A stretch of DNA of 64,000 nt from the IMG/VR virus record IMGVR_UViG_3300046615_000401, positions 14,998-78,997 of that record; one strand, 5' to 3'. How positions within the stretch are numbered: position 1 is the first letter of the stretch; each line of letters begins with the position of its first letter. The notes under the pieces are model-generated. The model was not told the DNA's origin. It did not search any database and saw nothing but the letters and a program-made list of their open reading frames with translations. This document shows, one piece after another, positions 1-64,000 of the stretch. The position numbers were made by a program, and so were the translations under genes. Origin of the DNA: a virus. Lineage: Duplodnaviria > Caudoviricetes.

Positions 1-592
1 CGCAGTACGGGCTTCGGACGCCAATGTGCAAGCACTCAAGGATGCCGAAGTCGAACGTAAAGACATCCGTGATGCCACCAAGCGCGCCAACGTGGTCCAG
101 AGTACCAAGCTGGCACTGAAGGAAGCCGGCAATCTGTACTCGGATGGCGTGTACAACGGCAGCCAGGCGCCTGATCTGATCAAAGAGATGGTCGCCTCGG
201 GTGTGGGTGACGACGCCAGTGAACGCCTGGCGATCTTGAAGCGCTTTGAAAAAGGCACGATGAAGATCAAGAGCCCCGATGGTAAAAGCGAAGTGGATGT
301 GCCTATCCCGCTGTCTGCCATGCGTGCTGCCATCCTGGGTTCCAAGGATCAAATCGTTAACTGGCGCAATCAAGGCTGGGCCAACGAAGCAGAAGCCAAC
401 TTGAAAAGTATTCTTCAATCAACCTACACCACGCAAGGGGCGAATGGTCAACAGGTTCTAGCCAACAAAGCAGCTGATGACTACTCGGCCTTCACTCAGA
501 CGCTGAAGAACGCGATCCAAGACCCGTTGATCAAGGGTGGTAATGGTAATCGGGGTACTGTACCACCGCCAACGATGCCAAAACGCCGATAA
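1..592 (+). CDS. C-terminal part of a virion structural protein upstream of vRNAP (N4 gp51-like position), 5'-truncated
   Basis: Frame is open from the window start to TAA at 590-592; same strand as and directly upstream of vRNAP, as in the N4 late operon. Confidence 0.7.
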   Translation, partial: AVRASDANVQALKDAEVERKDIRDATKRANVVQSTKLALKEAGNLYSDGVYNGSQAPDLIKEMVASGVGDDASERLAILKRFEKGTMKIKSPDGKSEVDVPIPLSAMRAAILGSKDQIVNWRNQGWANEAEANLKSILQSTYTTQGANGQQVLANKAADDYSAFTQTLKNAIQDPLIKGGNGNRGTVPPPTMPKRR

Positions 593-608
593 GCAGCTGT
601 TCTATGGC

Positions 609-646
609 AAAAAAGGTGGACTGGAGGAAACTTCGTCCACCTTTTT
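609..646. terminator. Intrinsic terminator-like hairpin, potentially bidirectional
   Basis: AAAAAAGGTGGAC...GTCCACCTTTTT stem with inner GGAG-GAAA-CTTC; followed by TATAAT at 650-655 upstream of the vRNAP start. Confidence 0.75.
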
Positions 647-683
647 CTATATAATCAAGACTTCCACTCCACCAGGATGCACC

Positions 684-3600
684 ATGGCCACTCTCGACCA
701 GATTCTTGACCAACACCTTGCTAAACAGAAGGAAGAAGCCGCTGGCGGCCTCAACCTGGACACCTACTTCGCTAACCGCTTCGGTGCCACAGCTGGTACG
801 GATAAAGTGGATGCTGTGCGGGCTGCAACCAAGGAAAAGGTGCAGAATCTGGAGTCCTTCCGGCAAGCACTGGCAATCAATCAGGAATCCAACCAGGCCG
901 CAGTAGAGGCCAACAAGCAAGCCTGGTCCACCCGTCTTGGCTTGGAAGCTGATGGTGTGGCCGGCACTGCAGTCAATCAAGCTGCCAGTCTGTACTCCGG
1001 TGGCTCACGTCTGCTGGGTAATGCAATTGCTCTGGCACCTAGTGCTACTGGTTTCGCCTATGAAGCTGTCATCCCCGAAGCAGAGAAGCAACTATACGGC
1101 CAGTACCAGATGTACAAGCGTACCAACACGGCCATCCCTCCGGAGATGGAAGCTGCCCTGAACCGCAAGGTATCCGGTGCCACTGAGGGTACCTCGCCGA
1201 CGGACGCTGCACGTTATCAAGCTGAAGCCGATGCCAATCCCGCCTCCCTGACCGTCAAGCAGGTCATGGAACGTACGGATTCCCTGCGTGGCATGGCCCG
1301 CAAGGTCAACGATTTCTTCGACAATTCCACTGCAGTGCAACAAGATCGGCGTGATGCCCTGTCCGCCGAGCTGGGCCAGGACTTCGCTGCTCGCTGGGGT
1401 AAAGTCACGCAAGGCTGGGACGAAGCCAAAAAGCACCAGTTCATGGCGGCCGGTGGCCACACGATCGAAGGAATCGCCGGTTTACTGCTGGGTGCCGGGG
1501 AAGCCGTGGTCAAGCATCCCATCGCCGCTACCGAGTACATCACTGAGAATGCTCCACAGATTGCGCTAGGCGCCTTGGGCCGGACCGGTATGGCCGCCAT
1601 GACATCCACCAATGTAGGCTATGCGGTAGATAACTACCAGCAAGGCATCGAGAACTACCAGAAAGCCCATCTAGGCCGTCTTCCAGCGGAGGATGTACGT
1701 CATACTATGGCCATTCAAGCGGCTTCATTGGCGGTGGCTGAGTATGTAGGTGAGTTGAACATCCTTCATGCTGGCAAGATGCTGGGTGGTGCTGAGAAAG
1801 CTACTGCTGAAGTAGCGGCTACCAGCGCAAAGCAATCCATCAAGAACACACTGGGTGCTGTTGCCCATGGTGGTATTGGTGAAGCAGCCACTGAGGGCTA
1901 TCAGACCTATATGGAGGGCCAAGTTACTGGCAAGCCAGCCAGTGCCGAGGACATCTACAAGGGTGCTGTCATCGGTGGTGTGGCGGGTGCCGGCCTGTCC
2001 GGAGGTCTGCATGGTATCCATGAAGCCTTGAAGGCAACGCCGGAACACGCTGCCCAACGTGCAGCCGAGGCTACCGACCATGCGACCTTCAACGCCGCGG
2101 CAGAAGCCAACGACCCGGCACCTTACCTGGATCCACAAAGTAAACAGTACGATCCCTCCGAAGCGGTAGGGGTATTGCTGAAACACGCCATGGGTGCGGA
2201 CGTGACGCCGGAAACCAAGCAGGCCAACCTGAAACAGGGGAGTGAGATCGTCGCCCAACTGGAAGAAGCACATGCCCAAGCACAGACGGTGGCAGCCACG
2301 CATACCCCGGAGGGTATCCAGGAAGCCAAGGACAATCTGGCTGCGGTACAGGAACAGCTGAAGACGGTCGATCCCACGGACAAAGCCAAGGTCACCCAGC
2401 TGAATTCACTGGTTTCGGATCTGACGGCCGAGGTAGCCGACCGCAGCGACAGCAAACAAGCCATGGCCGCTCGTACTGAGGCATCCAAACTGGAACGTCA
2501 GCTTAATACCGGTCGTGCTCGCCTTGAAGGGCTTACCACCATCGCTGAACCACAGGTTAAGCCAGCTGAAGTAGCTACTATGGTGGATGAAGCAGCCAAA
2601 CCAGAGGTAGCAGACCGGTTGATCAATCTGTCCATGACTCAACCGGATAGTATCACCGGTGAGCAGGCTACTAAGCTGGCAGAAGACAAGTCCAACACCT
2701 TCACCGATGAACAGCGTGCACACTTGCGCGCTTTCTCTGCTGCACGTATCGCTGAGAACCAGTTATCCACACAAAGCAAGGTATCTCAGGAAGTATTCTA
2801 CGGTTCGGCCAAGAATGTTGGCATGGCCCAGTACCGTGGCCGGATTGCTGCGGCAATTGCTGCCAATAACCAGAACACGGCGACGCGTCAGCTTGAACAG
2901 CTGCAGACCTTCGCCACCGACCACGCCAGCAAAGCTCAGGCTGCACGCCAAGCCATGCAGGGTGGCATGGGTAACCAGATCGTCAAGCTCACCAACGGCT
3001 CCGGCTGGACCGTGCTGCCCAAAGGGGAGAAGCTGGACAAGACCACCATGGATTCCAACGGCGCCCTGACCATGCAGTCCGGCCGGCTGGTGCAGGATAT
3101 CCAGAAGGAAGCCAAAGCCCTTGCCGCCACGGTGGCAGAGATGCAATCTGCTGTGAAGATTAAATTTGGCAACACGGTAAACCCTGTTGTACAATCCAAT
3201 CCTTCCGCAAAACAAACGACACTTCCCGGAAATATCAATAGCCCCAAGAATGAGGAGGAGTCCGCACGTCCAGAGCTTCGCCCTGAACCTCCTGCCGTCC
3301 GCACTCCTACTCTCTCCAGTAATAAGACGCAAACCAAGCAGACGTTTGAAGAACGTCAAGCTTTCAATGCCGCACAGGAAGAAATCGTGCGCAAAGCCAA
3401 CGCGGCTTACGCCGCCAAACAAGAAGCCAAGACAGCGAAGTCGGAAGCAGCGCAGCAACCAGCGGTGGTGAGCGCAGCGAACCCCGCGCCCGTTGCGGAG
3501 GCTGCGACGACTGAAGCGGGAGTAGAGAAGAAGGATAATATTTCTTCCCCTGCAGCCTCGCCAGCGTCGTCACCTGCCAGCCCTACGCTCGCTGACGCTC

Positions 3601-6600
3601 GCGGGGCTACGGTGCCTTCCTTGGCTTCGGCTGCGGCAACTGGTTTGAAGGTGTTTGAACAGGAACATGACAAGGCTGCCCCTTACACGGAACAGAACCT
3701 GATAGGTACCCAGTTCCAGCAGACTGCTGGCAGCGACACGGGTACGCTTCGTCCACTGGCTTCGGTGACGGATTTCCTGTCAGCCTTGAAAGCCAAGACC
3801 ACCAAGGTGTCGGACTTCGTCCAGCAAACCAGTGAACCGACTGCTGCACAACGTACCGTGCTGAAGGACTTCGCCCGTACTGCGGGTGACTGGTTTGCTA
3901 CCATCACCAGTAATCTGGTGCGTGGCAATAAGGGTTACGGCTATGAGGACATGATCCAGTTCCTGCTCAATGAGCAAGGGGATCTGGAGGAGAACACCAA
4001 GACAGCGATTGCTTATGCAGCCTACAGCTGGGTAGCAGAAGCGGCTTCCCGTCCATCGGAGAACAGCCCGGAAGAGATCAATCTGATTCTGGGTCGGGGT
4101 GAAGATGCCATTGTCAGCACCAAGGAAACCAACGCGCTGAAATATGTTGGTACCCGACAGAACGTGGTGGCCAACTCCCTGGGTCAACGGGTAGTCGCTG
4201 CGCTTGGCTTGAAGTCCTTGGCTTCCGCTCCGCGCAATCTACAGGCCGATCTGGAAGCATCGATCGGTGCCCACGCCATGAAGTTGCTGCTGGACCAAGG
4301 CATCCTGGTGCGTACCAGCATCAGTGGTAAGGAAATGGCGGAACTAACCGGTAAAGAATCCACTGACAGCAACGCCAAGTTCTACTTCCTCAAGCTGGCA
4401 CAAACGGACACCGGATTGCATCCGGCTGCCGAAGCCATCTACCAAGCCAGCAAGGGTACGCAGGGCATCCTCGACAAGCTGTTCGGGGTCGAACCAGCAT
4501 TGAAGGAACCGGGTACTGTACCGATCAAATCGACGCAGAAGACCACGCGCAATACCGACATGGCTATCCCCTCCGAGCTGGAAAAAATGGTGGCCAAGGA
4601 TGATGCCATCCCCAGCTTCGTGCGGGCTGACATGTACAACCTGGTGGGGCAGATCGATCCGGAGATCCTGCTGAAGATCGCCGGTAAGGAAGAAGTCACC
4701 GAAGACAGTGTGCACAAGGCTCGCCGCGCTTCGTTGCAAGCCAAGAACGATGGTCTACAACGGGAGTTGTCGCGCTTCATGGATTACGTCGGTCAGATGG
4801 GCCATGACGTGGCCATGTACTTCGAGCACTCTGTCTGGATGCAGCAGCGGGTGGGTATCGCCACCAACATGATCAATCCACAGACGTCGAAGATTCATCG
4901 GCACATGCTGTACCGGCAGAACTGGGAAACCAAGATCGCCATCAACGACGTCGATGTGATGACCAACTTCAAGCTGCGTGTCGCGGAAGGCTTGGGCGTC
5001 AAGACCGACAAGAAAAGCCAGGCCAAGGCACTCGCTGACCTTACTGGCTTACTGGCGAAGCCAGAGGTCAAAGGCGCCGTCAACGTGCTGGTCAAGTCCC
5101 TGGCCGGCACCAAGGATGGTACCTTGTCGGCCAATGAACAGCAGGTGCTGCTGGCTGGTGTCAAAGCCGGTGGCGAAGACATGCACTCGCTGGATGCGCT
5201 GATGGCACTGGCCCAGTTCACCCAAGCCAAGAAGGCAGGGGAGTCTCACTTCACCACGCAGATGATGGCCGAGGTGGATGGCGTCACCAACGGTCCGATG
5301 TTTACCAATCTGTTGCTGGGGGCGGCCAATACCGTGGGTGAGATGTACGCCTTGCTGAATCGGGGGGGTTTCTTCCAGCAAGGCAATCCGCACACCGAGT
5401 ACAACAACTGGCGGGATGCACCGGGCAACTTCGACCTGTATGAAAACACTGCCTTGCACATGACCCAGGCAGTCAATGCGGCTGGCTTCGATTCGGCCAC
5501 CATGGCTTCCTTGTACGCCTTCACCGGCGAGCTGGCAGACAAGAATGGGGCGGTGCAGAAAGCCGGCCGCAACATCATCAAGACGCCGTTGACGGCCATG
5601 GTGTTCGGCTCCTCGGTGAAGTCGGCGGTGGACAGTATGGCGGACAAGTTCATCGACAGCATCTACGCTGCCATCGAGGACAACGCCAAGGGAGCGAAAG
5701 GCGCCTTGAGCAGCACGGAGATCCTGGCCCATCTGGACATGCTGGGCGTGACTCTGCCAGCAGGAACCAACCTGATGGAGCATGAATTCAATGCTGCCCA
5801 GATCAAGACATTAAAAGGTATCTTCTCCGGTACATTGGGTAAGGCAGTCGAAGCCACCATGAAGCAGGACTTCGAGGTCTTCATCAGCCAGCGTACCCAG
5901 TTCAACCTGACGGCACAGACCACCTTCGCCGTGTACAACGCGGTGTACAGCAGCCTGCGCGAGAAGATGATCAACGATCTGATGGCGGAAGGCAAGCTGG
6001 CGGTCAACAAGACCACCGGCAAACCTATCCACGACCTGACCAATGCACAGGAAAAAGCCTTGCGCAAGCAGGTCGAAGCACTGGCACCGGTCATGCACTC
6101 GCCGATGTCCAAGGAATCTGGTGAGCTGAAAGCGGGTCTGCTGGTGGCCAAATCCGATCGAAAATTGTCCACCTCGCCGATCTACCAGAATACGGTGAAA
6201 TTTGGCCAGCCCTTCGCCGACAACGGCAGCAAGTCCACTGCTGTGCACGGCTACGAAGTCACGCCGACGGGTCCGGGTGTGGCCATGGTCCCGGTTAGCA
6301 TGCACTCGTCGGATAGTGCAGTATCGGCTCGTGCCAATCCAGACGGTAAAGCCCTCAACGTACACGATGCACAGGGTTCTGGTGTGGGTTCCATCCTGGC
6401 CACGGCGCAAGCCATGAACCAGGCTACCTGGGACACCATGCTGAATTATTCCCCTGCTGCGGAAGTGACAGCGGCTTTGCTGCGCACGGTACAAGGACTG
6501 GACGCCATGATACAGGCTGGCACTCTGCCGGACACGGCTCTGACCTTACTGGCTTCGTCCTTGGTGGACATGGCTGAAAAGCAGGGGATGTCGCCGGAGG

Positions 6601-9600
6601 GTGTGCTGCAAGTGCAAGCCATCCGCGCACAGGAGATGGCCTACAAGGCGGACAGCATGAAGCTGGATACCATGGCCACCATGCAGGCGATTAATCAATA
6701 TGCGATGGAAGGTGGTGCCTACGCTGTCACATCCGATAACCGGGCATCTGCGGCCTCGCTGCGCTCGGCACTGGCGCCCTCCTTATCGGCTGATGCCAGC
6801 GCGGCCCTGAACCGGGTCAGCGACAAGCTGGACGCTGCCATCAAAGCCGAGGTGGCCAAACGCGAAGGCAAGACTGTGGTGCCGGACACCGAGATGGATC
6901 CACAGGTGAAACCAGCCGGTAGTGTAGCCGAACTAGGTAAGTCGGCGATTGCCTCCGATCCCTTCCTGGTGGAGACGTTCAGCAAAACGCCTGTAATGGG
7001 CCTAGCAGAGGTCGCAGCCGCATTGCGTGTGTCGCTCAAGGGTGAGTTCAATCAACGCCTCCTGAGCGCTTTGGAGCGGGCTACGGGCTTTGACTTGACG
7101 GTGCGCTATGTCACGCCACAGACGGCACCGGCCGATCTGCTGGCCAAGGGGGATGACAAAGCCCGTGGCTGGTATGCCAGCAGCAATGGTGAGCAGGCGA
7201 TCTACGTGCTGTCACCAGAGTTCAAGTACTCCGGTTTGACCCCGGAACTGCTGCTGCATGAGCTGACCCATGCGGCCGTGGCCCGTACCATCGAGCAAGC
7301 CAAGATCGACGGCAAAGGGGATGCGTACGCACTGGTGAAGGAACTGGAAGAACTGCGTATGACGGCTGCCAAATATGTTGTGGCTAATCATTTACAAACC
7401 CAATTTAGTGCGGCAGTCGAGAACGTGCACGAACTGGTCAGCTGGGGGATGAGTAATCAGGAATTCCAGACCCAGGTGCTGGGTAAATTCCAGATGGCTT
7501 CGACTACCGGCAGCAATGCGCTGGTGTCGGGGATTAAGAGCTTCATTAACAAATTGGTGGGCTTGGTCTTTGGTAAGCAGAACGCTACCATGGCAACCGG
7601 GATGGGTGTGCTGATCTCTAATGTATCGGGGCTGTTCAATGCAGCAGCACAAACCAAAGACACGGCCAGCAAGGCTACGCTGGTGCTGAACCAGACCAAT
7701 ACGGGTGCAGCACAGAACAACCTGCGGGATCTGTCCACCATGGACATCCACAACGCCCTGGCACAGATGAACAGTGGCCAGGTAGTCAGCACCGGTTTCA
7801 GTGCCCACCTGCAGGATCTGCTGGGAGGGATTGTCACCAAGCTGCATGGTCCATTCGGTAGCTTCAAGGCTGCCATCATGGCGCAAACGGCCCAGACTCC
7901 GGAGCAGGTGTACCAGCATGCGCTGACTACCGGTGAAGCACCGTTCGCACTCGATGCTTTGGGGGCAGGTTTTGCCTTCACCCATCAGGAAGCCTTCGCT
8001 GCCGAGCAGGTCCAGGTCACGGTGCGCGAAGCAGTCAACGGCAAGGATGGCGTAACGTCGGTGGCCTATCGGGAACTGGCCAAGCTGTACGACGAAGTGC
8101 GCAGCAAGATCAAGGTGTCCGACTTCCATGGTGCGAATGTGTCGCCAGTGGAGATCGCTGAAGCCCAGGCGCTACATGACTTCATCTTCACGGTGAAGCT
8201 CGATGCCGACGGCAAGAGCGAATACCTGTCGCGCTTCGCTGCACTGGGCCTGGCCCATGAAGGCTTCAACACGGTGCTCGCTTCCATGGTGTCACGTAAT
8301 GCCAATGCCGCTTCGGCCATCAGCTTCAACGATCGGCTCAACAAGATCTTCGAGCAGATCCTGAACTGGTTCGCCGGCAAGATGACGCACACCAAAGAAG
8401 GCATGACGGCCGAAACCAAGCTGACCAAGCTGGTGGAACAGCTGGTGCAGATCGAAGTCAAGAAACGCATGGTGGTGCAGGCACGTATCCAGCTGTTGAC
8501 ACCAATCGAGGAAGCGGTGGATACGCTGGCCAAAGGTGCCCGTGCCAAGCTGGATGCTTTTGTCCGCCAGCCTTACTTCAAGCAGCATACGAATGGCTTT
8601 GTACGCGGTGGTACAGCCCTTCTGTCGGCCTATGCGAATGAGCGCACGGATGCGGTGTTGGAAGGTTTCATGCGCCTGCGCGATCAAACCATCGGAGGTC
8701 AGCTGGGGATTGCTGCCTCGCTCGTCAATGAGTTCCGCGGCTCCAATACCAGCAACCTGATCTTCCATTACCTGCTGCGCATCACCAAGCATATTGAAGG
8801 TACCCGCAAGGACATCATCACCGGTACTGGCAAGATCGTGCTGGGCTCCTTCGCCAATGAGGGGGATGACCTGAACGCGCAGCACAAGGATGCCATCAGT
8901 GCAGTGTTCCTGCGGACTGACATGAGCAGTCTGCTGACCCACTACAACATGGATGAGCTGGCTAAGCTGGTGGGGGATCCACAGGCAGTGCAGACGGAGA
9001 TCAATCGCTTTGAAGCCAACCTGACCAGCAAATTCCGTCGCTACTATGTGAATGCAGCCAAGACCCTAGCCTACTACAAAGCCACTGGCGAAGTGCGCAG
9101 TGCCCATCTGGTGATGAATGCCGGGAACATCGCTCGCTTGTACGGTACCGGCTACAAGACCCAGGTGAGTGAAGCCGAAGCCAAGCAGGCCGAGAAGATC
9201 ATTGATCCCTTGGTTTCCTTGTATGCGCTGCTTTACTCCCGTGAGGATCACCTGAGTAAAGCCCAGGAAGTATTGAAGGCGGAAGCTGCACGCACGGATG
9301 GTGGCAACGGTGTGGAGATGGTACTGAAGACCCATCAACGCCTGGTCGAACAGTCGCAGAAGCTGCTGTTCGATGATGCTGCACCACTGCACATGAAAGG
9401 CTACACCACCGAGATCTACGATCCCTTCATGGATGTGGTCACGGCCGGCGTGGATGAAGGTGCCGATCTGGTCCTGCAGGGTTACACCCAAGGTTCGGCA
9501 CTGAGCCATGATGTGGCCGATCCCCTGGCCGAGGAAAAGCACATCTACTACCTGCGCGATGGTGGCATGCAGCGTCGTGTCACGGGTACGCTAAGCTTCA

Positions 9601-11204
9601 CCGGCATGAAGGCCAAGGGTACCCGTGTGCACAACGGCAATGTCTCGCCGCTGTCCTACTCTGGTCAGCTGAATGCCTCCAACATGGCGGCCATCGGTAA
9701 CAACAAGCAGGCAGCCATCCAGGACATGTTCACTGCCACTGGTTTCGATCCGTCGAGTGTCAAGCAGAATCATCTGGCACCGGTGCTGAATGCCAACGGC
9801 GATGTGGTCAACTACCGTTACCTGATGAGCGAGTTGACCAAGGACACTTTGCTGGACCGGGACAACCGGCCGGAGAAAATCCTGGGCGCCATGGCGGGTT
9901 CCGTCTTCGACAAGGTCAGCTCCAAGGAGCAGAACCGCAAGGTGGTGGAAGCGCTGCATGAGCAATACACCTACGAGTTCGCCAGCAATCCTGCTGCCTA
10001 CCTGACCGTGGGACCGAAGAGTACTGATCCGCAGCTGAGAGAAATCTGGCAGCTGCTGCCGGCCTCCACCAAGCAGGCGGTCAATGAGATCTGGGGTACC
10101 GAGGGTATGAAGGTGCGCAGCGATCTGCTGGACATCAACTTCGGTTACCGCAAGGTGAGTGTGGCCGATGCCTTCACCGAGCAGGCTGCACAACGCAACT
10201 TCGTGCAGGGCATGTTCGTGGAATTCATGACCATGGCTTTCCATGAGAAAGCGCAGCTGCGCACCCGGCAAGTGGAGGATATCTGGCAGGCCGTGGTGAA
10301 AGCCACCAAGGGCAACCTGGTGGTGAAATCCTGGTCCACCATGAGCGGCAACCTGCGTTCCAACTGGTCGCAGCTGTTGTTGATGGGTGTTAATCCGGTG
10401 GCCATCGCCCGTAGTCACCGGGTAGCCTTCAAGGGTGCCTGGGCCTACAAGAAGGATAGCGAACTGCTGTTCAACCTACAGCACCAGATTGAGGTGGGGC
10501 ATATCCTGCCAGGACAAACCAAGGCGGACATTGAACACCAGATTAAACGCCTGCAGGACAGCATCAACCGCAATCCGGTCAAGCCGCTAATCGATGCTGG
10601 CTTGATGCCGACCATCGTGGAGGATGTGGCAGCTGATGACGACATCTATTCGTACAAGTCGAAGTTCGTCAAGGGCACTGAGAAGTTCACCAGCAAGCTC
10701 AACCCACAGGTGGTAGGACTAGGTAAGTTCTTGCTGATGACGGAAGACAGTTCAGCCTTCAAGGTGATGAGCTACGCCACGCAGATCTCCGACTTCCTGG
10801 CCCGCTACACGCTGTACGAGCACATGACCAGCAAGAAGAATCCGATGGACCATGAGGATGCGATTCAACTGGCCTCGGATGCCTTCATCAACTACGACGT
10901 CCCGACACACCGGATGGTCCAGTATGCTAATGATTCGGGGTTGGTGATGTTTACCAAGTACTACATGCGCATCCAGAAGATGCTGGGTAAGATCTACAAG
11001 GAACACCCTGGCCGGGTAATTGCGTTGCTGGCTGCTGAACGGATGATCGGGGATCAGCCGACAGTGATCGATTCGGGGATGCTGCATCGCTGGGGCAACC
11101 CGCTGAACCTGGGCGCCCTGGACTATCCTGGCTCACTGGATTCCTTGACCACGGTGAAGCTGCTCAGTAGTCCCTTCCGCGGAGGTGGTAACCCAGCGGA
11201 TTAA
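684..11204 (+). CDS. Virion-encapsidated RNA polymerase (N4 gp50-like), ~3506 aa
   Basis: Size; motif A EVDGVTNG, motif B RNIIKTPLTAMVFG, motif C NVHDA, NPQTSKIHR; no Cys from the Met at 684; start reassigned from 537 to 684 (AGGA upstream). Confidence 0.97.
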   Translation: MATLDQILDQHLAKQKEEAAGGLNLDTYFANRFGATAGTDKVDAVRAATKEKVQNLESFRQALAINQESNQAAVEANKQAWSTRLGLEADGVAGTAVNQAASLYSGGSRLLGNAIALAPSATGFAYEAVIPEAEKQLYGQYQMYKRTNTAIPPEMEAALNRKVSGATEGTSPTDAARYQAEADANPASLTVKQVMERTDSLRGMARKVNDFFDNSTAVQQDRRDALSAELGQDFAARWGKVTQGWDEAKKHQFMAAGGHTIEGIAGLLLGAGEAVVKHPIAATEYITENAPQIALGALGRTGMAAMTSTNVGYAVDNYQQGIENYQKAHLGRLPAEDVRHTMAIQAASLAVAEYVGELNILHAGKMLGGAEKATAEVAATSAKQSIKNTLGAVAHGGIGEAATEGYQTYMEGQVTGKPASAEDIYKGAVIGGVAGAGLSGGLHGIHEALKATPEHAAQRAAEATDHATFNAAAEANDPAPYLDPQSKQYDPSEAVGVLLKHAMGADVTPETKQANLKQGSEIVAQLEEAHAQAQTVAATHTPEGIQEAKDNLAAVQEQLKTVDPTDKAKVTQLNSLVSDLTAEVADRSDSKQAMAARTEASKLERQLNTGRARLEGLTTIAEPQVKPAEVATMVDEAAKPEVADRLINLSMTQPDSITGEQATKLAEDKSNTFTDEQRAHLRAFSAARIAENQLSTQSKVSQEVFYGSAKNVGMAQYRGRIAAAIAANNQNTATRQLEQLQTFATDHASKAQAARQAMQGGMGNQIVKLTNGSGWTVLPKGEKLDKTTMDSNGALTMQSGRLVQDIQKEAKALAATVAEMQSAVKIKFGNTVNPVVQSNPSAKQTTLPGNINSPKNEEESARPELRPEPPAVRTPTLSSNKTQTKQTFEERQAFNAAQEEIVRKANAAYAAKQEAKTAKSEAAQQPAVVSAANPAPVAEAATTEAGVEKKDNISSPAASPASSPASPTLADARGATVPSLASAAATGLKVFEQEHDKAAPYTEQNLIGTQFQQTAGSDTGTLRPLASVTDFLSALKAKTTKVSDFVQQTSEPTAAQRTVLKDFARTAGDWFATITSNLVRGNKGYGYEDMIQFLLNEQGDLEENTKTAIAYAAYSWVAEAASRPSENSPEEINLILGRGEDAIVSTKETNALKYVGTRQNVVANSLGQRVVAALGLKSLASAPRNLQADLEASIGAHAMKLLLDQGILVRTSISGKEMAELTGKESTDSNAKFYFLKLAQTDTGLHPAAEAIYQASKGTQGILDKLFGVEPALKEPGTVPIKSTQKTTRNTDMAIPSELEKMVAKDDAIPSFVRADMYNLVGQIDPEILLKIAGKEEVTEDSVHKARRASLQAKNDGLQRELSRFMDYVGQMGHDVAMYFEHSVWMQQRVGIATNMINPQTSKIHRHMLYRQNWETKIAINDVDVMTNFKLRVAEGLGVKTDKKSQAKALADLTGLLAKPEVKGAVNVLVKSLAGTKDGTLSANEQQVLLAGVKAGGEDMHSLDALMALAQFTQAKKAGESHFTTQMMAEVDGVTNGPMFTNLLLGAANTVGEMYALLNRGGFFQQGNPHTEYNNWRDAPGNFDLYENTALHMTQAVNAAGFDSATMASLYAFTGELADKNGAVQKAGRNIIKTPLTAMVFGSSVKSAVDSMADKFIDSIYAAIEDNAKGAKGALSSTEILAHLDMLGVTLPAGTNLMEHEFNAAQIKTLKGIFSGTLGKAVEATMKQDFEVFISQRTQFNLTAQTTFAVYNAVYSSLREKMINDLMAEGKLAVNKTTGKPIHDLTNAQEKALRKQVEALAPVMHSPMSKESGELKAGLLVAKSDRKLSTSPIYQNTVKFGQPFADNGSKSTAVHGYEVTPTGPGVAMVPVSMHSSDSAVSARANPDGKALNVHDAQGSGVGSILATAQAMNQATWDTMLNYSPAAEVTAALLRTVQGLDAMIQAGTLPDTALTLLASSLVDMAEKQGMSPEGVLQVQAIRAQEMAYKADSMKLDTMATMQAINQYAMEGGAYAVTSDNRASAASLRSALAPSLSADASAALNRVSDKLDAAIKAEVAKREGKTVVPDTEMDPQVKPAGSVAELGKSAIASDPFLVETFSKTPVMGLAEVAAALRVSLKGEFNQRLLSALERATGFDLTVRYVTPQTAPADLLAKGDDKARGWYASSNGEQAIYVLSPEFKYSGLTPELLLHELTHAAVARTIEQAKIDGKGDAYALVKELEELRMTAAKYVVANHLQTQFSAAVENVHELVSWGMSNQEFQTQVLGKFQMASTTGSNALVSGIKSFINKLVGLVFGKQNATMATGMGVLISNVSGLFNAAAQTKDTASKATLVLNQTNTGAAQNNLRDLSTMDIHNALAQMNSGQVVSTGFSAHLQDLLGGIVTKLHGPFGSFKAAIMAQTAQTPEQVYQHALTTGEAPFALDALGAGFAFTHQEAFAAEQVQVTVREAVNGKDGVTSVAYRELAKLYDEVRSKIKVSDFHGANVSPVEIAEAQALHDFIFTVKLDADGKSEYLSRFAALGLAHEGFNTVLASMVSRNANAASAISFNDRLNKIFEQILNWFAGKMTHTKEGMTAETKLTKLVEQLVQIEVKKRMVVQARIQLLTPIEEAVDTLAKGARAKLDAFVRQPYFKQHTNGFVRGGTALLSAYANERTDAVLEGFMRLRDQTIGGQLGIAASLVNEFRGSNTSNLIFHYLLRITKHIEGTRKDIITGTGKIVLGSFANEGDDLNAQHKDAISAVFLRTDMSSLLTHYNMDELAKLVGDPQAVQTEINRFEANLTSKFRRYYVNAAKTLAYYKATGEVRSAHLVMNAGNIARLYGTGYKTQVSEAEAKQAEKIIDPLVSLYALLYSREDHLSKAQEVLKAEAARTDGGNGVEMVLKTHQRLVEQSQKLLFDDAAPLHMKGYTTEIYDPFMDVVTAGVDEGADLVLQGYTQGSALSHDVADPLAEEKHIYYLRDGGMQRRVTGTLSFTGMKAKGTRVHNGNVSPLSYSGQLNASNMAAIGNNKQAAIQDMFTATGFDPSSVKQNHLAPVLNANGDVVNYRYLMSELTKDTLLDRDNRPEKILGAMAGSVFDKVSSKEQNRKVVEALHEQYTYEFASNPAAYLTVGPKSTDPQLREIWQLLPASTKQAVNEIWGTEGMKVRSDLLDINFGYRKVSVADAFTEQAAQRNFVQGMFVEFMTMAFHEKAQLRTRQVEDIWQAVVKATKGNLVVKSWSTMSGNLRSNWSQLLLMGVNPVAIARSHRVAFKGAWAYKKDSELLFNLQHQIEVGHILPGQTKADIEHQIKRLQDSINRNPVKPLIDAGLMPTIVEDVAADDDIYSYKSKFVKGTEKFTSKLNPQVVGLGKFLLMTEDSSAFKVMSYATQISDFLARYTLYEHMTSKKNPMDHEDAIQLASDAFINYDVPTHRMVQYANDSGLVMFTKYYMRIQKMLGKIYKEHPGRVIALLAAERMIGDQPTVIDSGMLHRWGNPLNLGALDYPGSLDSLTTVKLLSSPFRGGGNPAD

Positions 11205-11207
11205 ATG

Positions 11208-11240
11208 AAAAAAGCCCAGGGGATTGCTCCTCTGGGCTTT
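11208..11240 (-). terminator. Intrinsic terminator at the convergence of vRNAP and the minus-strand arm
   Basis: Minus strand AAAGCCCAGAGGA-GCAA-TCCCCTGGGC-TTTTTT. Confidence 0.8.
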
Positions 11241-11340
11241 AGTGGCTTGTTTAAGATACAGTGATTTCCTGTTTTTATACTTAGGCTGCCGCCTCGCCCC
11301 CGGAACCATCCGGTCTAGCCTGTGCCCCACTTCCCAGCAC

Positions 11341-11470
11341 ATGGACTGGCAGGATTCGAACCTGCTTTCTCTTACCCAATCTCGGCGAACGATCCGGACT
11401 CGAACCGGCATTACTGGCACTGTTGCTGTTTGAAGTTGATCGATGACCGTGGCTACCACTGATCACCCCG
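11341..11470 (-). ncRNA. Degenerate tRNA-like segment with two T-arm hairpins
   Basis: Minus strand GCCGG-TTCGAGT-CCGGA and GCAGG-TTCGAAT-CCTGC, plus D-loop-like CAGTGGTAG and GCCGAGATTGGGTAAG; no complete cloverleaf found. Confidence 0.4.
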
Positions 11471-11519
11471 TGCTCCAAGTCCCAAGCAGGACTTGCTTTA
11501 AAGTGCGCACAGTGCACAT

Positions 11520-11625
11520 GGGTTCGACCAACATCTGAGTGACCCGCCTTGACTACGGGTAGTGGGGCTACGCTTTGGGCTCTACATTTCCGTCCCTCTA
11601 CACCCCAGCACTCAGATGTTGACCC
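11520..11625 (-). ncRNA. Candidate structured non-coding RNA (multi-branch junction)
   Basis: 13-bp perfect inverted repeat CAACATCTGAGTG (11529-11541) / CACTCAGATGTTG (11609-11621) enclosing ACCCG/CGGGT and TGGGG/CCCCA stems; strand inferred from the flanking operon. Confidence 0.45.
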
Positions 11626-11639
11626 CGGAGGGCAGCCGC

Positions 11640-11756
11640 TTAACGTGTGACCAACCACACGAGAAGCGTACCAAGGAGGAAGCTGCCGACCGGGAGTGAC
11701 AAGCATATCACGATGAATTTGAACAGGCTAATGCTGCGTCTTGTTTTATACATCAT
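11640..11756 (-). CDS. 38-aa single-pass membrane protein (not in ORF track)
   Basis: MMYKTRRSISLFKFIVICLSLPVGSFLLGTLLVWLVTR; GGAGAA RBS; coupled to the upstream small gene. Confidence 0.6.
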   Translation of the reverse strand: MMYKTRRSISLFKFIVICLSLPVGSFLLGTLLVWLVTR

Positions 11757-11757
11757 G

Positions 11758-11928
11758 CTAGGTTCTCCAATGGAGTATGCACATAGCTATAAACCAGATA
11801 GCGCCAACAGCTATGCCACCATAGAAGATCACCCATCCGAACAGGGCAAGGAGTACCCCTGCTCCGATGAGTGCACCCAGCAAGAGAATGGCCAGGATGA
11901 CCGAGCCAATCATCTTGAGGGTGGCCAT
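11758..11928 (-). CDS. 56-aa hydrophobic membrane protein (not in ORF track)
   Basis: MATLKMIGSVILAILLLGALIGAGVLLALFGWVIFYGGIAVGAIWFIAMCILHWRT; starts 3 nt after the previous stop. Confidence 0.7.
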   Translation of the reverse strand: MATLKMIGSVILAILLLGALIGAGVLLALFGWVIFYGGIAVGAIWFIAMCILHWRT

Positions 11929-11930
11929 GC

Positions 11931-12608
11931 TTAGCCGAACAGACTGGAGGTGGTCTTGGCCGGCTTCTCCACTTCAACCTGTGGTTGCAGCGTTGCTTGG
12001 GCTTCAGCCGCAAACAGTGGTGCTGCTTCTGCGACCTTGGCTTCAGCGATAGGTTCAGCCTTGGCTGCTTCAGTTTCCTGGGTGGCCAGCAGTGCTGTAG
12101 CAGCCGATTCCTTGGTGGCGGCCACGGCTTCTGCTGCGGTGGTGATCGGTGCTGCAGTAACCACAGTTGCGGTGACAGGGGTATCCGTTTGCACGGCTAC
12201 TGCCACAGCAACTTCTTCAACAACAGCCACGGCAGGGATCAGGCCCAGCACGGTACCAACGGATTTGATTTCACCACCACCGGGCAGGATAGCTTCCTTC
12301 TTTGGCTTGTCTTCTTCGACTTCGTCCACCACAGCCACGTCAGGAGTGTTGCCCCGGATAGTGGCATCGGTAGCTGGGGTCATCAGCACCACAGCGGTAT
12401 CCGCTACCGGATCCACATAAACGGCGTCCGGCAGCGTGAAGCCAGGGATCTCCACATCATCGATATGGATGGCCGCCGACAGACCATTGCCGCCGCGGCC
12501 GGAGGTGAAGTCGATGCTCATGGTTTTGTTGCGCAGCGAGATGCCCTGGTGGCCGATGTACTGGCGGATGGCTTTCTCGATGTCGGGTTGTTTCAGGATG
12601 ATTTCCAT
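11931..12608 (-). CDS. N4-like hypothetical protein with Ala/Val/Glu-rich tail ending SSLFG
   Basis: Globular-looking N-terminus (LKQPDIEKAIRQY...DFTSGRGGNGLSA) followed by a low-complexity region. Confidence 0.8.
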   Translation of the reverse strand: MEIILKQPDIEKAIRQYIGHQGISLRNKTMSIDFTSGRGGNGLSAAIHIDDVEIPGFTLPDAVYVDPVADTAVVLMTPATDATIRGNTPDVAVVDEVEEDKPKKEAILPGGGEIKSVGTVLGLIPAVAVVEEVAVAVAVQTDTPVTATVVTAAPITTAAEAVAATKESAATALLATQETEAAKAEPIAEAKVAEAAPLFAAEAQATLQPQVEVEKPAKTTSSLFG

Positions 12609-12638
12609 GTTGCTCTCTTATGTAAGGTACTGCGGTGG

Positions 12639-13250
12639 TTAAGCTGCTTGCCTGAACTGCATCAGGTGCAGGGTTTGTTTAAAGCTGTTGGTACGCAGGC
12701 CGGCATAGATGGCAGCGGTGGCATCGGCCATGTGTTCGGCCTTGGCAGCGCTGACCTGCTCCTTGCCGTTGTTCTTGAACATGGGCCAGTTGGCTTCGGG
12801 GTGTCGCCCCATGGCCCATTCAATCATCTCCAGCTTGGTGGCAGTCTTCTTGCCGACACTGACCATCTTCACTTCGGATGGCGTCACCTCGAAGAACGGA
12901 ATGCCCGTGGCACGTAATGCCCCCAGCACGCCCACACAGATGCCATACGAGGCCATCGCACGGGCAGACTGGCTGCCTACCGGAACCTCAACGAAAATCG
13001 CCTGGGCGCCCTGTGCGTGGGCCAGGGCTGCCTCACACAATTGATACGCCGCTTCCAGATCCTCGCTGTTCTGCCTTACCTGCTTCCCGGTAGGCAGTAC
13101 CGGTTGGATCACCGCCACCTCGTTGATCACCAAGGTGGCGTCAGCCAGGGTGTGACCCAAGGTGAGAATACCCTTGGAGACACCCCAGTTGCGCAGTGAT
13201 GGATCGAAACCCACCACCTTGAAGCCAGCCAGGTCAGCCTGGTGCATCAT
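12639..13250 (-). CDS. ruvC: RuvC-like Holliday junction resolvase
   Basis: VVGFDPSLRNWG, VEVP, EHMADA acidic catalytic motifs; start approximate. Confidence 0.85.
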   Translation of the reverse strand: MMHQADLAGFKVVGFDPSLRNWGVSKGILTLGHTLADATLVINEVAVIQPVLPTGKQVRQNSEDLEAAYQLCEAALAHAQGAQAIFVEVPVGSQSARAMASYGICVGVLGALRATGIPFFEVTPSEVKMVSVGKKTATKLEMIEWAMGRHPEANWPMFKNNGKEQVSAAKAEHMADATAAIYAGLRTNSFKQTLHLMQFRQAA

Positions 13251-13581
13251 CGCCGGGTGCTGCTTCGATGCTGGCGCCAAACGGCAGATCCTTGAACAGG
13301 TTCAGCACGGTCATGACACCGACACGGAACACCTGCAGGTAGGCACCGTTCAGGTCCATGGCAATGACTTCACCTGGCTTGGCTTCGTCTTCCACCTCTA
13401 TGGTGGTACCTTCTTGAAACTCCAGCAGGCGGTTGCCATGTTCCATCTTCTCGGCATGCCAGTGATCCACCAGCATGGCAAAGGCGTCGATATCAACAAT
13501 GGGGGTGGCACCGACGGGCACGGCTTCCTTGAAGATGGCTTGACCAGCCAGCTCAGGATTCAGGACGGCGATTTCAGCCAT
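13234..13581 (-). CDS. N4 gp46-like hypothetical protein
   Basis: AAGGAG RBS; lies between ssb and the resolvase; LVDHWH...FKDLPF pattern. Confidence 0.7.
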   Translation of the reverse strand: MAEIAVLNPELAGQAIFKEAVPVGATPIVDIDAFAMLVDHWHAEKMEHGNRLLEFQEGTTIEVEDEAKPGEVIAMDLNGAYLQVFRVGVMTVLNLFKDLPFGASIEAAPGDDAPG

Positions 13582-13897
13582 GGTTCAGCTCCTTGTATAG
13601 AGCGTAGCCTTCCAGCTCCCACAGCTTGGCGGTGGCCTTGTTTTCGGCGTCTTCCTTGCCGATACGAATACCCGTAGCCGCGATGAAGTTGTCCTTATCC
13701 ACGCAGGCACTGAAGCCAGTGGCCAACAGAAAGGCATCGTCCAGGTAGGCATGTACAAAGGTGCTGGTGGTGCCTTCCGGTACGTGCACCTTGTAGGTGA
13801 CACGGTGCATCAGCGCTTCGATGTCTTCACGCATGACACGGCGGCCGGTCTTGCCAGCTGCGGCCAGTTCCTGGCTGGTGATGTCCGGCTTATCCAT
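13574..13897 (-). CDS. Phage gp49/gp66 family protein (candidate Acb4-like anti-CBASS sponge), 107 aa
   Basis: TGFSACVDKDNF...GIRIG...KLWELEGY motif; GGAGG RBS before the Met at 13897. Confidence 0.8.
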   Translation of the reverse strand: MDKPDITSQELAAAGKTGRRVMREDIEALMHRVTYKVHVPEGTTSTFVHAYLDDAFLLATGFSACVDKDNFIAATGIRIGKEDAENKATAKLWELEGYALYKELNHG

Positions 13898-14060
13898 TGA
13901 CCACCTCCGGCTTGGCCGACAGGAAGACGTAGAACATCTGCGCCGCATTTATTACAGTCGAGGGATGGTTGTTACCGCCCACTTGGTTGCGTACAGCCAT
14001 ATCGAGTGCCATGGCACGCATGTTCAGGTCATGCCCACCATCATTTTCATTTTCACCCAT
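13890..14060 (-). CDS. 56-aa hypothetical protein (not in ORF track)
   Basis: MGENENDGGHDLNMRAMALDMAVRNQVGGNNHPSTVINAAQMFYVFLSAKPEVVNG; stop overlaps the next start. Confidence 0.55.
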   Translation of the reverse strand: MGENENDGGHDLNMRAMALDMAVRNQVGGNNHPSTVINAAQMFYVFLSAKPEVVNG

Positions 14061-14132
14061 TGGTATCTCACTTAGGTTAGGTAGATTGCCAGCCAGCGGC
14101 TGCCGGCTGGTTATTGCGATGACGCCGGAGGA

Positions 14133-14891
14133 TTAACCGAACAGGCTGGACTTCGGTTTCGGCGTACCAGCTGCAGCGGCAGCTTTCGGTGCACCAGGGA
14201 CACCTGCATTGGCGCCGGCACCCTTGGCTTTGTTGCGCACCTGGCCACGCCATTTCTCGGTCCAGGCAGCGTAGAACTCGGCCGTTTCGGACTTGGCCTT
14301 GATCTCGGTGGTGGTCTTGTGCATGTGGCCTTCCTTGGCGCAGAAGAACTTGTCGATCTCGTTCTCTTCACGGGTTTCGCCGGTGGGCTCGTATTCATTC
14401 GTGACTTCGTTCTTCTTGGTCTTGTCCACGATCTGGCGGATCAAGCCGATGACAATGTCTTGGTCCAGCATTTCGGTGATCATCTGTACCTTGGTAGGGA
14501 TCTCAGCCTTGGCGGTGAAGTCATACAGCTTGATGACTTTTTCTTCCGTGTCCAGATCGGAGATCTCCTTGCCAGTGGTCAGCAGTGCCAGCGAGTTGGC
14601 CTGACTGAAGCCAGGCAGCGGGAAGTTCTCGTCGCCTTTGGTGTAGTAAGTCTTGTTACCTTTTTTGTCACCGGAGGTCATGAACAGCGTTTGGCGCAGT
14701 TCTTTGTTGTCGCTGTGGTTGAAGACCAGATGCAGGCCCAGGGCGCCGCTGTCGGATTTTTTGATGTAGGCTAGGACAATCTTGGCAGCGTAAGCATCGG
14801 AATCAACGACATTGCTACCGCCGCCGAGGACGTCTTTATCATCGGCAATCTTGACGCCGTCTTCGGTTTTGAGGGATTTGAGCAGACTCAT
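14133..14891 (-). CDS. ssb: Single-stranded DNA-binding protein (N4 gp45-like)
   Basis: DKDVLGGG, TLFMTSG..KGNK.YY, LPGFSQANSLALL, ENEIDKFF; basic C-tail ending SLFG; synteny after gp44. Confidence 0.9.
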   Translation of the reverse strand: MSLLKSLKTEDGVKIADDKDVLGGGSNVVDSDAYAAKIVLAYIKKSDSGALGLHLVFNHSDNKELRQTLFMTSGDKKGNKTYYTKGDENFPLPGFSQANSLALLTTGKEISDLDTEEKVIKLYDFTAKAEIPTKVQMITEMLDQDIVIGLIRQIVDKTKKNEVTNEYEPTGETREENEIDKFFCAKEGHMHKTTTEIKAKSETAEFYAAWTEKWRGQVRNKAKGAGANAGVPGAPKAAAAAGTPKPKSSLFG

Positions 14892-15006
14892 GGTACATTT
14901 CCTTTTGTAAGGGTTGGTTATGTTGTTGGGTACAGCAAAGTGAAGCGCTGCTCAACTCAATTGTGTTCTACCGGATTGAGCAGTGTAATACAGAACAGTA
15001 CGACCT

Positions 15007-15744
15007 TCAATCGTAATATTCGTGCAGACGGTCGAGAACCAGCTGCATATTGTTGTCGATGTAGGTTTCCTTGGTGTCGAACAGTCCTATTGACCCACGC
15101 AAGCGTTCATTAACCGTTTCCTTGGTCAACTTGGTCTGGAAGACATACTTGAAGCCCAGTGCTTCTTCTTCCGGCGTGATAGTCAGCAGCTTGGACTCGT
15201 AGCCTTTCAAAGCCTTCACTGTCATCTTCTTCGACGCGATCACGGTGGAGAAGTAGGACTCAATACCGTTGTTCTTCAGAGAACCTGCTACTGGCACCTT
15301 GGTTTCCATCACCATCTCACCTTCGTTCAAGGTGTCCAGGGTGTGTGCCAGAAAGATCACGTTCTTCGAGCACGTAGCCACCTTCTGTTGCATGATGGAC
15401 TTAAAGTACTGAGCAAACTGGCCCCAGGCTGCACGACCGTCCGCTTGCGTGACGATATACAGCGAAACGTACATGTCCAGCAGGTAAGTCAGCGTGTCGA
15501 TGACGACAGTGTGGATATGTGCCTGTTCCGGCAGCTCCACCCAGTCGAACACCTCGAACAGTTGCAGAGGATCGGTGATGATGAATTCACGGAACTTGGA
15601 TTTGAAGGGTAACTTTTTGCCGGACTCACAGTTGCAGTAGGCCACGCCTTCGGGATTCTTCAATCCCATCAGGGAAGCCGACTTGCCGGTGGCGGACTTG
15701 CCGCCGACCAGGATCAAGTGGTCGTTGATTTGTTGCTGGGTCAT
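15007..15744 (-). CDS. AAA-family ATPase (N4 gp44-like, Sak4-like)
   Basis: Walker A GGKSATGKS, Walker B VVIDTLT, GIESYFSTV. Confidence 0.9.
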   Translation of the reverse strand: MTQQQINDHLILVGGKSATGKSASLMGLKNPEGVAYCNCESGKKLPFKSKFREFIITDPLQLFEVFDWVELPEQAHIHTVVIDTLTYLLDMYVSLYIVTQADGRAAWGQFAQYFKSIMQQKVATCSKNVIFLAHTLDTLNEGEMVMETKVPVAGSLKNNGIESYFSTVIASKKMTVKALKGYESKLLTITPEEEALGFKYVFQTKLTKETVNERLRGSIGLFDTKETYIDNNMQLVLDRLHEYYD

Positions 15745-15766
15745 TTACATCTCCATAGAAAAATAA

Positions 15767-15791
15767 GGGTTGGCTTTATCCAAGCCAACCC
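15767..15791 (-). terminator. Intrinsic terminator-like hairpin
   Basis: 10-bp stem GGGTTGGCTT/AAGCCAACCC followed on the minus strand by TTATTTTT. Confidence 0.7.
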
Positions 15792-15802
15792 CTGCCAGAT
15801 TG

Positions 15803-15825
15803 TCGCAGACGTGCCCGGAGGGCGC
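15803..15825 (-). promoter_or_regulatory. Putative internal vRNAP-type hairpin promoter
   Basis: Plus (template) strand GTGCCC-GGA-GGGCGC; matches the early promoter consensus CRTGnnC-GGA-GnnC. Confidence 0.5.
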
Positions 15826-15830
15826 CTGAT

Positions 15831-16256
15831 TTAGAATGCCTTGATACGTTCGGCCAGCACGGAACTGTACATGTGCATGGCACTGTATTGAGAACGTAAA
15901 CGACGTTGTTCGTCAGTAGCCAAGCCAGTGAAGATAGGTGTGTCTACAAACTTCAGCAGAGCAAGCATTTTGGTGTCCAGCTCGGCTTTCTCATCCACCA
16001 CCCGTTGCTGGTGTGGCTGCAGCGTGGATGCTGGAATTTCCCGGTAGGTCTTCTCGAACTGCTCAGCCGGCGACCAGCTGATGTAGCCGGTATGAGCCGG
16101 ATGGTTAGGTAGTCCGCCGTCGGTGTACTCCACCAAGTAGCCAGGCGTGTCTTTGTCCTGTCCTTCCGGTGTCAACCAGCCCTGATAGTTGTTGTACTGT
16201 CCGCGGGTCATAGGCATGGCCAGCAGAGTCTTGGTACCGATGTAGCGTTTCATCAT
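15831..16256 (-). CDS. Two-domain protein: YISWSP-motif domain + crAss001_48/Sequestin-like helical domain
   Basis: N-terminal KRYIGTK..GYLVEY.DG...YISWSP..F..Y; C-terminal PHQQRVVDEKAELD...Q...M..YS.VL.ERI..F. Confidence 0.75.
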   Translation of the reverse strand: MMKRYIGTKTLLAMPMTRGQYNNYQGWLTPEGQDKDTPGYLVEYTDGGLPNHPAHTGYISWSPAEQFEKTYREIPASTLQPHQQRVVDEKAELDTKMLALLKFVDTPIFTGLATDEQRRLRSQYSAMHMYSSVLAERIKAF

Positions 16257-16267
16257 GATGCGACCTT

Positions 16268-16726
16268 TCAGTTGTCGAAGAAGAACACGATGCGCTGTTC
16301 TTCCAGGTTGGGATTGTCGGTCTTGGGTAAGCCGTCGATCAGCCTGGTCAAGCGTGGCAGCAGTTCCCTTGCATCGAGATCCGGACTGACCAGCATCTGC
16401 ATGGCCTTTTCCTTCAACTCCTGCACGGTCAGGTGATTGTGGCTATGTGCATCATCTTCCCAGCGCTCGAAGATGGCAGCTACTTCCGGCGACAGGTCTT
16501 CTGCCATACCGTGATTCGGCAGGCCAAAAGGACACTCGTAGCGTACTTCACCATTGGTGAGCAGACCAAACAAACCATAGTCCCGGCCACGGTAGGAATA
16601 CGTGATGTCAGCGTATTCACCATCATCGATTTCTGCTTGGGTAGGTGTGGTCAGTGTGTGCAGCAAATCTGCCACCCAGACACCCTCTTTCTTGGTTTCC
16701 GACCACAGATGGATATCACAGCCCAT
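16268..16726 (-). CDS. Conserved phage hypothetical protein (MGCDIH...RxYxLFxxL...VR...HSH...RIVFFFDN family)
   Basis: Recognisable motif set; AAGGAG RBS. Confidence 0.75.
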   Translation of the reverse strand: MGCDIHLWSETKKEGVWVADLLHTLTTPTQAEIDDGEYADITYSYRGRDYGLFGLLTNGEVRYECPFGLPNHGMAEDLSPEVAAIFERWEDDAHSHNHLTVQELKEKAMQMLVSPDLDARELLPRLTRLIDGLPKTDNPNLEEQRIVFFFDN

Positions 16727-16769
16727 GTCAGGCTCCTTGCTAAAGTAAATGGGGCCATAGCCCCGTGGG

Positions 16770-18947
16770 TTAAGGGAGTTTGGCGATTGCCTTGGTGACG
16801 CTGACCATGATGGTGCTCATGATCTCCATCTCGTCCAGCTTGTCGGCGATACGCTCGTTCAAGTGCAGCACCTTCTGCCGGATCGGCTCGAACTGGAAGC
16901 CGGCATCAACCAGGATCATGGCGAAGCGCAGCAGCATGTTGTTGCGGTTGCCGTCGCCGATGTTGTTCATCACCCAGCGCTCCAAGTTGTCCAAGCCCTG
17001 CTGGTCCTGCAACAACGCTTTGCGCTCCTCGTTCTTACTGGTTTTCGGGATGAACGGCAGCACATCCAGGATGTCACCTTCGTTGTACTCGTAGATGCTG
17101 GGCATGCCTTCGTTGTTCTGGGCACAGCTCATCCACTTACGCGCACGCTGTCCGGTACCATCATCGACCGAGAACGGCAGCCACTCGTAGATGTTGGCCA
17201 TGAACTCTTTAAAGTCCTTCGCGTCCAGCTGCAACTCGTAGCTGATTGGCAGGATCAGGCGGAAGCGTTCTTCCCCATTGGCTTCCGCCGTCTGGTGCCG
17301 CTTGGTGGTGTAGATCAGATACTTGTACGACGCCATCAACGTCTTCACCGTGCTGAGAGGAATACCCCCATCGACATCGATCACCACCAGATTGAAGCCA
17401 GGGATGGCATTGTCTTCGTTACGATAGCCACCGGCCACATGGTGCGACAGCCAGTGCATAGAGGGATGATTGGTCAGCTTGTGCAGCTGGTCAAACGGTG
17501 CCCGCTCATTGGCATAGTCGGTGGTGATGTCAGTGCTGTACGCCACGATCATCGAGTCCAGCCGGCTGGCTTTGAGCGTCTCCCCGCGCAGGAATTCAAT
17601 CCCATCCGAGAACGACTTCTTGATGATGATGTTGTTGCGATAGCCCCACGCTGTGGCCAGCGACAGCATCTCGGTCTTCTGGCTTGCGGCACCGCGGTAG
17701 AACGGCAGATCTTCCACCAGATCGGCTTGGGTGCAATCACGTCGCACCGAGCCCAGATACTTGGCCAGTTTGATGTAAGTGCGGTCCCGTGTCAGCAGCT
17801 TGTCGAAGGCTGCACCAGATTCCTCGGCCAGCTTGATGGCGTTGTACAGATGCTCCGACGTCAGCTCCGGGGAGTCGTCGATAAAGGCGTAGGCGCCAGC
17901 CAACTTGAGGGCTTTGAAATAGCGGTGGGAGATCTCGGCTTTCTTGATCTCTTCGTGCTCCGGCAGCTCATGGGCGATCTTCTCGCATTTGAGCTTGTAC
18001 TCGATCAGCAGCAGCGAGGTATCTTTGGTCAGCACTAGGCGCTTGTTGACGTTGACGATGTCAGCCAGCTGATCCAGCTTGTCCGCCAGGTCTTCCATCC
18101 AGACGTTGCTGGACTTATCCGTCAACATGTCATACACCTGTTCTGGCGTCAGCTCCTTCTTGATGTCAGAAGCTTTGCTGTAGCCGAAGAAGCAGCGCCG
18201 GGCATAGCCGGTTTCCAGCATCGAGTACAGTTCTTCTTCCACCTTGCTGCCGTTAAGCAGCTTGGCCGGCGTCCCGAACAGCATCATGTTGGTCGGCGTT
18301 TGACCAGGGATTTCCTCATTACGCTTGTTATCGGACGTGTTCTTGATCAGCTTGGTTTTGATCTTGCCGACGTCGTACAATTCCAGGTAGGTGTTGAGTA
18401 CTTCCACACTGGACAGTAGATTGCTGCCGATCTCATCGATCTGCAGGTTGACCGAACCAGCATCTGCCATCAGCAACTTGTGACGCATTTGCTTAATAGC
18501 AGCAGGGGTGCCGGAGTCGAAGCTGAATACCAAGGTACCCAGCTCATCGAATTCCTTCTGCACACGCACCAGTTCTTCTTCCGGATCGACGCTCTTGCGG
18601 GCAGCACGCTTCACCGCCAGCTTGGGCAGGTTCTGCTCGGCCAGGATGGTAAACGTCTCCTCCAGAAAACGGGCACGGAAGCGACCAATCACATCGTTTT
18701 CAATGATGTTGGTTGAGAAGCCTTTGCCCGATCCGGAGGTGCCCAGATTCAGCGCGTACATATTGACCGGAATTTCTCCTCGATCATGGGTAACGATGGT
18801 GGTGCGCATCATCGACGCCACCATGCTGAAGTAGTACCCCACCAGCACGCGGAAGAACAATGGATTATCGTTCTGGGTCTTGTTGCACAGGATCTCCACC
18901 AGCCTCTCCGCGGTGGGATGGAACTGCATTTCCTCATTGGTTTTCAT
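16770..18947 (-). CDS. DNA primase (N4 gp43-like)
   Basis: SGSGKG P-loop-like N-terminal region; VIDVDGG, YTTKRH, RFRLILP AEP-type motifs; GDGNRNNML PriCT-like tail. Confidence 0.9.
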   Translation of the reverse strand: MKTNEEMQFHPTAERLVEILCNKTQNDNPLFFRVLVGYYFSMVASMMRTTIVTHDRGEIPVNMYALNLGTSGSGKGFSTNIIENDVIGRFRARFLEETFTILAEQNLPKLAVKRAARKSVDPEEELVRVQKEFDELGTLVFSFDSGTPAAIKQMRHKLLMADAGSVNLQIDEIGSNLLSSVEVLNTYLELYDVGKIKTKLIKNTSDNKRNEEIPGQTPTNMMLFGTPAKLLNGSKVEEELYSMLETGYARRCFFGYSKASDIKKELTPEQVYDMLTDKSSNVWMEDLADKLDQLADIVNVNKRLVLTKDTSLLLIEYKLKCEKIAHELPEHEEIKKAEISHRYFKALKLAGAYAFIDDSPELTSEHLYNAIKLAEESGAAFDKLLTRDRTYIKLAKYLGSVRRDCTQADLVEDLPFYRGAASQKTEMLSLATAWGYRNNIIIKKSFSDGIEFLRGETLKASRLDSMIVAYSTDITTDYANERAPFDQLHKLTNHPSMHWLSHHVAGGYRNEDNAIPGFNLVVIDVDGGIPLSTVKTLMASYKYLIYTTKRHQTAEANGEERFRLILPISYELQLDAKDFKEFMANIYEWLPFSVDDGTGQRARKWMSCAQNNEGMPSIYEYNEGDILDVLPFIPKTSKNEERKALLQDQQGLDNLERWVMNNIGDGNRNNMLLRFAMILVDAGFQFEPIRQKVLHLNERIADKLDEMEIMSTIMVSVTKAIAKLP

Positions 18948-18979
18948 CGTGCTTTCCTTACGGGGATTGGGATTGAGAG

Positions 18980-19984
18980 TTAGATGACCAGGTCACCGGA
19001 CTTGATCAGCGCATCCTTCTGAGTGCAGGCGGCAAAGCCAGCGCAGAACTTACAGGCTTTCACTTCACCTGGCTTGGCGATGACAACGCCGGCACCTTTA
19101 CCCACGGTCATCATGTGGGTGCGGGCAGACAGTTCGTCATCGAAGTTCTTGGTGCTCTTGGCAGCTGTGGCTACCGTTTCAGCGGTATGGTTTTTGTACC
19201 ACTTGAACACCGGCTCGGTACGCCACAGTTCTTCATCGGTGCACAACGGCAGATCCGCTTCCGGTGCATCGACCAGGTCGTCGAAGTCGGACAGCTTGCG
19301 GCGTACCCAGGCATCGGTTTCCGCGATTGACATTAACGGCAGGATCACTTGTTTGAAGCGCTCCTGCGGGTAGTTGGGGTTCTGCCTGGCTTGCATGGCA
19401 GACCAGTCGGTGAAGATGTACTGGATCTTGCCCTGGTCGCGGGTGATGATCTCCGGATTGAGCCAACGGTAGATGCTCAGTTGCAGGATGTACTTGGCAT
19501 CATTGGTGTTGTTCATCGCCGTGTAGGTACCGGTGGTCTTGAAGTCCTCCGGGAAGCCATCACCAACAAAGTCAAACTTGCCAGCCACCAGGTACTTACC
19601 CACCTGTTTATAGGCACGCTGTTCCAGGTAGATCGGGATGATGTCCGGATCAGCCAGCAGCATGTCTTTGGTGGGGTTGACGCGCACCCTGCCGATGACA
19701 CGGTCGGGGATGCCCAATGCCGACAGGGCAGCAACGTGATTGTGTAGCCAGGCGCGTTCGATGCCGTCGTGGATGGCCGAGCCCACCCGTGATGGGATCA
19801 TGGCAGCCAGATCCGGCAGGGCCAGTTCCTGTGGTACCCGGCCAGCCAGGATCAGTTGGCGCAGGGGTCGCAACAGGGCGGTTGCGGAGATGGTTTTATC
19901 GTCGTGGTCGTAGTTGTCGGTAGCCAGGAATACACCCAGCGACAGTGGGACCGCGGACACATTGGAATAGCGTGGTTGAGTCAT
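18980..19984 (-). CDS. PD-(D/E)XK exonuclease (N4 gp42-like)
   Basis: GSAIHDGIE, GKFDFV...EDFKTT, LQLSIYRWL, C-terminal CKFC...C cluster. Confidence 0.88.
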   Translation of the reverse strand: MTQPRYSNVSAVPLSLGVFLATDNYDHDDKTISATALLRPLRQLILAGRVPQELALPDLAAMIPSRVGSAIHDGIERAWLHNHVAALSALGIPDRVIGRVRVNPTKDMLLADPDIIPIYLEQRAYKQVGKYLVAGKFDFVGDGFPEDFKTTGTYTAMNNTNDAKYILQLSIYRWLNPEIITRDQGKIQYIFTDWSAMQARQNPNYPQERFKQVILPLMSIAETDAWVRRKLSDFDDLVDAPEADLPLCTDEELWRTEPVFKWYKNHTAETVATAAKSTKNFDDELSARTHMMTVGKGAGVVIAKPGEVKACKFCAGFAACTQKDALIKSGDLVI

Positions 19985-20004
19985 GATTCACCTATAGAAA
20001 AGAA

Positions 20005-20023
20005 GGGCCAGTCATACTGGCCC
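20005..20023 (-). terminator. Intrinsic terminator
   Basis: GGGCCAG-loop-CTGGCCC followed by TTCTTTT on the minus strand. Confidence 0.65.
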
Positions 20024-20064
20024 AGGATTATTCAGTAGAGCGCGTGGAACGCGCCTGGTCTTGT

Positions 20065-20742
20065 TTAATTTGCTGCGGTTGGTCCCAGTCCCAGCGGATC
20101 ATCCTTGGTTTTCATGAAGCCAGTGTTGGGCAGCGCATTCGCAGCCTTATTTTTGGCCGCACGATCCCGCTCAGCGCCAATAAGCTTGGCCTGACGGACA
20201 CGTTGAACCCGGATACGGTCGCCATAGTACGCGATCTTGTCACCGTCGTACACACCGTGATCATCGGCGCCACGTTTGCCATGACCACGCACCCGCATGG
20301 CACAGGAGCGCCACAGGGCTTTCAGCACGTTGCCTTCAGCGAAGGTCATCTGCAAGGCTTCGATGATGTCCTCACACTCGACAATCGAAGGCTTCATGCG
20401 CTTCGGTTCGGTGATCTCCAGCAGGTAGTAGTTGACGTCGCCGCCGCTGAGTTCACCTGGAGGTGTCATCAGCTTGCTGCCGCTGGAAGGTAGACCGGTT
20501 TCGATAGTGCGGCCGGACAGAATGCCGGACATGCTGGTAGCTTTACCGGGTATGAGTCCGGCAGGTATTGCTGTGCTGAGAGCAGCTGCAGCACTGGAGA
20601 TATCGTAAGGATTTGTTTTGGGGGCTTCATACGGGGAGGGAGGAATGTCCGGCAGCATGGTGGTATGGCTGTGACCATGGCACCATTTGCTGTCAGGGAT
20701 AGCAGTTTTTTCGCATTCGGGGGCTATGCAAATATCAATCAT
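20065..20742 (-). CDS. DUF3310-like protein with N-terminal Cys/His cluster
   Basis: GGDVNYY...ECEDIIEAL.MTFAEGNVLKALWR...YDGDK motif; start reassigned to 20742 (AGGA RBS). Confidence 0.7.
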   Translation of the reverse strand: MIDICIAPECEKTAIPDSKWCHGHSHTTMLPDIPPSPYEAPKTNPYDISSAAAALSTAIPAGLIPGKATSMSGILSGRTIETGLPSSGSKLMTPPGELSGGDVNYYLLEITEPKRMKPSIVECEDIIEALQMTFAEGNVLKALWRSCAMRVRGHGKRGADDHGVYDGDKIAYYGDRIRVQRVRQAKLIGAERDRAAKNKAANALPNTGFMKTKDDPLGLGPTAAN

Positions 20743-20857
20743 GATTTTTTCCTGGTGGTGAGATCCCTGGGCAAGGGATCTCCGGGGTTTACTTGCGTAT
20801 TGATGGAGCGTTCCACAGATTGATGGGTGGCAGCTTGGCCACCTCCCAGTCAAGCTT

Positions 20858-22795
20858 TCAGATCAGTTCACACTGGCCGGCAGTACAGGCCAGCTCCTTG
20901 ACATTGACGGTGCGATCGTCTTTTTCAAACTCGCTGAGCGCATCCCAGTCGAACTTGGGCATCTTGGCTTGCAAGGCCAGGAATTCCTCCTCGGTGCACT
21001 CGTTGTACGGCGCCTGGCGGTAGGTATGGTCGCTGTGGGGCAGGAAGGAGACACCGGCTATCTTGTCGAAGTTGCGGTACACCCAGTCGCCCACACCCAG
21101 CCATTCATGGTCGCGCACATAGATCGTGTTGGACACATTGTGCTCGGACCATACCGTCTGGAACATCAGGTAGTGTTCCAGCTGCTCCAGGGCAGTACGG
21201 TCATTGCGGAACACCGAGTCTGCTGGAGCGGCTACCGGGAAGCTGAAGATGTCAGTGGTGTCGGGCTTGTTGACGCAGTCTTCCACCGGGAAGCCTTGCT
21301 GGCGCATCAGCTGAGCCAATGGATCCTTCTTGTCGGCGCGCACCGTGCGGATGTACCAGCGCGAGTAACGTTCATGCTTGCCACTGGCTGAATCTACCAG
21401 CTGCGACACTGTTCCGCTTGGCTTGACGGTGGTGATGGCCACCGACTGGTTGATGCCCAGCTTGGATGCCCATACCTTGTTGATCTCGATGGCGTGCTGC
21501 TTCATTTCGGTCAACCAGCTTACAGCTTCCGCATTGGTTTGCGACAGCACAGCGTGGTCCATGATGCCGGTCAGCGAGACACCCAGCAGGCGTTCTTCTT
21601 CCTGGTTGGTTTGCCAGATCTTGCGCACGTAGCGGAAGTTGGTCAGCATCGACTGGTAGGTGCCGATGATGGTGGCCACTTCGATCTTGTCCTTCAGTTG
21701 CTGCAGCGTGTCACCGGCACGGACGATGACTTCCGACAGGTTGCACAAGCCAGCTGAGCGCAGGGTGATCTCAGCGCAGGGATTGACGCCGACGATCTGG
21801 GTATGGTCACGCCGGCCGGATTCAATCGCCTTCTTGATGGCAGCTTCCCGGTTGAAGATGCCACGCTCGCCCGACTTCGATTCGATCAGCGACAGCCATT
21901 CCCGCATGAACACTTCGACGTCGGGGCGCTCGGTGTAGGCCGCCGAGTTGTTGGCCAGGGCACGATGCGGATTGGTCAGCCACCACTGGCCGGTCTTGGC
22001 GCCACGCATGCGGTCATCCGACAGGTTGGATAGCGAGATCAGGGCAGAGCGACGTACACCACCGACCACCACGATATCGGCTACCTTGCACACCAGGTCA
22101 TGGCATTCAATACTGGTCAGTTTGCGACCGACCGCGGTACTGAAGGTTTCCACGGCGAAGTTGAACAGATCGATGAGGGGCTGGGGTCCAGAGGCACGGC
22201 CACCGAACACCTTCAGCTTTTCACCTGCCTTGCGCACGCCAGAGGTGTCCCACTTGGGGATGTAACCGGCATACAGGTAGCTGAGCAGCTGGCGGAAGGC
22301 ATCCGACCAGCCGCCCTTGGAGTCGCGTACCACGATGGTGTGGTCCACCGGCATCAGCTTGTCGATGGTTTCGATCCGCTGCAGACCGGCCTTGTCGGTG
22401 GTGATCTTGGCGCCGATGATGGGCAGTTTGGTGATATATTGCCGTTCCACCGAGAAGCCGACACCGGTACCGCACATGCTGACATTCAGAATTTCATCAA
22501 AGGCACGCACGTCATCGACGGCGATGAAGGAGCAGTTGAAGCCTGCCATGGGATCGCGTTCCAGGGCTGGCCCGGCTGTCATCAGGGCGCGCATGGAGGG
22601 CATAACTTTGAGGGAGACGATGGCGTCGTAGATAGCCTGGGCGGGGTAGTGCGGGAATTTGTTTTGGAAATAGTCCACATAGCGCTGGACCGTCTCTTCC
22701 CAGGTTTCTCGCCGTTCCTTGCCATCGATCCAGCGAGCGTAGCGGCTCTTGTGGACGTACTCCTGCAAAGGTGTGGGGAGTTGGTTTGCTTGCAT
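20858..22795 (-). CDS. nrdJ: Class II (adenosylcobalamin-dependent) ribonucleotide reductase
   Basis: FNCSF, GGVRRSA, NPCAEI, CNLSEV, TVKPSGTVS, C-terminal CTAGQC redox pair; no small-subunit gene. Confidence 0.93.
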   Translation of the reverse strand: MQANQLPTPLQEYVHKSRYARWIDGKERRETWEETVQRYVDYFQNKFPHYPAQAIYDAIVSLKVMPSMRALMTAGPALERDPMAGFNCSFIAVDDVRAFDEILNVSMCGTGVGFSVERQYITKLPIIGAKITTDKAGLQRIETIDKLMPVDHTIVVRDSKGGWSDAFRQLLSYLYAGYIPKWDTSGVRKAGEKLKVFGGRASGPQPLIDLFNFAVETFSTAVGRKLTSIECHDLVCKVADIVVVGGVRRSALISLSNLSDDRMRGAKTGQWWLTNPHRALANNSAAYTERPDVEVFMREWLSLIESKSGERGIFNREAAIKKAIESGRRDHTQIVGVNPCAEITLRSAGLCNLSEVIVRAGDTLQQLKDKIEVATIIGTYQSMLTNFRYVRKIWQTNQEEERLLGVSLTGIMDHAVLSQTNAEAVSWLTEMKQHAIEINKVWASKLGINQSVAITTVKPSGTVSQLVDSASGKHERYSRWYIRTVRADKKDPLAQLMRQQGFPVEDCVNKPDTTDIFSFPVAAPADSVFRNDRTALEQLEHYLMFQTVWSEHNVSNTIYVRDHEWLGVGDWVYRNFDKIAGVSFLPHSDHTYRQAPYNECTEEEFLALQAKMPKFDWDALSEFEKDDRTVNVKELACTAGQCELI

Positions 22796-22827
22796 GGTTT
22801 GTTCTTTCTCTTATGGCTGCGTTGATG

Positions 22828-22893
22828 AAAAAGGAGCCAGGCAATCCAGAAGTAATGGATGGACGGCTCCGTAGTTGCTGCTAGGCTACGGTA
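22828..22893 (-). terminator. Structured leader/terminator upstream of nrdJ
   Basis: Minus strand CCGTAG..CTACGG hairpin overlapping GGAGCC...ATCCA/TGGAT...GGCTCC-TTTTT. Confidence 0.55.
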
Positions 22894-22981
22894 TGGGTGT
22901 TGTGGGAAACACCTATGTTACGCAGACTGCAAAGGTACACAAGTGATATATTTTTTGTAAGCAACTGTGCGTTGTGCTCCT

Positions 22982-23983
22982 TTATGTGTTAGATAGTGCC
23001 TTGTAGCACTCATTAGGTATCAGTTTGCGGTACTGTATCCATCCACACAGGTTACCGGACCAGAAGGCGCCATCACGGTCCATGTGACTGATACCCATCT
23101 CCCAATGGGTAGGAAAGTGGTCCGCACCCAACACAGCGTGGGATATCTTCATCGGACTGGCTTGGTGCTCGAAGGCTGAAGCGTGCTTACGCTCGCTGCC
23201 CACCAGTCGATCATAGACTTCCAGGCTCTTGGCCAGGTCGTAGCCTTCATTACGGTAGCTGACGGCCGCACAGCGAGCACAGGACACCTTGATGGCTTGA
23301 TCCAAGGTAAGAGTCAGCGTGTCATTAGGCACAACGAGGTAAAACTCCTGCCGACCGTCTTCCATACGCACTGAGTCCACGTAAGGCAGATGCCAGTCGC
23401 CCGGTTGCAACACTTCAGGCGTACTGGCTTCCTTGGCTTCGCGCATGACGCGGGCCAGTTCACGGATAGTGGGATCAGCAGCGTCGTCATCCCGCAACCA
23501 GAAGAAGTTATCCACCTCGGTGGCGGACAGTACGGTCTTCTGCATCTGCCAGGTTTCCATCAAGCGGTTGTACACCTGCTTGTGGTAGCCAGCTTCGTAG
23601 AATGCCTGGGCAAACTTGATGGCAGACTCCTTGGCCAGTTTCCATGCCTGCTTAGGGGTGAATGGTTTGGTTTCAGTAAGACCATTTTCGGTGTTCAGGA
23701 TGTCCAGCCACACCAGCGCATCATGGTCTTCACCTTTGTCCTGCATGCCGGCTTGATTAGCACCGAAACGCACGGGCTCACCGTTCAACTGGTCCAGCAT
23801 CTTCAGGAATGGGACTGCACGGCTGCTGAAGCTATTGCGAGACTTCTGCCTGTGCGTGTTCAGCTCGGCCAGGATCAGCCTGGGATACTCAGCCTCCCAG
23901 GTAATCATCTCCTTGCCGAACTGCGAGATACTGTGGGCTAGTATCGTGGCTTTAATGCCGTTCTTACCTGTGATTGTGATCAT
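22982..23983 (-). CDS. thyX: Flavin-dependent thymidylate synthase
   Basis: ELNTHRQKSRNSFSSRA (ThyX HRxxSxxxxSxR motif), HASAFEHQA; start at 23983 with GAAGGAG RBS. Confidence 0.85.
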   Translation of the reverse strand: MITITGKNGIKATILAHSISQFGKEMITWEAEYPRLILAELNTHRQKSRNSFSSRAVPFLKMLDQLNGEPVRFGANQAGMQDKGEDHDALVWLDILNTENGLTETKPFTPKQAWKLAKESAIKFAQAFYEAGYHKQVYNRLMETWQMQKTVLSATEVDNFFWLRDDDAADPTIRELARVMREAKEASTPEVLQPGDWHLPYVDSVRMEDGRQEFYLVVPNDTLTLTLDQAIKVSCARCAAVSYRNEGYDLAKSLEVYDRLVGSERKHASAFEHQASPMKISHAVLGADHFPTHWEMGISHMDRDGAFWSGNLCGWIQYRKLIPNECYKALSNT

Positions 23984-24087
23984 AAGACTCCTTCTACGTG
24001 GTTGAGCAACGTAATGTTGCATTGTGGGTGGGTTTCCTGTATGGAATAATGCGATAATGCAGAAAATCAACATGCAACGGGGAAACT

Positions 24088-25383
24088 ATGTCTTGTAACG
24101 ACGGTACATGCGGCACGGGTGGCTGGGGTGGCCCACTGCCAGGGGATCCCAGCAGCAACAGCATCCTGACGGCGACACCAGCGTTTGGCGGGATCGACAT
24201 CAACTACACGCTGCCAACGGTCAATCCCTTTGCGGTGGCGTTCGCCATTTTGTACCGCGGCATTATCCCGGATTTTGCCGGCGCCATCGTGCATCGGGAT
24301 GGGATGAACGGTGGCTTCTACTTCGACAAGGTGGATCCACCGACCGAGTATTTCTACTGGATTCAGTTCGTCTCCGTGAATGGTACCCATGGCGACATCA
24401 TCGGTCCGGTGAGTGCCATCGCCCGGTTGAAGATCGAGGAAACCATCGAGGTGCTGACCGGGCAGATTGACGATGGTTTACTGGCCCAGTCCTTGAAGAC
24501 GGACATTGCCCAGATCCCGCTGATCGACAACAAGATCTTCCTGGAGATCGCCAATCGGCTTATTGCCAATGCCACCCTGTCGGCTGCCATTGCGCAAGTG
24601 CAGGACAATGCGGACGCCTCACTGGCGTTTGTGCAGGAGGAGATCACCCAGCGGCAGGATGCCGATGCCGCCCTGGTGACGTCGATCAATTTGCTGTACA
24701 CCCAGGCTGCAGGCAATGCTGCAGCGATCCTGGAAGAGAAGACCATCCGTGCCAGCAAGGATGACGCCATGGCAGCGGATATTGAGACGCTGACGGCAGC
24801 CATCGGTGATGGTGGCGGTGCGGCACTGGAGGAGGAAAAGACGGTACGCGCCAATGCAGACAGTGCCCTGGCCGCGGCCATCACCACGGCCCAGACCACG
24901 CTTAATGGCAACATCGCTTCAGCGCAGACGACCCTGCAAACCAACATCAACATCCAGGCCGGCAGGATCACCTCTATCGGTGCTCTGTATACAGCCAAGG
25001 TGACGGTGAATGGCTTGATCGGTGGCTTCGGTGTCTACAATGATGGCACCACAGTGGAGGCTGGCTTTGATGTAGATACCTTCTGGGTGGGACGTACGGC
25101 TGCCAACAAGCGCAAGCCCTTCATCATCGTGGGCTCGGAAACCTTCATCGATGAGGCGGTGATCAACAAGCTGACCTTCGACAAGCTGCGCGCCGCTGAT
25201 GGGTCCCTGATTGTGTCAGGGGGCAAGGTGCAAGCACAGTACTTGGAAGTAGGTAGCTTGACGGCACAGCACATTAACGTCGCTTCAGGTGGTGGAGGTA
25301 CCAATCGTATGTACATGAACGATGGTCTTATCCAGGTCTATGACTCTAACAATGTGCTGCGTGTTCGTATAGGAGTGTGGTGA
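24088..25383 (+). CDS. Tail-tip/fiber protein with coiled coil and DUF1983-like C-terminal domain
   Basis: Heptad-rich middle; YTAKVTVNGLIGGFG...FDVDTFWV...KPFII...TFIDEA tip-protein motif. Confidence 0.8.
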   Translation: MSCNDGTCGTGGWGGPLPGDPSSNSILTATPAFGGIDINYTLPTVNPFAVAFAILYRGIIPDFAGAIVHRDGMNGGFYFDKVDPPTEYFYWIQFVSVNGTHGDIIGPVSAIARLKIEETIEVLTGQIDDGLLAQSLKTDIAQIPLIDNKIFLEIANRLIANATLSAAIAQVQDNADASLAFVQEEITQRQDADAALVTSINLLYTQAAGNAAAILEEKTIRASKDDAMAADIETLTAAIGDGGGAALEEEKTVRANADSALAAAITTAQTTLNGNIASAQTTLQTNINIQAGRITSIGALYTAKVTVNGLIGGFGVYNDGTTVEAGFDVDTFWVGRTAANKRKPFIIVGSETFIDEAVINKLTFDKLRAADGSLIVSGGKVQAQYLEVGSLTAQHINVASGGGGTNRMYMNDGLIQVYDSNNVLRVRIGVW

Positions 25384-25682
25384 TGTCAGCAGGCTTACAA
25401 GTATTCAATGGAGATGGTTCACTGTTGTTGGACACGTCTCACTACATCGGGCGTCTGCTGGGCGTGATTGACTGTAACTCTGCGTCAGGCTCAGCATATG
25501 TGACGGGACTTGATCAGGGTATTCCCTTTGCCGTTCCGATGATCCAGATGACCACGGCCTATAACTACGGCACGAACAGCTACCCCGACTGCAGCTTCAG
25601 TGGCAACACAGTGTTCTGGACTCGACAGACTGCTGCCGCATTAAGTCTGCCACCTTGCAAACTCATACTGGGAGTACGCTAA
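25383..25682 (+). CDS. Small tail-tip accessory protein
   Basis: MSAGLQVFNGDGSLLLDTS, typical of genes following J-like tip proteins; TGATG coupling. Confidence 0.75.
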   Translation: MSAGLQVFNGDGSLLLDTSHYIGRLLGVIDCNSASGSAYVTGLDQGIPFAVPMIQMTTAYNYGTNSYPDCSFSGNTVFWTRQTAAALSLPPCKLILGVR

Positions 25683-26353
25683 TGCCTACTGGTTTCCAGG
25701 CCATCAATGACAACGGTACTTTCCAGATTGATGGCGAGTACCCGCAGTTCGTTCTGCGGCATAAATATGACGTTCATACAACCAATGAGCGTACTGGCGA
25801 TAACAGTGGTTCTGACACCTATTTCTATGGCTTTGTGACGGTGTATGACGATGAAATACTCGCCATACGTTCTAGTGGTTTCGCTGCTGTGGTATCCAAA
25901 CAGGGTAACACCACAATGATCATGGCAAGGTCTCCCAATGCCTTGGTGGAATGCTATGTTTTTGGTCAAGTGTTCGATGTGGGCTCTCATTTTGGTATGC
26001 AGGTGTTTAACTCGACCGGTACGCTGGTATTCGACTCTGCACAGAAGATTCTGGCCATGGTGGGCTTTGTAACAGGGGAAGGCTGGAATTACTACCAACC
26101 AGGGCGTAAATACGCAGCAATCTGCTGTAATCAATCCTTGGTGATCACAGAGGACTACTATAGTGCTGGTGGCTTCGACTACAGGACTTCCTACGCTAGT
26201 CGTGGGGGTATATTTGCTGTGGATGGTGCTCTAGGTATCTTCCACCAGCAATATTGGAAGTTCACTGAGGATCTCTCCAGTGGTTACAACGTCCAAGCTA
26301 TCGTATCCACCGTACCTAACCGCCACATCGTCATTGATGTGACCAACTACTGA
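25682..26353 (+). CDS. Tail-tip accessory protein
   Basis: MPTGFQAINDNG.FQID and internal GMQVFNSTGTLVFDS repeat; TAATG coupling. Confidence 0.75.
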   Translation: MPTGFQAINDNGTFQIDGEYPQFVLRHKYDVHTTNERTGDNSGSDTYFYGFVTVYDDEILAIRSSGFAAVVSKQGNTTMIMARSPNALVECYVFGQVFDVGSHFGMQVFNSTGTLVFDSAQKILAMVGFVTGEGWNYYQPGRKYAAICCNQSLVITEDYYSAGGFDYRTSYASRGGIFAVDGALGIFHQQYWKFTEDLSSGYNVQAIVSTVPNRHIVIDVTNY

Positions 26354-26450
26354 GTTCAACACGTCTTTCCGTTGCACAAGCTTGTATTCCATGTGACAAT
26401 GTGCCCGGTAGCAACAGTTACCACCACACAACCACCACACAGGGATACAT

Positions 26451-26834
26451 ATGGCCAAGTTTGCACACAATGACGTCCTGGACCAAGGTCCAAATCTGAT
26501 CAAAACCGCTTGCACCAAGATGATCCTGGTGTCGGCCTACACGGCTGGCGATTCCTACGCCACCATCCAGACCAACAAGCTAGCGGAAGTCACCATGGCA
26601 GCCGGTGACTTCACGCTGTCCTCGTCCGGCAGTAACCGTCTGCTGACGGTGGGTTCCGGCAAGACTGCTGCAGCGTCTGCCAGTGCAGCCGGTACCCCGG
26701 ATCTGCACATCGCCTTCACGGATGGCTCGGCCAAGGTGCTGTGGGTGACCGATGAAACCACCAACCAGGCGGTGGTGGCGACGAACACCATCAACTTCCC
26801 AGCGCCGGTGTACACCTCCAATCAGCCGACCTAA
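26451..26834 (+). CDS. Beta-rich virion structural protein
   Basis: MAKFAHNDVLDQG...GDFT...HIA...LWVTD pattern seen in phage tail modules. Confidence 0.7.
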   Translation: MAKFAHNDVLDQGPNLIKTACTKMILVSAYTAGDSYATIQTNKLAEVTMAAGDFTLSSSGSNRLLTVGSGKTAAASASAAGTPDLHIAFTDGSAKVLWVTDETTNQAVVATNTINFPAPVYTSNQPT

Positions 26835-26837
26835 ACC

Positions 26838-27959
26838 ATGCCAGTCGCCGACAATTACGCCGGTGCGGCCGGCGCAGCAATTTACTGCGGTATGGACGCG
26901 CCGACTGTGCCTGTGGTGTCACCGGCATGGTTGGCGAGTAAGGCACCGCTTGAATGGTTCCCCATAGCCAATACCGCTGGCTATGGTGGCGCCGCCATCA
27001 ATCCTTGGGGTGGTTGGGTCGAAGTACCGGATGGCGAGCTGCTGATTCCTGCTTCCGGGGGTCACAACGACAGTTACGACAACCGGGTTGTCAGCATTGA
27101 TCTGCATGCTGATGTACCAACCTGGACGGTACGTGTACCAGCATCCGCATTTAATGACTGTGTGCGGAATTTACCTTATTGCCTGGATGGTAAACCAGCC
27201 TCCCGCCACAACTACGCCCAAGCTCACTGGTCAACGGTGCGTAATAGGGTCATGTTGCTGGGGTGCGCAGGTGCCTGGGGGGATGGTTACAGTCTGACTA
27301 CTGTGGACGGTTTTGATCCTGTTACCAACACCTGGGATCCCCCAGGTACCTATCCAGATATCGTACCTGGCTACTATGGTGTGGCCATGGATGCTGATGG
27401 CAATGCCTGGTCATTCAGTACGCCTTCTAACGGTACCCGAAAATTCAATATAACCACGAATACGTGGTCGAATCCGGGTACGGTTACACCAACAGGGTGG
27501 GTGCGAGATCCCTGGGTACTGAATCCTTCGGATGACACGTTGTTCGGTCTGTGCTGGATGGATAACCGATCGCAAACTTCTGCACCTACGGCGGTTAATG
27601 CCATCCGCTTCAATGTGGCCACCAATACCATGACGCAGATCACGTTTAATGCATCAGCAGCGCTGTCACGCTTCATTTCTGATGCAACTGATGGTGGCAC
27701 CATGACCTATGACTCGATTAATAATCGATTCCTCTGGTACTCAGGTAAGCCACCAAGTGCTGGTGTGGTATTCGTTATTACCCCGAACAGTGGCAATGTT
27801 TGGGATATGTCCCTGCTCACTTTCGGTGCCGGCTCAACACCACCTGGTAATTCAGTTAATGCGGGTATTAACTGCCGCTTTACGTTTATTCCGTCGCTGG
27901 GTGCAGTAGTTTGTGCACCTGGATCCGCAAGCAATATGTACGCATTCAAGGTGGCCTAA
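26838..27959 (+). CDS. Kelch-like beta-propeller protein (putative receptor binding)
   Basis: GGHNDSYDN, DGKPASRHNY, FDPVTNTW, FNITTNTW, FNVATNTM blade motifs. Confidence 0.75.
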   Translation: MPVADNYAGAAGAAIYCGMDAPTVPVVSPAWLASKAPLEWFPIANTAGYGGAAINPWGGWVEVPDGELLIPASGGHNDSYDNRVVSIDLHADVPTWTVRVPASAFNDCVRNLPYCLDGKPASRHNYAQAHWSTVRNRVMLLGCAGAWGDGYSLTTVDGFDPVTNTWDPPGTYPDIVPGYYGVAMDADGNAWSFSTPSNGTRKFNITTNTWSNPGTVTPTGWVRDPWVLNPSDDTLFGLCWMDNRSQTSAPTAVNAIRFNVATNTMTQITFNASAALSRFISDATDGGTMTYDSINNRFLWYSGKPPSAGVVFVITPNSGNVWDMSLLTFGAGSTPPGNSVNAGINCRFTFIPSLGAVVCAPGSASNMYAFKVA

Positions 27960-29051
27960 ATGTCTGCACTACACTTAGATGGTACCGGCTACCTAGAGTA
28001 CCCGGCAAAAATTGTTTCAGCTTTCCCGTATAGTATGTCCATCTGGGTGTCTCGTGATGCCGCTACAGGTGCTGGGCAATGGGTCATGGGGCAGATGCAA
28101 AGCAATGGAGATCGACATGCTTCTGCATGGCTGGATCCAAATGGCTCCACCAAATATGCATCGATCAGGAACCCTGGCGCGCAACACAATGCAACAGATG
28201 TCCCTGCCACTATCACTAGCAATCTTCAATTGATGGTGGTGGTGTTTGAGAGTACCTCTTTACGTCATATTTACTTTGCAGGTAATACGTCGGACGGTAC
28301 CACCACCTGTGTTGATGACACTTCGCTGCATGACCGTTTTGTTGTGGGCGCATGGCATTACAACAGCCTGGCACCACAGTTCTTCCTGAACGGTAAAGTG
28401 GCAGAACCGCACCTGTATAACGGTATACTGTCGCCCACGCAGATCGCTGCACTACTCAACGATACTGTCAAGCCAGAAGACACAGTCGGCTGGGTGGACG
28501 GCTGGACCCTGAAGAACTTCGATTCGGGTGGTACCTACACGTCTATCAGTGGTACCCGCACGCTGACGGCAGTGGGTGGTGTCACGGCAGCAGGTGTCGC
28601 TCACCCGATTACCCGTGCGGCGCCATCGCAGACGCTGACCGCGGCCAACTGCACGCAAGCCAATACCAGCAGCACCGGTGCCATAAGCCAGACCACACCA
28701 CCTCCAGGGGTCAACTTGGTATCGGCTACCTGCACCCAGGTGAACAACTCCAGCAGCGTGGCCATCAGCCAATCAGGTGGCACCACGGGTACCATCACGC
28801 ACCGACCCCTGGGCCGCAATGGGCACAACAGCTTGTCACCCCAGCTGTGGACCAATGAAACGGGACTGACCATCCACTACCGTTCCATGACCACTGGTTT
28901 GACGGTACTCAGCAAGACTGGCTGGACCACGAATAGTGCGGGTGTCCCTCCTGCGGTAACGGATTCTCTGCTGGTGCCGGGTACCAGCTACGAGATCATG
29001 TTCATCCTGGCAAATGGTGTGCGTGGCTTTGACGTCTTGGCGGCTGTATGA
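27960..29051 (+). CDS. LamG/ConA-like lectin domain tail protein with two Cys repeats
   Basis: LHLDGTGYL, SMSIWV, FLNGKVAE..LYNGILS..QIAAL jelly-roll motifs. Confidence 0.75.
   Translation: MSALHLDGTGYLEYPAKIVSAFPYSMSIWVSRDAATGAGQWVMGQMQSNGDRHASAWLDPNGSTKYASIRNPGAQHNATDVPATITSNLQLMVVVFESTSLRHIYFAGNTSDGTTTCVDDTSLHDRFVVGAWHYNSLAPQFFLNGKVAEPHLYNGILSPTQIAALLNDTVKPEDTVGWVDGWTLKNFDSGGTYTSISGTRTLTAVGGVTAAGVAHPITRAAPSQTLTAANCTQANTSSTGAISQTTPPPGVNLVSATCTQVNNSSSVAISQSGGTTGTITHRPLGRNGHNSLSPQLWTNETGLTIHYRSMTTGLTVLSKTGWTTNSAGVPPAVTDSLLVPGTSYEIMFILANGVRGFDVLAAV
28632..28769 (+). repeat. Two copies of a 19-aa [TN]LxxAxCxQxxxSSxxAI repeat
   Basis: TLTAANCTQANTSSTGAIS at 28632; NLVSATCTQVNNSSSVAIS at 28713. 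Confidence 0.85.
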
Positions 29052-32047
29052 GTATCGCCACCTTCACCCTGAAGTCGGCTACCACCAATGCTGCGGCAGA
29101 ATTCAGCATCGGCCATGCCTTTAGAAAAGGCGATGTCCCTGCGGGTTCGCAGCTGGTGAGCGGACTGACGGACATGCAGGTGGTGACTAAAAATAGCTGG
29201 CCAGATGGCTCGCTGAAGTTCGCCACGATCTCCGGTCTTGCACCGCTGGTGGCCAACACCCCGCTGTCAGTGGTGCTGTCGATCGGTACGCCGGCAGGTG
29301 GCACTGCCTTGACCACGACAGACCTGAAGGCTACTGGTATCACAGCCACTATCTCTACGGATGCAATCGGTGGTGGTGCAGCTTTTGGCTTTGCATCATG
29401 GGCTACCACCGATTGGGATACACCACATCAGACCTGGATCAGCGGCCCGAAGATGAGCAGCTGGATCTACCGCAAGCAAATCGGTACTGATGCGCACCTG
29501 GTGGCTTGGCTGGAAGTACGCCTGTGGGCCAATGGTGAAGTTGAGGTACTGCCGTGGGTTGAAAATGGTTATTTCCGTGTGGCTGCACCCACCAACAAGA
29601 ATGCTGTGTACGGCTTCTATTTGGGCGGCCTGCATCTGCTTGGAGTGACTGTCGATCTGAAGCACCACCAGCGCACGGTGCTGATTAATGGCAGCATGCT
29701 GTCCTACTGGCTTGGGGTGGATCCGGGTGTAACGCCACTAGTCGATCCTGTGTACATGATGGCCACCGAACTGGTGCCCACCTATTCAGCAGTATTGGCA
29801 GCCGGGGCTGTGCGTGTCGGTGCGCAGGTCACGTCCTATGCACCATTGCAGCAAGGTAATTTCGATTACTCCGGTGACTCGATGCCGCAGTCTGGCTATC
29901 AGCGGCCGATTGGCCTGCTGCCTGAACACGATGTGTTGTACCTGGTGGCCAATGCGGCTGATCGTCCTGCCATGTACGCCTCGGTGGTACGTAATGGCTA
30001 CTCGGCTGGTCGTTATAGCATCCACTTCCGGGATGAAGCCACCCAGCGACCACCAGCGTTTTCCACTTACACCACATTGGTTTTAAATGGTGGTGTGGAC
30101 TCCGGCATCAAGGATACGGGAGGTTCCACTACCAGTACGTACTCGCCGCTCCCTACCGGTGGCAATGGTCCAACCTGGGATGCGTCGCATTCACCTAGTG
30201 TAGGCTACATGGCTTACCTGTTGACGGGCCGCTTCTACTTCAAGGAAGAAGTACAGTTCGCCACCACGGTCAATCACTTTCATATCACCGATTGGGTGCG
30301 GGGTGGTGGTACAGGACAAACAGGTTATACCCCTCGCCCCGGTTTTACCGGCGCATCGGGTATCTGTAACTCAGTGGTGCAAACCCGGCAAGGCGCCTGG
30401 CGCTTCCGTACGCTGGCACAAGCATTGGTCATCACACCGGACAGCGGGGATCCCCTGCGGGCTGAGCTGATCGCCAGTGTCGAAGCCAACTGTGAGTACT
30501 TCCACCAGATTTACGTGGCACAGGCAAACAATCCCTTCGGCATTATTGAGTCCTCCGAGCTGTACACGGATATCGCCACCGATCGTTTGATGGTGCCGAT
30601 CTGGCAGCACGATTTTGGTACGGCTGCTTGGGGCATGGCATTGGCATTTGATCTGCCAGTATCGTCTACCTACAAAACCAAGATGATTGCCTTCTTCGCC
30701 TGGAAGGCCAAGTCGGTCATCCATCGTCTAGGCACCTCGGCGGGTTTCCGCTTTGAGCGGGCCGGTGTGTATGAGTACGCAGCATCACCCAACACCTCGG
30801 CCAACTTCCAATTGGGTACCGGCCCCTGGTTCGCGGATGATGCGGCGGCGTATGCTGGCACCTCGGTGAATTATCAGAATGTGACACCGGTGGACAATGT
30901 GCTGTATCTGAACAGTAATGACTTTGGTCCACCAGAACGTAGCGTGTGGGGCAATCTGGTACCGGCTATTGCCTACGCTGCCCGGCATGCTGTTATAGGA
31001 GCTGCAGCTGCCTATGCGCGCTTAACGGGCGCATCGAATTACTCGACACTGGTATCGGGTTTTAACACCACACCGGTCTGGTCTGTCGCACCAGCCGCAC
31101 TTTCTGAGGAGGCACCGCTAATGGGCCTGGGTAAAGTTACACGCGCTGACTCCAATGACTTCATCAACGGCATCGTGGTATGCGGTTTTGGTGGGGATGA
31201 CTTCGGCATCCTGGCTTCGGAGATTCCAACCGGTTTCGCTAATGCCTCCATGCTACTGAACGATGTGGACGGCGCGGATCCAGCGAACACCGTCTACCGT
31301 CTGCGGGCATTGAGTGGTCCCAATTTTGGTAAGCTGGTCATCAATCCGGATGGCACGCAGCAGTACACACCCACCGCTGGCTTTGTCGGTGTATCCACCG
31401 GTACCACTGAGGTGTGGAAGAACAATGAGCTGGCGTACATTACTGACTACAGCTACACCAGTGGTTCGCCAGCGGGTGTGGTCAACCTGATTGCGGCGAA
31501 CTGTACACAAGCACATACGTCATCGTCTGGTGCCATCATTATCGGCACCATCCCCACGATTACCCTGGTCGCAGCCAACTGTGCACAAGCCAATAATTCC
31601 AGCAGTGGTGCCATCAGCATTGTGGAAATCCCGGTCATCAATCTGGCAGCGGCAAACTGCACGCAGTTCAACCAGTCTTCCTCGGTGGCCTTGATCGATC
31701 CGGATGGCTACATCCATGGTGTGCTGTATCCGGAACCCGCGGTACCAGTGACCTACACCGTGCATGGCGGCCGGCCCTACATCCTGAAACATCCAGGCTC
31801 CGAGATGTACTTCGGCGTGGATCTGGTGAACTGGCTGATTACACGTCAAACCACACTGGTTTCGGTTACAGCGGTAGCCGAGGGGATTACCGTGCTGATA
31901 CCCGCCTTTGTGCAAGGCAACGCGGTACTGGCCAAGTTTGGTGCCATGGACGAGGAAGAAGAAGCTGTTAACAGCTGCACCTTCTACTTCACCTGTGATA
32001 ATGGCGAAGTCGGTGTAGAGGTGATTCACTTTGAAGTGTGGCCGTAA
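29048..32047 (+). CDS. Large tail protein: RIFT-barrel/PL26-lyase-like region + Ig/cadherin-like domain + Cys repeats + fiber-tail adaptor-like domain
   Basis: GHAFRKGDVP...WPDGSLKFA; helical core SH.PS.GY.AYLLTG, RQGAWRFRT; GKLVINPDGTQQYTP..GFVG; C-terminal KHP.SE.YFGVDL.NWL. Confidence 0.7.
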   Translation: MSIATFTLKSATTNAAAEFSIGHAFRKGDVPAGSQLVSGLTDMQVVTKNSWPDGSLKFATISGLAPLVANTPLSVVLSIGTPAGGTALTTTDLKATGITATISTDAIGGGAAFGFASWATTDWDTPHQTWISGPKMSSWIYRKQIGTDAHLVAWLEVRLWANGEVEVLPWVENGYFRVAAPTNKNAVYGFYLGGLHLLGVTVDLKHHQRTVLINGSMLSYWLGVDPGVTPLVDPVYMMATELVPTYSAVLAAGAVRVGAQVTSYAPLQQGNFDYSGDSMPQSGYQRPIGLLPEHDVLYLVANAADRPAMYASVVRNGYSAGRYSIHFRDEATQRPPAFSTYTTLVLNGGVDSGIKDTGGSTTSTYSPLPTGGNGPTWDASHSPSVGYMAYLLTGRFYFKEEVQFATTVNHFHITDWVRGGGTGQTGYTPRPGFTGASGICNSVVQTRQGAWRFRTLAQALVITPDSGDPLRAELIASVEANCEYFHQIYVAQANNPFGIIESSELYTDIATDRLMVPIWQHDFGTAAWGMALAFDLPVSSTYKTKMIAFFAWKAKSVIHRLGTSAGFRFERAGVYEYAASPNTSANFQLGTGPWFADDAAAYAGTSVNYQNVTPVDNVLYLNSNDFGPPERSVWGNLVPAIAYAARHAVIGAAAAYARLTGASNYSTLVSGFNTTPVWSVAPAALSEEAPLMGLGKVTRADSNDFINGIVVCGFGGDDFGILASEIPTGFANASMLLNDVDGADPANTVYRLRALSGPNFGKLVINPDGTQQYTPTAGFVGVSTGTTEVWKNNELAYITDYSYTSGSPAGVVNLIAANCTQAHTSSSGAIIIGTIPTITLVAANCAQANNSSSGAISIVEIPVINLAAANCTQFNQSSSVALIDPDGYIHGVLYPEPAVPVTYTVHGGRPYILKHPGSEMYFGVDLVNWLITRQTTLVSVTAVAEGITVLIPAFVQGNAVLAKFGAMDEEEEAVNSCTFYFTCDNGEVGVEVIHFEVWP
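31484..31696 (+). repeat. Three tandem copies (78-nt period) of the same Cys-containing repeat
   Basis: NLIAANCTQAHTSSSGAII (31484), TLVAANCAQANNSSSGAIS (31562), NLAAANCTQFNQSSSVALI (31640). Confidence 0.9.
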
Positions 32048-32057
32048 TTACCGGCTA

Positions 32058-32087
32058 AGCCAGCACACATAGCAACGTGTGCTGGCT
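32058..32087 (+). terminator. Strong hairpin between the tail genes and the lysis cassette
   Basis: 11-bp stem AGCCAGCACAC/GTGTGCTGGCT; no clear U-tract. Confidence 0.5.
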
Positions 32088-32187
32088 ATACGCTAAATTA
32101 TTTGTGCAACGAGCGATACTTATGAGCAATAATGCTCCAGGACAAGTTAAAATGCCTACACAACCTACTAATAACGAGAACACGCCC

Positions 32188-32442
32188 ATGAGTCAAGAAT
32201 TCAACCAAACAGTGATGAATGAAGTGACCAATCAGGGGGCCAAGATTGGCGTGGTGTGGGTAGCCATTGGCATTACCTCCTGGGCCGAGGCTGCATCCTT
32301 CCTGGCTTTCGTTCTGTCTGCCTTGGCCCTGTGTGAGTACCTGTGGAAGAAGGTAGTGCGCCCCTTGTGCGTGCGGATGAACTGGCTGCAACCCAGCAAG
32401 AAGCGGGTCAAGCTGGTGGAGGTGGATCAGGATGAGCAATAA
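32188..32442 (+). CDS. Holin
   Basis: Small protein with hydrophobic segments and a charged C-tail, overlapping the endolysin start; start uncertain. Confidence 0.7.
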   Translation: MSQEFNQTVMNEVTNQGAKIGVVWVAIGITSWAEAASFLAFVLSALALCEYLWKKVVRPLCVRMNWLQPSKKRVKLVEVDQDEQ

Positions 32443-32941
32443 AGTACGTGCCGGCATTGCCGGCCTTGTCTTATCCGCGGCTGGTTTCATCGGCATCATC
32501 TCCAGCGAGGGCTACACGGATACGGCTGTGATCCCCACCAAGAACGATCGGCCTACCATCGGCCATGGCTCCACGGTGTGGGAGGATGGCAAACCCGTCA
32601 AGATGGGCGACAAGATCACCCCAGTTCGGGCATTGTTCCTGGCACAGGATCACCTGGCCAAGGAAGAGATCATCTTCCGCCAATCCCTGCCGGGTGTGCA
32701 GCTGTACCAGACTGAATACGATGTCTACATCAACTGGACCTATCAATACGGCACAGGTGCCTGGTCCAAGTCGAGCATGCGGAGCAATCTGCTCATCGGG
32801 AACTACAGCGGCGCCTGCAAGGCGCTACTGCTGTACAAGTTCTCCGGTGGGTATGATTGCTCCGTACCAGGGAATAAAGTGTGCTCCGGGGTCTGGACCC
32901 GGCAAATAGCACGCTATAACCAGTGCATGGGGGCGCAATGA
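32432..32941 (+). CDS. SAR endolysin, GH24 lysozyme family
   Basis: Gly/Ala-rich N-terminal anchor after K/R, then EG...PTIGHGST, YDVY..W.YQYG, CSGVWTRQ..RY..C. Confidence 0.9.
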   Translation: MSNKVRAGIAGLVLSAAGFIGIISSEGYTDTAVIPTKNDRPTIGHGSTVWEDGKPVKMGDKITPVRALFLAQDHLAKEEIIFRQSLPGVQLYQTEYDVYINWTYQYGTGAWSKSSMRSNLLIGNYSGACKALLLYKFSGGYDCSVPGNKVCSGVWTRQIARYNQCMGAQ

Positions 32942-33306
32942 GCCCCTATGCTGCCCTGGGTACGGTATTACTGTGGGTGGCTTCGATAGCCGGCTCATAT
33001 CTGTATGGTCAGCACGTAGGTGTCGAGCATGAACAGGTCAAGCAGTCTGAAGTCAAGCAAGCTATCGAAGACACACGGGAACTAGCCCGTCAAGGAGCTG
33101 CAGATGCGATTGCAAAGATTAAAGTTCGGAATACCACCATCCAAGGCAAGGTCACTACCCTGGTCCGTGACAATCCTGTGTACCGTGATTGTGTGCATGA
33201 TGATCGGGGGTTGCAGCTCATTAATGAAGCGCTCACCGGTCAACGAGGTGGGGCCGGACGCGACGGTGGTGGCCGCCTGTCCGGAACTGACGCCCCTGCT
33301 CGATAA
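32938..33306 (+). CDS. Inner-membrane spanin (Rz-like)
   Basis: N-terminal TM segment plus helical periplasmic region; follows the endolysin. Confidence 0.8.
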   Translation: MSPYAALGTVLLWVASIAGSYLYGQHVGVEHEQVKQSEVKQAIEDTRELARQGAADAIAKIKVRNTTIQGKVTTLVRDNPVYRDCVHDDRGLQLINEALTGQRGGAGRDGGGRLSGTDAPAR

Positions 33307-33397
33307 CACCTTCGGTGCCACCACTGCCAAGCTGGTGGAAGTGGGTGGGTTGTACAACGAATGCCGTACTGCAGCATTAGCTAGGAGCAAGCCATGA
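33104..33397 (+). CDS. Outer-membrane spanin lipoprotein (Rz1-like), overlapping; start uncertain (33104 or GTG 33167)
   Basis: Lipobox-like IGG-C at 33212; CPELTPL...YNECR; different frame overlapping the Rz-like gene. Confidence 0.75.
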   Translation: MRLQRLKFGIPPSKARSLPWSVTILCTVIVCMMIGGCSSLMKRSPVNEVGPDATVVAACPELTPLLDNTFGATTAKLVEVGGLYNECRTAALARSKP

Positions 33398-33579
33398 TCA
33401 GTAGCCTGTCCCAGATGTTGATCATCACCGCTGCCACCAAGATTACCCAGGTGCCAGCGGAACCCGATCCCAAACGTGTTACTGCTGCCCTGCCGACAGA
33501 GCCCCGTTATCGCAAGCGCTGCCGGCAGTGTGATGAGGAAGGCATCGATGCACGATTACCCTGCTTAGGCCACAACTGA
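33394..33579 (+). CDS. 61-aa hypothetical protein
   Basis: ATGA coupling to the spanin; CxxC...C near the C-terminus. Confidence 0.45.
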   Translation: MISSLSQMLIITAATKITQVPAEPDPKRVTAALPTEPRYRKRCRQCDEEGIDARLPCLGHN

Positions 33580-33602
33580 AAGGAAGGTGATCCCCGTCTC
33601 GG

Positions 33603-33626
33603 TGAAGCCCACTTAGGTGGGCTTCA
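33603..33626. terminator. Hairpin terminator at the lysis/rIIB convergence
   Basis: 10-bp stem TGAAGCCCAC-TTAG-GTGGGCTTCA. Confidence 0.75.
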
Positions 33627-33632
33627 TTCGTT

Positions 33633-35669
33633 TCAGGATCCGGCCATCTTGATGATGTCGGCTGCCAACTGCTCGTTGACACCCAGCACAGCCCAGCTTT
33701 TCTTGGACTGCTTCTTGATGGCCAGGATGGCTGATGCCACACCGGTGGACGGCAAGCCAATGGCCAGCAGCTTGGCGATGCGTTCCCGCGGTGAGCCAGC
33801 GGTGACACCTACAACTTCCCCGGTATACAGGTCAGTTACAGGTTGACCTGCTTTAGTATACTTGGCGGTGTACTCAGCAAGGGGTTCGTCCTGTCGCTGC
33901 GGATCAGCTGGCTCATCACCGAAGTCCACATCATGCACCTGGGGGGTGTTGAAGATCTTTGGTGGCGGGCTGGGCTTCTTGTCAAACAGCTTGGGCGTCT
34001 TCACTTTGATGGCTTTCGTTGGCAGATTAACTTTCACTTTGGCCGTCGGATCCGGAATACCCAGCACATCCCAGCCCTTCTTGGCTTGCTTCTTGAAGGT
34101 TAGCAGGATTTCCAAGGCACCTTCGTTACCCGCAAGGTATTGATCGTACAGCACCTTGGCTTGTTCCTTACGGGACAGCACAGCCTTATCCACCACCTTG
34201 ACCACTTCCTTCGGATCAATCGGCGGATCCAGCTGTTCCTGCACGTCGGCCAGGGCTTCCACCGGTGCCACAGGAACGGGTGCTTCCGTTGGCGCTTCCG
34301 TGGGTACGGGTTCAGCATACGCCGTGGTGATCACGCCATCGCCCATGGCACCGGTGATGCGTACTTCATGGGTACGCCCCACATGCTGTCCAGCAATGGC
34401 CTTGGCCAGCAGTTCCTGACCTTCTATTGAGCCGGTCAAGGGCTTGTTGGCCTTCAGAAGACTGTGCTGTACAGGGGTCAGTTCAGCAATGATGTGGTAG
34501 CCGCAGACACGCATCTTGTTGGCTTCGTTGTGCGGCACGGCAATCACGTCCTCCGGTGCCAGCTTGGCCAGTACGCAGACATCTCCACTGAAGCCAGAGA
34601 TGTAACCACGACGGGCTACATGCAAGCCAGTGCTGCATTCATTACGACGGCTGTGGTCCACCAGTTTGGGATCCATGCAGACAAAGGCGCCGATGAACTG
34701 ATCCACCTTCTTGCTGTGGCAGTCCACGTACTTGTCACCACGACGTTCCAGCACCTTGTAAATGATGATGCTGCCATCATCAGCAATAGGCAGGTCAGCC
34801 CGTTCCAGGAAGCGCAGCAGTTCATCCACCGAGTGCTGACGCTGCTCGATAACCGAAGCCAGCCGGCGCAGGAAGTTCTCCACGCCGACCGTGCTGCCCA
34901 TCTTGGCAGCACGAGCAAACTGCGACTTGATCTTCTCCATGCCAGGGATGACCTTGTTGTCCACCACGGCGATGATGGTGTCCTCGCTGTCGTCATCCTG
35001 GGTATCGTCGCGTGTACGGCCGTTTTCTTCGACGATACGGCCTTGCTGGGACACGGTCTTTTCATGGAAGGTATCCGCCTGCACCGGTATGGCGTGCGCC
35101 ATGATTTCGTTGATGGTGGCCATGGTCTGCTCCAGCTTGGGTGGTGGAGGGATTGCAGCTTCAGCTGCTTCCATTGCAGCGAGTGCTTCATCTTCCTCCG
35201 ACACGTCGTAGATGCCGGCCGTGTTGACGTGTTCCGTGGCAGGGCCAGGCCAGTGCGCAGGATTCTGATCATCGAACTCTTCCAGCAGTGCATCCAGTTC
35301 AGCTTCATCAGCTGGAGGAATAGTGGTAGTGGGTACCACACCGATGCTCATCACTGGTACTGGTGTGATGTTGACAGGTACCGGCACCACTTCCGTGAAC
35401 AGATTCTTCAGCTTGGCTTTGGCGATGCGAAAGAACTTCACAGCGCCGCTGCCCCCCTGTTCAAACTGGGCATAGCTGTTCTCTGGTGCGTTATCGATAA
35501 CGACATCCGCCCAGTTCTGACGGATCAGCTGCGGTGTGATTTCCTCGATGATGCGACGCAGCCGGGGATCCCCTTGTGGGATGATGATGGTGGAGCCATC
35601 TTCCTTGTACATGGTGAGTTGGCGCTTGTCTACCACTGCCGCTGTGATGCGGGTCATATTGGTCTTCAT
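33633..35669 (-). CDS. rIIB: rIIB-like protein
   Basis: YKVL...DCHSK...NECSTGLHV...PEDVIAVP...KMRVCGY; start 35669 (GAAGGA RBS). Confidence 0.9.
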   Translation of the reverse strand: MKTNMTRITAAVVDKRQLTMYKEDGSTIIIPQGDPRLRRIIEEITPQLIRQNWADVVIDNAPENSYAQFEQGGSGAVKFFRIAKAKLKNLFTEVVPVPVNITPVPVMSIGVVPTTTIPPADEAELDALLEEFDDQNPAHWPGPATEHVNTAGIYDVSEEDEALAAMEAAEAAIPPPPKLEQTMATINEIMAHAIPVQADTFHEKTVSQQGRIVEENGRTRDDTQDDDSEDTIIAVVDNKVIPGMEKIKSQFARAAKMGSTVGVENFLRRLASVIEQRQHSVDELLRFLERADLPIADDGSIIIYKVLERRGDKYVDCHSKKVDQFIGAFVCMDPKLVDHSRRNECSTGLHVARRGYISGFSGDVCVLAKLAPEDVIAVPHNEANKMRVCGYHIIAELTPVQHSLLKANKPLTGSIEGQELLAKAIAGQHVGRTHEVRITGAMGDGVITTAYAEPVPTEAPTEAPVPVAPVEALADVQEQLDPPIDPKEVVKVVDKAVLSRKEQAKVLYDQYLAGNEGALEILLTFKKQAKKGWDVLGIPDPTAKVKVNLPTKAIKVKTPKLFDKKPSPPPKIFNTPQVHDVDFGDEPADPQRQDEPLAEYTAKYTKAGQPVTDLYTGEVVGVTAGSPRERIAKLLAIGLPSTGVASAILAIKKQSKKSWAVLGVNEQLAADIIKMAGS

Positions 35670-35679
35670 GGTTTTCCTT

Positions 35680-38103
35680 CTAGGGTTTGAGGGCGGTGAC
35701 AAGCAGCTGAACGACAGCGTCAATGTCACGCGATGCGGCGGGATTGGTGGAGCCCATCAGAACGGTCAACTTATTTTGTTGGAAGGTATCGAACAGGGGG
35801 CTGCTTTGAATCCGCGCCAGGATTTCCTGGTTGATCGGATGCAGGGGGATAGGTTTCAGCTGTGCATAGGCCGCTCCCAGTGTGTCTGGATATCGGCTGC
35901 GATAGCCGACAATCTGATGCCACAGATGGACGTATTTCTTGTCCTCCTCCGTCAGGTTGTTTACCAGGTGGAGTTTCTTCCGGCAGGTGGCATTGCCATA
36001 TACGATACGCAGCAACCACTCTTTAGGCATGTAACTGGTATAGCCATCCACAACACGCTGCACATCGTAGGGCCAGTACTTCTTGATGCGTAGGCAGCTC
36101 AGCATGTACTGCGCCACCTTTTCAGCCACGTAGGTAAGCATCTCCTTGGCACCCTTTTCAATCCAGCTGGCATGTACTGCGGAGTTGAAAGTGACGCCCC
36201 CTTTGGCACCAAACAGGTCCACGATGTAACGGGAGGCTGCTTGGCCCAGAAAGCCTAATTGCTCAGTGGGCACCCCATCACGGATGGACAGCTGCACGAC
36301 AAACTCAGGTACCTCGATGCGGGGCGCATCATCGTATTTGGCACCCGGAGTATAGAGGCTATTGCTCTTGCTACTGAGGACACTCAGCAAGGACACCACG
36401 CCTTTCTGCTTTGGTTTGGCCGGCGCTGAACGGGAGCTAGTACGCCGTTCCGATTCATACACTTCTGACTGCGTCTTGATGGTCAAGTCCACCACCACCA
36501 TGCCGGAGGCTTTGAAGAAGGCTTGCACCTTTTCCTTCTCTACTTTCTTGCCGCCGACCTGATAGAACAGGAAGCCAGGATAGCCACCCAGGTTGTTGAA
36601 CTCGGCCCGTGTGGAAGCACGTTCCTTGATCTGTTTGCTGGATGTGGACAGCACGACGATGTTGCGCAGATATGGCAGCGCATGGAAGATACTCTGCGGT
36701 GCCGCATTCATTGCCGGGACTAGTGGTGCAGCGCCGGTCCTGCCCTGATTATCCGGTGCATTGCGGTCTTCCGGATCGTAAACATACAGCTGACGGATAT
36801 TCACATCGGCTTGCTGCATCTTGACCAGCAAGGGTGCCAGTATCCTACGTTGCAGCCAGGAGATATCTAACCCATTCAAAAAGGATTGGACCAATCCACG
36901 ATCCAACAACCCCTCTTGCACCATGGCTTGCAGGCGCCAGGTAACTTCACGCTGACGGAAGGCAGCATCAACTGGGTAGTTGATCTGCATGTAGCGTTGC
37001 GCCATGACAGACAGATCCTGGATCGCAGGTATGTCGGCACCTTGCTGTGCACTCGGCAGCTTACGTTCCCGTGACAGCAGCTCGCTTACCTTCTTGGCTT
37101 TAGCGGCAGCCTTGATGGTGTCATGTGCGAAGGTATCACAATGCAGATGGAACTCACCGGTGCTGCTGTCGATCATGGCCAGGAAGCCAGTAAACAAAGC
37201 CTTCAGCGAGTTGATCGTGTGTTCCTGCATGGACAGCGATTCCCGGCTGGGTGTCACCGAGATGCTGTGTGGCAGTGCCTGGAAGATGATGTTGTACTGC
37301 GTATGGCGTTGCCGCAGTTTATGCAGGTGGTTGACGATGGCATCGTATGGCTTTTCCAGTCCTCCCACACGGTCCACCGGATACAGCACATTGCCGTAAC
37401 GGATCATGATGCGGCTGTTACTCACCATCACGTTGCTATCGATGATCAAATAGTTGGACACCGCGGTATCGAAGCCCAGACGTTTCATCGGCTGGCCGTT
37501 GAGCGTCATATTCATGTCGCCGTTGCGCACGATCTGGGCTACCAGCTCTTTGAAGCGGCGATAGTCAGTCAAGTTGTGGATATGGATCGACACCTGCAGA
37601 CCCGTCTCCTGGGTAGGGAAGGTGGCAATCGGAATGATACCTGGCTTGCCCATGGCCGCAGCGGAAGACTTGGACAGGTTGTAGATGGTCTTCACACCGT
37701 TGTTGTGCGAGATCACCTCGAAGTGATCGGTGTAGGCGAAAGGCGCCTTGCAACCGAGGCCAAATCCTCCCGTCTGCTTGCCGTCGTTCTTCTTGGTGGA
37801 GTTACCGTAGGTGCCGTAGATCAGGCCCATCTCATTGTGATGGATGCCGGTACCGTAGTCACGGATGCTGAACAGCGTCTCGGTCAGCGTGATCTCCACC
37901 GGACGATCGGTGATGCCTGCTTCGATGTGGGCATCCCAGCCGTTGCACAGCACCTCGCGCACCACGGCCAGGATCTGATCCTTGTACAAGGTGCTGGACA
38001 GGATGTTGAAGAACTCGGCGCTGTTGCTGATACCGAAGTCGATAGTTTCACCACCCCCGATGACAGCATGGGTGATGTGGTCGTGTTGATGCGCTACTTG
38101 CAT
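35680..38103 (-). CDS. rIIA: rIIA-like protein (GHKL ATPase N-terminus)
   Basis: LSSTLYKD...VREVLCNGWDAH, IRDYGTGI, STK...TGGFGLGCKAPFAY. Confidence 0.92.
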   Translation of the reverse strand: MQVAHQHDHITHAVIGGGETIDFGISNSAEFFNILSSTLYKDQILAVVREVLCNGWDAHIEAGITDRPVEITLTETLFSIRDYGTGIHHNEMGLIYGTYGNSTKKNDGKQTGGFGLGCKAPFAYTDHFEVISHNNGVKTIYNLSKSSAAAMGKPGIIPIATFPTQETGLQVSIHIHNLTDYRRFKELVAQIVRNGDMNMTLNGQPMKRLGFDTAVSNYLIIDSNVMVSNSRIMIRYGNVLYPVDRVGGLEKPYDAIVNHLHKLRQRHTQYNIIFQALPHSISVTPSRESLSMQEHTINSLKALFTGFLAMIDSSTGEFHLHCDTFAHDTIKAAAKAKKVSELLSRERKLPSAQQGADIPAIQDLSVMAQRYMQINYPVDAAFRQREVTWRLQAMVQEGLLDRGLVQSFLNGLDISWLQRRILAPLLVKMQQADVNIRQLYVYDPEDRNAPDNQGRTGAAPLVPAMNAAPQSIFHALPYLRNIVVLSTSSKQIKERASTRAEFNNLGGYPGFLFYQVGGKKVEKEKVQAFFKASGMVVVDLTIKTQSEVYESERRTSSRSAPAKPKQKGVVSLLSVLSSKSNSLYTPGAKYDDAPRIEVPEFVVQLSIRDGVPTEQLGFLGQAASRYIVDLFGAKGGVTFNSAVHASWIEKGAKEMLTYVAEKVAQYMLSCLRIKKYWPYDVQRVVDGYTSYMPKEWLLRIVYGNATCRKKLHLVNNLTEEDKKYVHLWHQIVGYRSRYPDTLGAAYAQLKPIPLHPINQEILARIQSSPLFDTFQQNKLTVLMGSTNPAASRDIDAVVQLLVTALKP

Positions 38104-38114
38104 GGGATGGTCCT

Positions 38115-38354
38115 TTAATCTTGGGTGTCGGTGTTGAGGAAGGGATGGGTGTACTTTTTCAGGCTATACACATTGCCACTGGTACGCACCTGGCCGCCCG
38201 ATTTCAAATGCAGTATGGACGCAGGTTGAAGGTGATGTTCCGAACACCGTCTACAGGGTAGATGGAGGCTGTCCGCATAGAACGTGATGTTCAAGCCTGT
38301 GCACTGATGTGGCTTGTCGTTGATGAAAATGGTGGTGCTCCAGTCGTCACTCAC
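38115..38354 (-). CDS. Hypothetical protein 79 aa
   Basis: Translationally coupled run of small ORFs between rIIA and DNA polymerase. Confidence 0.6.
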   Translation of the reverse strand: MSDDWSTTIFINDKPHQCTGLNITFYADSLHLPCRRCSEHHLQPASILHLKSGGQVRTSGNVYSLKKYTHPFLNTDTQD

Positions 38355-38620
38355 GCTGGTTCTCCTACGTAGTGTTTCAGCTCCAGCACGGTGGTGTGGT
38401 ATTCCTCCAGCAGCCGGTCGTAATCGTCGATGCGCAGCTGCTTGGTCAGCCAGGGTGCGATGATGTAGCGGTGGTCGAGAATGGTGTACTGGAAGTCTTC
38501 ATCGAATCCTTCTTCAGCGTCTTCCATGGCAGTGAACATGAATCTGTCCGGCCGGCCAGGCGAGTAGTGATCCACCCTGCAGTAGCACAGGATGTCATTG
38601 ATCTTGGTTTGGAAAATCAT
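38351..38620 (-). CDS. Hypothetical protein 89 aa
   Basis: ATGA overlaps on both sides; acidic, protein-like composition. Confidence 0.65.
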   Translation of the reverse strand: MIFQTKINDILCYCRVDHYSPGRPDRFMFTAMEDAEEGFDEDFQYTILDHRYIIAPWLTKQLRIDDYDRLLEEYHTTVLELKHYVGEPA

Positions 38621-38892
38621 GCTGCCCCCACCACTGTCAGGGCTGCGTCAATAATCACCATGGTGCTGGGGTTGTAGCGAATTTCGTCAGCAAGACGCAG
38701 GCGTTCTCTCGCCAGCTTCAACGCTGCTACTAGCGGGTCATGGCTGTTGATGGCCAGTGCTATGGCATCAAACAATGGCCGGCTACTTGGACCACCAGAC
38801 AATTCATGTCGGAGTCCATCATCGAGTTCCAAGACACCATGCAGGAAGGTAATCTTGTCACCGCGCTTTTCTTCTTCGATAGTAAATTTCAT
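38617..38892 (-). CDS. Hypothetical protein 91 aa
   Basis: AAGGAAG RBS; C-terminal HDPLVAALK...IDAAL motif. Confidence 0.65.
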   Translation of the reverse strand: MKFTIEEEKRGDKITFLHGVLELDDGLRHELSGGPSSRPLFDAIALAINSHDPLVAALKLARERLRLADEIRYNPSTMVIIDAALTVVGAA

Positions 38893-38902
38893 GCCGCTTC
38901 CT

Positions 38903-39238
38903 TTACGTTAAATTTCCCATTTTGATAATGGGCTGTCCATTTCGACAGACGGTAATACCTTTCGTTGAAATGTCCATTGTGGTTTTCGGTGGCATGACCA
39001 GGTCCAGTATCTGCTGGTACTGCGCAGCCGCTTTAACCGCACCGGTGTCGAAAGGATTGCGACCCTCCCAAGGATTATTACAACGATCGTAAACCTGATC
39101 AGGGGTCATCCTCTCTTCACCAGGATGCAGACCCTGCATGGCTTTCATGGCCCAGGCATGGCCGGCAGCTTCTTTACGGGCATAAGCTGTGGCCTCTAAT
39201 TCCTTATACCACCGGGTCAAGTCTGCTTTGAAATTCAT
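38903..39238 (-). CDS. Hypothetical protein 111 aa
   Basis: AAGGAAG RBS before the Met at 39238. Confidence 0.6.
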   Translation of the reverse strand: MNFKADLTRWYKELEATAYARKEAAGHAWAMKAMQGLHPGEERMTPDQVYDRCNNPWEGRNPFDTGAVKAAAQYQQILDLVMPPKTTMDISTKGITVCRNGQPIIKMGNLT

Positions 39239-39249
39239 GCTGCTTCCTT

Positions 39250-39450
39250 TCAGGGACAACATTGTGGGGAACTCCCGCAAAGATTCATTGGACTGTACAT
39301 TTCAAAATCCTCAATATCACCTTCCCATTCATAGGGCCGGTGACATCTTCTACAGCAAGCAAGGATTTTGCCGTTGGCAACGTTCAATCCATTTTCAATG
39401 TAAAAGTTACCCAGGACCAGTTGCAGCATTAATGCTTCTTGGCGTGTCAT
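39250..39450 (-). CDS. Small Cys-rich protein 66 aa
   Basis: CCRRC...CGSSPQCCP; ATGA overlap with the DNA polymerase stop. Confidence 0.6.
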   Translation of the reverse strand: MTRQEALMLQLVLGNFYIENGLNVANGKILACCRRCHRPYEWEGDIEDFEMYSPMNLCGSSPQCCP

Positions 39451-42188
39451 GCTGCTTCCTTTTCTGGTTCGGGGTTGAGATACTCCTGCTTGGCTTCAGT
39501 GCAGATCTTGACTATCTCAGCTGCAGAAGCACCATTAGGCAGGGTGATGGCGTTGGCCCAGGATGGCCAGAAGATGTCCAGGTTGGCACCCAGCTTGACC
39601 GTGGGGTGCTGGATCTCCGGCAGCTTCTGCCACTGCATGGACAGGATCAGTTCCCGGTTGGCCCATTCGACGACAACCGGATCTTCCCGGATCAGCAAGT
39701 AGCAGGCGTCATGGATCATGGCCACTGGCTTGATGTCCAGCCGGTAGGGTGAAGCCCAGACCTTGTTCATAAAGTCCACCATGGCCCGGTTATTCAGCAA
39801 GCCATACGACTGGCCCAGAGCGTTGCCGGCAGTACGCCCTTCGGCCGCTGCTGCATACGGCATCGACGGTGACCCATACACCACCTGCTTGAGCAAGGGT
39901 GTGCGCAGGCGCAAGCCAAAGGCCACGGTGACATAGCCATCCTTATTGGCTTGCTTCAGCTTGGTCTGCACGTACTGGTCCGACACCACATACAGTTGGT
40001 GGTAGCCGGCTTCAATCCGCTTGGCTTTGTCTTCTGGCCAACCCAGATTTTGCATCAGGGTGTAATGCGTACCTTGGTAGGTCAAGGCAAAGGTGGGTAT
40101 CTTTGACTCCTGGCGGTAGGGGTGTTCCTTGCCACCATACTGCGGACACTTCTTCAAGGAGTTGACCGATTTGGGATCGTTCATATCGATGACGATGCCC
40201 TCGGCCAGCAGTTCATCCTTGTAGTAGTAAGCCGCCCGCAAGCAGTGACCATCGAAGCCATCGGTATACACCTTAAGCTTGTTCGGATCCTTAGTGGTCA
40301 AGGCTGAGATCATGTCCTCCAGCGAGTTGAAGTCGGCGCCCGCAAACACCCAGCCGGCTGGACCCATGAAAGCTTCCTTGATCAGCTTGGCGAAGATGGA
40401 CTTGGCCGGGATGTTCTGCAGGTTTGGATCGGAGGAAGACAACCTGCCGGACACCGTGCCACCGACATTGAAGTTGCCATGCAACCAGACAATGCCGGAA
40501 CCATCCCGGTCAATCGCCCGTTCAAAGGCAGGGATGAAGGTGGACAGAATGGTGCTGACCTGGCTGATACCGATCAATGCCTCGATCAACGCCTTGTTGG
40601 CAATGCCGATCGGATGGTCCAGCATCTTCTTCAGTGTGTCTTCACCCGTGGAACCCATCTTGGTGGGGGTCATGTCGATGATGGGCAGGCCCAGCATCTC
40701 GTACAGCAGCGTGCGCAGCTGCGGATCACTGCCGGGATTGAACTCCCACTGCGGATAGGTGGCACGGTCCTTGGGCTTGATCTTGTCGGGGTGCTTGGCT
40801 TTGTCGCGCCGTTCCTCGTAGTCCCACTGCCATTCCAGCTGGGTACGCTTGGCTTCGTACGCTTTCACATCGGGATGTTGTAAGACCACCACCCGGAAGG
40901 CATTGTCAATGTCGGTCAGCTTGGCCTTGATCTCAACGATCTTGGCTTTGCTCATGGGCATACCGGTCAGCTCGATCTGCGTGATGACCTTCTGCGACGG
41001 CAGCATCAGCTCATGGTACAGATCGACCTGGCTGTCGGCCACCATGACCGGATAATACTTGGCCTTGACGAAGTTGGTAGACAGGCAATCGACACCGTTG
41101 TACTGCAGCAGATCCTTCAGCGGGATCATGCGGATGTCCTTGATGTCATCCTGCGCCCAGTTACCAGCAAACTCCTGGGCCAGATTCTTCAGCTTCAGAT
41201 CGTTACCGGCCGTGCTGTTCGTGGCCAGGTAGGTGATGATCTTGGTGTCGTCGATGCCGCAGTTAGCACCCAAGCGATACATGATCTCCAGCCCTTCCAA
41301 CAAGCCAACGGTGTCCGCATAGTCCTTCATCCACAGCGTGTAGATGATGACCTTGACGTCGTAGCCGGCGTTATGCCAAGTCAGCTTGCCTTTGTAGGTG
41401 GTGAAGAAGTCCTTCAAAGCAGCACGGACATGGGGATCCGGCACGAAGCGGCCGAACTCTTGCCGACGCTCCCCTGTCAGTGGTGCCAGGTCGGGATTAT
41501 TGGGCTTGTAATCGCAAGGGAAGGCGACAAACTTGTGCTGGTCCGGGGCAAAGGCGATGGTGCCGATGCCAGCCTCGTTAAAACGCAGTGAGAAGGCTTC
41601 AATGTCGGCAGCCAGCTCAGGGTATTCCTGCAGGGCATTTAACGCCGCCTGGATCGAACTGATGCCTTCTGGATACACTGCCTGGTGGATGATGCCGGTG
41701 CCAGGTGCCTGATAACTGCCCACGGCGTGGGAAGCCAAGGCGAACAGGCTGGCATCGAGCTTGGCTTGCAGATCGGGGTTGTAGATCAGCTGCTGGTAGT
41801 TCATACCCAGTACGACTTGCAGGTGGGTGTAGCCGTCCATCTTGCAGGGCAGAACATAGCCTGCATGGACATCGGCTTTCTGCTGGCCGGTGAGCACCTT
41901 GAAGAAGGCACTATCAGCGCAATACACGTACTTGGTCTGGAGGGAGGTGAGCGCCGGGAGTATTGATGCGAGGAGATACTCCTTGATGTGCCCCACGGGC
42001 GCCTTCCCTGCTTCATTGTACTCCAGTGTCAAGGCGACAACTTCAGAAGCATGCACACCGTGCGCAGCCAGCTTGTTGACGTAGTTTTTTTGCAACTCCT
42101 GCTTGTTGAAGGCAGTGGACTTCATCAACAGGGCCACCGGGTAATTACCGGTGGCGGAAGGATCAAAGACGTGGTTGCGCATGACCAT
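39447..42188 (-). CDS. Family A DNA polymerase (N4 gp39-like)
   Basis: Exo DIEAF, HNAGYD, YNGVDC; GRLSSSDPNLQN; motif A ADFNSLED; motif B KIPTFALTYQG; motif C HDACY; start 42188 (AAGGA RBS). Confidence 0.97.
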   Translation of the reverse strand: MVMRNHVFDPSATGNYPVALLMKSTAFNKQELQKNYVNKLAAHGVHASEVVALTLEYNEAGKAPVGHIKEYLLASILPALTSLQTKYVYCADSAFFKVLTGQQKADVHAGYVLPCKMDGYTHLQVVLGMNYQQLIYNPDLQAKLDASLFALASHAVGSYQAPGTGIIHQAVYPEGISSIQAALNALQEYPELAADIEAFSLRFNEAGIGTIAFAPDQHKFVAFPCDYKPNNPDLAPLTGERRQEFGRFVPDPHVRAALKDFFTTYKGKLTWHNAGYDVKVIIYTLWMKDYADTVGLLEGLEIMYRLGANCGIDDTKIITYLATNSTAGNDLKLKNLAQEFAGNWAQDDIKDIRMIPLKDLLQYNGVDCLSTNFVKAKYYPVMVADSQVDLYHELMLPSQKVITQIELTGMPMSKAKIVEIKAKLTDIDNAFRVVVLQHPDVKAYEAKRTQLEWQWDYEERRDKAKHPDKIKPKDRATYPQWEFNPGSDPQLRTLLYEMLGLPIIDMTPTKMGSTGEDTLKKMLDHPIGIANKALIEALIGISQVSTILSTFIPAFERAIDRDGSGIVWLHGNFNVGGTVSGRLSSSDPNLQNIPAKSIFAKLIKEAFMGPAGWVFAGADFNSLEDMISALTTKDPNKLKVYTDGFDGHCLRAAYYYKDELLAEGIVIDMNDPKSVNSLKKCPQYGGKEHPYRQESKIPTFALTYQGTHYTLMQNLGWPEDKAKRIEAGYHQLYVVSDQYVQTKLKQANKDGYVTVAFGLRLRTPLLKQVVYGSPSMPYAAAAEGRTAGNALGQSYGLLNNRAMVDFMNKVWASPYRLDIKPVAMIHDACYLLIREDPVVVEWANRELILSMQWQKLPEIQHPTVKLGANLDIFWPSWANAITLPNGASAAEIVKICTEAKQEYLNPEPEKEAA

Positions 42189-42201
42189 GGTAGGGTTTTC
42201 C

Positions 42202-42444
42202 TTATTTTGTGTTGAACGCAATGCGATAGGTGTAGCGAATACTCTCGTGGTTGCCCCGGCGTGTCCATTTCTCACACAGTTGCCTAGCGGCCCACATTGG
42301 CATGCCATCTGGGTGGAGCACAGCACCAACCTCATCAGCCTGATTTTGGGTGAATGTGTATTGCTTGGTGTGGGAACTGCCAGTGCTTGAGTAATACACC
42401 GTGCATTCGTATTCCCACACGCGAATGGCATTGTATTCAGTCAT
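42202..42444 (-). CDS. Hypothetical protein 80 aa
   Basis: Fills the gap between the gp38-like gene and the polymerase. Confidence 0.6.
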   Translation of the reverse strand: MTEYNAIRVWEYECTVYYSSTGSSHTKQYTFTQNQADEVGAVLHPDGMPMWAARQLCEKWTRRGNHESIRYTYRIAFNTK

Positions 42445-42452
42445 GGTTTGCC

Positions 42453-42971
42453 TTATATGATGACCAGATCCAGCACCATGCGCATTTTCAGCTTCATGAG
42501 CCAGTCGGCGTGGGTGAGTTTGAATTCTTCGACCTGTTCATCAGACAGTTCACGGGGGAACACGCTATCAATGTGCAGATTCATTCCCTGCAACACTGGG
42601 TGCATGCAGGCTGGCAGCAGGGCGTAGTAGTCCAGCAGGCTGTTGCTGGTGTTCAGCATCTTGGTAAAGAAGCCAAACACATAGGGCTGTTCGTAATATT
42701 CTAGCTTCTGTTTTTCCGCCAGGTACTCGTCCATTCTGCCATGCAACTCCGGCAGCAGCCGCTGGTTCTTGAAGCGCGGAACTGTCAGCTCAAAGCTGTA
42801 GTACTGGCCCTTGTAGCTGAAGGACTCATGCACAAAGCGGCCGGCCAGCGTGTTGTCCACCAGGATGCTTTTCAGCGTGGCATCGAAGCGGCGGTTAGTG
42901 GCGGCGTACATGGCGTCCTGCAGCGCGTTTTTGATGTGCTGCTTGATTTGGGGATTGAGCCGCAGGGCCAT
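42453..42971 (-). CDS. N4 gp38-like hypothetical protein
   Basis: Synteny between helicase and polymerase; AAGGAG RBS. Confidence 0.7.
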   Translation of the reverse strand: MALRLNPQIKQHIKNALQDAMYAATNRRFDATLKSILVDNTLAGRFVHESFSYKGQYYSFELTVPRFKNQRLLPELHGRMDEYLAEKQKLEYYEQPYVFGFFTKMLNTSNSLLDYYALLPACMHPVLQGMNLHIDSVFPRELSDEQVEEFKLTHADWLMKLKMRMVLDLVII

Positions 42972-42986
42972 GTTGTTCTCCTTGGT

Positions 42987-43265
42987 TTAAGATGAACACC
43001 AGGCACCAGCAAACCAACGACCACCACATTCAGTGATCAGCATTGGCCCCCATTTCTGGGCATGGTCACCCAGCCAGTCTTCGATGTTTTCAGGTGATGT
43101 TCCCGCACAGCCGATGACTTCAACACCTCGACATTCAGCCCAGGAGCCGGAGTAACCTCCATGACCATGTTCGTATCCCGCTTGCTCGATCAGTGCTTGT
43201 GCCTCTTTCTTGGCACCGTCTAGTGTTTTGGCTTGCAGCGCTTGAAAATTATATTCAGATCCCAT
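42987..43265 (-). CDS. Hypothetical protein 92 aa (YEHGHGGYSG motif)
   Basis: AAGGAG RBS; motif recurs in phage small proteins. Confidence 0.7.
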   Translation of the reverse strand: MGSEYNFQALQAKTLDGAKKEAQALIEQAGYEHGHGGYSGSWAECRGVEVIGCAGTSPENIEDWLGDHAQKWGPMLITECGGRWFAGAWCSS

Positions 43266-43283
43266 GATGTCTCCTTTCTTGGT

Positions 43284-44570
43284 TTAGCCGAAGTCGCCGG
43301 TGAGGTACACCTGGTGCCGGGCACGCGATACGCCCACATACAGCAGCCGGGCAATCTGATCACCACTGTTGCAGCGCGCCACATCGTCCAGGTCAATGAA
43401 CACCTTGTCGTAGGTGGAACCCTGGCTCTTGTTGATGGTCTGGGCATAGGCTGCTCGCAGATCGATCCAATTCTCTTCGATCTCCCGCATGACGTGGTAG
43501 TCATCCATGGCACGGGCACGCTTCAGGCGTTCATTGCGACCAGCCAGCGTCTTCGGAAAGAAACAGCGGTTGACGTAGTCCACGGTGATGAAGTTGCCCA
43601 GCACATCCTGATGGATGATCGGATCTTCGATGGCGGTGATATACACCATGGCGTCGGTCTTGATACCGTTCTTGCCCACCATGACGTGCTTGTTGCACAC
43701 GGCATAGTCACCCACGATGAAGTGGGGATCCCCGGTGATCTGGTTGTTGACAGCATGGTTGTAGCCGATCACACAGTTATTGGTCCAGCCCAGGATCTTG
43801 GAATCGCGGTAGTGCCAGTCACTGCGGGTGAACTCGGCAATGATGGCATCCTCAAAATCGCTGCGCGGCAGATGGTGGATATGCTGGCCATCTGGTTTGA
43901 AGGGTGTCCAGATACCGGTGCCCACGGTGTTGCGGAACTGTGTGGCCAGATCAATGATGGGATTGCCTTCAGCCTGGCGCATGACCTTCTCCAAGCTGGC
44001 CGTGGTGAAGCCAGCATCGAATACTGGCGTGGTAGAGGATTTCACTGGCGTCAGCTGGGCTGGATCACCGATGAACATGATCTTGCAATTGTCGGTTTGC
44101 CGGAAGATATGCGTTAGCAGTCCACTGTCGATGTAACTGGCTTCGTCGATGATCAGGATGTAGCCGCGCTCCGGGATCTGCGAACGGGGGATCAGCTGAG
44201 TAACACCGGTGCGGAAGTCCTTCGACACACGCAAGCCAAGGAAGCTGTGGATGGTGCGTACTTCCCTGCCGGTGATCTCGGCGAACGCCTCCGCTGCCTT
44301 GTTGGTGGTGGCGGTCAGGGCGATCTGGTACTCGTAGGCATTCGGATTGACCAACTTGGCCATCTTCAGGTACTTATCCATGTTGTCCATCATGGTTTTC
44401 ACCAGCGTGGACTTACCGGTGCCGGCGTAACCCTGCAGCACAAACACCTGCTCGGACGGACTGAGCAGGAATTTGACAAAGGCATCCAGCGCGGCCTGCT
44501 GGTCATCAGACAGGGTGAAGGGCTCGACTACTGTTTCCAGTTCGGTGTCGAGATTGATATCGTCGCTCAT
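43284..44570 (-). CDS. SF1B DNA helicase (Dda/RecD-like; N4 gp37-like)
   Basis: GYAGTGKS, IIDEAS, GDPAQL.PV, TINKSQGSTY, YVGVSRAR. Confidence 0.95.
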   Translation of the reverse strand: MSDDINLDTELETVVEPFTLSDDQQAALDAFVKFLLSPSEQVFVLQGYAGTGKSTLVKTMMDNMDKYLKMAKLVNPNAYEYQIALTATTNKAAEAFAEITGREVRTIHSFLGLRVSKDFRTGVTQLIPRSQIPERGYILIIDEASYIDSGLLTHIFRQTDNCKIMFIGDPAQLTPVKSSTTPVFDAGFTTASLEKVMRQAEGNPIIDLATQFRNTVGTGIWTPFKPDGQHIHHLPRSDFEDAIIAEFTRSDWHYRDSKILGWTNNCVIGYNHAVNNQITGDPHFIVGDYAVCNKHVMVGKNGIKTDAMVYITAIEDPIIHQDVLGNFITVDYVNRCFFPKTLAGRNERLKRARAMDDYHVMREIEENWIDLRAAYAQTINKSQGSTYDKVFIDLDDVARCNSGDQIARLLYVGVSRARHQVYLTGDFG

Positions 44571-44839
44571 TTTGGTTTTCCATAGATCAGGGTGAGGGTG
44601 TCTTCGACGGCTGCATCATCAATGCAAGCCAAGGCCGAATCAGGATCATCGATACCGCCAGCCAGGCAATCAATCTGTTCGATGATGGCTTCATTCTGGT
44701 CATCGGTGAAGGCATAGGTGCGCGTGGTCACTTCTTCCAGTTCACGCAAAGCAGCCCACCAACGCAGCTTGGCGGCCACTGCGGCAGCCAGCTTAATCCG
44801 GATGGTTTCATTTCGTGCAATGACTTGATCAGGGCTCAT
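44567..44839 (-). CDS. Hypothetical protein 90 aa
   Basis: ATGA coupling on both sides. Confidence 0.65.
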   Translation of the reverse strand: MSPDQVIARNETIRIKLAAAVAAKLRWWAALRELEEVTTRTYAFTDDQNEAIIEQIDCLAGGIDDPDSALACIDDAAVEDTLTLIYGKPK

Positions 44840-45156
44840 GGTTCGTCTTTCTGAATGGGGTTTTTCGCAGCGAGCAACTTGGCTTTTTGTTCCCGCAATT
44901 CCTGCACTCTGTTGTTGTAGTTGTCATTCAACCGTTGGATCTTTTCATCCAATATTTCTACTGTTTGTTGTGATGGAATGTAAGTCGCAGGTACCGTGAA
45001 ATTAACAAGATATTCTCCGATATGCACCATGTCCTGGAATGGGTACATGGAAACACACAGGCCGCCCTGTGTTTGCACCATGACATGCACAGGAATCGCC
45101 AGTGTTGTACCTGGCGTTATTTCCTCTGGCTTGATGAGGTTGAGTAGTGTAAGCAT
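44836..45156 (-). CDS. Hypothetical protein 106 aa with C-terminal coiled coil
   Basis: AAGGAG RBS before the Met at 45156. Confidence 0.65.
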   Translation of the reverse strand: MLTLLNLIKPEEITPGTTLAIPVHVMVQTQGGLCVSMYPFQDMVHIGEYLVNFTVPATYIPSQQTVEILDEKIQRLNDNYNNRVQELREQKAKLLAAKNPIQKDEP

Positions 45157-45166
45157 GAAGCACTCC

Positions 45167-46330
45167 TTATTCCGTATGGGTTTTGTAATGGATGACCTTG
45201 CCGAACGGTGCCGTCCACTCTGGGTTGTCATGGATTATCCACAGTACACTGGCACTGCAGTGTTCCCGGTCATGGCAGAAGCCACCATCGCTAAAGATCA
45301 TCGCCACCTTGGGCTTGGTCTTCTCGATGTGGTCCAGCACCTCTGTGATGTTGGTGCCCCCCCTGCCAGTGAACTTCACGTTGGCCAGGTCCATGACATT
45401 GCGCACCGTAGTGATCGACTTGATGTGCGTGTCAAACTGACCCAGTTCGATCTTCTTTGGCTTCATCATCTTCAAGATGCCGTGCAGCTCAGAGATGAAG
45501 CGCAAGAAGTCTTCATCGGTTTCCGAACCGGAGATATCCATCCATGCCTGGAAGTCGACCATGGCGCCTTCGCTCCACAGGGAGGGCAGGTAGTGCTGCG
45601 GGAAGAAACGCCGATTCGGTCGCTTCCAGGAATAGTCGAACTTGCCCAGTTCCTTGAGCCATTTGCGCACGATGGTTTGCCATGGCAGTTTAGGATTCAG
45701 CAGCTGGTCCAGGTACAGATCAATACCCCCCGGTACCGAACCAGGAGGCTCATTGGCCATCTTGGACATGGTGGCAGCACGGATGATGATGTCGTCGATG
45801 GCTTTCTTCAGCGTTCGATCATCCATGTCAGGCGCATCCCGCAGATCGTCCATGCCGCATTCTGGCTTGGGCATAGTCGGCATCTGCTGCTGTTCCGCGT
45901 GCAGGATGTCGTACACCTGCTCGGTGCTCATGTCCGTGAAGCGCGGATCTGCCAAGCGGAAGCCAGGTAGCTTGAATCCCCTGGCTTCGAGCATCAGATT
46001 AATCACATGGTCGCCGGCAGCATTCCACAGCTTGTGGTCACGGTTACCCTTGCGGGCGCCGATGTGCATATACGCCGGATGACAGGCTTCATGCACCAGC
46101 ACACCGATGCGCTCATCCGGAGTCAGGCTGTGGAAGAAGTTGGGATTGAAGCCTACCTTCAAGCCAGTGGTCCAGGCAGTCGGATGGGTATCGTCCCAGA
46201 CAAACTTCATGCTGAACAGGATGGTGGTGAAGAAGGCACTGCCGGGCTTTTGCATCAGTCCGATCTTGGCCTGATTCAGCAGTTTTTTCAGGGAGACGTC
46301 ATCGTCATAGTTGACAGCTTGGGCTTGCAT
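45167..46330 (-). CDS. Metallopeptidase-like (HExxH) + vWA domain protein (N4 gp25-like, DUF2201)
   Basis: TAWTTG...FNPNF...LVHEACH...WNAAGDHVIN; vWA DISGS, GRGGT, FSDG. Confidence 0.88.
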   Translation of the reverse strand: MQAQAVNYDDDVSLKKLLNQAKIGLMQKPGSAFFTTILFSMKFVWDDTHPTAWTTGLKVGFNPNFFHSLTPDERIGVLVHEACHPAYMHIGARKGNRDHKLWNAAGDHVINLMLEARGFKLPGFRLADPRFTDMSTEQVYDILHAEQQQMPTMPKPECGMDDLRDAPDMDDRTLKKAIDDIIIRAATMSKMANEPPGSVPGGIDLYLDQLLNPKLPWQTIVRKWLKELGKFDYSWKRPNRRFFPQHYLPSLWSEGAMVDFQAWMDISGSETDEDFLRFISELHGILKMMKPKKIELGQFDTHIKSITTVRNVMDLANVKFTGRGGTNITEVLDHIEKTKPKVAMIFSDGGFCHDREHCSASVLWIIHDNPEWTAPFGKVIHYKTHTE

Positions 46331-46362
46331 GGTGACCTCGGAGGGTATAAGGGGAAGGGAAT

Positions 46363-46671
46363 TCAACCGGGCGCGGCGACGCGCATGCCAGTCTTGAATT
46401 CGATAATGTCTTTAAGGTCTACCCCACAGTCTTCCATCATGGAGGCTTCGTGTTCGGCCAGGAAGGCTTGCAGGCGCTCGATACGCAGCCTGTGGTACTC
46501 GGTGGTCCGGATGCTGATCTGCATGCGCAAATCCGCGTATTCTGCACGAGTTTGCGACTCAAGTACATGCAGCTGTGCATGTTTTAGTTCGGCCAGAGCC
46601 ACTTGTTGTGGACTAGGCATCCAGCGTTGGGTCCAGCGGTCAAACCAGCTGGGTAATTGACCGATGGTCAT
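46363..46671 (-). CDS. Hypothetical protein 102 aa
   Basis: GGAG RBS; P(S)PQQVAL.EL..AQL..LE..T..EYA...YH..RIERL pattern. Confidence 0.65.
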   Translation of the reverse strand: MTIGQLPSWFDRWTQRWMPSPQQVALAELKHAQLHVLESQTRAEYADLRMQISIRTTEYHRLRIERLQAFLAEHEASMMEDCGVDLKDIIEFKTGMRVAAPG

Positions 46672-46690
46672 GAGAATCTCCGATAAATGG

Positions 46691-46710
46691 AAAAGGCCGC
46701 ATCAGCGGCC
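46691..46710 (-). terminator. Intrinsic terminator
   Basis: Minus strand GGCCGC-TGAT-GCGGCC-TTTT. Confidence 0.65.
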
Positions 46711-46735
46711 AATTGTGAGGTGAGTGAGTACTTAC

Positions 46736-46897
46736 TTAGTACGACAGGGCCGTGGTCAGTGTCTTGTAGTCCTGCTGCTTACGTTCTTCCGCAACCTGTT
46801 TGACATGCCGTGCTTCGGCTTCAGCCGGCGTCAAGGGGGTAGTGTTGCAGGCAGCCAGGCTGGCCAGGATCAACAGCAGGGGGAGGATCTTTTTCAT
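46736..46897 (-). CDS. 53-aa lipoprotein (not in ORF track)
   Basis: MKKILPLLLILASLAA-C: basic N-terminus, hydrophobic core, canonical LAAC lipobox. Confidence 0.8.
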   Translation of the reverse strand: MKKILPLLLILASLAACNTTPLTPAEAEARHVKQVAEERKQQDYKTLTTALSY

Positions 46898-46923
46898 GAT
46901 GAGCTTTCGTTGTGGTTGAAGGA

Positions 46924-47448
46924 TTACTTGCTTGGTTTAATGCGGGGCTTGACGTGCGTGAGACTGTCCACCAGGTGATCCAGGCTGTGTGCTACATGTT
47001 TTTCGCCTGGTTCGGTGGTACTCGTATACACACGATAGACCAGTTCAGCACATGGATTAACAGGCACTCCAATTGCTGCAGCATTTCGGCTGACAATATC
47101 GGCACTGATGCCCGCTTCCAGCATGGCTTTCAGCTTCTCGTAGCGCTGAGCATTACGCACGATCTCCATGGCAACCTCTTTGGTTTCCTGGATTCGTTTA
47201 AGCTCTGGCAGTGGATTGAATAACTCCGGTGCCAAACGCCATACGATCTGCATCTTGCGCATGGCTTCGGCTTTGTTCTTGTACACACTGCGGTCATCAG
47301 ATTCCTTGACCCACACACCAGAAGGTATATGGGTGATCATCACACCGGTTTCCTGCCGGAGTATCCAGCCAGATGGTGGTGTGGTACGGTAAGTATCGAT
47401 ACGGATATCGGCCAGGTTCATTTCCACAAAATTGTCATGCGGTTCCAT
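46924..47448 (-). CDS. Peptide-chain-release-factor-like domain protein lacking GGQ
   Basis: DIRIDTYR....VMITHIPSGVWV....RSVYKNKAEAM matches RF domain 3; GGQ position reads PPSGW. Confidence 0.75.
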   Translation of the reverse strand: MEPHDNFVEMNLADIRIDTYRTTPPSGWILRQETGVMITHIPSGVWVKESDDRSVYKNKAEAMRKMQIVWRLAPELFNPLPELKRIQETKEVAMEIVRNAQRYEKLKAMLEAGISADIVSRNAAAIGVPVNPCAELVYRVYTSTTEPGEKHVAHSLDHLVDSLTHVKPRIKPSK

Positions 47449-47749
47449 GGATGTCCTCATGGGTCAGGTCCATCAGCAAGCACACCGGACGGTTAACGTC
47501 CTGCTCGAAGATGACGTTGAACTTCTCACCGGGGAAGTAGGTGGCCACCAGCAGCAGCTCACCAAAGGTTTCATCGGTGACCTCGGCCACTACGGCGCCC
47601 CAGCGCGGATTGACCGTCATGAAGCGCGCCACATTGGGCAGGCATTCGCTGATGCGGGAACCCCTGGTGATCCTCACCACTGGCTTGGCTTTGCCGCGGC
47701 CCGGTGAGGGACCATAGTAGGTGGTTTTGATGGTACGTTCGCTGTTCAT
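47435..47749 (-). CDS. Hypothetical protein 104 aa
   Basis: AGGA RBS before MNSERT; overlaps the HNH gene stop. Confidence 0.6.
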   Translation of the reverse strand: MNSERTIKTTYYGPSPGRGKAKPVVRITRGSRISECLPNVARFMTVNPRWGAVVAEVTDETFGELLLVATYFPGEKFNVIFEQDVNRPVCLLMDLTHEDIHGTA

Positions 47750-48123
47750 GCGGCGATCCTTTCGAGAGTGACGGGACACAGATCGCGTCCAAATAACTGG
47801 GCCTTGCCACGCAGCGTGTTGACGCTGTGCGTGACCGGCTCCAGATGGGCGGGGTTGATGCAGCAACGGGTACGGCAGACATGATCGAGCAACAAGCCTT
47901 CCGGGATGGGACCGTTGTAGGCTTCGTAGCACAGGCGGTGGGCCATCTTCTCGTTGCCGTCGTAATGTAGCCGGCCATAGCCGTTGCGATTGGTGCGGCC
48001 GACCCATACCCAGCATTCCCCCAGCGGGGCAATGATCAGGACCGGGACGATACGGTCTAACAGCTTGTTGATGATCCTTTCTGTGTGCTCCACTGCGATG
48101 ATGAAGGGATGGGATTGGTCCAT
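47746..48123 (-). CDS. Free-standing HNH endonuclease
   Basis: CWVW.G..N.NGYG...AHRL.YE...GPIP.GL.LDH.C..R.CINP.HLE.VT..VN..RG. Confidence 0.92.
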   Translation of the reverse strand: MDQSHPFIIAVEHTERIINKLLDRIVPVLIIAPLGECWVWVGRTNRNGYGRLHYDGNEKMAHRLCYEAYNGPIPEGLLLDHVCRTRCCINPAHLEPVTHSVNTLRGKAQLFGRDLCPVTLERIAA

Positions 48124-48132
48124 GGCTTTCCT

Positions 48133-48495
48133 TTAAGTGAGGATGGGTGTGACATGCATGATCTTGCTGATCATGTAAGCCACGCCGGCAATCTTGTGTT
48201 CATGCTTAGGCTCAAACGATTTCATGTGCGCCATGACGCATTGGAAGGTGGCCGGACCATCTTCACGGAAGCCAGGATTGAAAATAATTTCCCCGTCAGG
48301 TGCTGGATGACCAACGAACATGGCATCAGCGATGCGTGTGTAAATATTGGTCTGCCAGAACTCGGCGGGGATCTCCTCTTCTGGTGGTAGTAAGCGGGTG
48401 GTACCCCATACCGCTTCTGGCTTGGTGATGCTGTCGATGTCGGCCTGGGTGATACTCCAGGCTGCCTGTTCCACTGGCTTGGTTTTGCGGCTCAT
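48133..48495 (-). CDS. Conserved phage hypothetical protein (SFEPKHEHK motif)
   Basis: LLPPEEEIPAEF...SFEPKHEHKIAGVAY. Confidence 0.75.
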   Translation of the reverse strand: MSRKTKPVEQAAWSITQADIDSITKPEAVWGTTRLLPPEEEIPAEFWQTNIYTRIADAMFVGHPAPDGEIIFNPGFREDGPATFQCVMAHMKSFEPKHEHKIAGVAYMISKIMHVTPILT

Positions 48496-49148
48496 TTGGT
48501 TTCCTTTATGACGAGTCGATTTGCTAGATTTCGCAAGTCAGTAGCACACGCAGGGGATTCGTCTTTACGCTCCATATAATCCGCCAAGCTTTTAAGCATA
48601 CGGATGTCTATGGCTGTTACCTGCCCTTGGCTGCTACCGGCAGCGTCTAAGACCGTGCGGAATGCCTGCACAAGCTCCGCGCCATCCACCATGTCCCAAG
48701 CGCCGTGACCGAGTCCTACCAAATCGGTGACTTGTTCGATTACCTGCTCATCACTCAGCGTGGCCGGTGGAACTGGCGCGGCAGCGGCGAGACAAGCAGC
48801 AACGATATCGTAGGTAGTGTCGCTACCAGATTGCCGACACTGGTACACAATTGCATCAATCTGCGACTTGCTCAGCGTGGCCGGTTCTGGCGCATCGACT
48901 TGAAGGGCCGTGTAAAGTGGCGTGACAGATACCGATGCCGATACTTTGGCTTCGCCCTGCTGCGCCTGGAGGGCTGCGCGGAGGTTCCACGCGGCGATAG
49001 CAGAATCCTTGCTGGACTCCTTTCCAGACGGTCCTATGGTTCCGCAGTCAGCGCACTGGCAATAACTGTCAGTAGGCTCGTTGATGTGCTCATAGGGCTT
49101 AACATTTGCGCTGCCGCAGAAAGGGCAGTTTTCGATATGCATGCTCAT
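48492..49148 (-). CDS. Lar-like restriction-alleviation domain protein
   Basis: CPFCG...C..CG..GP...AIAAWN.R zinc-finger pattern in the first ~60 aa. Confidence 0.75.
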   Translation of the reverse strand: MSMHIENCPFCGSANVKPYEHINEPTDSYCQCADCGTIGPSGKESSKDSAIAAWNLRAALQAQQGEAKVSASVSVTPLYTALQVDAPEPATLSKSQIDAIVYQCRQSGSDTTYDIVAACLAAAAPVPPATLSDEQVIEQVTDLVGLGHGAWDMVDGAELVQAFRTVLDAAGSSQGQVTAIDIRMLKSLADYMERKDESPACATDLRNLANRLVIKETK

Positions 49149-49405
49149 GGCTGTCCTTCCGGTGCTGGGGCTGCCGCCAACATCGACAGGGCAATGGCCA
49201 TGCGCAAACTGCTACCCGTTGCACGCCTTGAAGCGGTGCTCATGCTGCGTGTGGCGCGATGTGGTTGCGTAGGTTTAGCCATATCTGCCAAGCGGCGCTG
49301 GCGGTCGAGTTCAGACCGATCCTGCCGGGCCTTCTCTTGCGCCGCTACGGCGGCGGCCTTGCGGTCTTCAAAAGAGCCGCGTTGCTTTGCTTGCCCCATG
49401 ATCAC
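49145..49405 (-). CDS. Small basic protein (MGQAKQRG motif)
   Basis: MGxAKxRG..E.R.A.A motif; coupled genes. Confidence 0.6.
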   Translation of the reverse strand: MIMGQAKQRGSFEDRKAAAVAAQEKARQDRSELDRQRRLADMAKPTQPHRATRSMSTASRRATGSSLRMAIALSMLAAAPAPEGQP

Positions 49406-50439
49406 GCACCTCCTACTGGAGCAGATGGGGCGGCGGCGATCATCTGCCGGTAAATTTCGCCGATGCTATTCACCGAGTCGTAACGTAGTGATTGACCGAT
49501 GAATGTCATTTTGTCAGTCGGCTGCACCGGAACCAGCTTCCAGCCAGCAGGCACGGCAACTGGTGCAGGTGGCGGGGCGGTGTAGAGCAAATCACCAGCA
49601 GAAACACGCGATTGCTCAGTGATTTTTGCCCAGTAAAAACTGTCATCCAGATTAAAATAAACCTTGCCCACCGGCTCCTTTTGCGCTGCTACTGGCTGCG
49701 CCTTCAGCCGCTCGGGCGCGTATTCTTTCAGATAGCTCAGGCCGAGATTAACCATTGCATGGGCCATGTCGGCACTGGTAGGAACCGGAATAGAATTTTG
49801 CACGCCAGGCTGGCGCAGGGCCATGCAGGCGCGGCCGTAGTCACGAGCTTGATCAATAGTGATGGTCCAGCGCTTGAGCCTTTCATCCCATGTGCCTTCA
49901 GGCAGCTGCGGCAGTTCCTCGCCCATGGCTGGGGTGGCGCAGCCGCAACGGGCGTTATTAGGGCAGTCGGCAGGCTTGACGCCACAGACGCCAAGGCTCG
50001 GATCACGCAAGCTGTTCAGCAGCTTTACAGCCTTCTCGCGCACTTCGCAGGTGGTCACGACAACATCACCGCCGCCAATGTCGTGCTCTTGGCTGTCGCT
50101 GATGAACTCACGCAGGATGGCCAGCGCTGATGCTTCACCGGATTCCGCCTTCGCTGGCTGTGCTGCGAGGGTGGCGCGGGCAGCTTGCCACGCAGTCCAT
50201 GCGGCCTCGGTTACGAAAGAAAGGTATTCTTCCCTTCCGCCGATTACATCATGCCGATGGATGCTTGCCAGTCTCGGGGCTGCCCATTCTGCCTCAAAAG
50301 CCGCCCGCTCATCCGGCGCTGCGCACTGTGCCTGTTTACGCCAGTCATTAATCTCGGCCTGCATCAGTTCCACAGCCAGCGATTCGCATTCACGCCGGCC
50401 GCTTTCGCTCATGCGCTGTTCCCATGGCTTCGGTATCAT
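49402..50439 (-). CDS. Mosaic Ead/Ea22-like hypothetical protein
   Basis: AWTAWQAARA, VPAGWKLVPVQPT...Y..MIAAAP modules typical of temperate-phage accessory genes. Confidence 0.65.
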   Translation of the reverse strand: MIPKPWEQRMSESGRRECESLAVELMQAEINDWRKQAQCAAPDERAAFEAEWAAPRLASIHRHDVIGGREEYLSFVTEAAWTAWQAARATLAAQPAKAESGEASALAILREFISDSQEHDIGGGDVVVTTCEVREKAVKLLNSLRDPSLGVCGVKPADCPNNARCGCATPAMGEELPQLPEGTWDERLKRWTITIDQARDYGRACMALRQPGVQNSIPVPTSADMAHAMVNLGLSYLKEYAPERLKAQPVAAQKEPVGKVYFNLDDSFYWAKITEQSRVSAGDLLYTAPPPAPVAVPAGWKLVPVQPTDKMTFIGQSLRYDSVNSIGEIYRQMIAAAPSAPVGGA

Positions 50440-50456
50440 CTTGGTTTCCTTGTAGG

Positions 50457-51527
50457 TTAGAACAGGTCTACTGCATGCTCAGCCAGCAGCTTGAGCATAT
50501 CCGGATTGTCTGCCAGCGAGCGGTCCCGGCCCAGGGTCATCCTGATGCAGACGATCTGGAATTCCAAGGGCAGGCGTTTCACATACTTCAACAGCTGGCC
50601 GATGTTGATGGGTGTGGCATGGTGGGCCATGGAGCCAGTGATAGCAAACAGAATGCTGGGCTCGTTGGAGACACGTATCTGCTCCGGCGCCGCAATGATG
50701 TCAGCGATGGTGGGCAGGTTAGTGTAGATGTCGCAGAACAGGATCAGCTCACGCGCCACACCTTCACTGAGCATGCCGGACAAGGCAGGCAGGGTATCGG
50801 TGTCATTGACGTCATTCTGGACGAGATAGTCATGCGCGAATTCCCAGGTGCGGGGCGCAGCGTAAGTACGGTCGCAGTGGTCCGGCTGGAAGGTGTACAG
50901 CAGACCGGGCTTGTACTCGATAAAGCTGACGATGCGGTGATCGAACTTCATCTTGGAGGCATGCTTCGACCATTCGATCGGGCACACTTCCAGGTCGATG
51001 TGGACGATCCGGCTTTGCAGGGCGGTGCTCATCTGCTCGACGATGGCACCATCGGTTTCCAGGTTACCTGCGGCCACCACAGCGACTTTGGAATGCAGAT
51101 GGTACTTGCCCACCATCCGGTCCAGCACGATCTTGTAGGCGGCTGCCTGCACCGCTACCGAGGCCGAATTGAATTCATCCAGGAATAGCAACCAACCAGC
51201 GTAGGGTTTGCCGGTGACTGGATTGATCGGCAGCTCATCTCCTTCAATTGGGAAGGTGTCCATGGGCACATAGCCGGCACGGCCGTTGTGGATTTGCGGG
51301 AAGCCAAGGAGGTCAGTCGGGTCGCATTGCGACAGCCGCAGGTCGATCAGGAACAGGTTGTACTCGGCGGCAATCTGCTTGACGATGGCACTCTTGCCGA
51401 TGGCCGGTGAACCATGGATCATCGGGACTTTCTTTGCTTTGATCAGTTTGGTGACCAGGCGAATGGCCTGGCTGATCTTGACGCTCAGATGGGTGACGGT
51501 ACTTTCTTGCTGCTGGTTCTTAGCCAT
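50457..51527 (-). CDS. AAA+ ATPase, MoxR/dynein-related (N4 gp24-like)
   Basis: GSPAIGKS, DLRLSQ.DP.DL.G.P, LFLDEFN, AGN, STALQSR. Confidence 0.92.
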   Translation of the reverse strand: MAKNQQQESTVTHLSVKISQAIRLVTKLIKAKKVPMIHGSPAIGKSAIVKQIAAEYNLFLIDLRLSQCDPTDLLGFPQIHNGRAGYVPMDTFPIEGDELPINPVTGKPYAGWLLFLDEFNSASVAVQAAAYKIVLDRMVGKYHLHSKVAVVAAGNLETDGAIVEQMSTALQSRIVHIDLEVCPIEWSKHASKMKFDHRIVSFIEYKPGLLYTFQPDHCDRTYAAPRTWEFAHDYLVQNDVNDTDTLPALSGMLSEGVARELILFCDIYTNLPTIADIIAAPEQIRVSNEPSILFAITGSMAHHATPINIGQLLKYVKRLPLEFQIVCIRMTLGRDRSLADNPDMLKLLAEHAVDLF

Positions 51528-51545
51528 GAGGGATTACTCCATGAA

Positions 51546-51576
51546 GCAGAACGCCTGTAGGTAAAGGCGCTCTGCT
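51546..51576 (-). terminator. Hairpin, possible terminator
   Basis: GCAGAGCGCCT...AGGCGTTCTGC with a short T-tract. Confidence 0.4.
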
Positions 51577-51602
51577 AGGTTGATGATGATGTCGGCGCCG
51601 GC

Positions 51603-52013
51603 TTAGTCGTCGAGGGCAGCCAGCTGCTTCTTGATTTCGTCTTCGCTCAGGGCTTCGATGGCCGCGTCCTGCTTCTTACCCAGCTGCTCGATCAGCTTGG
51701 CGCGCTTGGCTTGTTTCTCGGCCTTGGCCAGATTGGCAGCGTTCTCTTCCTGCTTAAACGCGATGACGTGCTTGATCAGTGCCAGCTGCAGTTCCAGTTC
51801 GGCGGCACGCGGGTGCGGCTTGGCATTGACCAGCGAGCGGGTGGTGGACGATTCCAGTTCCGCTACCACACCCTGGCCGACGGTATCCAGGTCGAAACCG
51901 GATTTGCTGGTCAGTGGCATGTCCCACAGCTGCTCTGCGGAGATGACGCCGCGATGGGTGCTGAAGCGGGTTTTCTGACGGACTGCTTGCTCGAAGATGT
52001 TGATGTTTTCCAT
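51603..52013 (-). CDS. Conserved phage protein (F.T.RG...EQLWD.PL...LD family)
   Basis: Motif plus helical C-terminus; directly downstream of the 682-aa gene. Confidence 0.8.
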   Translation of the reverse strand: MENINIFEQAVRQKTRFSTHRGVISAEQLWDMPLTSKSGFDLDTVGQGVVAELESSTTRSLVNAKPHPRAAELELQLALIKHVIAFKQEENAANLAKAEKQAKRAKLIEQLGKKQDAAIEALSEDEIKKQLAALDD

Positions 52014-52049
52014 GATGCTTGTTTCCTTTACTGGTTTGATGTTACTGGT

Positions 52050-54098
52050 TTAAAAGATGATGTTGTAGGTGCGTTGTGCGTTGGCAGTAGTGACCTGCAC
52101 CGTCACGCTGTCACCCTTGGTGGAACTGAATCCAAGACCAGCCAGTTGTTCATCGGTCGGCTGGCATTTGGTCTTGTCACCCAGTACCTCGAACACCTTG
52201 CGATGTGGTTCCAGCTTGGCATTCAAGTACTCGTTGAGGATGCCACGCAACGGCTCGTCGGTCTTGCAGCCGTCCAGGATGAACATGTAGTGCAGATTGC
52301 CCACCGCGTTATCATCCCAGTGGTTTGGGCTCAGCATGACCGTGTTGACACGGGTGTACTGCTCGGTGGCCACGCCCCACTTCTGCTGGCTGAAGCTACC
52401 CCCGGTGATACCCTTGCTGACGATCTTGATACCCGTGATGATCTGGTTCTTCACGGTCAGCTCCAACGCCTGCAGCATGCCCTTGTTGACCGGCGACTGC
52501 TGACTACTGAACTGGTGTACCTGACCGTTGTTTTCCACTTCCAGCGTGAAGCCAACATCGCTCTTTTCGCGCAGGTTGTAGTTGTTGACGTCGATCTTGT
52601 AAACACCATCCTGTGGGCTATCCCAGGTGATGTTTTCCACTGGATTGGGTGTGGTGCTACCGGCGTTCATGTCCACATCCAGCATGCCCTTGTTACCGGG
52701 TGAGCGTTGGCCTTTGTTGCCGAAGTAGATGCGGTGACTATTCGGCTCCCAGGCATGGATATCCAGGTCATCCTTGTTGTTCCAAGCCAGCGAGACACGC
52801 ATGACCGCATCCGTGGCACCACCGGCTGCCTTGACCCGTTCCTTGATCGAGTCGGAGATGTTGCCCACATAGGTCCAGGCAAAGTCGTTGTCCCACTTGA
52901 ACAGCTTGGACGTAGGCTTGTCTTCGACGATGTGCACCGGTGCCGTGATGGCCATCAGGTTACTCAGGTGACGGTTCTTGACCAGCATACTGACACCCTT
53001 GGCTTGCGGCAGGATGTTGGCCAGGAAGTCGGCGATGGTGACGTCCATGGCGGGTTTCTTTTCAACCAGGGCGGCCGGCGTAGCGATCGAATCCATGATG
53101 CCGGCGATGCCATCTTTCATGACTGGCTTGACGCTGCCGTCGGCCCACAGCACGTTGTTGATGGAGACGTCGTGGATGTTGGCCAGCCGCCGTACCAGAC
53201 TGTCTTCCAGGCCCAGCTCGGCAATGGTCACCAGTGCCTGCTTCTTCATACCTGGTGTGATCATTGAGGTGGGACGCTTGTAGTTCGTCGGGTCCAGTTT
53301 CTTGCCGAACTGCTCGGCGGCCTTGTCTTCCTCCATGCCCTCGGACAGATCCTGCACCAGCGTGCCGATAGCGGTGTTGCGAAAGCGGCTGAAGTTGCTC
53401 TGCGCATTGGTCATGATGAAGCGGCTGCGCTCAGCGTCCGTGGTCAGGGCATGGTACTGCAGGTGCAGCTTGGTAAAGCCAGCCACGGCAGCCAGGAATT
53501 CATCGCCGCGGTATAGCTGCTTGTCAGCGATCATGGTGCCCACGGTCTGCAGGGCATCTAGTGTCAGTTCCTTCAAGCCACGCGAGAATACCTGCACCAT
53601 GGCCGTGAATTCCCCCGTCTTGGTGCCGACGTCCTGGGTGTAATGACGGGTAGCCACGGTGCCGTGGAAGTGGTTCCAGACACGCACCATGGTTTTACGT
53701 CCTGGTTCGCTGTCCATCAATTCCTTGCTGTTCTCGGCGCCGTAGCTGCGTTCCTTGCTGCGGAAGATGGTTTGGATCTCGGAACCACGCACCAATGCTT
53801 GCAGCGCCTTGGACACAACACCATAAGCGTTGTCAAACGTGGTAGTCAGATCCCATACAGTCTTCAGTTCGCCATTCACCACAGCCACCACGTTGCCGAT
53901 GTGCTTGATGAAGTTGCGGCAGCAGGAGCAGTCATGCTCGGTGCGCTCACGGAAGATCGGGTTGGTTCCTTCAGGGAAAGCTGCCAGATAGGCGGCGTAC
54001 ATCTCATCACCGGTTACTTTGACGGTGTACAGCTCCATCTGTGACAGAGCAGCTAATTGAGCAGCGACTGCCTTGGAGAATGCTTTAAAGTCGGACAT
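52050..54098 (-). CDS. 682-aa phage protein with HDCSCC motif and YfaP/DUF2135-like domain
   Basis: ERTEHDCSCCRNFI; RVSLAW...DLDIH..EP...IYF...LDVD.N...PVENI.W. Confidence 0.8.
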   Translation of the reverse strand: MSDFKAFSKAVAAQLAALSQMELYTVKVTGDEMYAAYLAAFPEGTNPIFRERTEHDCSCCRNFIKHIGNVVAVVNGELKTVWDLTTTFDNAYGVVSKALQALVRGSEIQTIFRSKERSYGAENSKELMDSEPGRKTMVRVWNHFHGTVATRHYTQDVGTKTGEFTAMVQVFSRGLKELTLDALQTVGTMIADKQLYRGDEFLAAVAGFTKLHLQYHALTTDAERSRFIMTNAQSNFSRFRNTAIGTLVQDLSEGMEEDKAAEQFGKKLDPTNYKRPTSMITPGMKKQALVTIAELGLEDSLVRRLANIHDVSINNVLWADGSVKPVMKDGIAGIMDSIATPAALVEKKPAMDVTIADFLANILPQAKGVSMLVKNRHLSNLMAITAPVHIVEDKPTSKLFKWDNDFAWTYVGNISDSIKERVKAAGGATDAVMRVSLAWNNKDDLDIHAWEPNSHRIYFGNKGQRSPGNKGMLDVDMNAGSTTPNPVENITWDSPQDGVYKIDVNNYNLREKSDVGFTLEVENNGQVHQFSSQQSPVNKGMLQALELTVKNQIITGIKIVSKGITGGSFSQQKWGVATEQYTRVNTVMLSPNHWDDNAVGNLHYMFILDGCKTDEPLRGILNEYLNAKLEPHRKVFEVLGDKTKCQPTDEQLAGLGFSSTKGDSVTVQVTTANAQRTYNIIF

Positions 54099-54138
54099 TA
54101 CAGTTCCTTAGTGTGATTGAGTTGTGTTGAGTTGGGTA

Positions 54139-54285
54139 TTACTGTGCTTGATCGAGCAGTTCAAGGACTGCTTCGTTGACTGCCTGGTCATAAACAGTTA
54201 AGAGGTCATTACGACCCCAACCAGTCTTAGTGGCCAGCTTTTCCTGGAACAACACGCGAATGCGGTCGAGAAGTTTCTTATTCAT
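54139..54285 (-). CDS. 48-aa protein with KTGWGRN motif (not in ORF track)
   Basis: MNKKLLDRIRVLFQEKLATKTGWGRNDLLTVYDQAVNEAVLELLDQAQ. Confidence 0.7.
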   Translation of the reverse strand: MNKKLLDRIRVLFQEKLATKTGWGRNDLLTVYDQAVNEAVLELLDQAQ

Positions 54286-54287
54286 GA

Positions 54288-54665
54288 TTAGTTCCCTGCT
54301 TGGCAGCACGCAACTTGATACAGCAGCGTGTTGTGGTAGGTCATCAGCAGTCCGAACAGGGCATTCGGCGTAGTGATGGGCAATTGGCTGTTGGCCAGAT
54401 CGATTACCTGCTGCAAGCTCCCCATAGTTGGGAACAAGCTCATTGGAGCCAGGTTAACCGGGGTTTGGTTGATGTCTACGGTGTTCACCGTAGGAGCACC
54501 ACTGGTAACGATCTTTGTACGCAGCAGCAACAGGTCCGAGGACATATTACGCATACGCTGTGGTACATCGTCACTGTTTTCGGTGGACTGCAGCTTGTTA
54601 CCCATGGCATGCAGCTCATGGGCTAACAGGAACAGGGTTTTCTGTGTTTCTTCGATGTTGATCAT
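54288..54665 (-). CDS. Hypothetical protein 125 aa
   Basis: C-terminal LFPT..SLQ.VIDLA.SQLPI...N.L...L.TYHNTLL pattern; AAGGAG RBS. Confidence 0.7.
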   Translation of the reverse strand: MINIEETQKTLFLLAHELHAMGNKLQSTENSDDVPQRMRNMSSDLLLLRTKIVTSGAPTVNTVDINQTPVNLAPMSLFPTMGSLQQVIDLANSQLPITTPNALFGLLMTYHNTLLYQVACCQAGN

Positions 54666-54868
54666 GCTGATACAGCTCCTTGAATGGTGTTCACACCCAC
54701 TTCATACATGGGTTTAAACTCGATACCAGTTGTTCCTACAGTACCAGCCTCGATACCATGGTCCAAATACAACTTCTGGATACTTTTAACTACTTTGTGC
54801 GCGTCTTCTTGACTATGCGCGGTAATACCCAGGGGGAGTACGAAATTACGAATGTGTGGGAAGTTCAT
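54662..54868 (-). CDS. Hypothetical protein 68 aa
   Basis: ATGA coupling on both sides. Confidence 0.6.
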   Translation of the reverse strand: MNFPHIRNFVLPLGITAHSQEDAHKVVKSIQKLYLDHGIEAGTVGTTGIEFKPMYEVGVNTIQGAVSA

Positions 54869-55338
54869 GCGTGTTTCCAGTCGTTAAAGGATGCCCGGTC
54901 AGTTGGGCAGGAGTGCAATGGCAATTTCTGCTGTGCGTTCTTAGGAATGGGTTGGGTACTGCGTTGTTGTACATTTGGCATCTTGCTCCAGTCCAGGGGA
55001 GCAATCAAGCCAGCCCCGCGCAGGATGATCTTCAGCTGCTCCTGGTTGCAGTCTCTGAGGAAGAAGGCCACATTGGCCGGCGTCAGCGCCGGCGTGTCGA
55101 GGATCTTTTCCATGTCGGCAGGGTTGATGCCACGCTTATGCAGCAGGGCCATCAGCTGGGCTGCCTGGCCACTGCGCACTGCCATGGGACCGGCGATACC
55201 CTTCTCCTCCAGCACACGGCTTACGGTGCGGGATGACACGCCCAGGAACTCGGCGATCTGTTTGATGGTGCGGGTCTTGGCATTGTAAACGGTAATGATC
55301 GCTTCTTTCTGGGCTGGGGTGAGCTTCTTGACGGCCAT
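54865..55338 (-). CDS. Helix-turn-helix DNA-binding protein
   Basis: TIKQIAEFLGVSSRTVSRVL. Confidence 0.85.
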   Translation of the reverse strand: MAVKKLTPAQKEAIITVYNAKTRTIKQIAEFLGVSSRTVSRVLEEKGIAGPMAVRSGQAAQLMALLHKRGINPADMEKILDTPALTPANVAFFLRDCNQEQLKIILRGAGLIAPLDWSKMPNVQQRSTQPIPKNAQQKLPLHSCPTDRASFNDWKHA

Positions 55339-55355
55339 GGCGTATCCTTGTTGGT

Positions 55356-55411
55356 TTATCGGTTGTATATAGTAGAAAAATCGATTTTTGAATCAGTTAG
55401 CTTATCGGTTG
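55356..55411. promoter_or_regulatory. Operator-like array upstream of the HTH gene
   Basis: TTATCGGTTG direct repeats (55356, 55402) flanking the 14-bp palindrome AAAAATCGATTTTT (55376-55389). Confidence 0.45.
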
Positions 55412-55449
55412 AGAAGTTTTGGGTTGTGCCTTAATACTTGTCAAAAGTT

Positions 55450-55776
55450 CTAGCGGTTACGGTTGACACTGCGCATCTGGGCACGGAAGGACTGTCTTAC
55501 CTGTGCCCGGTACAGAGTTTTGCTGACTGGTTTGGGTGTCCAGTATTCAGCTTGTCTTGGTTTGACCATGTCTGCTGGATACTCTTCGATGACTAGCTTC
55601 AGTGACAATTCCTCATACAAGCTAAGAGAATCAATCACAATCGCAGCCCGGCCTCTGACATGCGCTTGCAACTGAGCCTCTTCAATCAGCCGCAGGATAC
55701 GTTGTACACGCTCTGTAGACATGAGACGTTCTTCCCATACCGAAAGATCCAATTCATGGAATGGTGAAATGATCAT
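55450..55776 (-). CDS. Hypothetical protein 108 aa
   Basis: Coupled to the upstream ORF; basic C-terminus. Confidence 0.6.
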   Translation of the reverse strand: MIISPFHELDLSVWEERLMSTERVQRILRLIEEAQLQAHVRGRAAIVIDSLSLYEELSLKLVIEEYPADMVKPRQAEYWTPKPVSKTLYRAQVRQSFRAQMRSVNRNR

Positions 55777-56066
55777 GCAATTTCCCTTTCACGGAAAGTG
55801 GTGCCATGCTTCTCCACCGGGATCACCCGCCAGGCGCCATGGATGTTCTGATCTACTCGCAGACAGCAACCACGCAATGGTTTAGGGAAAGCATTGGGGA
55901 TGACATTACGCAGCGATCCGACCTGGCGGATATCGATATGCAATAAGAAATCTCCGATGCTCTGCTTATTATTTGTGGCCAGTGCGCTCACCAGCACCGA
56001 ACCTTTGTCCTGTGGATTGGTGATCGCGAACCGTTCGATTGTCTTGATCAAGGTGTTATACAACAT
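55773..56066 (-). CDS. Hypothetical protein 97 aa
   Basis: AGGAG RBS. Confidence 0.6.
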   Translation of the reverse strand: MLYNTLIKTIERFAITNPQDKGSVLVSALATNNKQSIGDFLLHIDIRQVGSLRNVIPNAFPKPLRGCCLRVDQNIHGAWRVIPVEKHGTTFREREIA

Positions 56067-56109
56067 GACTGTCTTGCTCCTGGTCCGCTGCTATTACGCT
56101 AAGGTGAAT

Positions 56110-56143
56110 AAAAAAGAGATGAACCCGATATTCTGGGTTCATT
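56110..56143 (-). terminator. Intrinsic terminator of the RNAP II unit
   Basis: ATGAACCC..GGGTTCAT followed by CTCTTTTTT on the minus strand. Confidence 0.75.
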
Positions 56144-56178
56144 TCCTTGCTCACCAAGCGAGCGGACGCTCGCCTGCT

Positions 56179-56490
56179 TCACTGTGGTTCTGGTTCACGA
56201 TCAAACTTGCGCAGCACATCAGCTACATCGCTGATCCATTCAGGCGGCCAGAAGGCACCAAGTATCTCGGTGCTGTTCATGACTATGCGGGTACCAGCAT
56301 CCGTGATCAACTGATAGTAGTCCCTGCCCACATCATGCACACTGGCTTTGATGCCGATGATATGGGCATTACCACAGCGGCGACCATCACGGGTGCGCAA
56401 TTGAGCACCGATCTCCAACACATTCCACTGCGCCTTGCGGATGGCCCATGGTGGGAGTTGATCTTCCCATTCCTGCACTGCTGTTTCCAT
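56179..56490 (-). CDS. Hypothetical protein 103 aa (GAQL.TRDGRR.GNA motif)
   Basis: AAGGAG RBS; motif. Confidence 0.7.
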   Translation of the reverse strand: METAVQEWEDQLPPWAIRKAQWNVLEIGAQLRTRDGRRCGNAHIIGIKASVHDVGRDYYQLITDAGTRIVMNSTEILGAFWPPEWISDVADVLRKFDREPEPQ

Positions 56491-56505
56491 TATTTCTCCT
56501 TGGTT

Positions 56506-57756
56506 TTAAGATAATGCATAGTTGCTGCCGCGGATCAGCGAGCCCAGATTGGTACTCAGCTTGGGGAACACTCCCGGCGTACCATGCACCTGGGACAGCA
56601 GATCCGACAGCAGATTACTCTCAGCCAGCTCGGCAAAGATGTTGATGTAGTGCTGACGCAGGTGATTCATGTGGTTGGCCCCGCACTTGAACTCATCGTG
56701 GATGGTGACTACAGGGAAGGGCTGATGTACCAGCATTGACAGGATGATGGTGTTGAGCTTTTCCAGATGATCCACACTCAAATACATCGTATCGTAGCCA
56801 TCCTTGATATGCGACAGGATGACAATATCAGCCATACCGCTACGATTGTATTGCTCGATATAGTAGGCCAGTTTCCCCTCTGCTGGTTTGATGGACTGGT
56901 GACCCATATTCTGAGCACGCAGATTGATTTCACTGTCAATGACGGACAAGCTGTACTCCACCTGTGCCCGATCGTAGTTGCAACGCCGGTGGATACAACG
57001 CAGGATGTAGCCATCCACGCTGTGCACCACGTTGGCCACATTGGACAAGCCAGTCTTGCTGCCTTCATTCACATAGAACTCATAGGTGAAGGTGGCATGG
57101 TCCAGCTCATCGACTTCCACCCTTGCCTGCTTGGGCTGCATGACCTTGACCACGGCATCGAAACCATCTGGCAGCTTCCAGCTATGCTTCAGGGCGAACG
57201 GCCGCCATGAGGCCAGCAGATCCTGCAGCAGTTCCCATGCACCGGGAGCCATGGCTTGAGCGGCCTCGTAGAAGGCATTCAGCTCAGGTGTATCCTCGTC
57301 GAAGATCTCCTTTGGCTTGGCCTTGGAGCCGTAGAAGGACGTCATCAGGGCATCCTTGGCATCGTCCCGGATGACACCTTGGGTGGTACCCAGCAGGGTG
57401 CACATGTCACCAGTGAGCTGGGTATACGCATCAGCACGGACATTCGGATCGACCAAGCCAGTGGCGGTAGCGCCCTTCACACAGCCGGTCAGGGCCGACA
57501 TGATTTGGATACCAGAACACACCGCATCCATGCCGACCAGATGCCCGGTAGGCTCACCACGCAGCACCTTGCGGATGGCCAGCACGGTCTTCATGTACAG
57601 CGGTTTAGTTTTACTATCCGCTTGGTCTGTCAGTTCTTCCAGCTGATGCAGGTTGTCCTGTGCCCATTGGATGCGTTCAGGGAACAGCAGCTTGTCCAAG
57701 CCAAAGTTATTGGCCAGATCGATCAGCAGGTATTCCCAGCCTGAGTACTTAATCAC
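56506..57756 (-). CDS. RNA polymerase II subunit 2 (N4 gp16-like)
   Basis: EYLLIDLANNFGLDK; motif A MDAVCSGIQ; motif B R.DAK.A.MT.FYG; motif C IHDEF; GTG start after AAGGAG. Confidence 0.95.
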   Translation of the reverse strand: MIKYSGWEYLLIDLANNFGLDKLLFPERIQWAQDNLHQLEELTDQADSKTKPLYMKTVLAIRKVLRGEPTGHLVGMDAVCSGIQIMSALTGCVKGATATGLVDPNVRADAYTQLTGDMCTLLGTTQGVIRDDAKDALMTSFYGSKAKPKEIFDEDTPELNAFYEAAQAMAPGAWELLQDLLASWRPFALKHSWKLPDGFDAVVKVMQPKQARVEVDELDHATFTYEFYVNEGSKTGLSNVANVVHSVDGYILRCIHRRCNYDRAQVEYSLSVIDSEINLRAQNMGHQSIKPAEGKLAYYIEQYNRSGMADIVILSHIKDGYDTMYLSVDHLEKLNTIILSMLVHQPFPVVTIHDEFKCGANHMNHLRQHYINIFAELAESNLLSDLLSQVHGTPGVFPKLSTNLGSLIRGSNYALS

Positions 57757-57760
57757 TTTG

Positions 57761-57946
57761 TTACTCCTTGAGATTGAAGAAAGCCATAGCTTGTTGTTTG
57801 GTGATATACACATACTCATGATCACACTTAATCTCCATGACCACGCCATGTCTAGTACCACTGTCATGTGGAATGACAGGTACAGTGTATGTACCCGCAC
57901 CACTGTAATAATGCTGTACTGCTTCTGTTTCAAATGGAGTGTGCAT
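57761..57946 (-). CDS. 61-aa protein (ITKQQA..FF.L family)
   Basis: AAGGAA RBS; C-terminus similar to ORF 62655-63017. Confidence 0.7.
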   Translation of the reverse strand: MHTPFETEAVQHYYSGAGTYTVPVIPHDSGTRHGVVMEIKCDHEYVYITKQQAMAFFNLKE

Positions 57947-57956
57947 GATGTTTCCT

Positions 57957-58175
57957 TTAAAGGGGGATGTTGAGCACAAGGCACAGCATTTTGATTTCTT
58001 TGGGTATGTCACATTTATTGATTGGGGTGGTGTGGCCTATAGCGATATTTCTATACCACATAGGAATTTTCCACCCTACTAATGCGAGAGTATAGGTACC
58101 AGTAGGGGCTATCCTAGGCCACTTATCATGTTCACTAAGTATCTTGCCACCTTCAAACACAATATATGGTTTCAT
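57957..58175 (-). CDS. 72-aa paralog 3 of the tandem triplet
   Basis: MKPYIVFEGG...WY...P....IPKEIKMLCLVL. Confidence 0.75.
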   Translation of the reverse strand: MKPYIVFEGGKILSEHDKWPRIAPTGTYTLALVGWKIPMWYRNIAIGHTTPINKCDIPKEIKMLCLVLNIPL

Positions 58176-58185
58176 ATCCTTTCCT

Positions 58186-58404
58186 TTACAGGTTGAGCAC
58201 CAGTGCCAGCATGCGTAATAGCTTGGGGACGTCTTCGAGTAATACAGGGGTACCATCAAGATTAAACCACTCACGCTCATGGCTATTGAAATACAAACCA
58301 CCGTTATATACCTCTGGACCTAATGTATCTAATCTAAAGTCCTTCCAGTGGAAATATTCCCCATACACTTGATTACCATAGAACACGGTATAAGGCTTAT
58401 TCAT
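58186..58404 (-). CDS. 72-aa paralog 2 of the tandem triplet
   Basis: MNKPYTVFYG...WF...P....VPKLLRMLALVL. Confidence 0.75.
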   Translation of the reverse strand: MNKPYTVFYGNQVYGEYFHWKDFRLDTLGPEVYNGGLYFNSHEREWFNLDGTPVLLEDVPKLLRMLALVLNL

Positions 58405-58625
58405 GTCAGTACCAAAGCCAGCATACGGTACTGTTTGTTGATCTCACTGGCTTCCCGGTACTCCCATTCCTTTCTTATGGGCATAGTGTATTGCACACAC
58501 TCATACCACTTATTACTGTAGCCGTTATACAGGACAGAGTACGGAGGGATAGCATCAATAATCACGATCGGTCCCGGTGCATCCCTTACTGTACCATCTT
58601 CATAAAACACCAGCACCTTAGCCAT
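58401..58625 (-). CDS. 74-aa paralog 1 of the tandem triplet
   Basis: MAKVLVFYEDG...WY...EINKQYRMLALVL; GAAGGAG RBS. Confidence 0.75.
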   Translation of the reverse strand: MAKVLVFYEDGTVRDAPGPIVIIDAIPPYSVLYNGYSNKWYECVQYTMPIRKEWEYREASEINKQYRMLALVLT

Positions 58626-59532
58626 AGGGTACTCCTTCAATATATTCAGCATTGGCCAGCTCAATCGTGGCCTTCTTAAACGAGCTGCCTTGCGGATTAA
58701 TGTGATAGCCTTGGCTGTAGGCCCGGCCACGCTTGTCCACCTTGTGCGTCATGTAGAACACATTCCCTTGGCTTTGGATCAGGTCATAGAAGCGATACGA
58801 CTGCTTCTTGAAGCGCAGCCATTCATTGCGCTTCTCTTGGGTATCCAGATCGAACGTGGGATCCTCTTCCACCTTGCACAGGAAGTCCAAATCCAGACTG
58901 AGTTCTACCTTGTTCATCAGGTTGAGCACGTCCAGACAGATATCCCCGTCATGATGGTTGCCTGAGCCCAGAATGAGGGAATCATTATGGGTCAGGTAGC
59001 CGGAGCTGAAGTTGTTGATCAGCTTCAAAGGCTCCACCACCATAGGCGGTAGGTACTGGCTCTCCTCGATGAAGGTGAGCAGCTTCTGTGACAACGGGAT
59101 GCGCGACTGTACCACCAAGCTGGCATACTTGCTAGGCTTGAGGATGTCGAAGGCATCGGTGTTGCACAGCACGGCCATGATCTCGGCTGTGGTGGTGATG
59201 GCTTCGGTCTTGTCACTGAAGCGCAGCCTGGCTGCCATCTGAGCGGTCACTGAGGTGAACAGCTCCGGGTACAGGCAGTAGGCCACACCGACAAAGATGT
59301 CGGTCACCAGTGGTTCCAGTTCCATGTTGGCCAGCTGCACCACACGCTTGTTCTTTGAGGCGTAGTAGCCATCGTTACAAGCCAATTGGATGTACGCATC
59401 CAGCAGTCGTACCCCATGGCTGATCCGATCCTGCATCAGTGGATCAGTCTGGATGGCTTCACGGATATAGTCATCGATGTGATGACGGCTGAAGCGCTTC
59501 TCGTTATGCTCCTGCAGGATGAAATGCGACAT
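58618..59532 (-). CDS. RNA polymerase II subunit 1 (N4 gp15-like)
   Basis: QEHNE..FS; LPPMVVEP; DVLN.MN.V.L.L; THKVDKRGRAYSQGYHINPQG (DxxGR motif). Confidence 0.95.
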   Translation of the reverse strand: MSHFILQEHNEKRFSRHHIDDYIREAIQTDPLMQDRISHGVRLLDAYIQLACNDGYYASKNKRVVQLANMELEPLVTDIFVGVAYCLYPELFTSVTAQMAARLRFSDKTEAITTTAEIMAVLCNTDAFDILKPSKYASLVVQSRIPLSQKLLTFIEESQYLPPMVVEPLKLINNFSSGYLTHNDSLILGSGNHHDGDICLDVLNLMNKVELSLDLDFLCKVEEDPTFDLDTQEKRNEWLRFKKQSYRFYDLIQSQGNVFYMTHKVDKRGRAYSQGYHINPQGSSFKKATIELANAEYIEGVPYG

Positions 59533-59542
59533 GATTTACTCC

Positions 59543-59929
59543 TTACTGTGGTGGATTGGGATGGTCGTACCAGTATGCTTTACCGGGCAGGTAGGGTATC
59601 CATGCCTCGTCAAAGTAGCAATTAATTGGTGCCTCCTTGAACATGGGTGCGATCTGTTCATCGGTATAACCGGCCAATCCGCAGCCGATACGGGTAACCT
59701 TATACTGCAGGCACTTATGGCGTAATGCATGGCCAATAAAGGCATCGATGTGGTATTGGATTATCTCCAATGGTAACGTGTCGATTTGGAAGTCCTTGGT
59801 GGGAATACCATAGGCATTACCCTGCCAGCCTATGCCTTGGCCGTATACAGCACCATGTTCCAGTACTGCAAAGCGTGCTGCACCAGCACCATGCCGACCA
59901 GCCAGATTGCTACCGAAAACGAAGATCAT
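59543..59929 (-). CDS. Conserved phage protein of the IFVFGSN..G.HG.GAA family (Macro-like fold inferred)
   Basis: IFVFGSNLAGRHGAGAA...YGIPTK...VTRIGCGLAGY. Confidence 0.8.
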   Translation of the reverse strand: MIFVFGSNLAGRHGAGAARFAVLEHGAVYGQGIGWQGNAYGIPTKDFQIDTLPLEIIQYHIDAFIGHALRHKCLQYKVTRIGCGLAGYTDEQIAPMFKEAPINCYFDEAWIPYLPGKAYWYDHPNPPQ

Positions 59930-59948
59930 GATGATTCTCCTTGATTAA

Positions 59949-60098
59949 TTAATGCGTAAAGAATTGCTGACTTTCCAGATGCTGCATTAACTTGTCGTAA
60001 TCCAGCCATACCAGATTACCAAAGTCGTCTACCAGATACAGGTTGAATGGTATGACTGTGGATTGGTAAAGACCAAGTGTTTGGTACAGTTTGTCCAT
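59949..60098 (-). CDS. 49-aa protein (not in ORF track)
   Basis: MDKLYQTLGLYQSTVIPFNLYLVDDFGNLVWLDYDKLMQHLESQQFFTH; GGAGAATCATC RBS identical to the next gene's. Confidence 0.6.
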   Translation of the reverse strand: MDKLYQTLGLYQSTVIPFNLYLVDDFGNLVWLDYDKLMQHLESQQFFTH

Positions 60099-60139
60099 GA
60101 TGATTCTCCTGAAAGGTAGCCCACTGAAGGGCTACCGGT

Positions 60140-60697
60140 TTAATAGGGAAGGGGAATATGAATACGTTGGCCGCGGCATTTATCCCACGTATCCTTGGTA
60201 CCACCATCAGCAGGAATGTCACCATGACCGAATGTGAATGCCAGCATGTGGTCAGCTTTTGCCACCTTGATGTTGCGTGCAAACATACCACCATAGCCTG
60301 CTGCCATGGGCTCAAAGGAACCGTTAACATTGTTCATGCTGGCCACTTGCGTGATCTGCTGACGGCTAAACCATGGATCATTGTGATGAATAACACGGCT
60401 GAAGCGTTCGTGGTAGTAATTAGCTGTACTGCCAGAGCTATTAAATGGACCGAGGAAGCAATTACTACTGACATCAAATGGCGCAGGCAGGTGCAGGGTC
60501 AACTCATGTGCACTACCTTCGAGGAACAAGGCCACTGCCAGATGATCCGCCCATGCTGCACCACCAGATACCACATGGGCATGCACCGGCATATGCGTCC
60601 GTGCTTCTTCCAGCATCCAGTGCCACAATGCCAGTGTCATGGGTTTCGTCTTATCACGGCCAGCCGTACCAATAATTGCAATCGTAGTCACGATCAT
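60140..60697 (-). CDS. SLOG superfamily (YspA/DprA-like) protein; start 60697 or GTG 60691
   Basis: IAIIGTAGR, VVSGGAAWADHLA, ARN..VA..D.MLAF, GGT.DTW. Confidence 0.8.
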   Translation of the reverse strand: MIVTTIAIIGTAGRDKTKPMTLALWHWMLEEARTHMPVHAHVVSGGAAWADHLAVALFLEGSAHELTLHLPAPFDVSSNCFLGPFNSSGSTANYYHERFSRVIHHNDPWFSRQQITQVASMNNVNGSFEPMAAGYGGMFARNIKVAKADHMLAFTFGHGDIPADGGTKDTWDKCRGQRIHIPLPY

Positions 60698-60724
60698 CTC
60701 CTTCAATGTGAATAGGGAACCGCA

Positions 60725-60744
60725 TCCAACCATGGCCGGAGGCC
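60725..60744 (-). promoter_or_regulatory. vRNAP hairpin promoter (4th early)
   Basis: Plus (template) strand TCCAACCATGGCC-GGA-GGCC upstream of the SLOG gene. Confidence 0.7.
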
Positions 60745-60801
60745 CATAGTGTAGTCCACTGTCTGTGTGTGCCTTACGCACCGAAGCCAGTAAAGAAAAA
60801 A

Positions 60802-60833
60802 CAGCCACCAACCCCACAAGGGGAAGGTGGCTG
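60802..60833 (-). terminator. Intrinsic terminator after the gp2-like gene
   Basis: CAGCCACC..CCCC-loop-GGGG..GGTGGCTG followed by TTTTTTCTTT on the minus strand. Confidence 0.8.
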
Positions 60834-60899
60834 ATAACAGAGACAGCGAGCCTCGCTTGGCGTTAACCCGGTGTCACGGTTTGCCCCGTTGGTGACGGC

Positions 60900-61175
60900 T
60901 TAAACCGGCAGGTCGAAGCCTTGTTCATTGTCCGGTACGTTCTCGTTGTACTCGATTTGCAGCATATCCTTCAGGATAGCCACACGAGCGACCGGGTCTT
61001 CCGCCAGCCATGCAGCCAGCGATGCCTCGTTGGCGTACATCTTGCGCAGCGGGATGGAGCCGACTTTCTTGCGGGAACCGGCGACCTTGCCGGGCAGGTA
61101 GAAGTTCAGGAAGCCGACAGCTTTCTTGTTGTCGGGGATGCCATTGGTGGCAGGGGTTTCGGTTTTGAAGGCCAT
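60900..61175 (-). CDS. Probable N4 gp2-like ssDNA-binding RNAP II activator, 91 aa
   Basis: KKAVGFLNFYLP...K.GSIPL; monocistronic between a vRNAP promoter and a terminator, as N4 gene 2. Confidence 0.55.
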   Translation of the reverse strand: MAFKTETPATNGIPDNKKAVGFLNFYLPGKVAGSRKKVGSIPLRKMYANEASLAAWLAEDPVARVAILKDMLQIEYNENVPDNEQGFDLPV

Positions 61176-61230
61176 GGTAGTTTTCCAGTATAAGTGAGAT
61201 TGAGAGAGGGAGATAAAACAGGAGGGAATC

Positions 61231-61252
61231 TCCACCCCATGGCCGGAGGCCA
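61231..61252 (-). promoter_or_regulatory. vRNAP hairpin promoter (3rd early)
   Basis: TCCACCCCATGGCC-GGA-GGCCA; 5-bp stem, C-GGA-G loop; template C at the N4-spaced +1 (61235). Confidence 0.8.
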
Positions 61253-61269
61253 CGGAGAGTAGGACAGGC

Positions 61270-61602
61270 TCAGTGAAACACCGTGCCTTCAGGTGCCAGA
61301 TGTTCGGTGATGTCCACCGGAGTGGTAGCTGCTTCAGCTTCCAACAGCAGCATGGTGTAACTGTGTAGTACCTCCCGCATGATCTGGCACAACTGTTCCA
61401 GTGACATGTTCTTGACGCTGTCCGGGTGGTAATACACCACGTTGATCTCAGCCACCAGTGCCACTGCTTCCATCTCCCAGAACTCCACGAAGATGAGATC
61501 AGCACCGTACTGGAAGTGTGGTATCAACAGCCTGTGCGCTTCGAGGATCAGATCGCGTGCATAGGGTTCGGTGACCGGCACATTACGGTAGTTGAAGTTC
61601 AT
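61270..61602 (-). CDS. Early hypothetical protein 110 aa
   Basis: ATGA coupling; in the early cluster. Confidence 0.65.
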   Translation of the reverse strand: MNFNYRNVPVTEPYARDLILEAHRLLIPHFQYGADLIFVEFWEMEAVALVAEINVVYYHPDSVKNMSLEQLCQIMREVLHSYTMLLLEAEAATTPVDITEHLAPEGTVFH

Positions 61603-61952
61603 GGCTGTACTCCCTTTCCCAGTAGATACATCAGATGTTCCTTGCCCTTGTTGGTCAGGTGATGCTGGCCATCATAGGAGATCAAGCCCATGTCCAGCAT
61701 CTCGTTGATGCGATCGGTCAGGTACATGCCTTGGGCATAGTGCCCAGCACGCAGATTACTGTCGAAGCTGCCATGGTGGATGGTCACCAGATACAGCAGG
61801 TGCAAGGGCTTGAGGAACATCTCTGCTTGCGCTGGCACCTTGACAGGCACAGCACCCACAGTCTCATCTATCATCTTCTGGATGGTACTGGCCATACTGG
61901 ATGGGAAGCCATGCACTTCGGTCCTTGGTTTGAGTTTATTAATACGGGGCAT
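61599..61952 (-). CDS. Early hypothetical protein 117 aa (possible winged-helix C-terminus)
   Basis: LLDMGLISY....HLT.KG.E.L-like ending (EMLDMGLISYDGQHHLTNKGKEHL). Confidence 0.6.
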   Translation of the reverse strand: MPRINKLKPRTEVHGFPSSMASTIQKMIDETVGAVPVKVPAQAEMFLKPLHLLYLVTIHHGSFDSNLRAGHYAQGMYLTDRINEMLDMGLISYDGQHHLTNKGKEHLMYLLGKGVQP

Positions 61953-61955
61953 GGT

Positions 61956-62147
61956 CTATTCCTTGGGAATGAGAACAACGTCAACAGGTTCAGAATCGGA
62001 TCGGTAGATCCGGCATTCCAACAACTCAACGAGACAGAATAAGAGTTCATCCTTCTCTTCTCGATTGAGTTGGTGCGTGTGGTGTATTTGGCTGAACTCC
62101 CTATCCAGTGTGTACTGAATAAGGTATTCAGGATCAGCAATGCGCAT
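61956..62147 (-). CDS. Early hypothetical protein 63 aa
   Basis: GAAGGGA RBS; overlaps the upstream stop. Confidence 0.55.
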   Translation of the reverse strand: MRIADPEYLIQYTLDREFSQIHHTHQLNREEKDELLFCLVELLECRIYRSDSEPVDVVLIPKE

Positions 62148-62370
62148 GGTGTTTCCCTTCGTTATATGCGTTGATCTTGTCAGCCTGTGCTTTGGAGGTC
62201 ATGCGGTACTGGATCTCCGAGTACACGAACTTACCGATGCGTAGCGCATACTCAGCGTAGGCACGGTAGTCAAAGCCACTACCCCAGCAGTCAATCATGC
62301 ACTGGTAGCTGCTGATGAAGCTGTGGTTGACGTTGGTATCTTGAACAATTGCGAGATTAGATGCGGACAT
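62134..62370 (-). CDS. Early protein 78 aa (C[WY]xxGF[DN]YxxY pair, copy 2)
   Basis: AGGAG RBS; paralog motif. Confidence 0.65.
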   Translation of the reverse strand: MSASNLAIVQDTNVNHSFISSYQCMIDCWGSGFDYRAYAEYALRIGKFVYSEIQYRMTSKAQADKINAYNEGKHHAHC

Positions 62371-62425
62371 GATATTCTCCTAATATAGACGATTAGACAA
62401 CATTTATGATACGGAGGATTAGTAA

Positions 62426-62644
62426 TTAACTCCAGACAGCTAACTCTTCCTTTTCTTTGGCTTCCAATACACGGCAACGATCGAGATAGTCGAATTCGAT
62501 GAGCGTAACGAAGCCACGGTTAAAGCAGCAACGGAAGTATTCTTGATAATTGAATCCATGGTGATAGCAGCTATCCGCCACGCTGCAAGCTTGGGTATTA
62601 CGACGGATGCTAGCTTCATCAGCATTAACAGGGATGGATAACAT
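62426..62644 (-). CDS. Early protein 72 aa (C[WY]xxGF[DN]YxxY pair, copy 1)
   Basis: AAGGAG RBS before MLSIP. Confidence 0.65.
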   Translation of the reverse strand: MLSIPVNADEASIRRNTQACSVADSCYHHGFNYQEYFRCCFNRGFVTLIEFDYLDRCRVLEAKEKEELAVWS

Positions 62645-62654
62645 GGTGTTCTCC

Positions 62655-63017
62655 TTAAATGGGACGGATAACAGCGGCGTTTTCAACAGGACCAAGCCCA
62701 TAGTTAGCAGCCTTGAAATCATTCCAGCATTGGTTCGCAACGCGTGCAGTCATGGGTTCAGTGATGAATTCCCAACCACGTACGGTGTAGACCACTACAT
62801 GGATCTTATCAGTTGGCACGGGTACTACATTTGGTTCAATAAGGCCGAAGAACTCTATGGCCTGTTGCTTGGTGATGTGGACAACACGCTTCTTACCAGC
62901 ATGAATGGCCATGGTAGTACCCATACCCGGTTGAGATGCACCCATATTGACATCACATGGCTTGATGATGTCTTCAGTACCTGAAGCGAAGGTAATAGCT
63001 TTAAATGGATGGTACAT
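62655..63017 (-). CDS. Early protein 120 aa (ITKQQA..FF.L family plus extension)
   Basis: GGAG RBS before MYHPF. Confidence 0.65.
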   Translation of the reverse strand: MYHPFKAITFASGTEDIIKPCDVNMGASQPGMGTTMAIHAGKKRVVHITKQQAIEFFGLIEPNVVPVPTDKIHVVVYTVRGWEFITEPMTARVANQCWNDFKAANYGLGPVENAAVIRPI

Positions 63018-63176
63018 GATGTTCTCCAGTAGATGTATAAATGATAAGTATATGGTGAAGCAGGGATTGCAGCATGTTACAGTATCGGGAAGGTATCGGT
63101 ATGAGGAATAGTAGACAGTAAAACGGAGTGAGTACTCACTAACTGACATTAGCACCCACTAACCAGTGCTAGCACA

Positions 63177-63371
63177 CTAATCCCCACTCTCTGTCTCACA
63201 AACCTGCATAGGCAGCCGTACTACGATCACTGTAGCGATGAATGCACCGATTGCAATCGAGAATGCAGCGATAGGATGCAGACCATGACCAATGGTGAGC
63301 CATTCCACACCAAGGTTGGACGATATGAAGGAGATCAGGCTAAGGACGATAACTAGCACAAGACGGGACAT
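63177..63371 (-). CDS. Early two-TM membrane protein 64 aa
   Basis: Two hydrophobic segments; GGAG RBS; first gene after a hairpin promoter. Confidence 0.7.
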   Translation of the reverse strand: MSRLVLVIVLSLISFISSNLGVEWLTIGHGLHPIAAFSIAIGAFIATVIVVRLPMQVCETESGD

Positions 63372-63415
63372 GTTGTTCTCCAATGAGTGACTGTGAGTGG
63401 ATGACTGTAGGGTAT

Positions 63416-63437
63416 TCCACAGCATGTCCGGAGGACA
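63416..63437 (-). promoter_or_regulatory. vRNAP hairpin promoter (2nd early)
   Basis: TCCACAGCATGTCC-GGA-GGACA; 5-bp stem; template C at +1 (63420). Confidence 0.8.
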
Positions 63438-63534
63438 AGGATGATGGATGGTGAACTGTGTACAGGGTGCCTGTACTGGGCTGTCTGCAGTGTGTGATGT
63501 TGATGTGTGATCTTTGTGTGAAGTAAAGAATAAA

Positions 63535-63562
63535 GACCACCACCGATGTTCTGGTGATGGCC
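63535..63562 (-). terminator. Terminator after the gp1-like gene
   Basis: Minus strand GGCCATCACC..GGTGGTGGTC followed by TTTATTCTTT. Confidence 0.65.
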
Positions 63563-63577
63563 TAGGTGCTACTGAAC

Positions 63578-63826
63578 TTACGGTGCCGGTGTTACTGGTG
63601 CAGCTACCGTTGGAGCGATTTGGCCTGCTGCTGGGAGAGCGGTGATGCCTGCTTCCTTCATCATGGCCTTGATACGCTCATTGCGGTTGTGACGGGATTC
63701 GTCTGCAAACGTACCTGCAGCTTCATCTGCCCACGTACCGAGGTGATTGGCGGCTGATGCAACCTTGGCCAGTGCACTGAACATCAAGGTGAAGAACGAG
63801 AACATTGCTGCGAATGATGCACCCAT
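63578..63826 (-). CDS. N4 gp1-like first early protein
   Basis: Amphipathic N-terminus, WADEAAG.F.DE.R motif; monocistronic behind the first promoter. Confidence 0.7.
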   Translation of the reverse strand: MGASFAAMFSFFTLMFSALAKVASAANHLGTWADEAAGTFADESRHNRNERIKAMMKEAGITALPAAGQIAPTVAAPVTPAP

Positions 63827-63908
63827 GGTAATACTCCTATCGATAGTTGAATGAAGACCAGTTGATCATGCTGATCCATGACATGGACAGTGCTACGCTA
63901 CACACCAT

Positions 63909-63929
63909 CCCACACCATGCGCGGAGCGC
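63909..63929 (-). promoter_or_regulatory. vRNAP hairpin promoter (1st early)
   Basis: CCCACACCATGCGC-GGA-GCGC; template C at +1 (63913). Confidence 0.75.
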
Positions 63930-64000
63930 CCATCATGCAGACATAGCAAGGTGGGGTGGGTAGGGCTAAGAATTCTTTTTCGTAAGCATAGGGGGGGGGG

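Follow-up and report, generated by a model that had tools for sequence, protein, structure and literature searches.

The gene described here occupies positions 15831..16256, on the minus strand, of the window, a stretch of 64,000 nucleotides covering positions 14,998 to 78,997 of the IMG/VR record IMGVR_UViG_3300046615_000401, which is a complete virus genome of 78,997 bp with direct terminal repeats. Judging from its virion RNA polymerase ORF of 3555 aa (537..11204) and a primase ~59% identical to those of Litunavirus phages, the phage is N4-like. The gene is an ORF of 141 codons plus stop, opening with two consecutive ATG codons. An AAGG ribosome-binding motif, read from the sequence, lies 7 nt upstream of the first of them (16264..16267, minus strand), and the preceding ORF, of 152 aa, ends 11 nt upstream of the start (stop codon at 16268-16270). 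An intrinsic-terminator-like hairpin of 12 pairs followed by a T-run, recognised by consensus scan as a pattern match only, is found 38 nt past the stop of the 141-aa ORF (15765..15793, minus strand). From the ribosome-binding motif, the stop spacing and this hairpin, the gene would close a minus-strand unit formed by the primase (16770..18947), the 152-aa ORF and the gene itself.

The whole ORF matched phrog_32732 over its full length (E 1.7e-27), and ~55 clusters of full-length homologs were recovered, with 41-61% identity to the protein and PF21825 present in all of them. The same fusion is carried by culturable phages such as Pseudomonas phage Arace01 and Klebsiella phage cp20. AlphaFold2 (AF2) modelled the protein with a mean pLDDT of 95.4, placing a beta module of five strands ahead of a hairpin of two helices. 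The first part, hereafter the N-module (residues 1-74; 16035..16256, minus strand), carries the signature YIGTK ... GYLVEY.DGG.PN ... YISWSP..FE..Y. It is joined by a six-residue linker (residues 75-80; 16017..16034, minus strand), modelled between strand 72-74 and helix 81-104 with no regular secondary structure, to a Sequestin domain (PF21825; residues 81-141; 15834..16016, minus strand). The motifs quoted in the earlier note were all located in the translation, with KRYIGTK, GYLVEY.DG and YISWSP..FE..Y in residues 1-75, and PHQQRVVDEKAELD ... ERIKAF in residues 78-141. A genome-wide domain search returned a single N-module, a single Sequestin domain (64.6 bits in that search) and no Tad2.

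The 152-aa ORF (16268-16726, minus strand) directly follows the primase, which is the slot held by RyR Tad in Pectobacterium phage vB_PatP_CB1 (hereafter CB1). Its product starts with MGCDIH and matches phrog_10141, to which no function is assigned; in the ESM Atlas it falls among large clusters that contain viral proteins only and have no Pfam assignment, and its predicted structure is at pTM 0.80. It is possibly a further cargo gene of the region.

Anti-signalling genes around the locus

In N4-like phages, an anti-signalling hotspot has been described between the primase and the virion RNA polymerase genes (bioRxiv 10.64898/2026.06.04.730250). The studied gene lies in the corresponding region of the window. 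In that region, a minus-strand gene (13574..13948) belongs to the Acb4 family (PF13876, 46.7 bits for a cut-off of 27, E 4.6e-12), with 29% identity (E 6e-7) to the Acb4 half of gp59 from Pseudomonas phage vB_PaeP_C2-10_Ab09 (hereafter Ab09). A second minus-strand gene (12639..13280), RuvC-like (phrog_159, E 1.3e-42), is an ortholog of Ab09 gp60 (44% identity over 192 aa, E 1.7e-54), which is Bes1, for 'broad evasion of signaling 1', with a function described in the same study (bioRxiv 10.64898/2026.06.04.730250); it is also 46% identical to CB1 gp74. SSB and Sak4 genes are interspersed in the region, and BLAST revealed no counterpart of Bes2 (Ab09 gp61) among the neighbouring genes. With its Acb4 gene and Bes1 ortholog, the region is laid out like the N4-type hotspot as published. 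This agrees with the earlier note, which had expected an "anti-signalling kit" here on the basis of a nearby gp49-like gene, now placed in the Acb4 family.

Between the RuvC-like and Acb4 genes, a 115-aa ORF (13234-13581, minus strand) overlaps both at its ends and weakly matches a 'Mu Gam-like end protection' PHROG (E 7.8e-6); CB1 gp73 bears the same Mu Gam-like annotation and also lies between the SSB and the RuvC-like genes.

Related phages assemble comparable parts differently. Ab09, the primase of which is 59% identical, encodes in the same hotspot the Acb4-Sequestin fusion gp59, with a C-terminal Sequestin domain that holds the same pocket residues, and its Bes1 gene follows, as here. 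However, Sequestin is fused to Acb4 in Ab09, whereas here Acb4 is a separate gene and Sequestin is joined to the N-module, in a gene located across the Sak4 and SSB genes relative to the position of gp59. In the N4-like Klebsiella phage vB_KpnP_PW7, a 164-aa protein combines an N-terminal N-module, with all invariant residues, and a Tad2 domain, while Sequestin is a separate adjacent gene of 67 aa, unlike the fused Sequestin of our phage. The adjoining genes for Acb4 (140 aa), N-module-Tad2 (164 aa) and Sequestin (67 aa) of that phage (L005:1906-3189) sit beside the virion RNA polymerase gene and are annotated merely as hypothetical proteins. Finally, the N4-like Pseudomonas phage inbricus encodes a 232-aa triple fusion, N-module-Acb4-Sequestin, keeping all invariant residues of the N-module.

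The C-terminal Sequestin domain

Residues 81-139 matched Pfam PF21825, named Sequestin in Pfam 38.1 and formerly crAss001_48 related, with 63.1 bits for a cut-off of 24.8 (E 2.3e-17), covering positions 2-60 of the 61 of the profile. Phage T4 Y16Q, whose sequence was located in the T4 record, aligns to residues 81-141 with no gap, at 36% identity (E 7e-11). All four pocket residues are kept: R85, E89, Q123 and R137 correspond to T4 R7, E11, Q45 and R59, with a spacing identical to that of the family (R, then E at +4, Q at +38 and R at +52), and the same four residues align in the crystallised Sequestin domain of Ab09 gp59. The hairpin helices (81-104 and 114-140) were modelled with a pLDDT of 92-98 per ten-residue block. 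Sequence searches against a copy of the PDB that does not hold the gp68 and gp59 crystals gave no match for the whole protein and only chance coiled-coil matches for the full profile.

PF21825 proteins have been reported to bind and sequester 3'cADPR, cancelling type I Thoeris defence; their protomers pair antiparallel, with the pockets at the dimer interface, the pocket E, Q and R are required for anti-Thoeris activity, and T4 Y16Q is an active member of the family (Tal et al., bioRxiv 10.1101/2025.07.12.664507). The function of the family was also shown for Ab09 gp59 (bioRxiv 10.64898/2026.06.04.730250). By homology, the C-terminal half is a new member of this known anti-Thoeris sponge family, in line with the earlier note, which had seen in it a resemblance to helical proteins of the crAss001_48/T4 Y16Q type and hence to Sequestin. 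It is predicted from the same homology to act as a 3'cADPR sponge: two hairpins would pair antiparallel, as in characterised members, and the type I Thoeris signal 3'cADPR (1''-3' gcADPR) would be trapped in two interface pockets formed by R85, E89, Q123 and R137, leaving ThsA never activated.

The profile match, the two-helix hairpin and the four pocket residues are thus shared with the characterised Sequestins (SequestinA/B, T4 Y16Q). These are stand-alone proteins of 60-80 aa or are fused to Tad2 or Acb4, and the N-module-Sequestin architecture is absent from Tal et al. (bioRxiv 10.1101/2025.07.12.664507).

The front module: family, fold and relation to RyR Tad

Neither Pfam nor NCBIfam holds a model for residues 1-75, and NCBIfam was empty for all five proteins tried; the same residues matched phrog_872 and phrog_9467. 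Searching residues 1-77 with phmmer against 1.84 billion representatives recovered 1433 homologs at E<=1e-3, each a cluster at 50% identity, of which 723 at E<=1e-10. The best 150 matches share 53-66% identity with the query, save one outlier at 43%. A word-index search with the 77-aa module returned zero candidates, which reflects the sensitivity limit of that tool. A 1731-aa match with 27 short matched stretches (P0129) was set aside.

A Pfam scan of the best 149 of the 1433 relatives identified a Tad2-like partner in 45, Sequestin in 37, Acb4 in 12, an Acb2/Tad1 hairpin in 4 and a WDGH domain in 1, so that the frequent fusion of the YISWSP module to Tad2/DUF2829 and other sponge domains, proposed in the earlier note, is borne out. 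A separate domain parsing of 222 N-module proteins resolved their architectures: the N-module was followed by Sequestin in 83, by Tad2 in 49, by a partner with no assigned family in 44, by Acb4 in 8 and by Tad2 then Sequestin in 5; it stood alone in 11, and the remainder showed other domain orders. The 44 partners with no family were mostly singletons, and clustering them yielded no new partner family. The module occupied the N-terminus in 196 of 224 proteins. Altogether, Tad2, Sequestin, Acb4, the Acb2/Tad1 hairpin and RyR domains are found attached to it, and this kind of multi-partner fusion signature is what led to the discovery of Sequestin (bioRxiv 10.1101/2025.07.12.664507). The WDGH fusion is a 181-aa protein (P0198; PF25311, E 1.9e-43), and its WDGH domain may be another counter-defence candidate.

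The N-module also occurs as a gene of its own. Erwinia phage phiEaP8 carries it as a stand-alone 78-aa gene beside the virion RNA polymerase gene, with every invariant residue kept and no sponge gene or domain within 2.5 kb. Another stand-alone copy was found on a 66-kb metagenomic phage contig, and the ESM Atlas holds stand-alone clusters of 67-95 aa with 58-114 members each. These stand-alone copies retain the conserved loop residues described below. On one further contig (L010), a 94-aa ORF (1275-1559) has the appearance of a stand-alone module and was not counted, since a Sequestin-like fragment (~1612-1800, E 1.3e-6) follows in another frame, pointing to a fusion gene broken by a frameshift or to a fault in the assembly.

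Modelled alone, the N-module reached a pLDDT of 95.0, with strands 3-6, 10-15, 39-44 and 58-63 and helices 18-25 and 64-70, the fifth strand (72-74) appearing in the full-length model. Foldseek gave no match in the PDB at E<=1e-3, nor did a search by sequence with the N-module profile in the PDB copy mentioned above. A Tad2 fold was considered and rejected: SPO1 Tad2, the best Foldseek match, was non-significant (E 0.83, TM 0.34-0.39), PF11195 had no Pfam match at E<=0.1 and an hhalign probability of 0.1%, Tad2 was absent from the top 50 of VIA-align, and in N-module/Tad2 fusion proteins the Tad2 domain comes after the N-module. An assignment to Acb4 (PF13876) was likewise discarded, with no Pfam match and an hhalign probability of 0.2%; hhalign found no relation between the N-module and the Tad2, Acb4 and Sequestin profiles. 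A wide VIA-align search ranked DUF1653 first (3be3, Z 5.1), with CarD, Mfd-RID and Tudor domains at Z 4.0-4.6. Values of Z <8 being common for unrelated small barrels, homology to these domains was rejected and the likeness was read as that of a generic small SH3/Tudor-like barrel.

Conservation over a set of 108 sequences reaches >=90% at ~25 of the 74 positions. Many of these residues are polar or aromatic and lie in two loops, Y21-N22-..-R25-G26-W27-..-P30-..-E33 and D46-G47-G48-..-N51-..-G57. The net charge of the module is about neutral. The studied copy departs from the consensus at only two conserved positions, with Q25 and Q33 (window positions 16182-16184 and 16158-16160, minus strand) in place of R25 and E33. 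Among 222 relatives, the pair at positions 25/33 is R/E in 199, Q/Q in 8, Q/E in 4, R/Q in 0 and another combination in 11; Q33 is thus seen solely together with Q25. This covariation suggests that R25 and E33 are in direct contact, within the module or across a dimer interface, and Q25/Q33 looks like a tolerated state of a coupled contact pair. On a FastTree phylogeny of 70 residues, which is poorly resolved, the partner type changes 91 times, compared to 113 in shuffles (shuffle minimum 102), a weak indication that the N-module is not adapted to one partner.

Sequence and structure both connect the N-module with RyR Tad, the product of CB1 gene gp68. BLASTP aligned residues 4-69 of gp68 with residues 2-74 of the studied protein (32% identity, E 2e-5), the N-module family HMM matched gp68 residues 5-65 (30.3 bits, E 1.6e-11), and a Foldseek search of BFVD with the N-module model retrieved a RyR-domain protein of Yersinia phage TG1 (E 1.3e-4, TM 0.74). 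The AF2 monomer has five strands, the same number as in the description of the gp68_N crystal, and gp68_N keeps the core motifs GYLV.Y and Y.SWSP..F. By these comparisons, the N-terminal half and the N-domain of RyR Tad are homologs, a new link: our literature search found no paper connecting the sponge-associated N-module to gp68_N, nor any characterising it beyond the RyR Tad preprint. The studied protein and gp68 each consist of two domains, the C-terminal one being a gcADPR sponge (predicted for the studied protein), and each is encoded between the primase and Sak4 genes of an N4-like phage; the sponge is a RyR Repeat12-like domain in gp68 and Sequestin here.

In the gp68 crystal, the N-domain swaps its first strand with the partner protomer, completing a five-stranded sheet, and this strand-swapped dimer contributes to dimerisation; gp68 residues 1-86 alone had no apparent activity against type I Thoeris, the only defence system against which gp68_N was assayed, while gp68_C alone sufficed (bioRxiv 10.64898/2026.06.04.730250). 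However, gp68_N does not possess the YRGW and DGG.PNH loops, which hold about half of the residues invariant in the studied subfamily. These loop residues are thus dispensable for the fold and for the gp68 swap, and the negative assay of a copy devoid of them does not settle the function of the module.

Possible roles of the front module

We see at least an even chance that the product of this gene is a counter-defence protein of two modules, in which the N-module is an autonomous immune-evasion unit with a second target. In this reading, and by analogy with RyR Tad, the N-module would self-associate by swapping its first beta strand, and the antiparallel Sequestin dimer would place its two N-termini at opposite ends. 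Given this arrangement and the six-residue linker, we infer that pairing of N-modules would join Sequestin dimers into tetramers or chains. The autonomy of the module is suggested by its stand-alone copies, its conserved polar and aromatic loops, its switching between partners and its fusions to several sponge families. It would act through a putative loop face, comprising Y21, N22, R/Q25, W27, E/Q33, E43, Y44, D46, G47, G48 and N51, on a small molecule or a protein. More specifically, the YIGTK/YISWSP module may be an undescribed immune-evasion module with its own target, acting as a sponge for a messenger that its partners do not cover, binding a defence protein or guarding against systems that sense sponges, a proposal that we make tentatively and with some doubt. 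The guard role, against systems such as Panoptes, is speculation; it would explain why the module accompanies every sponge family. Several observations count against an autonomous unit. The inactivity of gp68_N against type I Thoeris is one, and the generic barrel, for which no known nucleotide-binding fold was found, is another; the neutral charge contrasts with the positively charged pockets used to predict sponges, the N-terminal bias (196/224) would also fit a mere tag, and the studied copy has Q25/Q33, which looks tolerated, where 90% of the family has R25/E33.

Part of this evidence fits another reading, possible but rather unlikely in our view, according to which the protein neutralises one messenger only and the N-module is purely structural, either forming dimers or oligomers by strand swap or stabilising the hairpin, and thereby raising the avidity or solubility of Sequestin. 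The homologous domain of RyR Tad is a strand-swapped dimer, inactive alone, next to a C-domain active alone; the N-terminal position fits the need for a free first strand, no ligand-binding relative of the small barrel is known, and the coupled change from R25/E33 to Q25/Q33 looks like a structural contact. Yet it would be hard to see why a pure scaffold should be maintained as an abundant gene of its own that keeps all invariant residues, and about half of these residues lie in the two loops that gp68_N lacks, in a protein assayed against one defence system only.

The earlier note had gone further, proposing that the N-terminal half neutralises a second messenger, that of CBASS, so that one polypeptide would sequester both 3'cADPR and a cyclic oligonucleotide. 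We consider this improbable. It would fit the fusions of the module to CBASS sponges (Acb4 in 12 and the Acb2/Tad1 hairpin in 4 of the best 149 relatives), and the fusion of sponge to sponge is a documented strategy (bioRxiv 10.1101/2025.07.12.664507). However, the commonest partners in that set are the Thoeris sponges Tad2 (45/149) and Sequestin (37/149), and the phage already has a separate Acb4 gene. The comparison with known sponges did not uphold the proposal either: by profile the module resembles none of Tad2, Acb4 and Sequestin, no solved sponge structure matched it significantly, and its sole studied homolog, gp68_N, gave the negative Thoeris result described above.

Least probable of all is a regulatory or host-protein-binding Tudor/CarD-like domain, serving the autoregulation of anti-defence genes, as do the AcrIIA1 N-terminal domain and Aca proteins, or the binding of RNA polymerase: a constant N-terminal module with variable C-terminal cargo does resemble regulator-to-effector fusions, but the likeness to the CarD N-domain, the RNA-polymerase-interacting domain of Mfd and Tudor lies in the Z range common for unrelated small barrels, and a module that is not basic, with conserved acidic E33, E43 and D46, does not suggest nucleic-acid binding.

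While the Sequestin half is just a further member of a family known since 2025, the studied protein owes its interest to the front module. With 1433 clusters, this module ranks with the most frequent domains that lack a name in phage counter-defence genes; Pfam has no entry for it, its literature amounts to one sentence ("fold with unknown function"), and the link to the crystallised N-domain of gp68 provides a structural starting point. If it proves to be a strand-swap clamp only, it would reveal how multivalent sponge assemblies are put together by phages. If instead it has a target of its own, a new family of immune antagonists would be defined by it and a recurrent gene architecture would be accounted for; the studied protein would be truly bifunctional, and hundreds of stand-alone phage genes of 67-95 aa would gain a function.

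Follow-up and report, generated by a model that had tools for sequence, protein, structure and literature searches.

A phage-encoded release-factor domain 3 protein with a Gly-aromatic loop in place of the GGQ motif

Domain 3 of the release factors (RFs) is among the most conserved bacterial protein modules, and its GGQ motif is regarded as universal. We found that an uncultured N4-like phage (Schitoviridae) encodes a 174-amino-acid protein, P0001, in which an RF domain 3 carries Ser-Gly-Trp at the position of GGQ, and that P0001 belongs to a group of phage proteins in which an aromatic residue occupies the position of the glutamine. These features suggest that P0001 probably binds rather than cuts.

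The window, by which we mean the whole 64,000-nucleotide stretch of DNA that we analyzed, makes up the right-hand part of a 78,997-bp virus record whose ends carry direct terminal repeats of 127 bp. It includes an open reading frame (ORF) of 3555 amino acids at 537..11204 (plus strand), with the size and position expected for an N4-type virion-encapsidated RNA polymerase, together with genes for a family-A DNA polymerase, a Dda-like helicase, a DUF2201 metallopeptidase/VWA protein and a MoxR-like ATPase. The closest cultured relatives show only about 51% DNA-polymerase identity, and a near-identity DNA search of the phage collection gave no match. No tRNA genes were found in this genome. At the end of the record (G000:C1, about 63990..64000 of the window), about 11 G residues follow the 127-bp terminal repeat region; this run is possibly an assembly or sequencing artefact.

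The gene for P0001 lies in a run that encodes, in order, an HNH endonuclease, a 104-amino-acid protein (g104), the RF-like protein and a 53-amino-acid lipoprotein, and that is closed by a terminator-like hairpin. The features of this region are:

46685..46710, minus strand: terminator-like GC hairpin with six G-C pairs and a T-rich tail (consensus scan; pattern match only)
46736..46897, minus strand: downstream gene for the 53-amino-acid lipoprotein (lipobox signal, Pfam LPAM_1 E 3e-4; synteny)
46924..47448, minus strand: coding sequence of the RF-like protein, 174 amino acids plus stop (ORF list; identical to the 174-amino-acid P0001 in the public collection)
46927..47214, minus strand: C-terminal module, residues 79-174 (AF2 models, alignment A4, P0076)
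47215..47436, minus strand: N-terminal RF-1 (release-factor domain 3) fold, residues 5-78 (Pfam, PHROG, PDB, AF2, Foldseek, VIA-align)
47365..47373, minus strand: codons TCT-GGC-TGG for S26-G27-W28, the Trp codon being 47365..47367 (HMMER alignment to RF2, class comparison, sequence)
47435..47749, minus strand: upstream gene g104, 104 amino acids, no family (ORF list, synteny)
47454..47458, minus strand: Shine-Dalgarno-like GAGGA with a 5-nt spacer to ATG 47448 (read from sequence)

The full ORF spans 46924..47460 (minus strand), and its translation is exactly the one quoted in the first-pass annotation of this DNA. If translation began instead at the more distal ATG 47460, the protein would have 178 amino acids; the start is likely ATG 47448. 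The GAGGA element sits within the 3'-terminal part of g104; this upstream gene and the RF-like coding sequence overlap by 14 nt, and the HNH/g104 junction overlaps as well (HNH stop/g104 start, ATGA). P0001 has three full-length homologues, P0007, P0008 and P0009.

The N-terminal part of P0001 is related to RF domain 3, with matches far stronger than expected by chance. Pfam PF00472 (RF-1) matched residues 11-72 of the 178-amino-acid ORF with an E value of 6.4e-9 and a score of 36.2 bits, only just above the gathering cut-off of 35 bits, and PHROG 20323 ('RF-1 domain') matched with an E value of 3.6e-17. A phmmer search against the PDB retrieved E. coli RF2 (residues 229-293, E 2e-11) and RF1 (E 4e-8). 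The AF2 model of the protein (pLDDT 84) lays out the RF-1 domain as three beta strands, a helix at residues 55-72 and a short LAPELF helix. When this model was aligned with VIA-align to domain 3 of RF1, RF2, mtRF1 and PrfH, Z scores of 8-8.9 were obtained; superposition on RF domain 3 (Foldseek/VIA-align) gave an rmsd of about 3 A over 72 residues, and Foldseek returned an E value of 1e-5 and a TM score of 0.80 against the isolated RF2 domain. In the HMMER alignment, Y-R-T-T-P-P-S-G-W lies opposite Y244-R-T-S-G-A-G250-G251-Q252 of RF2, so that S26-G27-W28 faces G250-G251-Q252; a one-residue gap opposite H253 follows, and the loop is one residue shorter. The GGQ that is invariant in RF1/RF2 and kept in ArfB/ICT1-type rescue factors is absent from the catalytic loop of P0001. 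The first-pass annotation, made by eye, had read this gene as an RF domain with its GGQ replaced, followed by a different C-terminal domain (residues about 79-174), and had named the RF-1 fold as the feature to be checked. The Pfam, PHROG, PDB and model-based comparisons bear out all of these points.

To collect relatives we ran phmmer exhaustively over 1.84 billion representatives, which gave 670 matches, and we compared the classes among the 145 best anchorable of these. GGQ is present in 98 of the 145 representatives and absent from the other 47. At the Gln position of the latter, Trp (32), Phe (11) or Tyr (2) is found in 45 sequences, with a single Leu and a single His, and the preceding residue is Gly in 36 of 47 and Ala in 7 of 47. 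The loop of this non-GGQ class is one residue shorter. Its loop positions R, S, G, G, G, Q, N, T, S and A, which are 97-100% conserved in the 98 GGQ-class sequences, are down to 20-45%, whereas the scaffold motifs VRITHxPxG and RSxHxNxxxA are still 85-100% conserved. P0001 shares the traits of this class, namely the RF-1 fold, an aromatic residue at the Gln position and a shortened loop (PHROG 20323; alignments A1 and A2).

We then asked how the non-GGQ sequences group in a tree from which the loop columns were excluded; with 56 columns only, its resolution is low. The non-GGQ label needs 6 changes on this tree, versus 39 in shuffles, and an AU test did not reject a single clade holding together all 46 non-GGQ sequences in the tree (p-AU 0.73). 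The nearest rows to P0001 are all non-GGQ. As judged from these alignments and this tree, a single origin of the group is consistent with the data, and the loss of GGQ is a family trait rather than the decay of one copy. The proposal that P0001 is a catalytically dead mimic is extended by these results: the GGQ-less RF domain 3 stands, but the protein is not simply a 'dead' copy, as a conserved Gly-aromatic replacement runs through the clade.

Cultured carriers of the clade are Pseudomonas phage 73 and other Septimatrevirus members (GASAW) and ZZ1-like phages of Acinetobacter (HSNW or ARRW). A profile search of a 5.8-billion-protein set with alignment A2 was dominated by canonical RF1 and RF2 and is uninformative on the distribution of the clade. 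GGQ-bearing short RF-1 proteins are also present in viral contigs. Some clade members consist of only 64-78 amino acids, so that the domain by itself must be enough for function. Among ten long members compared with Pfam, only RF-1 was matched, and their fused regions match no Pfam family. Some members from the viral contigs L012, L022 and L024, with Q or F where the Gln would align (SQM, SGF), have the RF-like domain as their C-terminal part, preceded by an N-terminal stretch that bears the motif YRVLxxFxVTDxxxxHAxKKLLxAGxRG; the domain is thus shuffled among different phage modules. The T4-like viral contig L028 (168 kb) carries a tRNA with the amber-reading CUA anticodon at 5194-5268 (ARAGORN) and, about 700 nt downstream within a tRNA array, a 78-amino-acid RRW-type clade member (5980-6216). 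Likewise, ZZ1 p0148 adjoins tRNA-Trp and tRNA-Pro. We considered a linkage of the RF-like gene to tRNA genes and rejected it: although tRNA arrays surround the short relatives in T4-like phages, the genome studied here is devoid of tRNA genes.

The C-terminal module of P0001 comes after a conserved LAPELF turn. In the AF2 models it folds as a 30-residue helix, three beta strands and a short helix, and the long helix bears a conserved RY(R/E)KLK motif (alignment A4). The module is common to P0007, P0008 and P0009 and stands alone in P0076 (94 amino acids). Searches with the whole model, with the module alone and against BFVD gave no convincing fold match for it. T7 Gp1.2, the best match to the whole model (Z 6.1), the best match to the module modelled alone (Z 4.4), the dsRBD-like and hibernation-factor-like folds that it also matched (Z 3-4), and the BFVD matches (best E 0.055) all fall below a meaningful level and were set aside.

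The DUF2201 metallopeptidase/VWA gene (45167..46366, minus strand) and the MoxR-like AAA ATPase gene (50457..51527, minus strand) flank a variable block of ~4 kb. Among the N4-like relatives, L076 carries the same gene run with a 171-amino-acid version of the RF-like protein, and the version in L073 is a 122-amino-acid GGW form whose C-terminus differs; g104 and the RF-like and lipoprotein genes are missing from L074 and L075. In its variable block L073 has extra genes of 97, 65 and 152 amino acids, and L074 and L075 have fewer genes. The lipoprotein gene accompanies the RF-like gene, and g104 adjoins it, in the window, L073 and L076. The RF-like protein shares only 43% identity with its counterpart in L005/L076, compared with 85-87% for HNH and g104, and DNA identity drops at the gene border from about 85% to 45-68%. 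The GC3 of the RF-like gene is 0.55, versus 0.73-0.77 for its neighbours, with the same trend in L076 and L073. The patchy presence, the divergence and the low GC3 together indicate that the RF-like gene is an exchangeable, fast-diverging accessory gene.

The neighbour g104 is well conserved in this N4-like lineage, with 33 homologues at 55-90% identity, and searches of Pfam, PHROG, PADLOC and Atlas gave no match for it. We rejected it as an obligate partner or antitoxin: in L077, L078, L079 and L080, g104 precedes unrelated small genes or directly the DUF2201 gene. PADLOC found no match among six genes of this stretch, and Atlas searches gave sub-threshold leads only. Four genes upstream of the RF-like gene, at 48492..49148 (minus strand), lies a gene for a 218-amino-acid protein with an N-terminal Lar restriction-alleviation zinc-ribbon (PF14354 E 1e-8; PHROG 599). 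Its proximity suggests that the stretch between the replication genes collects host-interaction genes.

K57 and K59 of P0001, the equivalents of K282 and K284 in helix alpha-7 of RF2, are both kept, and these positions are basic in 83-100% of the clade. In RF2, K282 and K289 face the acceptor arm of the P-tRNA (PMC6742477). The VRITH motif, however, reads VMITH in P0001 (Met37), at a position that is K or R in 93% of the clade and in 100% of GGQ-class sequences. The mean net charge of the 72-residue domain is +0.5 in the non-GGQ clade versus +3.7 in the GGQ class, with P0001 at +1, and the lower positive charge of the clade argues against strong rRNA binding. Residues 113-174 of P0001 have a net charge of +1 and a pI of about 8.2.

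[quoted passage not shown] To our knowledge, domain 3 has two known docking sites only, PrmC and the A site/PTC of the 50S subunit; we prefer the ribosomal one, as PrmC is reported to need a closed, whole RF1 and to hydrogen-bond the Gln. [quoted passage not shown] The PTC would then be occupied without peptide release, which would put P0001 in competition with RF1, RF2 or rescue factors, or let it hold ribosomes. The variable C-terminal module may add affinity or specificity for each phage's version. The phage might benefit from damped termination or rescue, from host shut-off, or from the protection of ribosomes or tRNA ends from attack.

What is known of RF catalysis fits with an absence of hydrolysis. 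The GGQ loop (RF2 residues 245-258) lies beside A76 of the P-site tRNA and is held by A2602; hydrolysis is catalyzed by the backbone amide of the Gln, not by its side chain; and a GAQ motif instead of GGQ renders RF1 and RF2 inactive and leaves RF1 locked on the ribosome (PMC6742477). Because GAQ is already inactive, the Ser in place of the first Gly in P0001 is expected to abolish catalysis. More generally, hydrolysis is unlikely because the first Gly is replaced, the loop is shortened and the conservation of the loop is lost. The conserved Gly-aromatic pair instead points to a putative new contact. Several observations speak against a ribosomal target: the drop in charge across the clade, the VMITH change, and the lack in P0001 of codon-reading domains and of an ArfB-like basic tail. 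If the site is ribosomal, the bare members of 64-78 amino acids would bind with low affinity. The scaffold may also be conserved simply because the fold requires it.

The same observations bear on the other explanations. A possible but doubtful one is that the partner is not ribosomal: a protein of the host or of the phage, or the 3' end of a free tRNA (a component of a defence or toxin system, for instance), that recognizes, or has come to recognize, the shape of domain 3. The Gly-aromatic loop would form the contact, and the ribosome would play no part. The positive charge lost in the clade, the Arg lost from VRITH in P0001 and the very short members that are the bare domain only are in keeping with such a partner, as are the accessory status, fast divergence and low GC3 of the gene, which a conflict gene would be expected to show, and the Lar-like restriction-alleviation gene in the same stretch. 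Yet no candidate partner was found, PADLOC gave no match, g104 is not an obligate neighbour and the fused regions of the long members match no Pfam family. We consider it improbable that P0001 inhibits PrmC (HemK) or serves as its decoy. In that case the NPPY pocket, where the GGQ glutamine normally fits, would take up the aromatic residue, with less methylation of RF1 and RF2 and weaker termination as the outcome. That pocket is common to N6-adenine methyltransferases and accepts planar groups, and loss of prmC cuts RF activity 3-4 fold (PMC3152332). A bare domain could suffice for this role, and weaker termination would be helpful to the short T4-like Acinetobacter relatives in tRNA arrays, one of them beside a CUA tRNA. 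PrmC, however, is reported to need a closed, whole RF1 and to hydrogen-bond the Gln (PMC3152332), whereas P0001 lacks domains 2/4 and the Gln; nor is the benefit evident for an N4-like phage whose genome has no tRNA genes. Titration of PrmC thus looks the weakest of the activities that the first-pass annotation had proposed.

It is more improbable still that P0001 continues to hydrolyse peptidyl-tRNA, as a rescue factor of the ArfB kind that uses the backbone amide at the Trp position, although database labels such as 'peptide chain release factor' imply such an activity. The catalytic role of the backbone amide rather than the side chain (PMC6742477) would allow it; moreover, the second Gly is kept in 36 of the 47 clade members, and GGQ-bearing short RF-1 proteins exist in phages. 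Against this, the first Gly is Ser in P0001 and variable across the clade, the loop is shorter by one residue, the other invariant loop residues are all lost, and GAQ in place of GGQ is alone enough to inactivate RFs (PMC6742477). P0001 also has neither a basic tail nor a codon-reading domain, and its NCBIfam scores for prfA, prfB and prfH are 33-42 bits, against cut-offs of 167-423.

Our literature search found no paper describing GGQ-less phage RF domains, in agreement with the earlier suspicion that such proteins are undescribed. The survey of release-factor evolution by Burroughs and Aravind in 2019 makes no mention of phage or Gly-aromatic forms (PMC6514570). PHROGs and GenBank label the genes of the clade by domain name only, and the clade is apparently large and unstudied; the labels 'peptide chain release factor' and 'peptidyl-tRNA hydrolase' on its genes are probably wrong. 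New here are the N4-like carrier, the new C-terminal module, the pattern of presence, absence and divergence, and the class-wide statistics. The recurrent presence of an aromatic residue where the Gln would stand points to these proteins as natural, genetically encoded ligands of a domain-3 binding site, which is most plausibly the PTC. If they are such ligands, these small proteins would be new tools or leads for controlling termination, rescue or stalling, and would represent a new layer of phage control over host translation. As a speculation that we would not yet lean on, the Gly-aromatic clade may comprise unrecognized phage translation factors, minimal mimics of release factors that place an aromatic residue into the PTC (the A-site cleft/A76 region) to block or retune release or rescue during infection, with exchangeable C-terminal modules, fast-evolving through host conflict, that set the target state.

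Among known systems, P0001 most clearly recalls domain 3 of RF2 and RF1, which it resembles in fold (Z 8-9), in sequence (47% identity to E. coli RF2 over about 60 residues), in the motifs DxRID, (V)xITHxPxG and RSxxxNKxxA, and in the basic residues of helix alpha-7. It differs in having SGW where RF2 has GGQH, with a loop one residue shorter; in lacking the PCRF and codon-recognition domains (2/4), with 174 amino acids versus about 360; and in being phage-encoded with an unrelated C-terminal module. PF03462 gave no match in P0001, in which only residues 11-72 match RF-1 by Pfam. The scores for the RF1/RF2 equivalogs fall far short of their cut-offs (TIGR00019, 42.4 bits versus 423; TIGR00020, 40 versus 370), as does that for PrfH (TIGR03072, 32.9 bits versus 166.65), and the RtcB neighbour that is a trait of PrfH was not found among the g104, lipoprotein, HNH endonuclease and DUF2201 genes. 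ArfB (YaeJ), ICT1 and C12orf65 (mtRF-R) likewise have a GGQ-type domain freed from codon-reading domains and provided with a C-terminal extension, and C12orf65 (Z 6.9-7.6) and YaeJ (Z 6.2) are structural matches; those proteins, however, keep GGQ and are hydrolases. ArfB contains an extra insertion (its chain residues 6-100 align to residues 6-75 of our model), and its basic tail fills the empty mRNA channel, whereas the tail of P0001 is predicted to be a nearly neutral, folded alpha/beta module. Archaeo-eukaryotic Dom34/Pelota and mitochondrial MRPS35 have also lost the catalytic Gln and kept a ribosome-associated fold (PMC6514570), and thus provide a precedent for binding without hydrolysis. 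Dom34, though, has its own unrelated fold, MRPS35 is a structural ribosomal protein, and neither has a conserved aromatic residue replacing the Gln. Members of the same clade as P0001 are found in PHROG 20323, Pseudomonas phage 73 ORF037 (164 amino acids, ...GASAW...) and Acinetobacter phage ZZ1 p0148 (76 amino acids, ...HSNW...). The phage types differ, being N4-like here versus Septimatrevirus and T4-like; domain identity is only 36-52%; and the C-terminal part is another one in ORF037 and missing from the ZZ1 protein. Nevertheless, both are phage-encoded and share with P0001 the Trp at the Gln position, the shortened loop and the same scaffold.
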